A stretch of DNA of 32,000 nt from Trichodesmium erythraeum IMS101. GTDB taxonomy: Bacteria; Cyanobacteriota; Cyanobacteriia; Cyanobacteriales; Microcoleaceae. Shown piece after piece: positions 1-32,000 of this stretch. The notes beneath the pieces are model-generated. The model was not told where the DNA came from and searched no databases. It was given only the letters and a program-made list of their open reading frames with translations. The position numbers and the translations under genes are program-made. Where the stretch lies: NCBI RefSeq assembly GCF_000014265.1, contig NC_008312.1, positions 6,180,001 through 6,212,000 on the forward strand. The letters run 5' to 3'. Numbering within the stretch: position 1 is the first letter of the stretch; every line of letters begins with the position of its first letter.

Positions 1-636
1 GGCCGTTTATGCTGCTGGATGGGACTGTTGCTAATAGCTGGGTTTTCGCGGTTGTAAGTGGTTTGAACTCTGGCTAATATCTTGAGTAGGGTCTCAGGTC
101 TGCTTACCTCGGCTATGAGGTTGGGCTTTTGTTTGTTGGGATGTCTTTTTCAGATGTTTCTAATTTTTCGAGTATTATGGTTTTATTTTTACAAGTTTGG
201 TGATAGTTTGCTTGAGTTTATGGGGCTTTTTTATGTGGGAGCGATCGCTTTTTTAATATATGCCTAATTCTCAAAGAATATATGGGTATTCTCTGGGTCT
301 ATATTGTGTTCATCTGCTGCTAGATAAACTACTAATATTTTTTCTGATTTTAGATGTTGTTTTTGTCTGAGTAATTCTGTTGATTTTTTTTTTTAATGGT
401 TGGGATAAAGTTGATTAGTTATCTTTTTTTTTACTCTAATTTTTCGGCATAAGTCTACTCAAATATTTTCTTGTGTCTGTATTTTTTGACGGTCTATATC
501 AAGAGGGTGTCTTGGGGGTAATGGTTGAAATAGATGAAATGGTTTGTAGATATTTATTGGTGGTTTTTATATATTTATTTTTTGATTAATTACGAGAGTT
601 AGTATCAGATGGTAAGGCTTTTATCTGTGGTTGAAA

Positions 637-3600
637 TTAAGTTAATACTGAGTTTTTTGTCTGAGATAGTAAGGCTTTTATCTGAGGATTTTCTAATAAT
701 TTGGCTGCATCTGCTATTAGTTTATCCCCCCAAAGTTCTTTTTTCAGGCGCTTCGAGGAACCCCAACTTTTATCTGATTTTAGGGCGGCTTCAGTTGTTG
801 CTAAACTTTCTGGAATTTTACCTTTTTTATAGAGGGCAACTCCTATTGCTAATTTAGGTTCTACGAGTTGGTTATTAATTTCAGTTGCGGCTTGCCAATT
901 TTCTATTGCTTGATCTATAAAACCCATTTCATATTTAACTAAACCAAGATTAATAATAGAATATTCATCGTCTGGTTTAATTTCTAAAGCTTTTTCATAA
1001 GCAGCAACAGCCTCTTCATATCTTTCTAATTTTATCAGAGCATTGCCTTTCAAAAACCAAGCTTCGTGAAAGTCAGGTTTAATTTCTAAAGCTTTTTCAT
1101 AAGCAGCAACAGCCTCTTCATATCTTTCTAATTTTATCAGAGCATTGCCTTTCAAAAACCAAGCTTCGTGAAAGTCAGGTTTAATTTCTAAAGCTTTTTC
1201 ATAAGCAGCAACAGCCTCTTCATATCTTTCTAATTTTATCAGAGCATTGCCTTTCAAAAACCAAGCTTCGTGAAAGTCAGGTTTAATTTCTAAAGCTTTT
1301 TCATAAGCAGCAACAGCCTCTTCATATCTTTCTAATTTTATCAGAGCATTGCCTTTATTGTGCCAAGCTTCGTGAAAGTCAGGTTTAATTTCTAAAGCTT
1401 TTTCAAAAGCAGCAACAGCTTCTTCATATCTTTCTAATTTTCCCAGAGCTATGCCTTTATTGTGCCAAGCTTCGTGAAAGTCAGGTTTAATTTCTAAAGC
1501 TTTTTCATAAGCAGCAACAGCCTCTTCATATCTTTCTAAATTTCCCAGAGCATTGCCTTTCAAAAACCAAGCTTCGTGAAAGTCTGGTTTAATTTCTAAA
1601 GCTTTTTCATAAGCAGCAACAGCCTCTTCATATCTTTCTAATTTTATCAGAGCATTGCCTTTCAAAAACCAAGCTTCGTGAAAGTCAGGTTTAATTTCTA
1701 AAGCTTTTTCATAAGCAGCAACAGCCTCTTCATATCTTTCTAATTTTATCAGAGCATTGCCTTTCAAAAACCAAGCTTCGTGAAAGTCAGGTTTAATTTC
1801 TAAAGCTTTTTCATAAGCAGCAACAGCCTCTTCATATCTTTCTAATTTTATCAGAGCATTGCCTTTCAAAAACCAAGCATCGTGAAAGTCAGGTTTAATT
1901 TCTAAAGCTTTTTCATAAGCAGCAACAGCCTCTTCATATCTTTCTAATTTTATCAGAGCATTGCCTTTATTGTGCCAAGCTTCGTGAAAGTCAGGTTTAA
2001 TTTCTAAAGCTTTTTCAAAAGCAGCAACAGCCTCTTCATATCTTTCTAATTTTTCCAGAGCTATGCCTTTATTGTTCCAAGCTTCGTGAAAGTCAGGTTT
2101 AATTTCTAAAGCTTTTTCAAAAGCAGCAACAGCTTCTTCATATCTTTCTAAATTTCCCAGAGCATTGCCTTTCAAAAACCAAGCATCGTGAAAGTCAGGT
2201 TTAATTTCTAAAGCTTTTTCAAAAGCAGCAACAGCTTCTTCATATCTTTCTAATTTTATCAGAGCTATACCTTTACCATTCCAAGCATAGTGATAGTCTG
2301 GTTTAATTTCTAAAGCTTTTTCATAAGCAGCAACAGCCTCTTCATATCTTTCTAAATTTTCCAGAGCATCTCCTTTATTGTGCCAAGCATAGTGATAGTC
2401 AGGTTTAATTTCTAAAGCTTTTTCATAAGCAGCAACAGCTTCTTCATATCTTTCTAAATTTTCCAGAGCTATGCCTTTATTGTGCCAAGCTTCGTGAAAG
2501 TCAGGTTTAATTTCTAAAGCTTTTTCATAAGCAGCAACAGCCTCTTCATATCTTTCTAAATTTTCCAGAGCTATGCCTTTATTGTGCCAAGCTTCGTGAA
2601 AGTCAGGTTTAATTTCTAAAGCTTTTTCATAAGCAGCAACAGCCTCTTCATATCTTTCTAATTTTCCCAGAGCTATGCCTTTTAAAAACCAAGCTTCGTG
2701 AAAGTCAGGTTTAATTTCTAAAGCTTTTTCATAAGCAGCAACAGCCTCTTCATATCTTTCTAATTTTCCCAGAGCTATGCCTTTTAAAAACCAAGCATAG
2801 TGAAAGTCAGGTTTAATTTCTAAAGCTTTTTCATAAGCAGCAACAGCCTCTTCATATCTTTCTAAATTTCCCAGAGCATTGCCTTTATTGTGCCAAGCTT
2901 CGTGAAAGTCAGGTTTAATTTCTAAAGCTTTTTCAAAAGCAGCAACAGCCTCTTCATATCTTTCTAATTTTTCCAGAGCTATGCCTTTATTGTTCCAAGC
3001 TTCGTGAAAGTCAGGTTTAATTTCTAAAGCTTTTTCATAAGCAGCAACAGCCTCTTCATATCTTTCTAAATTTTCCAGAGCTATGCCTTTATTGTGCCAA
3101 GCTTCGTGAAAGTCAGGTTTAATTTCTAAAGCTTTTTCATAAGCAGCAACAGCCTCTTCATATCTTTCTAAATTTCCCAGAGCATTGCCTTTCAAAAACC
3201 AAGCATCGTGAAAGTCAGGTTTAATTTCTAAAGCTTTTTCAAAAGCAGCAACAGCCTCTTCATATCTTTCTAATTTTTCCAGAGCTATGCCTTTATTGTT
3301 CCAAGCTTCGTGAAAGTCAGGTTTAATTTCTAAAGCTTTTTCAAAAGCAGCAACAGCTTCTTCATATCTTTCTAATTTTTCCAGAGCTATGCCTTTATTG
3401 TTCCAAGCTTCGTGAAAGTCAGGTTTAATTTCTAAAGCTTTTTCAAAAGCAGCAACAGCTTCTTCATATCTTTCTAATTTTTCCAGAGCTATGCCTTTAT
3501 TGTTCCAAGCTTCGTGAAAGTCAGGTTTAATTTCTAAAGCTTTTTCAAAAGCAGCAACAGCTTCTTCATATCTTTCTAATTTTTCCAGAGCTATGCCTTT

Positions 3601-5721
3601 ATTGTTCCAAGCTTCGTGAAAGTCAGGTTTAATTTCTAAAGCTTTTTCAAAAGCAGCAACAGCTTCTTCATATCTTTCTAAATTTCCCAGAGCATTGCCT
3701 TTTAAAAACCAAGCATAGTGAAAGTCAGGTTTAATTTCTAAAGCTTTTTCATAAGCAGCAACAGCCTCTTCATATCTTTCTAAATTTCCCAGAGCATTGC
3801 CTTTCAAAAACCAAGCATCGTGAAAGTCAGGTTTAATTTCTAAAGCTTTTTCATAAGCAGCAACAGCCTCTTCATATCTTTCTAAATTTCCCAGAGCATT
3901 GCCTTTCAAAAACCAAGCTTCGTGAAAGTCAGGTTTAATTTCTAAAGCTTTTTCATAAGCAGCAACAGCCTCTTCATATCTTTCTAAATTTCCCAGAGCA
4001 TTGCCTTTCAAAAACCAAGCTTCGTGAAAGTCAGGTTTAATTTCTAAAGCTTTTTCATAAGCAGCAACAGCCTCTTCATATCTTTCTAAATTTCCCAGAG
4101 CATTGCCTTTCAAAAACCAAGCATCGTGAAAGTCAGGTTTAATTTCTAAAGCTTTTTCATAAGCAGCAACAGCCTCTTCATATCTTTCTAAATTTCCCAG
4201 AGCATTGCCTTTCAAAAACCAAGCATCGTGAAAGTCAGGTTTAATTTCTAAAGCTTTTTCATAAGCAGCAACAGCCTCTTCATATCTTTCTAAATTTCCC
4301 AGAGCATTGCCTTTCAAAAACCAAGCTTCGTGAAAGTCAGGTTTAATTTCTAAAGCTTTTTCATAAGCAGCAACAGCCTCTTCATATCTTTCTAAATTTC
4401 CCAGAGCATTGCCTTTCAAAAACCAAGCTTCGTGAAAGTCAGGTTTAATTTCTAAAGCTTTTTCATAAGCAGCAACAGCCTCTTCATATCTTTCTAAATT
4501 TCCCAGAGCTATGCCTTTCAAAAACCAAGCTTCGTGAAAGTCAGGTTTAATTTCTAAAGCTTTTTCATAAGCAGCAACAGCCTCTTCATATCTTTCTAAA
4601 TTTCCCAGAGCATTGCCTTTCAAAAACCAAGCTTCGTGAAAGTCAGGTTTAATTTCTAAAGCTTTTTCATAAGCAGCAACAGCCTCTTCATATCTTTCTA
4701 AATTTATCAGAGCTATGCCTTTCAAAAACCAAGCTTCGTGAAAGTCAGGTTTAATTTCTAAAGCTTTTTCATAAGCAGCAACAGCCTCTTCATATCTTTC
4801 TAAATTTATCAGAGCTATGCCTTTCAAAAACCAAGCTTCGTGAAAGTCAGGTTTAATTTCTAAAGCTTTTTCATAAGCAGCAACAGCCTCTTCATATCTT
4901 TCTAAATTTATTAGTGCACTGCCTTTATTGTTCCAAGCATTGTAATCATTTGGTTCTATTTTTAAAGCTTCATCACAAGTTAATATTGCCTCTTCATTTT
5001 GCTGCAACTTTCTATCTAGAGAAGCCTTTCTAACTAACAAATCTGCTTTTTGTCCTACAGGAAGCAAATCTTCATCAAGTAAACTTTTAATGCTCACCAA
5101 TTCAACTTTACACTCTGGCTTAGTAAACTCTATATAATCCTCTAATTTCTTTTCACGGACTTCCAAATATCCCTTATCAAAACTTTCCTGATCCATAGGA
5201 AACCGAAACAGCCCAGAACGCCAATCAAAAAAATCTGGCGCACGTTTAATCAGATAATTTATAGCAAACCTTGGCAACAGAAATACAAAGCAAATATCAA
5301 AATCATCCCTAAATCTTTCTCGCTGCTGATTCAAATTAATCAAAACCGGAGGAACACCTCTTCTGCTAATAGAAATAATCTCATTATGATCCCAACCTCT
5401 TTCCTTCATTTCATCCTCATATTGATAGAAAGAATATTCCAAACCAGTCACAAACAAAATATCAATTTCTTTCAGATTTGGTAATTCTTTGACTCGATTA
5501 TAAAAATGATAAATAGTCTTATCTAAACCCAAAACATCTGCTCTTTGCTCCGGAATATCCAGGCGAATTTTCTCCATAATTTCTGTTCCCTTTGCTCGAG
5601 AACATTCCGCAAACAATAAACTAAAACCCTCATTAAATCTAATAGTCTCTACTAAAGCTTCATATTCCTCTGTAAATGTTAACGAAAAATCCTCTTGCCA
5701 AATAATTCTTTCTCCCTTCAT
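637..5721 (-). CDS. Giant TPR-repeat protein (1694 aa): ~260-aa N-terminal non-TPR region, one divergent TPR, 39 near-identical 34-aa TPRs, ~110-aa C-terminal TPR-like cap
   Basis: Single uninterrupted ORF. The repeat AWFLKGNALGNLERYEEAVAAYEKALEIKPDFHE fits the TPR consensus (W4, G8, A20, Y/F24, A27, P32). AGGAG lies ~10 nt upstream of the ATG. The start overlaps the stop of the upstream ATPase ORF (ATGA at 5718-5721). Confidence 0.9.
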   Translation of the reverse strand: MKGERIIWQEDFSLTFTEEYEALVETIRFNEGFSLLFAECSRAKGTEIMEKIRLDIPEQRADVLGLDKTIYHFYNRVKELPNLKEIDILFVTGLEYSFYQYEDEMKERGWDHNEIISISRRGVPPVLINLNQQRERFRDDFDICFVFLLPRFAINYLIKRAPDFFDWRSGLFRFPMDQESFDKGYLEVREKKLEDYIEFTKPECKVELVSIKSLLDEDLLPVGQKADLLVRKASLDRKLQQNEEAILTCDEALKIEPNDYNAWNNKGSALINLERYEEAVAAYEKALEIKPDFHEAWFLKGIALINLERYEEAVAAYEKALEIKPDFHEAWFLKGIALINLERYEEAVAAYEKALEIKPDFHEAWFLKGNALGNLERYEEAVAAYEKALEIKPDFHEAWFLKGIALGNLERYEEAVAAYEKALEIKPDFHEAWFLKGNALGNLERYEEAVAAYEKALEIKPDFHEAWFLKGNALGNLERYEEAVAAYEKALEIKPDFHDAWFLKGNALGNLERYEEAVAAYEKALEIKPDFHDAWFLKGNALGNLERYEEAVAAYEKALEIKPDFHEAWFLKGNALGNLERYEEAVAAYEKALEIKPDFHEAWFLKGNALGNLERYEEAVAAYEKALEIKPDFHDAWFLKGNALGNLERYEEAVAAYEKALEIKPDFHYAWFLKGNALGNLERYEEAVAAFEKALEIKPDFHEAWNNKGIALEKLERYEEAVAAFEKALEIKPDFHEAWNNKGIALEKLERYEEAVAAFEKALEIKPDFHEAWNNKGIALEKLERYEEAVAAFEKALEIKPDFHEAWNNKGIALEKLERYEEAVAAFEKALEIKPDFHDAWFLKGNALGNLERYEEAVAAYEKALEIKPDFHEAWHNKGIALENLERYEEAVAAYEKALEIKPDFHEAWNNKGIALEKLERYEEAVAAFEKALEIKPDFHEAWHNKGNALGNLERYEEAVAAYEKALEIKPDFHYAWFLKGIALGKLERYEEAVAAYEKALEIKPDFHEAWFLKGIALGKLERYEEAVAAYEKALEIKPDFHEAWHNKGIALENLERYEEAVAAYEKALEIKPDFHEAWHNKGIALENLERYEEAVAAYEKALEIKPDYHYAWHNKGDALENLERYEEAVAAYEKALEIKPDYHYAWNGKGIALIKLERYEEAVAAFEKALEIKPDFHDAWFLKGNALGNLERYEEAVAAFEKALEIKPDFHEAWNNKGIALEKLERYEEAVAAFEKALEIKPDFHEAWHNKGNALIKLERYEEAVAAYEKALEIKPDFHDAWFLKGNALIKLERYEEAVAAYEKALEIKPDFHEAWFLKGNALIKLERYEEAVAAYEKALEIKPDFHEAWFLKGNALIKLERYEEAVAAYEKALEIKPDFHEAWFLKGNALGNLERYEEAVAAYEKALEIKPDFHEAWHNKGIALGKLERYEEAVAAFEKALEIKPDFHEAWHNKGNALIKLERYEEAVAAYEKALEIKPDFHEAWFLKGNALIKLERYEEAVAAYEKALEIKPDFHEAWFLKGNALIKLERYEEAVAAYEKALEIKPDFHEAWFLKGNALIKLERYEEAVAAYEKALEIKPDDEYSIINLGLVKYEMGFIDQAIENWQAATEINNQLVEPKLAIGVALYKKGKIPESLATTEAALKSDKSWGSSKRLKKELWGDKLIADAAKLLENPQIKALLSQTKNSVLT
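961..4938. repeat. Tandem array of 39 x 102-bp units (coding, inside the TPR gene)
   Basis: A 102-nt period is directly visible (e.g. ...gtgaaagtcaggtttaatttctaaagctttttcataagcagcaacagcctcttcatatctttctaa...). By eye about four-fifths of each unit is invariant across all copies. Runs of fully identical units and duplicated 4-unit blocks are present. Confidence 0.95.
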
Positions 5722-7043
5722 TTCACCAACTCCTGAAACTTTTGTAATCCTCTAATCAATGGATGAACATCATACCAAACTTGCTTTTCTCCCTTCTTAT
5801 CATAGTAAACATATTCTAGTAAACAACGATTAAATAATAAATCCCGATACTGTTGATTATTCAACACATTTTTATTACGAAAAACATTTGCCAATACTTG
5901 CCATTCTTCTTCCTGAACCGACCTTTGATAAGACACTCTTGCTTCTGTAATTGCTCTTTGTACAACCCCAGCAGATATAGGTAATTTACCTCTAGCACGC
6001 TTAATTACACTTTGCATTAAAAACATTAAATCCCGAACATGACCTCCACTCGTTAAACAAACTTTATCCAACACTTCTCCACTTTCAAACAAGTCTTTTT
6101 CTAAAGATAAATCCGACTTAACTTCCTTCACCCGCCTATCAATAATTTCCCTAACTTTAGCAACTCCTGATTCATAAACTTCCCCTTCCCGAGTCTCCAC
6201 CATAATCATCGGTAAAACTTGAGGTTCATCATATTCAACCTTCAGATTAGGAGCCTTATTAGAATAGACCATTGAAATAGGAATTGTATAAATTATATGG
6301 CAATCTAATCCCTTTAATTGGGCACTACGATCTAAAAAAATTTCATCGTGATTACTACGTCCGTCCGGCCGATCAATTGGAACAATGCGGTCTAAATTAT
6401 CCGCAATTATTACCAGTTTTGAACCAGAACCAAGCTGATTTTTAGCATCACAAATAAAAGCATTTACAGCATCAATTAAACTTTCAGTATAAGGATTCAC
6501 TCTATCTCGAATTTTTTTTCTTAGAGTAGGTTCAGCCCTAATATTTGCCGTAAGTTTTGCATACTGACTAATTTGTGATTCAACCTCCAAGTTTTCCAAA
6601 GATATTTTCGTAGTTGCTAAGTCTTTTAAATCTTCCCACCGTCCCTTTAACCAATCTAATAGTGGTTGAGGATTAGCCTTTTTTAACTTTTCTAATAAAT
6701 GTCTCGTACAAGCCAACAAAATATCAACATATTCCGTATCTTCTGGATTAATATCATTTTCATCTGCAGCAAAATAAACTACACAATATCTCTGATTTTC
6801 CAGGTATTTTTGCAGTCGTAAAAGTTCAGTTGACTTACCCCCACCTCGATGTCCGGCATAAAGTTGACAAGTATTATCATCAGAATATTCAATATTCTCA
6901 GCTAAATCTTTAATAACATCTCCATCTCCCCTAACTTCGCTACAGTCAACATATACTCGACTATCAGCTTGTAGAGGTTCAGAAGGTTTAAAAGAATTAT
7001 ATAATTTTTTCAATAAATGTCTCTGATCTGTCTGATTTTCCAT
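5718..7043 (-). CDS. P-loop NTPase (AAA+/STAND-like ATPase), 441 aa, translationally coupled to the TPR protein
   Basis: Walker A is GHRGGGKST and Walker B-like is KLVIIADNLD, followed by a helical C-terminal half. AAGGAG lies ~11 nt upstream of the ATG. The stop overlaps the start of the downstream ORF. Family assignment beyond P-loop NTPase is not resolvable by eye. Confidence 0.85.
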   Translation of the reverse strand: MENQTDQRHLLKKLYNSFKPSEPLQADSRVYVDCSEVRGDGDVIKDLAENIEYSDDNTCQLYAGHRGGGKSTELLRLQKYLENQRYCVVYFAADENDINPEDTEYVDILLACTRHLLEKLKKANPQPLLDWLKGRWEDLKDLATTKISLENLEVESQISQYAKLTANIRAEPTLRKKIRDRVNPYTESLIDAVNAFICDAKNQLGSGSKLVIIADNLDRIVPIDRPDGRSNHDEIFLDRSAQLKGLDCHIIYTIPISMVYSNKAPNLKVEYDEPQVLPMIMVETREGEVYESGVAKVREIIDRRVKEVKSDLSLEKDLFESGEVLDKVCLTSGGHVRDLMFLMQSVIKRARGKLPISAGVVQRAITEARVSYQRSVQEEEWQVLANVFRNKNVLNNQQYRDLLFNRCLLEYVYYDKKGEKQVWYDVHPLIRGLQKFQELVK

Positions 7044-7081
7044 TTATTAAAAATCTCCTTAAATTTATTTTCATCTAATAG

Positions 7082-7109
7082 TTGACTAACACAGCTAAAA
7101 TGGTATAAT
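7082..7109 (+). promoter_or_regulatory. Near-consensus sigma70-type promoter (TTGACT - 16 nt - TGG-TATAAT) pointing away from the ATPase gene
   Basis: TTGACT at 7082-7087, a 16-nt spacer ending in TGG (extended -10), and TATAAT at 7104-7109. No annotated plus-strand gene lies downstream. A transcript would run antisense into the 3' end of the 7365-7895 gene. Confidence 0.3.
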
Positions 7110-7364
7110 ACAATTAGGTATGGCTAAAAAACAAAAACAACCATAATTAAGCTTAGTTGAGTAGTATTTTACTTGACAAAAACCCTTATCAAATGTTAGG
7201 TTTATGACAAACCTTAAATGGTGCAATAAAAGTAATTAAAGTACAAAACGAAAACACAATTAAGCTTAGTTGAGTTTCACTTCCTTTGACCAAAGTCCAC
7301 ACAAAGGTTCACTTTAAATAGAAAGACTTTTTACCCGATTCAAATATCCTTCTATATTTTGATA

Positions 7365-7895
7365 TTAACTCTCTAGATTATCAATCTGATAATCTAATAA
7401 CTTTGCCACAGTTTCAGGAAATATTTTAACATCTATATTTTCATCTTCCCGTTGAGACAAAGAACGTTTAACTTCCCCCAAATAAAGAGGCTCAGAAACA
7501 CCCTCTTCTGGATGAATAATAGTTCTAACTCTAATAGTTAATTGACGATCCATACCCAAACGGCCCGGTGAAAATAAATCTCCTGCTGCCTGCTCCATAG
7601 TTGCTACTAACTCTGACTCTTTAATAGTAGGAGCAACAGCAATTACTGTTTGAGTTGCACCATTATCATAAACTAACGTATATCTAACTGCTCCTGGAAC
7701 TTCTACCCGGTTGAATAGTCCTAAACTTAAACCAAATAAACCAGCAGTTAGGACTCCCATAAAACCTGTTACTCCCACTAATCTAAATCTAAACTCCCTA
7801 TTAAAAATAAAGGCAATAATTGTCAAAATAAAAAATCCAATTGTAGCAATACCAAACCATTGAGAAGCTATGAGTAACTCTGTAGTTGATAACAT
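7365..7895 (-). CDS. Small conserved cyanobacterial membrane protein, possibly Ycf51/DUF2518-like
   Basis: 176-aa ORF with two clear N-terminal hydrophobic helices (WFGIATIGFFILTIIAFIF, VGVTGFMGVLTAGLFGLSLGLF) followed by a soluble domain. The family call is from memory of Ycf51 architecture only. Confidence 0.6.
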   Translation of the reverse strand: MLSTTELLIASQWFGIATIGFFILTIIAFIFNREFRFRLVGVTGFMGVLTAGLFGLSLGLFNRVEVPGAVRYTLVYDNGATQTVIAVAPTIKESELVATMEQAAGDLFSPGRLGMDRQLTIRVRTIIHPEEGVSEPLYLGEVKRSLSQREDENIDVKIFPETVAKLLDYQIDNLES

Positions 7896-8149
7896 TTTTT
7901 CCTTAGTAATTTTGCAGACTTACTTTTTAATTTTATAGTATAGCTTTAAGGATTAAGCTATCAGATTAAATAAAAACTATTCCTTCTCAAATACTTCAAC
8001 TCTATTAATACCTTCAGGTTAACCAACCCTTTTTTTTGTAGCGCTATAGTTAGGTGTTATAACTTATGAAACTCTCAAACTCTCTCTAGGATAACCTCTG
8101 ACTTGTAAACTGGCATATTTTGAACCGTGAATTTTGACCTCTGATCATA

Positions 8150-9205
8150 TTATTTTCTACTTATAAGTAAATAAGTTTTCATCATACCTTTTCCTTTAAC
8201 ATTAATAATCCCTCGTTCCTGAAAAATATACTTATTAGCTAGACAACCATAAGTATCCTCAGTCACTTGAATAACACCAGGAATACCATGAGACTCCATA
8301 CGATGAGCTGTATTTACCGTATCTCCCCAAAGGTCATAAGCAAACTTTTTTGTCCCAATAACTCCTGCTTCTACCGCTCCAGTATTAAGGCCAATGCGAA
8401 TTTGTAAAGATTTTTCTTGGCTTTCAGAAATTTGCTTGACTTGGTACAACATATCTAAAGCCATTTCCGCGATCGCTTCTGCATGGTCCTTTCTCAGAGT
8501 AGGAAGGCCACCTACAACCATATAAGCATCACCAATAGTTTTGATTTTCTCAAGTCCATACTTATCTGCCAACTGATCAAAACAAGAAAAAATCATGTTG
8601 AGTAACTCTACCAATTCAGCAGGAGATAAATTAGCCGAAACCTTAGTAAAACCAACTAAATCAGCAAATAAAACAGTTACCTCACTAAAGCTATCCGCGA
8701 TAGTTTTTTCTCCCTGTTTTAATCTTTGAGCGATTGGTGCTGGTAATATATTTAATAGTAACTTCTCTGACTTTTCTTGTTCCTCAGCTAGTTGCTTTAT
8801 ATAAGCTTGTTCCTGGTCTCGAAGTCGTTTCTTTTCTAGACAAGCATTAATTCTAGCCTTAAGCAATATAGGATTAAAGGGTTTAGACAAATAATCTTCA
8901 GCTCCCAATTCGATGCAACGGACTATACTATCAATGTCGTCCACTGCAGAAATCATTATTACTGGGATATGACGTAATGCTGGATCAGCCTTAAGAGTTT
9001 CGAGAACTTGATAACCATTCATTTGTGGCATCATAATATCTAATAGTACCAGATCAAATGAGTGATTTCTCACCATTTCTAAAGCTTGAAATCCATCAGA
9101 TGCAGAACTTATCATATGTCCTTGTCTTTTAACTCGACGAGCTAAAAGGTCACGGTTAAATTGATTATCATCTACAACTAACACATTACCCCGATCATTT
9201 TTCAT
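8150..9205 (-). CDS. Response-regulator receiver fused to a class III adenylate/guanylate cyclase
   Basis: The N-terminal receiver has VLVVDD and the phospho-acceptor context DLVLLDIMMPQMNG. The C-terminal cyclase motifs are VTVLFADLVGFT, GDAYMVVGG and GDTVNTAHRMES. There is an ATGA overlap with the upstream RR gene. Confidence 0.9.
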   Translation of the reverse strand: MKNDRGNVLVVDDNQFNRDLLARRVKRQGHMISSASDGFQALEMVRNHSFDLVLLDIMMPQMNGYQVLETLKADPALRHIPVIMISAVDDIDSIVRCIELGAEDYLSKPFNPILLKARINACLEKKRLRDQEQAYIKQLAEEQEKSEKLLLNILPAPIAQRLKQGEKTIADSFSEVTVLFADLVGFTKVSANLSPAELVELLNMIFSCFDQLADKYGLEKIKTIGDAYMVVGGLPTLRKDHAEAIAEMALDMLYQVKQISESQEKSLQIRIGLNTGAVEAGVIGTKKFAYDLWGDTVNTAHRMESHGIPGVIQVTEDTYGCLANKYIFQERGIINVKGKGMMKTYLLISRK

Positions 9206-9600
9206 TGCCTTGGCTTTTTATCTATAAGATTGTTGATCTTTTCTAATAATCTGGGAAATTCTACTGGCTTTGTATCATAATCATCACATCCAGCTTGTAA
9301 ACATTTTTCTCGGTCTCCTGTCATAGCATGAGCTGTTATTGCTATTACCGGAATATCCTTAGTTTGTTGGTTAGCTTTAATCTTCTTAGTTGCTTCCCAC
9401 CCGTCGAGCTCAGGCAAACTCATATCCATGAGAATTATATCTGGTATTTCTGATATGGACATTTCTACACCTTCCACACCATTAATAGCAATAACTACTT
9501 CAAATTTTTTACGAATCAGACGTCTAGACAACATATCCCGGTTCATCTCATTGTCTTCAACTAAGAGAATTTTAACCATACCTATTGTTCTACCTTTCAA
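9202..9600 (-). CDS. Single-domain CheY-like response regulator
   Basis: 132 aa with ILLVEDNEMNRD, DIILMDMSLPELDG, PVIAITAHAM and DDYDTKP, which are typical receiver-domain motifs. Confidence 0.9.
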   Translation of the reverse strand: MKGRTIGMVKILLVEDNEMNRDMLSRRLIRKKFEVVIAINGVEGVEMSISEIPDIILMDMSLPELDGWEATKKIKANQQTKDIPVIAITAHAMTGDREKCLQAGCDDYDTKPVEFPRLLEKINNLIDKKPRQ

Positions 9601-9731
9601 TGAGACAATTTTGGGGTTTCATCTTTTATAGAGATTTTATCTAGTATTCCTGAATTTAGGAATTAGTTAATAGTTAATAATATCTGAATAAGAAAGTTAC
9701 GGCCCCAGGAAGGTAGCTGATAACTGAATGC

Positions 9732-10838
9732 TTATATTACAGGGGGTAAATTATGCTCGCCATTACTGGTAATAATAGATTGGATATTTTCGGCTTCTAA
9801 CTTGGGTTTCAAATATAAATTTTCTACTAGAGCAGCAGCGCCAGCAAACCAAGGTGGAATAATCAAAGCACCAATAATTCCTAATAACTGAACTCCTACT
9901 AGAACCGATAATAATTGATATAAAGGATGTACTCCAACAGAAGAACCTACCAGTAAAGGATCGAGTATATAAGTCTCTATATTTTGGATAATATAGTACA
10001 AAATTATTACCCATAAAAACAACCATCCCCCTTTAGCAATAGCAACAATTAAGGCTGGAACTGCACCAAGAATTGGGCCGATAAAAGGAATCAGGTTTGT
10101 CACAGCAGCTATTGCTCCTAAGCCTAGGGAAAAATCTTGCAATCCTAAAAATCCTAAACCAGTAGTTGTTGCTAGACCTAAAATAGCAGAAACAATAATT
10201 CTACCTCTAATGTAACCTCCCATTCTTTTAGTTACAGGAATAACTTGATCTTCCAGACGTTTATCCCAAGGTTGAGGAAAAAGTTTGACTATACTGGTAA
10301 TTAAAGTTTGACTATCAGATACCATATAGCCTGAAATAAATAAAGCCAATATTAAACTAACTATGCTTCCCAATACACCTTTAGTTAAACTATAGGAACG
10401 TAATAAAAGTTGTTGACTAGAACTAATTACCCAACTTGTGACAGATTTAGTATCAAAAAGTTGATTAATCCAATCAGGGGGATTTTGAGTTAAAGAACTA
10501 ACAAAATTTTCAAAATTATCGCTGATACTCTTAGAAAATAATGGCAATTGTCGTAAAAGCCTTTCAATTTGCTCAAAAACTTGTGGGCCAATAATTAAGA
10601 CTACACTGATCAATCCAGAAATTAGAGTTAAATAGACAATAACTACCCCTAACCAACGAGGCAATCTAATTCTTTCTGTTAAATTTACTAATGGTGAAAT
10701 TGATGCTGCTAAAATTACTGCAATCATCAACAGTACTATCAGACTTCGCACTTGCCATAAAATAATTAATAGTAAAAAACTACTAATAATTAACAGTAGG
10801 TTAGAGATAGAAATAGAAATCCTTTGTTCAGGTTTCAT
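9732..10838 (-). CDS. AI-2E family (PerM/UPF0118) transporter
   Basis: 368-aa polytopic membrane protein with the characteristic C-terminal motif region NLIPFIGPILGAVPALIVA. Confidence 0.85.
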   Translation of the reverse strand: MKPEQRISISISNLLLIISSFLLLIILWQVRSLIVLLMIAVILAASISPLVNLTERIRLPRWLGVVIVYLTLISGLISVVLIIGPQVFEQIERLLRQLPLFSKSISDNFENFVSSLTQNPPDWINQLFDTKSVTSWVISSSQQLLLRSYSLTKGVLGSIVSLILALFISGYMVSDSQTLITSIVKLFPQPWDKRLEDQVIPVTKRMGGYIRGRIIVSAILGLATTTGLGFLGLQDFSLGLGAIAAVTNLIPFIGPILGAVPALIVAIAKGGWLFLWVIILYYIIQNIETYILDPLLVGSSVGVHPLYQLLSVLVGVQLLGIIGALIIPPWFAGAAALVENLYLKPKLEAENIQSIITSNGEHNLPPVI

Positions 10839-11033
10839 AGAAGCTACTTAAATAGGTTATCAACTCAAGGCTAAAAGCTAACATTTTTTGTTCTTTGCAG
10901 TTTTTCCCAAAATGAATTTTAAACTAACTAGTTATATTAATCAACTGCTAAATAACAAAATTAGCCACTAGTATTTTGGGGAGAGTTTCTATTCCCTATT
11001 TCCTGCATCTACATACTTAACCGAAATACTTAC

Positions 11034-12503
11034 TTAATTCCGATGCCAATTTGTTAGACCACCAGATTTATCTATTAGTTTAATACCTTGGCTTTGGAGT
11101 TCATTTCTAATGCGGTCTGCTTCCGAATAATTCTTAGCTTTTTTTGCTTCTAAACGTTGCTGAATTAAAGACTCAATTTCAATATTACTCAAGCCTTCAG
11201 ATATATTGCTAACTTGTTCTTCTATTTTAACTTCTAAGCCTAATACTTGTGATAAGCTTACCAGGGTTACCCATTGTTTTTTTAACTCTTCTAAAGATGT
11301 TTCAGTTTTCCCTTCATGTATGAGGACATTACCCTCTCGACGTAAATCTTTAGCTAATTCAAATAAAATAGCTAAAGCAGCAGGAGTATTAATATCATCA
11401 TCCATTGCTTTCTGAAATTTTTCCAGATAAGAAGTTAATAACAATGTCTGATCAGATAAATTTTTTGCGGGCATTTCCCATCCCAACTTAGGACCATATT
11501 GATAAGGGAATAATATACCTTCCTTAATAGTATTCCAACCATTTTTGGCAGAAGCGATCGCCTCTTCAGTAAAATCAATAGGTTTACGATATTGAGCAGT
11601 TAAAACAAACATTCTTAAAGCCATTGGGTCTACAGGTTGATCCAATAAATCCCGAATCGTAGTAAAATTACCCAAAGACTTTGACATTTTTTCTCCATTG
11701 ATAGTAACAAAACCATTATGGAGCCAATATCTAGCTAAAATTTTTCCCGTAGAAGCTTCCGACTGAGCAATTTCATTTTCATGGTGAGGAAAAATTAAAT
11801 CTGCCCCCCCAGCATGAATATCAATAGTTTCCCCTAAACAATCTTGCACCATTGCCGAACATTCAATATGCCAACCTGGTCTTCCTTTTCCCCAAGGAGA
11901 GTCCCATGCAGGTTCCCCAGTTTTTGCCGCTTTCCATAGAGCAAAATCAAATGGGTCTTTCTTTTTGGCAGTTTCTAAATCTTCTGAGTCTACCCTACCA
12001 CTTGCGCCAGCTTGCATTTCTTCTAAACGACGGCCTGAGAGTTTCCCATATTGGGAAAATTCCCGCACCTGATAATATACATCTCCTCCAGAAGAGTAAG
12101 CAAAACCTTTTTTTTCTAAATCATGGATTAAATTCTGAATTCTATCTATATTCTGAGTAGCCCGAGGATATTCATCTGCTTCTAAGACATTTAAGCGCTT
12201 CATGTCCTCAAAGTATGCTTCCGTGAAACGCTTGGCCACCGAATCCATAGAACTTCCTGTTTCTCTAGCCCGCTTAAGAATCTTATCATCTATATCAGTA
12301 AAATTTTGTACATACCGTACTTGATAGCCTTGCCATATTAGATACCGGCGCATTGTATCCCATGCAATATAGGAACGAGCATGACCTAAATGGCAATAGT
12401 CGTATACTGTAACACCACAGACATACATTTTAATTATGTTTGGTTCTAAGGGTTCAAAGGTTTCTTCTTGACGGGTCAGTGAATTGTATAGTTTCAGAGC
12501 CAT
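11034..12503 (-). CDS. cysS: Cysteine--tRNA ligase
   Basis: Class I aaRS signatures: HIGH-type CHLGHARSY, KMSKS, and the WHIECS zinc/cysteine-binding region. Length 489 aa. Confidence 0.97.
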   Translation of the reverse strand: MALKLYNSLTRQEETFEPLEPNIIKMYVCGVTVYDYCHLGHARSYIAWDTMRRYLIWQGYQVRYVQNFTDIDDKILKRARETGSSMDSVAKRFTEAYFEDMKRLNVLEADEYPRATQNIDRIQNLIHDLEKKGFAYSSGGDVYYQVREFSQYGKLSGRRLEEMQAGASGRVDSEDLETAKKKDPFDFALWKAAKTGEPAWDSPWGKGRPGWHIECSAMVQDCLGETIDIHAGGADLIFPHHENEIAQSEASTGKILARYWLHNGFVTINGEKMSKSLGNFTTIRDLLDQPVDPMALRMFVLTAQYRKPIDFTEEAIASAKNGWNTIKEGILFPYQYGPKLGWEMPAKNLSDQTLLLTSYLEKFQKAMDDDINTPAALAILFELAKDLRREGNVLIHEGKTETSLEELKKQWVTLVSLSQVLGLEVKIEEQVSNISEGLSNIEIESLIQQRLEAKKAKNYSEADRIRNELQSQGIKLIDKSGGLTNWHRN

Positions 12504-12981
12504 AAATTAATTGATCCTAGTTTTTTCTAGTTCTAGTTATAAGGAGAATAGATTTTATAATTATTCAGCTATCCAAAGCCTCCTGTGTCGGAACTTTCCC
12601 ATTGAGCTATGAATTATTAACTGATTATTACACTGAAGAAGGAGTTAGTCTCCAAGCATAATTATAATTTATGTTTTCCCAGCATTACCCAGGAAGTTAA
12701 GTTAGTTATGAATCTAATCTTAGTAATTACTTGATTCCTATTTTAGAATTTCAAGTTAAATACTTATGTTTTTAGTCTTAAAAATATTTTTTTTCCTGAG
12801 GTAGTGATATAATGTAATAAATTTATTGTACCATCAGGCCATAAATTTATTTTGTTTATTTATGTCAGTTAAGCTCAATACTTCATCCTTTCTTTTCCTA
12901 TTGCCTCAACTTTAATAATACTGATTATACAACATTTAATAGGAGAAATTAATAAAAATATCAACATCAAAAAATTAGTTA

Positions 12982-15567
12982 ATGATAGATAAAATATCTT
13001 CTGCTACAGATGACTATCTGCCAGAAAAACCATCTTTAACAAGTGGGTTAATTGCTCTGAGAAAAAAAGATTATTTACAGGCGATCGCTATCCTAGAAAT
13101 AATTGCTCAACAAGAATCTATTCAGGAAAAATTAAAAGCTCAGATGGTCTTAGTCATTGCTTATGAAAAAACTAAACAAGTAGATAATTCTATTTCTTTG
13201 TGTCGTAATCTTACTCAAAGTTCTGATAGTAAAATTAAAATTTTTGCTAATCGTCATCTCAAAGAATTATTAAAGCGATATCCACCCAAAAACTTTAAAA
13301 AATCAACATTTCCAGAATCTACAAATTTAGAAAAATCTCCCCAGAATCAACAAAATATTGAAACAGGATTTATTCCTTTTAATTCTATTTCAGATCAACA
13401 TAAGTTTGCCAAAAATAGTAATAATATATCTAAAAAAAATATTGATTTATTTCTAGAAACTGATTCTCAACAAATATCAAAAACAACAAATAACTTCCCA
13501 GAAAATTATAGTAAAACTTCAGATTATGTACAGCATTCCCAATTAAATAAAAATGATATAGAGGCAGTTCAAAATCAATCACCTGCTTTATCAAGCATAG
13601 TTAACCAGTCAAATTCAAAAACTACAAATGAATTCCATCAAACATCAATAGAGAAAACTTCAGACAAACCAGAAAATTCACCTATATTGACATGGCGTGA
13701 AGCAGGAAGAACAAAAGGAGGTCGTCGCCTTAAAACTCCTAATTTAACTTTTTTATGGCTAGAACAAATAGTGGTATTTATTGTTCTATTTTTCCTAAGT
13801 CTTACCATACTAAAGTTCAGCTTAGATGTAATAAATGATTTGCTAGTTTGGCTGCCTTATTTCCGACCAATTCAAATTTTTTACCGAGACCCTACTAAAA
13901 GCTTTATTATTTTTATAGCAGTATTATTTGTCTTTTTCCCCTGGTTAATAGATGGATTATTGAGCCTTGGTTATAAATCAAAATTTTTACCAAAAACAAC
14001 CTTGATGAATTACAGCAAAGAGGCTAATAGATTGTTGCGTAGCTTCTCTCAAAAACAAAAAATACGGGAAATTAAATTAAAAGTTTTACCCATAGATGTT
14101 CCTATAGCATTCAGTTATGGATGGTTTCTTCGTTGTTTCAGACTTAGAATAGTTGTTAGCCAAGGATTGTTAGATAAATTAGCAGAAGATGAAATTGCTA
14201 CTATTTATGCTAGAGAAATTAGTCATGTTAAAAATGGAACTTTATGGTTAATGTCTATGGCTAATCTGATGCTTCAAATTCCATATACTATCTATTGGAA
14301 ATTAACTTTTTGGGCTGATTGGATATGGGATTTAATAATATATCAATTACCTGATTTTTTGCCAGGATTTATCAAATATTTTTTGAGGGTTTTAGTTGTA
14401 GTTTTGAGGATATTCGCCGCTATCATTTCAAGTATTAGTTATGGTTTATATTGGTTGTTAAAATTTCCCATATTATGGTTTTCTCGTCGGCGAGTTTATT
14501 ATAGCGATCGCCTAGCTTGCAATTTAACTGGTAATCCTAATGGTCTCACACGAGCTATTCTAAAAATTACAATTGGTATGGCTAATGATGTGGAAAATCA
14601 AGGCAAAGTTAGGAATTTATTAGAGAGTTTTGAAATATTAATGCCAGTGGCAATAAAGCAAGCTATTACTGCTGGTAGTGTGGTTTCAGACAGTAGTTTG
14701 GTATCTACTTTTAACTGGGATATTGTTAACCCATATCGTCGATGGTTAGAGATTAATAATAGTCATCCAATGCTAGGTGATCGCTTAAAAAGATTAGGTT
14801 CATATGCTAATTTATGGAAACTAGAAACAGAGTTAAATTTAGGAAATATAAATACTGATGTAACTATGAAAAACCAATTAAGTGGTACAAAAGAAAATCA
14901 AATTTCCATTCCACAAAATCTTGATTGGCAAAAATTGTTGCTTCAGGGAGCCCCATTTTTTGGTATATTAATAGGCCTAGGTTTTGCTATTTTTTTGTGG
15001 TTAATAGGTATAGTTTCATCTGCTATTGGTTTTTGGCGTTTAGATTGGTTATTTGGAGATATCTCCATTTTAGTTAGTTGTTTAGCTATGGGTTTTAGTA
15101 TTGGTATTTTGATAAGAATTAATCGTTTTTTTCCTGATGTAAAGCTAACTAAGCTGTTGCTAAATCCTGATTTATCAGAACTGTTAAGTGATCTAAAAGC
15201 TTTGCCATTAGATAGTCAAACAATTCAGTTAAAAGGCCAACTTCTTGGAAAAAGCGGAATGAGTAATTGGTTGGGACAAGATTTGATTCTACAAACAACA
15301 AGGGGTCTGGTCAAGTTGCATTATTCTAATCAATTGGGGCCTCTTGGTAACTTATGGCCTAAAATAAATCGCCCCGCTGATTTTGTTGGTAAGTCTATAA
15401 CTGTAACTGGTTGGTGGAGGCGAGGAGCTACTCCTTGGATAGACATTAATACTCTGAAAACCGAAAATGGTCAATTTATTAACAGTGGTCATCCTCTATG
15501 GTCAACAATTGTAGCTTTTTCTTTTGCTATATGGGGAGCTTATATGGTATTGATAGGGGGATTTTAA
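12982..15567 (+). CDS. Large polytopic M48 (HtpX/Ste24)-like membrane protein with degenerate metal-binding motifs (probable pseudoprotease)
   Basis: The core aligns to HtpX (IAFSYG...VVSQGLLDKLAEDEIATIYAREISHVKNG), but HExxH reads REISH and the SRxxE..AD motif reads SRRRVYYSD. It has a TPR-like and N/S/Q-rich N-terminus and several extra TM helices. Confidence 0.8.
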   Translation: MIDKISSATDDYLPEKPSLTSGLIALRKKDYLQAIAILEIIAQQESIQEKLKAQMVLVIAYEKTKQVDNSISLCRNLTQSSDSKIKIFANRHLKELLKRYPPKNFKKSTFPESTNLEKSPQNQQNIETGFIPFNSISDQHKFAKNSNNISKKNIDLFLETDSQQISKTTNNFPENYSKTSDYVQHSQLNKNDIEAVQNQSPALSSIVNQSNSKTTNEFHQTSIEKTSDKPENSPILTWREAGRTKGGRRLKTPNLTFLWLEQIVVFIVLFFLSLTILKFSLDVINDLLVWLPYFRPIQIFYRDPTKSFIIFIAVLFVFFPWLIDGLLSLGYKSKFLPKTTLMNYSKEANRLLRSFSQKQKIREIKLKVLPIDVPIAFSYGWFLRCFRLRIVVSQGLLDKLAEDEIATIYAREISHVKNGTLWLMSMANLMLQIPYTIYWKLTFWADWIWDLIIYQLPDFLPGFIKYFLRVLVVVLRIFAAIISSISYGLYWLLKFPILWFSRRRVYYSDRLACNLTGNPNGLTRAILKITIGMANDVENQGKVRNLLESFEILMPVAIKQAITAGSVVSDSSLVSTFNWDIVNPYRRWLEINNSHPMLGDRLKRLGSYANLWKLETELNLGNINTDVTMKNQLSGTKENQISIPQNLDWQKLLLQGAPFFGILIGLGFAIFLWLIGIVSSAIGFWRLDWLFGDISILVSCLAMGFSIGILIRINRFFPDVKLTKLLLNPDLSELLSDLKALPLDSQTIQLKGQLLGKSGMSNWLGQDLILQTTRGLVKLHYSNQLGPLGNLWPKINRPADFVGKSITVTGWWRRGATPWIDINTLKTENGQFINSGHPLWSTIVAFSFAIWGAYMVLIGGF

Positions 15568-15798
15568 TTATCAGATTATATAAAAAAGTTGTAGAAACAC
15601 CAGATAGTCAAATCAAGTTTCCTACTGAATTTTATTGACACAAGCTTCTGGTAGCAATGGTCAGATAAGATTACTTTAGTAGCCTAGAAGTATATTCGTG
15701 AGCTGTGTTCTGAGTGATGAGCTCTGAATTCTCAGTACTTCCCGGATAGTTTTTCAGCACACCCTAAAATAGTTAAATTTAAGAAAAATATGTAGATA

Positions 15799-15827
15799 TT
15801 GACTTAGGATTATGATAAGTTTATAAT
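15799..15827 (+). promoter_or_regulatory. Near-consensus orphan promoter TTGACT - 17 nt - TATAAT
   Basis: TTGACT at 15799-15804, an exact 17-nt spacer, and TATAAT at 15822-15827. The nearest plus-strand CDS (rbp) is ~800 nt downstream, beyond the duplicated leader. Confidence 0.35.
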
Positions 15828-16351
15828 AGCGATGAAGTGACTAGCCTGTTAAACATAAGGTAAAGATAAGCTGTAAATATTTCCAGTTTAGTTGAAAAAT
15901 AAGTCAAATATTATGATTAAAGTTTTTGTCCTTAAATATTAGGAAGTATACATGAAATTAATATCATATCAGTAATTGGGTTGTTTGAGTTTAGCAGGCT
16001 TTAAAGTTATATTCAAAATTTGGGTGATAAGCTTTCAGTAAACCAATATCAAAAAAAAGTAATTGATAAATACCTATAGTTTTATTTGTTCAGTGATGAG
16101 CAATAATTTCCATGAAAAACCTGAGAAAATAAAATTATCTGCCAGAGTTGACCACATAGGGGACATGGCAAATAATTTTATCTGTAATGAAGGTGAATAT
16201 AGGTGTTTGTCAAAGTTCTTCACATTCCGAACCCTGGAGCAGTTCTTTTTTGATTCTGCTCTTGTTTTGTGCTCGCTCAATCTAAGTTTACGAAGTTTTC
16301 GTTTTTGATAATAAAAACCAAGTAAGATTAAAAATTTGGAGGAATTTTCCT

Positions 16352-16486
16352 GTATCAATTCGTTTGTATATTGGTAATTTGTCTAAAGGGGTAATGGAAC
16401 GTCAAGAACTGCAAGACGTTTTTCAGGAAGAAGGTGATAGTGTCACCACTAAATTGATCACAGATCGTAAAACTGGTAAATGGTGA
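16352..16486 (+). pseudogene. Truncated upstream copy of the rbp 5' coding region, start codon destroyed (ATG to GTA)
   Basis: It reads VSIRLYIGNLSKGVMERQELQDVFQEEGDSVTTKLITDRKTGKW*, compared with MSIRLYIGNLPKEVMERQ...TGKCRGFGF in the intact gene. It ends at the duplication junction. Confidence 0.75.
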
Positions 16487-16526
16487 ATATAGCTATTTCT
16501 CAAAGTTCTTTACATTTCCAACTATG

Positions 16527-16550
16527 GAGCAGTTTTTTTTGATTCTGCTC
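16527..16550 (+). promoter_or_regulatory. Conserved 5'-leader hairpin of rbp (GAGCAG - 12 nt U-rich loop - CTGCTC)
   Basis: A perfect 6-bp stem is present in both duplicated leaders (also at 16237-16261) despite substitutions around it. It lies ~90 nt upstream of the rbp ATG. Confidence 0.35.
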
Positions 16551-16640
16551 TTGTTTTGTGCTCAGTCAATTTAAGTTGACTAAGTTTTCGTTTTTGATAA
16601 TAAAAACCAAGTAAAATTAAAAGTTCGGAGGAATTTTCCT

Positions 16641-17117
16641 ATGTCAATTCGTTTGTATATTGGTAATTTGCCTAAAGAGGTAATGGAACGTCAAGAACTG
16701 CAAGACGTTTTTCAGGAAGAAGGTGATAGTGTCACCACTAAATTGATCACAGACCGTAAAACTGGTAAATGTCGTGGCTTTGGCTTTGTAACAGTCAAAA
16801 ATGATGAGCAAGCTGACCAAATTATTGAAAAGTATAATGGTTTTCAGTTTAGAGAGACTCCTTTAAAGATTGAAAAAGCCTTGCCTCGCTCTAAAAATAA
16901 AACTGAGTCGGAAAATACTGAGGCTGAAACACCTAAAACAGTTAGTAAAAACAACCCTAGTAAGAGTAAAAAGTCTCGTCGTGATAAAGATAAAGGAGGA
17001 GTATCTAAGACTTCTAGTGGTTCTTCTAATAGTAATGAATCAGTCCAACCTGATCCTCGTTGGGCTGATGCTTTAGCTGAGTTAAAGCAACGTTTGGCAG
17101 CTAGCACTAATTCTTAG
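16641..17117 (+). CDS. RRM-type RNA-binding protein with a long Ser/Lys-rich tail and C-terminal PDPRW motif
   Basis: RNP2 is LYIGNL and RNP1 is CRGFGFVT. GGAGG lies 9-10 nt upstream of the ATG. There is no Gly-rich tail. The C-terminal PDPRWADALAELKQRL resembles the non-glycine-rich class of cyanobacterial Rbp proteins. Confidence 0.92.
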   Translation: MSIRLYIGNLPKEVMERQELQDVFQEEGDSVTTKLITDRKTGKCRGFGFVTVKNDEQADQIIEKYNGFQFRETPLKIEKALPRSKNKTESENTEAETPKTVSKNNPSKSKKSRRDKDKGGVSKTSSGSSNSNESVQPDPRWADALAELKQRLAASTNS

Positions 17118-17544
17118 GAATCAGTTGCATAAACTCAAAAATATTGTCAAACTGACATCATTAGACTTGTCGCTTTATAACTTAAAAAATCACCAAAAAC
17201 TAAGTTCAGTAAAGATTGTAGCTATTGGGAAATAAAAAAATTGAAATTATTGCTCTGTCTAGGTTGGAGCGATTTTTTCCCTCTATTTAGCGACAACTCT
17301 ATTGTAGATATCCTTTTGTAACCATTTCTATACCTAAATAGGTAGAAAAAATTATTTGTGTATTTAAAGATTGTATATGTATATAAATCCAGAATAGATA
17401 AGCCAGAAGATTATCCTTATGGTTATGGAGAATTGAAAAAATAGTACCACTATTAAAAGTTAGGAAAAAGAACTGAGATAGTAAGTTTTTGTGCAACTAT
17501 AAATCAATTAAAAATGTTGGCCTATTTAACATTTACACCGAAGT

Positions 17545-17823
17545 TGTAATAGTGATTTGTTTGATAACTGGTTAGAAAATTTTTGACTACCAAAATTATA
17601 ATCGGGACAAGTGATCGTACTGGATAATGCAACATTTCATAAATCAGTTTATATTCAATAATTAGTGGCCAAAGCTAAGTGTGAAATCTGGTGTTTACCA
17701 CCATTATGGCTAGATTTTAATCAGATAGAACGTTGGTGGTTTGTTTGAAAAAATTTGCTCAGACAAAGACTCAAGGAATTTGATGATTTTCGTATTGGGT
17801 GTGGATACAGCTTTTCTTGAACT
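17545..17823 (+). mobile_element. IS630-family transposase C-terminal remnant (stops in frame)
   Basis: It translates to ...DLFDNWLENF*LPKL*SGQVIVLDNATFHKSVYIQ*LVAKAKCEIWCLPPLWLDFNQIERWWFV*KNLLRQ. This matches the IS630 DDE region (DNAxFHK ... LPPYSPDLNPIE..W). Confidence 0.75.
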
Positions 17824-18110
17824 ACCTCAATTTTTTCTGTAGTGGCGAAAGATGTCCATTATTTCTTTGACAGGCTTGGTTGCATGAAGGTGGGGATCGC
17901 GCTCACATAATACTGTTATTTTTTAGTTGTCTGTGAAATCAAAGTCCAACCCGGGAGTCCATAATACCAATTCCCATAACTAGGGTTTGCTGAATAAATC
18001 TAAAAAACTTACACAATAATGATTTTAAGTATTTTTAATCATAAATAGTATCTAAGTTTCAGTTAAAATAGACTAAAAATTAGGTATCTATAATCCACAC
18101 TCCATATAAA

Positions 18111-18316
18111 GAAAAGTAGGCCAACGTGATACTCTAACAGAAAATTTTCAACCGGCGTTCAATGGCCAATTATCCCCAGAGTGATGACTAGTTTAATTCC
18201 TTGGGAAAAATATGAAGATGTATATGCAATCTTTTTCTCCACCATGCATAGGAGCACCTGGATTAAATTTTAGAATAGAATTAGGGGCGTTCATTATTAA
18301 ATAAAAATTAGGTATA
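18111..18316 (+). mobile_element. N-terminal fragment of an IS4/IS5-superfamily transposase (DUF772-like), degraded
   Basis: It translates to GQRDTLTENFQPAFNGQLSPE**LV*FLGKNMKMYMQSFSPPCIGAPGLNFRIELGAFIIK*KLGI. The pattern LIPWEK...GxPG..R..LGA.IIKxKLG is typical of InsH-type N-termini. The family call is tentative. Confidence 0.5.
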
Positions 18317-18469
18317 TTTGAAGACAAACAAATAAAATAGGATTGCTATATATTTAATGATTTTTTTTATATTAAACTCTTTTTGATCATCAAACTTTCA
18401 AATTTTAAATTTAACTTTTTTATTTATTTTTATTTCAATCTCTTTCTTCTGAACAGCCACATAAATATA

Positions 18470-19170
18470 AGCAGTTTTAAAAAATTATCATTCTTCAAAA
18501 ATGTATAAACTTCCAAAGTATATTGTTTGTCATCAGGCAATAAATTAACTGCCTTAATAGCATCCTTAAATTCTACATCCAAATGTTTACATCGTGGATA
18601 AATTTTACCAACATAATGGTGGTTATTCTTGATTAGTAAAGTTCCTAAAAAAATATGACTAGACCTACATATTTTTATGTTTTTTACTTTTTTACCAGAA
18701 TTACTGAAACACCAGCCAAAAATATCTAAGTACTAATATTGCTGAAACTCAGCATTAATAACAGGAGCATCAAAACAAATAGGATAGCAATCTTGATTAC
18801 TTAATTTAATATCTTGAATTAAGAATGATAAAAAGAAAAATCAGGTTGTTGACTGTGTAAAATCTCAAAAATTGGTCTATCTAATAATCTCTTACTTGCA
18901 AACCAATAGTAATAGTAATAGAAACCATTAATACCATGCTTTACTTTCTTTCTAATTTTGCTTGGGCACCCCTCACTTCTAACAAGCACAAATCGTAAAA
19001 TCCTAAATCAGTAGGTAGTTTCGGTTGATAATGTCCTTCAAACAGTGGTTTTGCTTTGGTAACATTTGTCGACTCTGTAAACACTTTACCCCACCATTCA
19101 TCATTTTCTGGAATTGGATGAAACTAAGGAAGAAAAAAGGCAATTAAACGTACTTGAGCCTCGGTTTTTA
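18470..19170 (-). pseudogene. WbsX-family (GH99-like) glycosyltransferase pseudogene, truncated with multiple stops
   Basis: The reverse strand reads [57 protein letters not shown]... This matches the hallmark [27 protein letters not shown]-terminus. The frame then collapses. Confidence 0.75.
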
Positions 19171-19304
19171 AACTATCTATCTACTTGATTATACTTTAAG
19201 TTTTTGGAATTGATGTAAACGGGTAATTTCAGGATTCAATAAACATCTCCAAAATAGAAAATAAGGTAAAATTATCAAAACCATTTATGTATAAAGTCTC
19301 CCAA

Positions 19305-20200
19305 ATGAATCCAACTTTAGAATATATTTATAATCATCCAAAATAAACAAAAAGAATTATTGGCATTACTTATGAACAGCTAATAAAATTAATAGCAAAG
19401 GCCTAAGTAATAGAATCAGAGAAAAAGGAGGCGATCGCCAAAACAGAAAAAAGATTAATTAAAGCAGGTGGAGTCAGAAAAAAGAATTTAACAAAGGAAG
19501 AAGAAATAATTTTAACGTTATTTTATTTACATCAAATACCAACTTTTCAAACATTAGGAATTAACTTTGGTATAAGTGAATCAAGTGCTAATAATATTTT
19601 TCATTACTGGATAGATATTCTCAGAGAATTACTGCCAGCAAGTTTATTAGAACAAGTAAAAAAAAAGAAAATGAATTGGAATGGGTAAAGGAGATATTAA
19701 CAGAATTAGAATTAATTGTAGATAGTACAGAACAAAGTAGAGAAAGACCAAGTGAATATAAAGACCAAGAAAAATATAAAATATGAAAAAATAAAAATCA
19801 TACTTTTAAAAATCAAATAATAACGACACCAAAAGGAACAGAAATAGTAGATGTAATAGTAGGAGAAAAAGGTCCAGTAAGTGATGTAAAAATATTAAGA
19901 AAACAACAGGATAAATTTGATAAAAAACAAAAGTTTCAAGGAGATAAAGCTGATGAAGGAGTAGAAAGAACTACTACACCAAAAAAGAAACCAAGAAAAA
20001 AAGAAATGCCGCTAGAAATCAAAGAATAAAATCAAGAAAAAGCCAGAAAGAGAATATTTGTAGAACATATAATAAGATTAATTAAAATATTTAGAATTGC
20101 TAGAGAAAGATTCAGATTAAAAGATAATAATTATCAAAAAGTAATCTTAACAATATGTGGTTTAGTGCGACTAAGAATTGGCTCTTTTATATTAGTAAAA
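19305..20200 (+). mobile_element. IS5-family / Harbinger-like (DDE_Tnp_4) transposase pseudogene
   Basis: HTH region: LTKEEEIILTLFYLHQIPTFQTLGINFGISESSANNIFHYWIDILRELLP. This is followed by IVDSTEQS..RP, HTFKNQII, TTPKKKP and a C-terminal RIFVEHIIRLIKIFRIARERFRL..ICGLVRLR. There are many stops and frameshifts. Confidence 0.75.
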
Positions 20201-20296
20201 ACCATCAAAAGCCGAGATAAAAATAATAAATCAAAGTACAATAAATATTTGAATTAGTAACACGAAGTATCTCTGATGCCCATAAAACTGTACAAA

Positions 20297-20775
20297 TTAA
20301 CTATCTTCATAAGTAGCGATCGCACCACTAAAGATAGTTAGGATAAATGTTTGAGTATTTTTGGAGATGTCTAATTCTATCCCCTTTTTTAGGGGAGCAA
20401 TAGCCTCCTCAAACTTAACCATCTCCCTCAAAGTCAGCCCCAAATTAAAATGCCTCCAGGCAAAATCTGAATTCAAAGTAATCATTTGCAGATATACAGC
20501 TAACGCATCTTCCCAGTGCTGCTGCTGGAATAAAAATCCCCTAGCTTTTGCTACAATTGCTATGTATACTTGATCTTGTTATTGTTAACATCCCAGAAAT
20601 CAGATTTTAGCGAGCTAACTTTCTTGAAACACTCATAAGCCTCTTCAAATTGCTCCAAATTAACCAAAACTAAATCTAAGTTATGATGAACCTAAATCTC
20701 ATCTGGCTTCAACTTCAAGGTTTGACGATAGGCTTGTGAAGGGTCTTCCCACTTCCGTTTTTGCTCAGAGTTCAT
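20297..20775 (-). pseudogene. Degraded TPR-protein gene fragment
   Basis: The reverse strand reads MNSEQKRKWEDPSQAYRQTLKLKPDEI*VHHNLDLVLVNLEQFEEAYECFKKVSSLKSDFWDV..., then the 62-aa ORF ..FAWRHFNLGLTLREMVKFEEAIAPLKKGIELD. The spacing is TPR-like, with stops and frameshifts. Confidence 0.5.
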
Positions 20776-21540
20776 TGTTGAAGTAAAACTAAATTAGCAG
20801 TGACGTACAATTAGTGATTTTTGCAGTTATAGTCCTAAAAGTAAAAAGAATTTAATCATTTTACAGTATGTCTCAATTAGTAGAGAAGGCTATAAATATT
20901 TTTGTGACTATTATTTGAGTTGTAAAAATTGATATTACAGGAATCTCTAAACAGCCAGAAAAAGATGATACACAGCCAAACGGCATCATAAGGTTGCTCA
21001 AGAGTTCAAGCCTTGTATTTTCTTCTGTATTAGATTACTTGTTTGACAAGCCGAGGATTTGATGATAAAAGCTTCATATATGACAGGCATTTAGTAGAGT
21101 TATTGGTAAATAAAAATTGAAAAGACTCAAAAGCTTACTATTAATGGTTTTGAGTATTTTAGTACTGAAAAACACTATAAGCTTTGACTTAATTTTGGTT
21201 TTATATTATGTCCGTTAATATCGTTTGTGTAAAAGTTTGGACAATATCTATCGTCATATAAGGTTGTTCTTCCTTTTAAAGCTTCTTCCTTCTTTCTTAC
21301 CTTCTCTATACAATACCGATGCTACCGGACATAATATTAGCCTTTTTTTTTAAAATAGCTAAAACCTAAAACAAGTCCAGGTTTATAGTGCTTTTGAGTA
21401 TTAAAATCCTGAAAGCATTATAGAGTAAACTTTTGAGCATTTTAAATCTTTATTTCCAAACAACTCTGATGTATTTTTAGTGATTATTTCAGAGATTTAC
21501 ACTATAACTAGTGCCTTTACGTAAGTCATGTTCCAGTTTA

Positions 21541-21656
21541 AATTACTCCCACAGAATTAAAATGGCCATCATAAGCTAGGGATTATCTGGGGATAGTCGG
21601 TTCTTAAGTGACCATTTAAAATTTTCTGGCGTCGGCCTAGATTAGCCTACTTTTTT
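21541..21656 (-). mobile_element. Second, inverted copy of the same IS 5'-end fragment as 18111-18316
   Basis: The reverse complement shares AAAAGTAGGC, CAGAAAATTTT, TATCCCCAGA and TTTAATTC..TGGGA with 18111-18230, in the same order and interrupted by indels. Confidence 0.5.
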
Positions 21657-21950
21657 CTACTTAATTACTGCAAATAGATGCCTGAAAATTGCTGTATTTT
21701 AGCTTCAAAGAGGTAAATATTTCTTTTTCTAAAGATGCTTAAATACTTACTGTGCAAGTTTTTAGATTGAATCAGTAGGCTTTATATAGAAACCATTTGA
21801 TATCTCTATTGATTAATCATTAGCTTTACAGCTTCTTGGTTTAATCCTTATTGGCACAAATACCCTCCACTAGTCCATTACCTAGGTCGAAATTACTTAT
21901 ATGGCTTGGTGAAGTAGCTAATTTAGCTTGAAAAAGATACCAAATGAATT

Positions 21951-22928
21951 CTATAAGATTTTTGACCTCAGAAATGCTATGGGCAAACATAGAAACTTGC
22001 GAGGGGTAGAAACGTAGGCTCGACGATTAAATACATCATATTGATTATGCTCAATAGCATCCAAAATCTTACTATAAAGCATAGAAGCTGACCAAACAGG
22101 CCAACGAATATCAGGGCTTAAACGTTTAATACCTCTCTCTGCATCAACAAAAAATTTACGCGCCCTATGAATCTGAAATTTCATCAACTCTCGCCAACGC
22201 TCATCAATTACACCATTCAATAAATCTTCTTCAGTATAATCAAATAAAGCTAACTCTTGTAAAGGAAGATAAATCCTACCCCGGCGAGCATCTTCTCCTA
22301 CATCTCTTAAAATATTTGTAAGTTGATTAGCAATTCCCAAGGCGATCGCCTCTGATGCAGGATACTGAAATTGTTGGTGGCTCTTCTGTGGAGCAGCAAC
22401 ATTTGATGTTTCTATTCCCATAACTGGCATAGTCATTAAACCAACTGTACCTGCGACTCGATAACAGTAAAGTTTCAGTTCCTCAAATGTTTGGTAGCGA
22501 CTGCTGTACAGATCCATTTGCTGACCTGCAATCATATCCCGAAATGGTTGTATATCTATGGGGAATCGAGATAAGGTATCTACCAATGCTACATCTGCAT
22601 CTTCTAAGGGATAGCCAGCAAAGATAGATTCAAGATTTTGTTCCCACTTTTGGAGAGTTTCTGTGGTTGTAGTATTTGACGTGGGTCCATCGACCAGTTC
22701 ATCTGTACGACGACACCAGACATAAATTGCCCAGATTGCTTTACTTTTAGCCTCTGGCATTAACTGAGTACCCATGTAAAAAGTTTTAGAATAGGTAGCT
22801 GTGATTTGACGGCACAGCTCATAAGAATCTTCTATAGATACCAGGGATGAACAAGTCATACGCTGAGAAGATTTAGAGCTTGGCAGCATTCTTTGCTGGC
22901 TTTGGAGTTGTTCGTTGCAGATTTGCAT
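21951..22928 (-). CDS. crtB: Phytoene synthase
   Basis: Squalene/phytoene synthase motifs: YVWCRRTDELVD, YCYRVAGTVG, LTNILRDVGEDARRGRIYLP. It lies 23 nt downstream of pds on the same strand. The true start may be an internal Met. Confidence 0.95.
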   Translation of the reverse strand: MQICNEQLQSQQRMLPSSKSSQRMTCSSLVSIEDSYELCRQITATYSKTFYMGTQLMPEAKSKAIWAIYVWCRRTDELVDGPTSNTTTTETLQKWEQNLESIFAGYPLEDADVALVDTLSRFPIDIQPFRDMIAGQQMDLYSSRYQTFEELKLYCYRVAGTVGLMTMPVMGIETSNVAAPQKSHQQFQYPASEAIALGIANQLTNILRDVGEDARRGRIYLPLQELALFDYTEEDLLNGVIDERWRELMKFQIHRARKFFVDAERGIKRLSPDIRWPVWSASMLYSKILDAIEHNQYDVFNRRAYVSTPRKFLCLPIAFLRSKIL

Positions 22929-22951
22929 GAGATTCAGGGTAAATAGAAGCT

Positions 22952-24331
<1,380 letters not shown>

Positions 24332-24669
24332 TTATTTGGTAAAAACCTCTTAAATAAATTTACTTATTTTTATTATAACTTTACAAGTTGTTACACAATT
24401 CAGCAAGACCTGATTAAGTTATTTTTGATTTCTCTAAAAATTAATTTATCTCCTTAGTTTTGACAAAACAATGTAAATATGGTTATGTTACAGCGAAATT
24501 AGTAATAGATTTGTATTATCCTAATAAAATGTAAGAATGCTTGACTAGAGATTGGCTCAAACCAAAGGCCAATTTATAGTCAATATATTGAGATAGTGAG
24601 GCCTTCCTCAAAATACCAAAGAATTTGACACAATAGAATTAATAAAAGGACAAACAAATAAACTAAGGC

Positions 24670-26682
24670 ATGGGCAAAGTAGTTGGCATAGACCTGGGTA
24701 CAACAAACTCCGTTGTTTCCGTTATGGAAGGAGGAAAACCAATAGTGATAGCTAACTTAGAAGGAATGCGGACAACACCATCTGTAGTTGGCTTCACAAA
24801 GGAAGGAGAACGAATAGTTGGACAAATGGCCAGAAGGCAAATAGTTCTGAATCCCCAGAACACCTTCTACGGAGTCAAACGATATATTGGACGTAAATAC
24901 TCTGAACTATCACCAGAATCAAAGCGCGTTCCATATACAATTCGCCGGGACGAATACGGCAATATCAAAATCAAATGTCCCCGAATGAAACGAGATTTTG
25001 CTCCTGAAGAACTATCAGCTATGATACTGCGGAAACTAGCAGATGAAGCAAGTCGTTATCTGGGAGAAGAGGTAACAGGAGCAGTAATTACTGTACCAGC
25101 ATATTTTAATGACTCCCAAAGACAAGCTACTCGCGATGCAGGGACTATTGCGGGCTTAGAAGTGAAACGTATTTTGAATGAACCAACGGCAGCATCTTTG
25201 GCCTATGGATTAGAAAGTACAGAAAATCAGTTAATTCTAGTTTTTGACTTAGGTGGAGGTACATTTGATGTTTCAATTTTAGAAGTAGGAGATGGAGTAT
25301 TTGAAGTCAAGGCTACCAGTGGAGATACTCAATTAGGGGGTAATGACTTTGACCAAAGAGTGGTTGACTGGTTAGCTGAACAATTTCTAGAGTCAGAAGG
25401 AATAGACTTAAGGAATGACCGTCAAGCTCTACAAAGACTGACTGAAGCTGCCGAAAAAGCCAAAATTGAATTATCTGGGGTTGGGGTAACAGAGGTTAAT
25501 CTTCCCTTTATTACTGCTACAGAAGATGGCCCTAAGCATCTGGAAACTAGGTTGACTAGATCCCAATTTGAAGGACTTTGTGAAGATTTAGTTTCTAGAA
25601 TCCGACGTCCTGTAAAAATGGCCTTAAAAGATGCTAGTATTAATCCCTCTATGATTGATGAAGTAGTATTAGTAGGTGGTTCAACTCGTATTCCTTTTGT
25701 CCAAGACTTAGTTTATTCTCTTATAGATAGAGAAGCAAATCAGGGAGTGAACCCTGATGAGGTTGTGGCGGTAGGAGCGGCTATTCAGGCTGGTATTTTA
25801 GCTGGTGATGTGCGAGATGTGCTGCTTTTGGATGTTACTCCATTGTCTGTGGGTTTAGAAACTATTGGGGGGGTGATGAAAAAACTTATTCCTCGGAATA
25901 CTACTATTCCAGTCAGACGTTCTGATATCTTTTCTACTGCAGAAAATAATCAGACTTTAGTTGAGATTCATGTGATTCAGGGAGAACGAGAAATAGCTGC
26001 TGATAATAAGTCTCTTGGAAAATTTAAGCTTACTGGTATTCCCCCTGCACCACGAGGTGTGCCACAGGTGCAAGTATCTTTTGATGTTGATGCTAATGGT
26101 ATTTTGCAGGTGACGGCAATGGATAAGACTACTGGTAGAACTCAAAGTATTACTATTCAAGGAGCTTCTACTTTAAGTCAGCAGGAAATTACTCAGATGA
26201 TTCAGGATGCGGAAAAATTTGCTGAAGCAGACAGACTTAAACGGGAGCAAGTGGACAAGCGTAACCGGGCTGAGGCTTTGGCCTTTCAGGCAGAACGAAA
26301 ACTGCGAGAGGTAGCCTTGGATTATGGTATGCAGTTTGCAGCCAGAAGTCGTCAACGCATTGAGATGTTGATTAGGGAGCTGCGGGATAGTTTGGAACGG
26401 GATGATGAACGGGGTATTGATCGGGTAGGAGTTGACTTACAAGATGCTCTCTACGATCTCAAACGTGAGGTTTCAATTTATACCTCCTCTGAAAATGATG
26501 ATAACTTCTTTGGCTCTGTGCGCCGGACAATATCTGGCGAAGAGCGTAACCCTAGGGATAGGGAACGTTATGATTATGAAAGTAGGGTTTATAGTCGTCC
26601 TCCTGATCGAGTTAGTTCTAATCGAGCTAATCGTTATTATCAAAGTCAAGATTGGGATGATGATGATGATGATTGGCTATAA
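24670..26682 (+). CDS. dnaK: Hsp70 chaperone DnaK paralogue with a divergent C-terminal extension ending [11 protein letters not shown]
   Basis: [29 protein letters not shown] and a conserved substrate-binding domain, followed by ~70 divergent residues. Its position next to a type II DnaJ suggests the cyanobacterial DnaK3-type paralogue (tentative). Confidence 0.93.
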
Positions 26683-27069
26683 CTATTGTGGATTTTAGAT
26701 GGGGCCAGAGATAGTTGATCACTGGCTTTCAATATATACCTTAGATGAAATGCGGGTGTGTTCAAAATTGAAGAGTCAAGTTATTGCTATAAATGAAAAG
26801 TAATAATTTGAAAATATCTTAACTGAATTGGTATAGCGCTACGCGCAAGTTAAAAGTCACGGATTCATATCCCTTGTAGGCTTTTCCTCTGAAAAGGCCG
26901 CGCTTGTAAGGATTTAACAATATCCTTAATTATTTGCGTAGTATTTTGATTACTATATTTTGGCTTCAATTAAGAAGTCTAAGATCTGGTACTATTTTGC
27001 TTCAAGAGTTTAGAGAAAATATTTATAGTTAAAAATATTAATAAGTTATTTATAAGTTTAAGTTAGCAG

Positions 27070-28071
27070 ATGCAAAACTTTCGGAATTATTATCAGATTC
27101 TAGATATTTCTAAAGATGCTTCAGTGGATGAAATTAAGAAAGCATATAGAAAATTAGCGCGACAATTTCATCCAGATGTAAATCCAGGAAGTAAAGAGGC
27201 GGAAGAAAAGTTTAAAGATATTAATGAAGCCTATGATATTTTATCGGATGTAGAGAAACGTTTAGAGTACGATAAGTTTATTCGATATTGGAAACCAAAA
27301 GGAATTGCCAGTAGGATGGGGATGCGAGTTCCTGATTTTAGAAATTGGGGAGATAATCTTTCTGGCAATGGAGTTAAGTCAGACAAGAATGTTGATGTTA
27401 GTGATTTTTCAGATTTTAATACTTTTGTAGATCAATTGTTGGGTCGTCGTCGGGAAGTTAAGACTCCGGCAACAGCAACAAAACCAAAAACTCAGTCATC
27501 AAGTGTTTATCGCCCTGGTCAGAAAAAGGCTGTTTATAAAGCAACGGAACAGGAGCTAAGAAAGGATATTGAGGCTAGATTGACTTTGCCTTTGGAAAAA
27601 GCTTATGTGGGAGGGGTGGAGAAAATACGTTTGGAGGATGGGCGTTCGATCGAGGTAAATATGCCGAGAGCTATGGTTAGTGGTCAAAAAGTTCGTCTGA
27701 AAAATCAGGGTATTGGTGGGGGAGATTTGTATTTGAAGATTACGATCGCTCCTCATGGTTTTTATCAGTTACAGGGGGCAGAAATTTTCTGCGAGTTACC
27801 TATTACTCCTGTAGAGGCAGTTTTGGGTGGGGATATTGAGGTTCCCACTTTGGATGGTTGGGTGAGGATGAAGTTACCGGCGGGGGTTGTTTCTGGTCAA
27901 CGTTTACGACTTGCTAGTAAGGGTTATCCTGATGGTATGGGTGATCGTGGGGACCAGTTGGTGGAGATTAAGATTGTAACTCCGAAGAAGCTTAGTGAAG
28001 AGGAGTTGGAGATTTATCAGAAGTTACGGGAGGTTGAGAGGCTTAAACCACGGAAAGATTTGCCTGTTTAA
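27070..28071 (+). CDS. dnaJ: DnaJ-family co-chaperone lacking the Cys-rich zinc finger and G/F region (type II/CbpA-like)
   Basis: The J domain has YYQILDISKDAS..KAYRKLARQFHPDVN. The C-terminal DnaJ_C beta domains are present (LYLKITIAPHGFYQ, DIEVPTLDG). There are no CxxCxGxG repeats. Confidence 0.9.
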   Translation: MQNFRNYYQILDISKDASVDEIKKAYRKLARQFHPDVNPGSKEAEEKFKDINEAYDILSDVEKRLEYDKFIRYWKPKGIASRMGMRVPDFRNWGDNLSGNGVKSDKNVDVSDFSDFNTFVDQLLGRRREVKTPATATKPKTQSSSVYRPGQKKAVYKATEQELRKDIEARLTLPLEKAYVGGVEKIRLEDGRSIEVNMPRAMVSGQKVRLKNQGIGGGDLYLKITIAPHGFYQLQGAEIFCELPITPVEAVLGGDIEVPTLDGWVRMKLPAGVVSGQRLRLASKGYPDGMGDRGDQLVEIKIVTPKKLSEEELEIYQKLREVERLKPRKDLPV

Positions 28072-28370
28072 TTTGGTTTGTGTCTGTTCAGTAAACCCTA
28101 ATTATTGCTCAATGATAACTTTGCTTGCTGCAGCATAAATTCCTAAAAAGTTAGGATTAAAGGCTCACTATGAGGGAAAAATCACTCTTCTAATTCTTTC
28201 TGCTACCTCCTTTATAATTTACATTTATCCTGTACGGATGTTGTATAACAAAAATGCGTTTCATGTCGCGCAGCAAAATGTCCATACCTGACTCCTATTC
28301 TTACTCATAAAACTTTTTCAGTAAACTCTAATTATATGATGTTGGGATAATAAGTGATAAAAAAGTTTTT

Positions 28371-28402
28371 GTTTGTAGTATTCCTCTAGTAATACTACAA
28401 AC
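28371..28402. terminator. Bidirectional hairpin between convergent dnaJ and the IDO-like pseudogene
   Basis: A perfect 12-bp stem GTTTGTAGTATT / AATACTACAAAC with an 8-nt loop, flanked by A/T runs on both sides (aaaaagttttt ... tttaatt). Confidence 0.5.
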
Positions 28403-28450
28403 TTTAATTATAACTATTTAAGGGGAACAGATATGATATTGTATTTAGTT

Positions 28451-29416
28451 TTAAATTTTAGCTGTATTTTTATTATTAATGGCCGCAGATTCTGTTACGT
28501 TTCTGAGAGTTCCTAGGTAAGTTCTGTAAGAAGTGCCACCTGTACCATAAACAGTATTATTATTTTCACCTGGATTAGATATGTATTTAGGAATCATTTT
28601 TAAATGATTAGTTCGCATCAAAAGAATTTTGTCAATACAGTTATTGTAAGCTTCTCTTAAATCTGGAGAATTATTGTCCATGACAAAGTTTCTTACTAGG
28701 CTCTTATGATAAGTTTCTTCCAAAAAATTTCTATGAGGAGCTGGCATATAGTTAACAAAACCGTAGTAATTTTCTAGAACTAACTCTACAGGAAGTTCTT
28801 GTTTTTCGTTAAGAATTTTTCTTTGTACAGGATCTAGAGACATACAACCCATAATCCTATCTAATAAAGGCATTGCAATGCTTTTAGAACCAGTTTCTCC
28901 TCTGAGAACTGAAGCATTAATCTCGGTACCTTGATAAACAAGCTCAAGGTTATTGTGCCATCCCTTGAGAAACTGTCTGATGTATTTTCTGAAAATTTCA
29001 GGAGACACAATCTTCTCTGTAGTCATAAAAACATCTTTTATGTTAACAATCGTATTAGCCATTTCTCGTAAGACAATAGTTAGAGAAACTGCATCTTTTT
29101 CCTCCGCTAGCTCATCGCTTTTATCCCTTGCCGATAACACTCCCTAGCAGCTGCTTCATAGGCTACATGAACAGTTATGAATTGGTCTTCATCTTCTAAA
29201 ATGAAAATGTAACCAGACTTTTAAGATTGTTTGTGGTAAAATCTCCAGTTGGATCTTGTTTTCTCCAGTTTCTTAAGACATAATCAGCATAGTTGAGTAT
29301 TGGTGGTTCTTTCAATCTTTCTGAAACCTAAACCAAAGGAATAGCAATCTGTGATGGAAGAACTGTTCTTGGTTCAGGTTCCCCTAAAGTATCGTCAAAA
29401 GTTGAATAAAAAGTCA
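28451..29416 (-). pseudogene. Indoleamine 2,3-dioxygenase (IDO)-like gene, 5'-truncated and frame-disrupted
   Basis: The C-terminal 229-aa ORF matches IDO (YMPAPHRNFL, LREAYNNCIDKILLMRTNHLKMIPKYI, GTGGTSY). The upstream pieces (LPSQIAIPLV*VSERLKEPPILNYADYVLRNW... and LEDEDQFITVHVAYEAAA) lie in other frames with a TAG. About 100 N-terminal residues are absent. Confidence 0.7.
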
Positions 29417-30075
29417 TACTTAGGTGCAAATTAACCCAACTATATAAACAGTATCACAATTTTTTCCGGGGTGCAAATCTAACTACCTCGACGTTTTTAA
29501 TGAGCTTCAGGAAATGATAATGGATTTATGCCCATCACATATAACAGCCTGATGGATTTTTTTGCCTAAAGATATAGTTTTAGTTGAATAAAAAGTCATG
29601 CTTAGGTACGAGTTAGCCCAACTATATAAACAGTATCACAATTTTTTCCGGGGTGCAAATCTAACTACCTCGACGTTTTTAATGAGCTTCAGGAAATGAT
29701 AATGGATTTATGCCCATCACATATAACAGCCTGATGGATTTTTTTTGCCTAAAGATATAGTTTTAGTTGAATAAAAAGTCATGCTTAGGTACGAGTTGAC
29801 CCCACTATATAAACAGTATCACAATTTTTTCCGGGGTGCAAATCTAACTACCTCGACGTTTTTAATGAGCTTCAGAAAATGAAAATGATTTTAGGGCGAT
29901 CGCCTATAACAGCCTGATGGATTTTTTTTTTGCCTAAAGATATAGTTTTAGTTGAATAAAAAGTCATGCTTAGGTACAAGTTAACCCCACTATGTAAATA
30001 GTATCACAATTTTTTCCGGGGTGCAACTCTAACTACTTGGACGTTTTTTTATAAGCTCCAGAAAATGATATAGAT
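29401..30075. repeat. Tandem array of 4 x ~183-bp non-coding units (starts 29401, 29583, 29766, 29951)
   Basis: Each unit starts gttgaataaaaagtcat.cttaggt and contains tatataaacagtatcacaattttttccggggtgcaa.tctaactac. Periods are 182, 183 and 185 bp, the difference lying in a T-run of 7, 8 or 10. The last unit diverges after ~120 bp. Confidence 0.9.
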
Positions 30076-30419
30076 TTTTCCTATTTTTTTAGATATTCTT
30101 TAGACAAAACTCTGTAAAAGAGTATCTTTAAAAAAATTGGCAGATTGAAGATTTTTTTTTGATAAAAGTTAGTAGCTTGAATCATATTTGTAGAGACATT
30201 CTAGAAAGCATCTCTACAGAAATTTTGAGGGCATAAAAATACTTACCAATAGATAATTAATAATTAATCCCCAAAGGCTTAAAACCTATTTTTAAGGATC
30301 AAAAAGAAATAATATTTCCGCATTTGCTTAAATCCTCTTAATTTTAACCGGAGGTAATTATTCATGATTAATTATCCATTATCCATTAATAAATATTCCA
30401 ATAAAAACTAATAATTAAT

Positions 30420-31226
30420 TACTGCTGAAACTGACGAGCGCCGAAAAGATTTTCCTTTGCTTTTGCATCCACATTTTGCATCCGACTCTTACTTAAAACT
30501 GTTAAACCACAACTTACCCCAGGTCGCTGACCAACTGTTTTAAAGCATTACTTTAAATGAGGAAAGTTTGCTAAATTTTGTCCTGGTTTTTCCTGAGGTA
30601 CTATCCAAGGATATATTGCCATATCAGCGATGGAATAATCTCCCGCTACATATTCAAGTTTGGATAGTTGTTTATCTAAAACTCGATACAAACTAGATGT
30701 TTCATTTGTATATCTTTCAATGACATAGGAATTTTTTTTTTGCATATTGACTAAAATTATGAGCTTTTCCTGGCATCGGTATAACAACACCTACTTACAA
30801 AATTAACCATAGAATAACTGGTAGTATTCTCATGTTTTTTTTAGGAAGAAAGCGATCTTTTTTTTATGCTAAATAAAGCAAAATAGCTCCTGATTAAAAG
30901 ATAGAAATAGGATTACCATTAGGTTTGTTGGAGCCATTTAAGTGATTATTTATCAGTTATCAGTACCTCTAGCTGAAGTTAGAGGCTTGAGATAAAGAAT
31001 ATTATCTTTTTTTATCTCCTTAGAAGAGAAGTCTTGAGACAACAATTTTCCGGTCAACAATAACAGACATGTTATCGTTAGGACTAACTTTGATAAACTT
31101 TGGTTGAAATTTACCTCCAGTCATAATATTAACAAGAATTAAATTATAGGGAGTTTCTGTTTCTTCGAGCATTATACTTATTTTCTAACCGTTAGAGGTC
31201 GCCCAGTAATATAAATCAAGAGTCAT
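30420..31226 (-). pseudogene. Decayed Nu-class (YfcG-like) glutathione S-transferase, apparently two fused or partly duplicated fragments
   Basis: Reverse-strand pieces: MTLDLYYWATSNG*KISIMLEE...FQPKFIKVSPNDNMSVIVD; KPNGNPISIF*SGAILLYLA*KKDRFLP; [23 protein letters not shown]; the 80-aa ORF with [30 protein letters not shown]; then FPHLK*CFKTVGQRPGV. Confidence 0.7.
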
Positions 31227-31259
31227 AATTAAAAAAACTCCAATTTTTGTCTATTTTTT

Positions 31260-31958
31260 TTAATTAAAACCCAGATTTTTCCGTCCTATGCCATCAAATA
31301 AATCGAGCATTTTTTCTCGCCAAGCATAAACTGGATCGCTAGTTTCTAAGAGTTTTTTAGGAGACATAGCACGAGCAAATTGAAAAGTAGAAAATACTAG
31401 ATAATCAGCATAGTTTGGTGTTTCTCCTGCTAAGAAAAATTGCTGACTGATAGTGTTTCTTAAAGGCTCTAGAAAACTTTGAAAATTATTAATTTGGTTT
31501 TCTGTAACATCCTTAAATTCTTCTAGAGACTTACCCAAAAAACTTTCACGACTTTCTCGAAAATAAGGCTGGTCTTTTGGATCAATATTTTCAAATACAT
31601 CGTATAAAACTATTGGAGCTAAAATTCCTAATAAGCTGCTATTCCAAGAGTCGATAAACATCGTTTGAGATTTGGCTTCATAACTGCCAAATAAAGAAGG
31701 TTTATCTGGATAAGTTTCCTCTAAGTAATTAGCAATATTCCAAGAATCTGCAACTACTTTATCTCCCTTATTTCCATCAACAATTACAGGAACTGTCTCC
31801 TGATTAGAGAAAGCGATCGCCTCTTTTTCTGTCAGTCGCCAAGGTATAATTTTTACTTCTAAATTTTTGTGTGCTAAAGCCATACGAATTCTCCAACAAA
31901 AGGGACTGAAAGCTCTATTTTCTTCTGCAGCAACCAAGTCGTAAAGTTTAATTACCAT
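31260..31958 (-). CDS. Glutathione S-transferase family protein (thioredoxin-like N-domain with SPFCWR motif)
   Basis: 232-aa intact ORF. The N-terminal GST fold has LYDL...SPFCWRIRMAL..., VPVIVDG...VADSWNIANYLE. The C-terminal domain is helical. The subclass is not determinable by eye. Confidence 0.75.
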   Translation of the reverse strand: MVIKLYDLVAAEENRAFSPFCWRIRMALAHKNLEVKIIPWRLTEKEAIAFSNQETVPVIVDGNKGDKVVADSWNIANYLEETYPDKPSLFGSYEAKSQTMFIDSWNSSLLGILAPIVLYDVFENIDPKDQPYFRESRESFLGKSLEEFKDVTENQINNFQSFLEPLRNTISQQFFLAGETPNYADYLVFSTFQFARAMSPKKLLETSDPVYAWREKMLDLFDGIGRKNLGFN

Positions 31959-32000
31959 AGATTATTTAACCTTTATAATTTGTAAATATATGATTAACTA

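Follow-up and report, generated by a model that had tools for sequence, protein, structure and literature searches.

An overlapping AAA+ ATPase and TPR gene pair in Trichodesmium erythraeum that looks like a reduced module related to NLR-like conflict systems

Background

Several described systems resemble parts of the gene pair analyzed here. The STAND/NLR-like NTPases with TPR or WD40 sensors (AP-ATPase, NACHT, nSTAND1 and the Avs proteins) join an NTPase, lid and winged helix to long repeat arrays, whose units are highly identical and vary at ligand-facing positions. NLR repeats of fungi and bacteria are noted for their high internal identity (bioRxiv 10.1101/2020.01.06.895854). In fungal NLR arrays (HET-E/D type WD40, TPR and ANK), units are 80-90% identical, variation falls at binding-surface positions, and repeat number varies between relatives. 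The MoxR-vWA ternary systems, enriched in multicellular bacteria, combine an AAA+ protein with a constant adaptor fused to variable TPR, HEAT or beta-propeller modules (Kaur et al. 2020, PMC7159879). Orc1/Cdc6, BrxC of BREX and TnsC of Tn7 are nucleotide-controlled matchmakers bound to partner proteins. Finally, Anabaena sp. PCC 7120 encodes All4981, a probably essential TPR protein of ~650 aa; all4981 is co-transcribed with all4982 and all4983 via ATGA overlaps, and its product binds All4982 and forms filaments (Springstein et al. 2020, PMC7002697).

We analyzed a 32,000-nucleotide stretch of T. erythraeum IMS101 (NC_008312.1, positions 6,180,001 to 6,212,000; hereafter the window), in which a gene pair had been named, from the sequence alone, as a candidate split STAND-like NTPase and sensor, or equally a signaling or assembly scaffold. 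The pair shares with STAND proteins the NTPase, lid, winged helix and long array of near-identical TPRs, and its relatives are linked to CHAT, TRADD-N, nSTAND1, WD40 and MoxR; it differs in comprising two polypeptides, in lacking an effector domain, and in being chromosomal, syntenic and slowly evolving. An AAA+ protein beside a TPR partner also recalls the MoxR-vWA systems, but there are no MoxR, vWA, VMAP or iSTAND genes in the window, and our search of two Aravind-group papers did not find the ATPase/TPR pair.

Results and Discussion

Two overlapping genes conserved as neighbors

The coordinates of the pair, re-read from the sequence, are as follows.

5718..7043, minus strand: gene 1, 441-aa AAA+ ATPase with nucleotide-binding domain, helical lid and C-terminal winged helix (ORF list)
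637..5721, minus strand: gene 2, 1694-aa protein with N-terminal domain (N-dom), helical linker, TPR array and C-terminal cap (ORF list)
5718..5721, minus strand: ATGA stop/start overlap of genes 1 and 2 (sequence)
5730..5734, minus strand: AGGAG, Shine-Dalgarno-like motif for gene 2, within gene 1 (read from sequence)

The junction reads ...cAGGAGttggtgaaATGAaggg on the minus strand: the ATG of gene 2 (5721-5719) and the TGA of gene 1 (5720-5718) together form ATGA, and AGGAG lies 8 nt upstream of the ATG, as originally described. In 68 of the 80 best loci, each from a cyanobacterial species, the ATPase gene is followed by that of an N-dom partner, and 32 of these 68 orthologous pairs have the identical 4-nt overlap. 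The same overlap occurs in a paralogue, 34% identical, on plasmid pREB2 of Acaryochloris. The overlap is therefore no chance feature, recurring as it does in orthologues and a plasmid paralogue. In a metagenomic protein (P0260), the ATPase is naturally fused to N-dom and TPRs, and together with the conserved adjacency and overlap this fusion supports the view, first proposed in the original prediction, that both products would act as one functional unit.

An Orc1/Cdc6-like ATPase

Gene 1 was described as an NTPase with intact Walker motifs, and both are present.

6828..6854, minus strand: Walker A, GHRGGGKST, aa 64-72 (translation; homologue alignment)
6390..6416, minus strand: Walker B, LVIIADNLD, aa 210-218 (translation; homologue alignment; model)
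6033..6047, minus strand: GGHVR, aa 333-337, whose arginine is the proposed sensor 2, where a lid helix starts (alignment; model)
5721..5972, minus strand: C-terminal winged-helix-like domain, aa ~358-441 (model; region covered by the full-length structural alignment with Orc1/Cdc6)

Across 38 homologues the invariant residues are G64, H65, R66, G67, G69, K70, S71 and T72 of Walker A, I213, A214, D215, L217 and D218 of Walker B, and all five of the GGHVR motif (G333, G334, H335, V336, R337). In the AlphaFold2 model (pLDDT 78, pTM 0.76) Walker B coincides with a strand (210-215), a helix spans 336-349 at the GGHVR motif, and the winged-helix region consists of helices (358-404) followed by a beta-hairpin (408-414/420-426). 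By inspection, GGHVR appears similar to the sensor 2 GDAR motif of Orc1/Cdc6, and would set the protein apart from the GxP pattern of STAND NTPases; Thr occupies the expected sensor 1 position.

A Foldseek search with the model returned Orc1/Cdc6 (2qby_A, E 2.8e-5), BrxC and TnsC as best matches. Identity to these proteins is only 9-14% and TM-scores are 0.13-0.25, the latter low because domain orientations differ; BREX, Tn7 and replication genes are absent from the vicinity. Among Pfam families, AAA_16 and ATPase_2 match below threshold, and two remote members (P0340 and P0296) exceed the ATPase_2 threshold inside the homologous region. The protein thus models as an Orc1/Cdc6/BrxC-like AAA+ ATPase with a C-terminal winged helix and no clear STAND NOD, nearer to Orc1/Cdc6, BrxC and ATPase_2 than to NACHT or NB-ARC. 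The representative library contains 2996 related cluster representatives.

A new N-terminal domain and its remote relatives

The non-TPR region at the N-terminus of gene 2 had been put at ~260 aa; the region is real but shorter (~225 aa), with an alpha/beta domain to ~175 followed by a helical linker.

5197..5685, minus strand: N-dom, aa ~13-175, five-stranded alpha/beta domain without a P-loop, proposed ATPase docking module (AF2 model; hhalign)
4945..5196, minus strand: helical linker and one degenerate TPR, aa 176-259 (model; Pfam TPR_2)

N-dom (pLDDT 85) has strands at 34-39, 61-65, 88-92, 144-149 and 169-173. The linker helices span 178-255, and Pfam TPR_2 matches the degenerate TPR at aa 226-259. 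Searches of N-dom against Pfam, NCBIfam, PADLOC and PDB sequences gave no match, and Foldseek matches to the gene 2 model were dominated by its TPR part, which swamped the N-dom fold signal. N-dom is a previously undescribed alpha/beta domain of ~175 aa. In remote pairs, hhalign places it at the N-termini of the partners (L087, 97%; L092, 94%; L088, 89%; L089, 100%).

These remote pairs are informative about the role of the ATPase. Paralogous ATPases at 28-35% identity, some plasmid-borne, pair with giant proteins of the form N-dom-TPR-nSTAND1-WD40/HEAT. In three such pairs, whose ATPases belong to the set at 33-35% identity, a complete nSTAND1 NTPase lies behind the N-terminal N-dom of the partner, which otherwise consists of TPR, nSTAND1, HEAT and AsnC (L087), of nSTAND1 (L088), or of TPR, nSTAND1 and WD40 (pREB2). 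These pairs therefore do not support a view of the ATPase as the detached NOD of the sensor, or the split-STAND reading, to which the fold matches likewise run counter; the ATPase would instead be an extra component, an accessory AAA+ protein docked to a novel adaptor. Because remote ATPases pair with N-dom-bearing partners of differing architecture, N-dom is most likely the adaptor for this accessory AAA+ protein, and genomic association points to a putative physical contact between the two.

The contexts of the remote relatives support the kinship to NTP-dependent conflict systems suggested in the original prediction, at the level of the wider family. Around the pREB2 pair lie HicAB, RelE, integrase and NACHT genes. 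A CHAT+TRADD-N+ATPase fusion adjoins ArdA and UvrD genes, and on a Nostoc plasmid the gene for a SAV_2336_NTERM+ATPase protein adjoins MoxR, HEAT and FGE genes, lying directly after MoxR, a further likeness to the MoxR-vWA systems. Together with the nSTAND1-WD40/HEAT partners, these contexts support placing the wider family among the NLR-like conflict systems of multicellular bacteria.

A housekeeping neighborhood and core-like inheritance

The chromosomal pair itself has a different setting. Its neighbors are the housekeeping genes cysS, perM, a response-regulator cyclase, DUF2518, crtB, pds and dnaK/J, and local synteny is conserved in relatives including Okeania and Microcoleus. The pair is 78% and 62% identical to its orthologues in Okeania and Microcoleus, compared with 81% and 61% for DUF2518 and 82% for cysS (Okeania only). 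With divergence close to that of cysS and DUF2518, the pair appears to behave as a core gene in filamentous cyanobacteria, passed on by vertical descent. Named relatives all belong to filamentous genera, a distribution drawn from the 80 best loci and the named matches rather than from a full census.

These data bear on whether the pair works as an anti-phage or abortive-infection system of the conventional Avs/AVAST kind, in which the TPRs would sense a cyanophage protein, the ATPase would oligomerize, and an unrecognized or trans-acting effector would kill the cell. The logic of NTPase plus TPRs, the highly conserved repeats with variable binding positions, and the toxin-antitoxin, NACHT, CHAT and MoxR genes beside plasmid paralogues are in keeping with such a system, as are weak matches to PADLOC PDC-S20 and NCBIfam DS41_1, although these are confined to the P-loop region. 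However, the locus lies among housekeeping genes and not in a defense island, synteny is kept, and the evolutionary rate is that of housekeeping genes; ATPases from different cyanobacterial orders share 56-60% identity, far above typical defense genes. It would be unusual for an immune sensor to evolve this slowly and to be inherited strictly vertically. No Pfam, NCBIfam or PADLOC family claims the pair, and PADLOC gave no family above noise for the query and ten relatives, in agreement with the earlier failure to match a named defense system. Likewise, no effector domain was detected with Pfam, NCBIfam or PADLOC, and neither the pair nor its conserved neighbors include an effector, a DNA-binding output or a second messenger enzyme. 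We consider an Avs-type system quite improbable.

The same neighborhood could suggest that the TPR protein serves a housekeeping complex, photosynthetic or envelope for example, as co-chaperone or assembly factor, with the ATPase supplying energy for remodeling. Ycf3, Ycf37 and Pitt-type proteins are TPR proteins cited as parallels. The core-like rate, the presence of dnaK and dnaJ in the same window, and the cyanobacterial/plastid-type DUF2518 gene directly upstream in Trichodesmium, Okeania and Microcoleus all agree with this. Yet the DUF2518 linkage is lineage-specific, with radical SAM, DUF4335 or unrelated genes upstream in other lineages, and to our knowledge core photosynthetic assembly factors are universal, whereas the named relatives here are all filamentous. 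The high variability of repeat number and binding-face residues, and relatives embedded in NLR-like systems, also speak against such a factor, which we regard as very unlikely.

The TPR array and its variation

967..4944, minus strand: 39 tandem 34-aa TPR units, 102-bp period, aa 260-1585 (TRF; unit parsing; codon analysis)
637..966, minus strand: C-terminal divergent TPR-like cap, aa 1586-1694, and stop codon (translation; Pfam TPR matches)

The original count of 41 or so TPRs was close: parsing yields 39 units that keep the 34-aa register perfectly, preceded by one degenerate TPR and followed by ~2-3 TPR-like capping units; the cap is kept in the Okeania orthologue. Over 970-4909, TRF reports 38.6 copies of a 102-bp repeat with 95% matches. 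At 1694 aa, the gene 2 product is the longest among the orthologues examined (others 219-1122 aa, median 586), and repeat number ranges from a few units to 39, this array being given as in the present assembly; two short-read metagenome contigs from close relatives end at the array start.

The TPR protein had been called hypervariable, which holds only in a limited sense, as the units are 89% mutually identical and vary only at positions 1, 2, 5, 6, 9, 12, 13, 24 and 34 (2, 5, 6, 9, 12 and 13 in helix A). There are 18 unit types at the protein level and 22 at the DNA level. Unit pairs differ by 3.9 non-synonymous and 0.77 synonymous codons, and the helix-A changes are multi-nucleotide codon changes amid otherwise near-identical units. 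Orthologous arrays vary at the same positions, supporting the interpretation that the TPRs vary at canonical ligand-facing positions. The pattern is in part generic, because TPRs at large show their lowest conservation at positions 2, 5, 9, 12 and 13. The extreme unit identity here may reflect recent unequal crossing-over. Fungal NLR arrays show the same combination of features, but the present array is bacterial and on a separate polypeptide from the NTPase.

A superhelix of this length also raises the possibility of a cytoskeleton-like or scaffold element, which would self-assemble or bridge structures of the trichome, the AAA+ protein being its assembly or disassembly factor. By extrapolation from consensus-TPR crystal structures, 42 TPRs would form a rod tens of nanometers long. 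The core-like conservation and synteny, the restriction of named relatives to filamentous genera and the lack of a detected effector would all fit, and filament-forming All4981 serves as a model: it too is the product of an ATGA-coupled TPR gene in a filamentous cyanobacterium and binds the product of the upstream gene, although it is shorter and encoded in a three-gene operon. Orthology with All4981/All4982, compared by primer-derived termini, is unsupported, as those termini (MNSELFQKLAKAQ... for All4981 and ...LKSEQL* for All4982) match no Nostocales orthologue of the pair, and N-dom motifs are absent from the sequence supplement of PMC7002697. Moreover, the ligand-facing variation and changing repeat number are more readily explained by a binding surface than by a structural polymer, and the relatives occur in NLR-like conflict contexts. 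A cytoskeleton-like or scaffold element of this kind therefore seems unlikely to us; the broader alternative of the original prediction, a signaling or assembly scaffold, may still hold.

A candidate two-protein switch

The explanation we favor, with about as much confidence as doubt, is that the pair is a two-protein, nucleotide-dependent switch, a chromosomally fixed and reduced form of a wider two-gene family. Gene 1 would supply an Orc1/Cdc6-type AAA+ ATPase with intact Walker motifs, sensor-2-like arginine and winged helix, and the ATGA overlap would couple translation of gene 2 to that of gene 1. The 39 or more TPRs would form a long superhelix, in which the concave, ligand-facing residues are the sole variable ones, and this solenoid may bind one or several protein or peptide ligands. 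The ATPase, docked on N-dom, would then couple ligand binding to ATP-dependent oligomerization or remodeling of the complex. In mobile relatives the N-dom protein also bears a complete nSTAND1 NTPase together with sensors of WD40 or HEAT type, and elsewhere the ATPase is fused to CHAT+TRADD-N or to a protein encoded beside MoxR.

The pair of filamentous cyanobacteria appears to lack both the STAND module and an effector, and its inheritance appears vertical and core-like; its output is therefore probably recruitment or signaling through other proteins, rather than direct killing. What is found on the chromosome thus resembles an NLR-related module in reduced form, without an effector.

The coupled gene pair and its conservation

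Examination of the ORFs and of their junction bore out the original observation of two overlapping minus-strand genes, with an AGGAG ahead of the second. The features concerned, together with the gene upstream, are the following.

Genes of the pair and the gene directly upstream
5718-7043, minus strand: gene 1, the ATPase, 441 aa
637-5721, minus strand: gene 2, the TPR partner, 1694 aa
7365-7895, minus strand: full-length DUF2518 gene, directly upstream of the ATPase gene (Pfam E 1e-62)

At the junction, cAGGAGttggtgaaATGAaggg, gene 1 stops and gene 2 starts within a shared ATGA at 5718-5721, and the AGGAG lies at 5730-5734, 8 nt upstream of the gene 2 start. The two genes are translationally coupled, their pairing is conserved, and a natural fusion exists: the 1179-aa protein P0260 of our representative library joins homologues of both in a single chain, as ATPase, alpha/beta N-terminal domain of gene 2 (N-dom) and TPRs. 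It is very probable that the ATPase and the TPR partner are a single functional unit. Databases name them only as "ATP-binding protein" and "tetratricopeptide repeat protein". A promoter and terminator scan gave counts no better than those from shuffled sequence, and an Rfam search of the window gave no match.

With one genome scanned per species, at least 555 loci proved to encode a relative of the ATPase. The best 80 of these, at 56-83% identity, are all cyanobacterial and nearly all from filamentous genera (Okeania, Dapis, Microcoleus, Moorena, Nostoc, Calothrix, Rivularia, Stigonema, Pseudanabaena, Symploca and Tychonema), with one MAG labelled Aphanothece; the restriction to filamentous forms is a statement about these 80 loci and the named matches. 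Orthologues of the pair are present in Nostoc and in Anabaena-like strains. As had been anticipated for a true pair, an N-dom gene follows the ATPase on the same strand in 68 of the 80 best loci, and in 32 of the 68 the overlap is exactly 4 nt; the loci in which no pair was detected are mostly contigs that end just past the ATPase. Complete partners range from 219 to 1122 aa (median 586), and the 1694-aa gene 2 is the longest seen. Okeania sp. KiyG1 has about 1.3 kb between ATPase and partner (locus L004, 9318-10611), and gaps of 0.2-2.4 kb occur at several other loci.

The Nostocales appear, judging by the protein termini, to carry two paralogous ATPase/N-dom pairs. One type has an ATPase ending in ...AKLS and a partner beginning MNPNLSDWDDDLP; the other has an ATPase ending in ...NRLYPA and a partner beginning MALELTDWDRDLP. 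Both ATPase types occur in one strain, Calothrix membranacea FACHB-236 (locus L065 and library protein P0501).

Gene neighbourhood

The order response regulator, response-regulator cyclase, DUF2518, ATPase, partner is common to the window and Microcoleus vaginatus, and Okeania and two Trichodesmium-like metagenome contigs have the same order with cysS and a perM-like gene upstream. The DUF2518-ATPase adjacency is kept in these lineages and not in the Nostocales; other lineages have a radical SAM or DUF4335 gene upstream of the ATPase. The pair diverges at rates similar to those of its neighbours, with identities to Okeania and Microcoleus, respectively, of 78% and 62% for the ATPase, 74% and 54% for N-dom, 81% and 61% for DUF2518, and 79% and 76% for the response-regulator cyclase (cysS, 82% to Okeania). 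Elsewhere in the window are genes for an M48 peptidase, an RRM protein, phytoene synthase, phytoene desaturase, DnaK, DnaJ and a GST. The locus is a vertically inherited, core-type locus and not a defence island: on the question of its setting, first raised as a check, the neighbours are housekeeping genes.

We note several further features of these neighbourhoods. In Phormidium, Rivularia, Nostoc and the Aphanothece-labelled MAG, the gene just ahead of the ATPase encodes a radical SAM protein of about 330 aa; in Crinalium it lies two genes away.

Radical SAM genes near the ATPase
L054, 8963-9964
L038, 2960-3946
L067, 8730-9710
L026, 8686-9729
L001 (Crinalium), 4135-5145

In Crinalium epipsammum PCC 9333 a further 4-nt overlap (L001, 11821-11824) joins the stop of the TPR partner to the start of a gene for an HflX-type GTPase, which lengthens the coupled gene string. 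Within the window, a stretch of about 4.8 kb (17118-21950) has no ORF of at least 120 aa on either strand and no Rfam family above threshold, and may be a long non-coding or decayed stretch. The similarity of a 229-aa minus-strand ORF with a GTG start (28451-29140) to the Pfam model for indoleamine 2,3-dioxygenase is limited to the C-terminal half of that model (profile positions 181-365 of 412); the ORF may be a truncated gene or have a mis-set start.

Classification of the ATPase

Profile searches with gene 1 gave only weak matches: Pfam AAA_16 at 22.9 bits (cut-off 32.6) and ATPase_2 at 15.4 bits (cut-off 33.2), NCBIfam DS41_1 at 20 bits (cut-off 370), and PADLOC PDC-S20 at 25.9 bits over the P-loop region alone. 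The Walker A (GHRGGGKST, aa 64-72) and Walker B (LVIIADNLD, aa 210-218) motifs read from the sequence at the outset were confirmed, and both are conserved among 38 homologues. The AlphaFold2 model built from 38 homologues (pLDDT 78, pTM 0.76) comprises a nucleotide-binding domain, a helical lid at about 290-350, and C-terminal helices with a beta-hairpin at 358-441. The ATPase has an AAA+ fold with intact catalytic motifs.

When this model was compared with the PDB by Foldseek, the top match was archaeal Orc1/Cdc6 (2qby_A, E 2.8e-5, aligned over the full length), followed by yeast Cdc6, BREX BrxC (ranks 6, 9 and 15), Tn7 TnsC and RuvB; a plant NLR appeared only at rank 28. The residues invariant among the 38 homologues include T253, which closes strand 249-253, and GGHVR (333-337), which opens a lid helix and whose R337 we read by inspection as a sensor-2 arginine like that of the Orc1/Cdc6 GDAR motif. 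The curated STAND models comprise NACHT, NB-ARC, nSTAND1-6 and ATPase_2/MNS. Over the homologous stretch, remote relatives from the library score above the Pfam cut-off for ATPase_2 (P0340, 42.1 bits; P0296, 35.1 bits), and nSTAND5 scores are sub-threshold in remote family members. ATPase_2 is mentioned as an archaeal-type family grouped with the "MNS" clade of STAND (PMC8195603). Taken together, the Foldseek ranking, the motifs and the ATPase_2 scores argue for an Orc1/Cdc6-like AAA+ ATPase, predicted on its model to border STAND and not to be a typical NACHT or NB-ARC NOD.

The pair had originally been proposed as a split STAND-like module, with NTPase and sensor on two chains. The STAND superfamily was reportedly defined by Leipe et al. 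in 2004. Its P-loop core with Walker A and Walker B is shared by gene 1, and so, in the model, are the helical and winged-helix domains that follow the NTPase core, although the latter are also found in non-STAND AAA+ proteins such as Cdc6. The STAND-type motifs comprise a sensor-1 arginine, a GxP in the helical domain and the lack of the AAA+ sensor-2 arginine, whereas inspection of gene 1 shows the invariant T253 and R337 described here. In STAND proteins, moreover, the NTPase and the superstructure-forming repeats share one chain, whereas they are separate ORFs here and in the 68 orthologous loci, and ATPase and TPRs are fused only in P0260. With an Orc1/Cdc6-like ATPase, and with several remote partners that carry an nSTAND1 of their own, the split-STAND reading was not upheld.

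The N-terminal domain and the architectures of relatives

The first description of gene 2 holds apart from two points, of which one is the extent of the non-TPR region ahead of the array: about 225 aa by our parsing, not about 260. Residues 1-233 as a query retrieved 342 proteins, every named one of which is a cyanobacterial "tetratricopeptide repeat protein"; many are partial, on contigs that end in the repeats. In its model (pLDDT 85), N-dom is a five-stranded alpha/beta domain (strands 34-39, 61-65, 88-92, 144-149 and 169-173) without a P-loop, and the helices after it merge into the TPRs. Its invariant motifs include LNQQRERFRD and APDFFDWRS, which are candidates for the surface that would touch the ATPase. 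Searches of Pfam, NCBIfam, PADLOC and PDB sequences with N-dom gave no match, a PDB profile search gave only noise (E >0.5), and Foldseek matches to a model that included three TPRs were dominated by the TPRs. The idea that N-dom is a decayed version of the ATPase or of a STAND NTPase was rejected: its hhalign probability against the ATPase family is 0.2%, and N-dom and an intact nSTAND1 coexist in the same proteins. Three published names were also considered for N-dom or the ATPase, and each is set apart by its description: EACC1 is a transmembrane domain, VMAP-C a 7-strand alpha+beta domain, and iSTAND an inactive NTPase.

The representative library (clusters at 50% identity) contains 2996 clusters related to the ATPase at E ≤0.001, and 378 at 1e-30. 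Among the more remote relatives, N-dom is joined to a variety of modules. At locus L087, where the ATPase is 35% identical, the partner consists of N-dom (hhalign 97%, E 1.6e-11), TPR, nSTAND1, HEAT and AsnC-type ligand-binding domains. At L088, the nSTAND1 giant that follows three ATPase paralogues in tandem likewise has N-dom at its start (hhalign 89%). The Acaryochloris marina plasmid pREB2 carries an ATPase of 34% identity with a 4-nt overlap to its 1830-aa partner, which is composed of N-dom (hhalign 94%), TPR, nSTAND1 and WD40. HicAB, RelE/ParE, integrase and NACHT genes flank this pair. The ATPase itself also occurs in other settings. In library protein P0378 the ATPase follows CHAT and TRADD-like-N, and ArdA and a UvrD helicase are encoded on the same contig. 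A Nostoc plasmid has a MoxR gene followed by a SAV_2336_NTERM protein, the C-terminal 420 residues of which are a full, 28%-identical ATPase homologue with intact motifs (AGHRGGGKTTEL, LLIIVDGLDR and CHIIYTIPIS); HEAT and formylglycine-generating-enzyme genes lie nearby.

Because N-dom is constant in the proteins downstream of the ATPase, whatever their C-terminal modules, it is on sequence grounds the best candidate for a domain that docks the ATPase. Likewise, because several partners carry a STAND NTPase of their own, the ATPase would be an additional switch and not the detached NOD of the sensor. Multicellular bacteria have NTP-dependent conflict systems (PMC7159879, PMC8195603), and the wider ATPase family is part of them.

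On plasmid4 of Calothrix sp. NIES-4101 (L096, 8351-14496), an ATPase paralogue of 32% identity has two genes after it, first one for a 697-aa protein and then one for a 1300-aa WD40 protein. The 697-aa protein has a weak TIR-related match (NCBIfam Retron_TIR_antiphage, E 4e-5, far below the cut-off), and the locus may, from its gene content, be a three-gene variant with an effector.

The TPR array

Tandem Repeats Finder describes 970-4909 as 38.6 copies of a 102-bp period with 95% matches, and the protein parses into 39 units (aa 260-1585) that keep a perfect 34-residue register, preceded by one degenerate TPR and followed by a divergent TPR-like cap. The length of 39 units comes from one assembly, and the length variation that is visible is between species. 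The mean pairwise identity of the units is 0.89, with 18 unit types in protein and 22 in DNA. "Hypervariable", the term first applied to this array, holds for a few TPR positions and not for the remainder of the near-identical units: amino-acid variation is confined to positions 1, 2, 5, 6, 9, 12, 13, 24 and 34, and the rest of the 102-bp unit is almost invariant. At positions 5, 6, 9 and 12 the alternative codons are two or three nucleotides apart (TTT/AAC/CAC, TTG/AAT/GGT, AAT/ATA and GGA/ATA/GAA, respectively), and raw codon differences per pair of units average 3.9 non-synonymous against 0.77 synonymous.

Positions 2, 5, 9, 12 and 13 of TPR helix A line the concave, ligand-binding face, as known from consensus-TPR work. 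By our own hypergeometric estimate, the chance that all five would fall among nine variable positions of 34 is about 5e-4. Gene 2 encodes a very long TPR solenoid that varies only on its predicted binding face. In 15 arrays from relatives, entropy peaks at the same positions 2, 5, 6, 9, 12, 13 and 34, and internal unit identity in most of these 15 is 0.58-0.76. The pattern is in part generic to TPRs. High internal identity combined with variable binding positions has been described as common to fungal and bacterial NLR repeats (bioRxiv 10.1101/2020.01.06.895854). The units of such highly internally conserved arrays are about 80-90% identical, a range that includes the 0.89 of the window array, and their binding-surface variation and non-synonymous excess are likewise seen here, the latter on raw codon counts. 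Reading the pair as a housekeeping TPR assembly factor, for which its apparent restriction to filamentous genera and the variability of the arrays are both unexpected, is in our view very improbable.

The variable codons at positions 2, 5, 6, 9 and 13 (967-4944, minus strand) are often AAT or AAC, and the single-step derivatives found there (GAT, TAT, AGT, CAC and GGT) bear a superficial likeness to DGR adenine mutagenesis. Diversification of the DGR type was rejected: third-base changes (TTT, TTG, ATA) misfit such mutagenesis, and the window has no reverse transcriptase ORF.

Two short-read metagenome contigs from 98%- and 88%-identical relatives (L090, 11323-12131, and L091, 11314-12087) break off about 260 codons into gene 2, at the very point where the near-identical TPR units start. 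Assemblies systematically lack or truncate arrays of this kind, and the TPR partner is "partial" in many database entries. With a small "alphabet" of variants on its binding face, the 39-unit array is a near-consensus TPR from nature, useful for repeat-protein engineering.

Comparison with defence and scaffold systems

In agreement with the initial reading of the sequence, Pfam, NCBIfam and PADLOC found no effector domain in either protein, whereas Avs/AVAST sensors have one at the N-terminus (nuclease, protease, TIR, SIR2 or similar). Nor did the pair match a named defence system, as also first judged: PADLOC and NCBIfam gave only P-loop-level matches, to PDC-S20, DS41_1 and mad8, and PADLOC on ten relatives gave nothing specific. 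A conventional Avs-type anti-phage system, to which the architecture had first been likened, has thus lost ground through the housekeeping context, the evolutionary rate, the absence of an effector and of a PADLOC match, and we now consider it quite improbable. MoxR-vWA ternary systems (Kaur et al. 2020) comprise MoxR AAA+, vWA and VMAP or iSTAND genes, none of which is in the window, and the only link to MoxR is through the ATPase homologue on the Nostoc plasmid. The resemblance to BREX is one of fold, to BrxC; the components brxA/B, pglX, pglZ and brxL were found neither by PADLOC nor among the neighbours.

A cytoskeletal or scaffold role is suggested by Anabaena PCC 7120, in which All4981 binds All4982, a product of its own, similarly ATGA-coupled operon (PMC7002697), and the core-like conservation of our pair would suit such a role. 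However, the termini of All4981 and All4982 derived from primers, the only parts compared, differ from those of the pair's orthologues and match no Nostocales locus, so that orthology is unsupported; PCC 7120 was not among the best 120 homologues listed, in which names are generic. We regard a scaffold function like that of All4981 as unlikely.

Proposed function and significance

We favor a model in which the ATPase would bind N-dom at roughly 1:1 stoichiometry and the TPR superhelix (42 repeats at about 8 per turn, predicting some five turns and a length of tens of nanometres) would bind at least one ligand, a protein or a peptide. By binding and hydrolysing ATP, the AAA+ domain would then turn ligand occupancy into oligomerisation or remodelling of the complex, a thresholding logic like that proposed for MoxR-vWA systems and used by Orc1/Cdc6, BrxC and TnsC with their partners. 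Because the chromosomal clade has no STAND module or effector, the output of the pair is probably the recruitment of other factors. We give this switch and sensor model, as a whole, about an even chance.

The kinds of component are already known, namely an AAA+/STAND-like NTPase and highly internally conserved TPR repeats. We found no paper that describes the ATPase/TPR-partner pair, nor the ATPase/N-dom couple in PMC7159879 or PMC8195603. The features not found described are the coupling of an accessory Orc1/Cdc6-like ATPase with an adaptor domain that has no name; a form common to filamentous cyanobacteria that is fixed in the chromosome and has TPRs only and no effector; and the largest array seen, in a Trichodesmium-like genome. 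The observation is solid and the ATPase family is large and unannotated; the function is inferred.

A broader reading, possible though doubtful, is that filamentous cyanobacteria universally keep a domesticated NLR-like surveillance module, in which the AAA+ ATPase gates a hypervariable TPR solenoid through N-dom, and that the ATPase/N-dom couple is a general "second switch" before nSTAND1-type bacterial NLRs. The module would operate at trichome level and might, for instance, recognise kin or self, contain infected cells or control programmed cell death. In Trichodesmium, bloom cell death of this programmed kind has ecological importance. Should the ATPase/N-dom couple regulate bacterial NLR-like proteins in general, it would be a new control layer in STAND immunity that classifications have missed; if the chromosomal clade is tied to filamentous life, the pair would be a tractable candidate for cell-cell surveillance or trichome biology.

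Follow-up and report, generated by a model that had tools for sequence, protein, structure and literature searches.

A diverse groove on a near-identical scaffold: a 39-unit TPR array in Trichodesmium erythraeum as the candidate recognition arm of a cyanobacterial two-gene module

We analyzed a 32-kb stretch of the Trichodesmium erythraeum IMS101 genome (the window; 32,000 nucleotides) and found a gene in which 39 tetratricopeptide repeats (TPRs) are nearly identical to each other, synonymous sites included, while a few codons of helix A differ from unit to unit. The explanation that we favor, and consider reasonably probable, is that a two-gene module conserved among cyanobacteria has its repeat arm here, and that the groove of this arm is re-dealt as a diversifying recognition surface of a split NLR-like sensor. 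The features of the locus are listed in Table 1.

Table 1. Features of the locus, with positions in the window.
Feature	Position	Strand	Description
TPR gene, whole	637..5721	-	1694 aa, net charge -119, pI 4.9
C-terminal cap	637..966	-	aa 1586-1694 and stop; TPR_11 2.4e-7
TPR array	967..4944	-	39 near-identical 102-nt / 34-aa units, aa 260-1585, in ORF 637..5721
Array consensus unit			HEAWFLKGNALGNLERYEEAVAAYEKALEIKPDF
Order of unit types along the array			ABBCDCCEECCEFGGGHEIHJKLIMNOPHQRSTCUQSSV
Degenerate first TPR	4945..5046	-	aa 226-259, ADLLVRKASLDRKLQQNEEAILTCDEALKIEPND; TPR_8, TPR_2 positions 1-34/34
N-terminal family-specific domain	5047..5721	-	aa 1-225
Upstream partner gene	5718..7043	-	441-aa P-loop NTPase

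TRF reports a single array (970-4909, period 102, 38.6 copies, 95% matches, 0 indels), and the translation of ORF 637..5721 (- strand) contains the motif LERYEEAVAA 39 times at a spacing of exactly 34 aa. A preliminary description of this DNA had also counted 39 units; the count stands, but its span of 961-4938 gives way to 967-4944 when the units are placed in the TPR register. The repeat count and the unit order come from one assembly. The mean pairwise identity of the 39 units (1326 aa) is 92.3% for DNA and 0.86 for protein (with the degenerate repeat counted too), which is above the level of >85% repeat identity over at least 100 aa that is used to recognize the highly internally conserved (HIC) repeats of fungal NLRs. 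There are 22 distinct units at the DNA level and 20 at the protein level. About four-fifths of each unit was said to be invariant, and 79 of the 102 nucleotide columns are indeed constant (77%; the fraction rises to 81% when the two terminal units are excluded). The scaffold of helix B and packing residues is ~99% identical in protein sequence across units. The array has a net charge of -106 and shows three compositional zones, which run from FL-N-GN to NN/HN-I-E[KN] and then to FL/HN-N-IK. The many Asn residues at its groove positions are reminiscent of the Asn ladders that hold extended peptides.

Amino acid variation is restricted to positions 2, 5, 6, 9, 12, 13, 24, and 34, and to position 1 in unit 1 only. 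These positions and their residues are as previously described, except that unit 1 also has Y1 and N2, and unit 39 has D34. The changes at position 24 (Y/F) and position 34 (F/Y) are conservative. Codons 2, 5, 6, 9, 12, and 13 account for 14 of the 18 non-synonymous variants (P = 4e-8, given 6 of 34 codons), and, in line with the multi-nucleotide differences noted earlier, codons often differ by 2-3 nt right beside identical stretches of 60 nt. The preliminary description listed three synonymous polymorphisms. These are the only ones that are found in more than one unit (GAG/GAA in eight, TTG/TTA in three, and CCT/CCA in three), but they are not the total, as there are five singletons besides: GGA and GGT (Gly8), GCA (Ala10), CTA (Leu11), and AAT versus AAC (Asn5). 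The idea that the variants form a small set of cassettes did not hold up. We found 18 signatures over positions 2, 5-6, 9, 12, 13, and 24 among the 39 units, and in a four-gamete test, all four combinations were present for 106 of 136 pairs of sites, including sites that are just 4-9 nt apart. Even the adjacent codons 12 and 13 occur in six combinations, all of which are present. The variable sites re-assort freely among units.

The units have the hallmarks of canonical TPRs. All 39 contain the TPR signature (W4, G8, A20, Y/F24, A27, P32), the Pfam models TPR_8 and TPR_2 align over their full length to the repeat directly before unit 1, and multi-TPR models from NCBIfam give matches up to 1e-274. 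An AF2 model of the N-terminal domain with three TPRs (pLDDT 88) superposes on the designed protein CTPR3 and on the CTPR390-Hsp90-peptide complex to within 0.7-0.9 A over ~100 residues, and it superposes on 8-repeat CTPR superhelices as well. The signature, the in-register HMMs, and the model superposition agree in identifying the units as tetratricopeptide repeats. In co-structures of HOP TPRs with peptides, the peptide is contacted by positions 2, 5, 6, 9, 12, and 13, and the concave hypervariable set of TPRs in general is 2, 5, 9, 12, 13, 33, and 34 (PMC1261162). The preliminary description had placed the differences at groove positions, and the match to the HOP contacts is exact: the six most variable positions of the array are this set (the probability by chance is 1/C(34,6) = 7e-7). 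By canonical TPR geometry, these six codons of helix A should line the concave groove, and the groove probably binds a ligand. The convex surface of helix B, which is as solvent-exposed as the variable face, is invariant. The pattern of positions is generic when taken alone, because the same positions are the most variable ones in ordinary TPR families.

How the units came to be so similar is indicated by synonymous divergence. Over the 28 scaffold codons, units of this array have a synonymous divergence (pS) of 0.04 from each other, and those of the array in another Trichodesmium genome (MAG_R02) have 0.08, versus 0.42-0.44 between Trichodesmium and Okeania arrays. The non-repetitive N-terminal domain gives 0.37-0.42 in the same intergeneric comparison. 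Because the intergeneric pS of the scaffold equals that of the N-terminal domain, there is no special synonymous constraint on the repeats, and we ruled out such constraint as the cause of scaffold identity. Of the 39 units, 36 have their nearest relative within this array itself. Neighboring units are 4.9 nt apart on average, as compared to 7.9 nt in random order (P<1e-4), and exact repeats of 384, 323, and 297 nt at offsets of 4, 1, and 6 units imply duplication of several units at once. The array shows concerted evolution, which is another property by which HIC repeats are recognized (pS of 0.04 versus 0.43 to Okeania, with those 36 nearest neighbors within the array).

The six groove codons behave differently from the scaffold. 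Their non-synonymous divergence is 0.37, or about nine times the synonymous divergence of the scaffold, while within the scaffold, pN/pS is 0.24. By the method of Nei and Gojobori, pN/pS is ~1.2 in the six variable codons and 1.0 over all codons, so the case for positive selection depends on the comparison with scaffold synonymous sites. Groove signatures are also replaced between genomes. Only one of 13 signatures is common to the window and the sister genome MAG_R02, even though the flanks of sister Trichodesmium genomes have a pS of 0.08-0.10. In another strain (L091), whose flanks match the window at 99.2-100% identity, identity falls to 87.4% over the array's first 254 nt, and the mismatches lie in the codons that also vary within the array. 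Selection, rather than local hypermutation, probably maintains the diversity of the groove. Thus, both halves of the earlier proposal, a homogenized scaffold and a binding surface that is kept diverse, are borne out at the level of sequence: the former by low pS within the array, the effect of adjacency, and the duplicated blocks, and the latter by the non-synonymous divergence and by the signatures and strain arrays that differ at those codons. The preliminary description had called for a comparison of orthologous arrays, with equal divergence at synonymous sites as an outcome that would count against it, and this outcome was not observed. None of the contrary observations that it had named, such as variable residues on the convex face, was made in the analyses that were run.

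Searches for further copies of the unit returned little. Exact-pattern scans that used the invariant scaffold had no match in JGI metagenome contigs (two scans) or in IMG/VR (one scan). A word-indexed protein search with the unit gave nothing but short proteins, none of them above 65% identity; as it also missed known Trichodesmium fragments, it carries no information on exchange between paralogs.

Outside of the array, the TPR gene encodes an N-terminal domain that is predicted to contain five beta-alpha units followed by helices, with the invariant motifs NQQRxRF and RAPDFxDWRS. The domain lacks a Walker A motif, as ECSRAKGTEI stands at the place of the P-loop. Profile and sequence searches found no match to it in Pfam, NCBIfam, or the PDB. 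A fold search of the PDB was swamped by TPR matches, and a fold search of a viral library gave only weak matches to AAA+/clamp-loader proteins and to glycosyltransferase-TPR proteins. We also considered that the domain might be a degenerate paralog of the partner ATPase, and rejected this because hhalign shows no similarity. The degenerate first TPR joins the N-terminal domain to the array. The C-terminal cap consists of two to three divergent TPR-like hairpins (EYSIINLGLVKYEMGFIDQAIENWQ...PQIKALLSQ), and the same cap ends the arrays of Okeania orthologs (L016, L017). The protein has no evident signal peptide or transmembrane segment, which suggests that it is cytoplasmic.

The upstream gene ends within the start of the TPR gene, with an overlap of 4 nt (ATGA). 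Its product has a Walker A motif (GHRGGGKST) and a Walker B motif (VIIADNLDR) and is predicted to comprise an AAA+ core, a helical domain, and a C-terminal winged helix (AF2 model with a pLDDT of 76). The best fold in the PDB is Orc1/Cdc6 (2qby_A, E 5.9e-6), followed by TnsC, BrxC, and RdrA, but TM-scores to Orc1/Cdc6, the closest fold, are just 0.24-0.28. Among 30 orthologs, sub-threshold family matches are to AAA_16 (30), NPHP3_N (20), and ATPase_2 (19). The window protein itself scores below threshold for all curated families, including 22.9 bits for AAA_16 versus a cut-off of 32.6, so it is not recognizable as a NACHT/NB-ARC NOD. Judging from the models, it appears to be a stand-alone AAA+ NTPase that is Orc1/Cdc6-like or STAND-like. 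The ATPase is 58-65% identical across orders, and it may interact with the N-domain protein.

The gene pair is widespread in cyanobacteria. GTDB species genomes contain 520 relatives, of which the top 80 belong to cyanobacteria without exception. In 70 of these 80 loci, the ATPase gene lies immediately upstream in the same orientation, and the NTPase and TPR genes are separate and overlapping there, rather than encoding one polypeptide as in NLRs. A profile of the N-terminal domain identifies 1094 cluster representatives. All 64 of those that we sampled consist of the N-terminal domain and TPRs only, and none is fused to an NTPase. The TPR proteins of the pair have the unannotated alpha/beta N-terminal domain and 2 to 40 TPRs. 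Outside of the window, relatives are 321 to 1447 aa long; a word-indexed search with the N-terminal domain recovered none longer than 394 aa. Within 55 members of the family, within-protein entropy is highest at positions 12, 9, 5, 34, 2, and 13, and the window array exceeds the others in number of units and in unit identity (0.86). Repeat number differs widely from species to species. Another Trichodesmium assembly has at least 26 units and runs off the contig, Okeania orthologs have up to 35, and one Trichodesmium MAG has only 2 before the same C-terminal cap.

Trichodesmium and Microcoleus share synteny at this locus (response regulators, a cyclase, and DUF2518). Its neighbors are housekeeping genes, and we found no mobile elements or other signs of a defense island. 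No recognizable effector domain was found. PADLOC and NCBIfam do not place the pair in a known anti-phage system; there are only weak partial matches to the ATPase, namely PDC-S20 (E 1.6e-6, residues 64-219 only, which is the P-loop region) and DS41_1 (20 bits against a cut-off of 370). Around the operon, scans for terminators and promoters gave no signal above background on the downstream side, and the upstream side has generic -10/-35 matches only; Rfam identified no RNA family in the whole window.

The vertical inheritance of this locus, its synteny and housekeeping neighbors, the very conserved ATPase, and the absence of an effector domain would all suit a structural ruler or scaffold, that is, a spacer or an assembly platform with a housekeeping role, whose repeat number drifts by slippage and whose variable sites are simply the least-constrained exposed residues. 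The generic choice of positions and a classical pN/pS of ~1 can be read this way too. We nevertheless consider this unlikely, with an appreciable residual chance. Relaxed constraint predicts that pN at the variable codons should not exceed the scaffold's pS, and it is 0.37 versus 0.04. Relaxation also does not account for codons with 2-3 differences beside identical 60-nt stretches, for the replacement of nearly all groove signatures between sister genomes with little-diverged flanks, or for the invariance of the convex surface of helix B. Could the array instead be a product of mis-assembly, with its unit number and order, or its length, derived from a shorter repeat? Units that are 92% identical across 4 kb are prone to this, the exact 1694-aa protein is without a record elsewhere, and metagenomic short-read contigs with an identical ATPase all end ~1 kb into the gene, with last units that disagree; there is also the Trichodesmium MAG with just two units. 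But a frame of 1694 open codons in a genome of 34% GC, zero indels over 39 units, a unit order that is structured rather than random, and the long arrays in another Trichodesmium assembly and in Okeania make this very unlikely, and the very fact that contigs break there shows that natural populations carry a long array of near-identical units.

Another possibility is that the array reads a modular code, with each repeat recognizing one monomer of a polymer via two to six variable residues, as in TALE, PPR, or PUF proteins. Near-identical 34-residue units with a small alphabet of residues at fixed positions, including 12-13, the Asn-rich groove, and the three zones along the array would all be expected of such a reader. 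We consider this most improbable: the TPR signature and fold are canonical, we know of no candidate polymer, and the order of units is unlike even in sister genomes, which is unexpected for a fixed target sequence. The net charge of the array argues in particular against binding of nucleic acids in the manner of TALE or PPR proteins. Finally, the variable codons might be made by a dedicated mutator such as an adenine-acting DGR. Trichodesmium is reported to have active DGRs, according to work cited in PMC10907252. The variable codons are A-rich (AAT, AAC, AAA, ATA, GAA), and a mutator could also generate all six combinations of codons 12 and 13. We find this scarcely credible and reject it. 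A reverse transcriptase and a template repeat were sought within the 32-kb window and neither is present; many adenines within and next to the variable stretch are constant, as in codon 7 (AAA), which stands between the variable codons 6 and 9, and in the likewise invariant codons 14-18 (TTA GAA AGA TAT GAA); and positions other than adenine vary too, as in the third base of TTT/AAC/CAC. Furthermore, the alleles are common to many units, as predicted by duplication and not by independent mutagenesis. To our knowledge, the targets of DGRs have C-type-lectin or Ig-like folds and are not TPRs.

In the explanation that we favor, the first gene encodes a stand-alone Orc1/Cdc6-like or STAND-like AAA+ NTPase, and the second joins a family-specific alpha/beta N-terminal domain to a TPR superhelix that is expanded in this genome to 39 canonical 34-residue repeats. 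Turnover of the array proceeds through unequal recombination and gene conversion between the 102-bp units, with duplication of single units and of blocks of 4-6 units. This turnover keeps the scaffold near-identical, synonymous sites included, while six codons of helix A carry nearly all of the amino acid differences in re-assorted combinations. In this way, the chemistry of a long groove is re-dealt fast and largely replaced between strains and sister species. The groove is probably a diversifying surface for the recognition of proteins or peptides, and its occupancy might be reported via the N-terminal domain to the partner ATPase. The pair may then be a split sensor-and-switch that is aimed at changing non-self ligands, for example phage proteins or non-kin filaments, and its role would be non-self recognition.

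We give little credence, for now, to a bolder version, in which the pair is a chromosomally fixed, split NLR-like recognition system of filamentous cyanobacteria whose specificity is re-dealt by repeat shuffling. Such a system could provide a somatic- or population-level repertoire, either for kin recognition or allorecognition among the filaments of Trichodesmium colonies or to keep track of cyanophage proteins. The unannotated N-terminal domain would be a new coupling or effector module. In a still bolder form, each repeat would read one element of an extended ligand, which would turn the array into a programmable peptide reader of natural origin.

Fast-evolving recognition domains, such as those of fungal NLRs and TALEs, are marked by near-identical repeats whose binding positions are hypervariable, and designed repeat binders share this layout. 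Our analysis places this regime in a widespread and uncharacterized cyanobacterial gene pair whose N-terminal domain has no Pfam family. The window array is the most extreme member that we examined, and it is from an ecologically important lineage of colony-forming diazotrophs. The pair offers a specific candidate for how multicellular cyanobacteria may recognize non-self. A natural superhelix of 39 consensus-like TPRs should also be useful to engineers of repeat proteins. Because short-read assemblies systematically truncate the TPR gene and many database entries are "partial," the true architecture of the family has been hidden.

The evolutionary regime itself is already known. In fungal NLRs, TPR, ANK, and WD repeats combine high internal conservation with polymorphic repeat number and with positively selected sites on the concave face (PMC4986451), and internal conservation was noted in passing for bacterial NLRs, with WD or TPR repeats that are 80-90% identical (bioRxiv 10.1101/2020.01.06.895854). 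The fungal HIC repeats (HET-E/HET-D/NWD and the TPRs of Podospora Pa_2_10340; Dyrka et al. 2014, PMC4986451) resemble the window array in having units that are >85% identical, concerted evolution by reshuffling of units, few variable positions that lie on concave helices, and an associated P-loop NTPase. Their repeat number is polymorphic, and that of the window array's relatives differs between species. However, the window array is prokaryotic, is built from the canonical 34-residue TPR instead of the mostly 42-residue fungal units, has 39 units as compared to a reported fungal maximum of 21 TPRs, and is on a separate polypeptide from its NTPase, which is not a recognizable NACHT/NB-ARC; an effector domain is not recognizable either. 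The NLR-like or STAND anti-phage sensors of bacteria (Avs, bNACHT) also combine an AAA+/STAND-type NTPase with a TPR sensor, are enriched in filamentous multicellular bacteria, and in some cases have internally conserved repeats. These are single polypeptides with an effector, a NOD, and repeats, whereas in the window, one gene encodes the NTPase (441 aa, without repeats or effector) and another the TPR protein; their locus, which is syntenic and non-mobile, has a weak match to defense models. TALE arrays share the 34-residue unit, nearly identical DNA, hypervariable residues that include 12-13, and evolution by recombination between units. They differ in that the window units have the TPR register and signature (W4, G8, A20, A27, P32) and more variable positions, the window protein is acidic while TALEs are basic, and nothing hints at DNA binding by the window array. 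The best structural matches are the designed CTPR superhelices (8chy, 2fo7, 3kd7, and 2wqh, with an rmsd of 0.7-3 A), in which near-identical 34-residue TPRs are stacked in a regular superhelix. In CTPR390, ligand specificity was grafted onto the groove positions of helix A. Compared to the designed superhelices, the window array is natural, five times longer, and naturally diverse at these same grafting positions.

The motif LERYEEAVAA recurs 39 times in the TPR protein, with a spacing of exactly 34 residues, which confirms the 39 TPR copies claimed in a preliminary description of this DNA. The canonical register of the units was checked in two ways: the degenerate repeat before unit 1 is aligned from 1 to 34 of 34 by Pfam TPR_8 and TPR_2, and W4, G8, A20, Y/F24, A27, and P32 all lie at the expected places. 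By unit type, the array reads ABBCDCCEECCEFGGGHEIHJKLIMNOPHQRSTCUQSSV. In the per-codon table of the 39 units, 79 of the 102 nucleotide columns do not vary, in agreement with the claim that about four-fifths of each unit is invariant. Amino acid changes are confined to positions 1 (in a single unit), 2, 5, 6, 9, 12, 13, 24, and 34; all of these except position 1 had been named. The preliminary description was accurate overall, but its coordinates were off by 6 nt, and of the synonymous polymorphisms it listed just the three shared by two or more units (GAG/GAA, TTG/TTA, and CCT/CCA) and missed five singletons.

Coordinates of the features discussed here (positions in the window, which has a GC content of about 34%)
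Feature	Position	Strand	Details
21-bp tandem repeat	540-579		1.9 copies; about 60 nt past the stop codon of the TPR gene
TPR gene	637..5721	-	1694 aa
Units in canonical TPR register	967-4944		39 units
Array from Tandem Repeats Finder (single array in the TPR gene)	970-4909		period 102, 38.6 copies, 95% matches, 0 indels
Partner ATPase gene	5718..7043	-	441 aa
289-bp tandem duplication	16192-16771		2 copies, 92% identical
RRM RNA-binding protein gene	16641..17117
Region without ORFs of 100 aa or more	~17120-21950	both	about 4.8 kb
IDO-like ORF	28451-29140	-	229 aa, GTG start
183-bp tandem repeat	29400-30077		3.7 copies, 92% matches; intergenic

Gene content and best matches place the window in a Trichodesmium-type filamentous cyanobacterium. 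Some features of the window lie outside the array. The 289-bp duplication spans the 5' leader of the RRM gene and its first 43 or so codons. In its upstream copy, the start region is CCTGTATCAATT versus CCTATGTCAATT, so that the ATG is lost, and this copy has the appearance of a defunct, partial duplicate of the 5' end of the gene. The ORF-free region includes the most AT-rich part of the window (GC 0.27-0.28 at 18-20 kb), and an Rfam scan of it detected no family. The IDO-like ORF matches just the C-terminal half (181-365 of 412) of indoleamine 2,3-dioxygenase (PF01231) and could represent a pseudogene or a gene that has been truncated; the 183-bp repeat downstream of this truncated-looking ORF has no match in Rfam. 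A scan of 300-760 found no hairpin resembling a terminator.

The six groove codons (positions 2, 5, 6, 9, 12, and 13) hold 14 of the 18 non-consensus non-synonymous codon alleles (P = 4e-8). These are exactly the positions that contact the peptide in the co-structures of HOP TPR1 and TPR2A (PMC1261162); the chance of exact overlap is 7e-7. They also overlap the concave set that is hypervariable across the TPR family, namely 2, 5, 9, 12, 13, 33, and 34 (PMC1261162). The mean pairwise DNA identity of the 39 units is 92.3%. Pooled Nei-Gojobori estimates within the array gave pN = 0.010 and pS = 0.040 for the 28 scaffold codons and pN = 0.37 and pS = 0.31 for the groove codons, the last value being inflated by multi-nucleotide paths. 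Variation is concentrated in the groove codons; the classical ratio inside them is only about 1.2, and their non-synonymous divergence exceeds synonymous divergence in the interleaved scaffold codons about nine-fold.

The arrangement of the variants points to exchange within the array. Exact repeats of 384, 323, and 297 nt are found at offsets of 4, 1, and 6 units, respectively, and neighbouring units differ by 4.9 nt, versus 7.9 nt in shuffled order (P<1e-4). For 36 of the 39 units, the nearest relative is another unit of this array, and the sister array is not collinear with it. The variants had been described as a small set of cassettes, but the sites are not fixed together: all four gametes are present for 106 of 136 informative site pairs (including pairs 4-9 nt apart), and codons 12 and 13 are found in all six combinations. 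Because synonymous GAA at codon 19 mostly travels with F24 (recombinant exceptions exist), the data suggest that Y24F hitch-hikes as a helix-B haplotype and is not a groove residue.

Between Trichodesmium and Okeania arrays, scaffold pS is 0.42-0.44, the same as for the non-repetitive N-domain (0.37-0.42), so synonymous sites are under no special constraint. Within arrays, scaffold pS is 0.04 in the window and 0.08 in the sister genome Trichodesmium MAG_R02, so the units were homogenised or newly amplified after the genera split. The N-domain of MAG_R02 has 91% protein identity to the window's, with pS of about 0.1. Its array has at least 26 units, with the scaffold as in the window and more alleles at identical positions, and just 1 of 13 five-residue groove signatures is common to both. 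A metagenome contig (L091) matches the window in its flanks with 99.2% (N-domain and ATPase) and 100% (DUF2518 gene) identity, but in the initial 254 nt of the array identity is only 87.4%, with differences at codons 2, 5, 6, 9, 12, 13, and 24. Overall, the preliminary observation is confirmed, and its interpretation, of a homogenised scaffold with groove residues kept diverse, is supported at the sequence level. Short forms were also seen. A MAG of Trichodesmium sp. St17_bin3_1_1 has just two TPR units and then the same C-terminal cap as in the window, and in another fragment (P0004), the degenerate first repeat is joined directly to another C-terminal tail (GWYKLKE...), which is also present at two Okeania loci (L022 and L025). 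Either assembly collapse or genuine short alleles that differ in their C-termini would explain these forms.

The array could instead be a neutral spacer, with the surface positions of its TPRs merely relaxed. The housekeeping context of the locus keeps this reading alive, but relaxed constraint alone cannot account for a divergence nine-fold above that of neighbouring synonymous sites, and it leaves unexplained why the equally exposed convex face is invariant; we consider a neutral spacer improbable. A TALE- or PPR-like code, with one repeat per monomer, has nothing specific in its favour and seems very unlikely indeed. DGR-type mutagenesis was rejected, as there is no reverse transcriptase in the window and invariant adenines lie among the variable codons.

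The exact unit count may be an assembly artefact. All short-read contigs with an identical ATPase stop about 1 kb into the TPR gene, and no database record of the full product was found, so the count rests on a single assembly. It is unlikely that the near-identical array itself is an artefact: the frame is open throughout, the unit order is structured, and related assemblies also carry long arrays. The first difference in L091 is 12 nt from unique sequence and hence is not an assembly-graph artefact.

The first 225 residues of the TPR protein have no match in Pfam, NCBIfam, or PDB. GTDB species genomes hold 520 relatives of this N-domain, and its family has 1094 cluster representatives. It occurs in Trichodesmium, Okeania, Dapis, Microcoleus, Tychonema, Nostoc, Anabaena, Calothrix, Leptolyngbya, and others; all 64 sampled members consist of the N-domain and TPRs, and nothing more. 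The AlphaFold model (pLDDT 88) has five beta-alpha units and then helices running into the TPRs. At the would-be P-loop site is ECS(P/R)AxG, which lacks the lysine and Ser/Thr, and NQQRxRF and RAPDFxDWRS are invariant. Within-protein entropy, assessed in 55 members that have at least six units, peaks at positions 12, 9, 5, 34, 2, 13, 1, and 6. The window is the most extreme of the members examined both in repeat number and in homogeneity (unit identity of 0.86, versus 0.44 to 0.78 in other members); TPR proteins in other species have 321 to 1447 aa. Numerous public entries are marked "partial" or stop at contig edges within repeats, and a word-indexed protein search returned no member above 394 aa, yet genome loci encode up to 1447 aa, so the real architecture of the family is under-represented in protein databases.

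The ATPase gene, directly upstream, overlaps the TPR gene by ATGA. The two genes are neighbours on one strand at 70 of the 80 loci (at four more, the upstream sequence is absent), and the ATPase is 58-65% identical across cyanobacterial orders. It has a P-loop (GGGKST) and a Walker B motif (VIIADNLDR), and modelling (pLDDT 76) predicts a helical domain and a winged helix at the C-terminus in addition to an AAA+ core. The model is closest to archaeal Orc1/Cdc6 (E 5.9e-6) and then to TnsC, BrxC, and RdrA, with low TM-scores. Every orthologue has sub-threshold matches to AAA_16, and most have such matches to NPHP3_N and ATPase_2 as well; all of them also match PDC-S20, a PADLOC candidate, though weakly and in part. 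Since the Microcoleus pair lies in the same neighbourhood (two response regulators, one of them cyclase-fused, and DUF2518) and the remainder of the window carries housekeeping genes (CysS, AI-2E transporter, M48 peptidase, RRM protein, phytoene synthase and desaturase, DnaK, DnaJ, and GST), the locus is vertically inherited and not a mobile defence island. Okeania sp. KiyG1 has two paralogous copies of the module (L016 and L025). In L025, which encodes the 1447-aa TPR protein, the ATPase homologue is downstream; in L016 and two other Okeania loci (L021 and L023), 0.6-1.3 kb is inserted between the two genes.

The array data fit a model for the near-identical repeats of fungal NLRs, in which unequal recombination and conversion keep the scaffold uniform and re-deal groove residues, and selection acts in favour of grooves with new or diverse surfaces (PMC4986451). 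The same internal conservation was noted, without analysis, in bacterial NLR repeats (bioRxiv 10.1101/2020.01.06.895854). Unequal recombination and conversion between the units of the window's array would likewise give a uniform scaffold with re-dealt groove residues, and selection would favour new or diverse grooves. In our reading, the TPR protein and the ATPase probably act as a split sensor and switch whose TPR groove diversifies; a putative role of the pair in non-self recognition is plausible. The array is strongly acidic (net charge -106), which favours basic proteins or peptides as ligands and disfavours nucleic acids. The evolutionary regime of the array is already known; what is new is its embodiment in a two-gene module, unannotated and widespread in cyanobacteria, with an array of 39 canonical TPR units. 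Unlike in fungal NLRs, the repeat protein is separate from the NTPase, the NTPase has no recognisable NACHT or NB-ARC domain, and no effector can be recognised in the pair; the array has about twice the length of the longest fungal TPR array on record.
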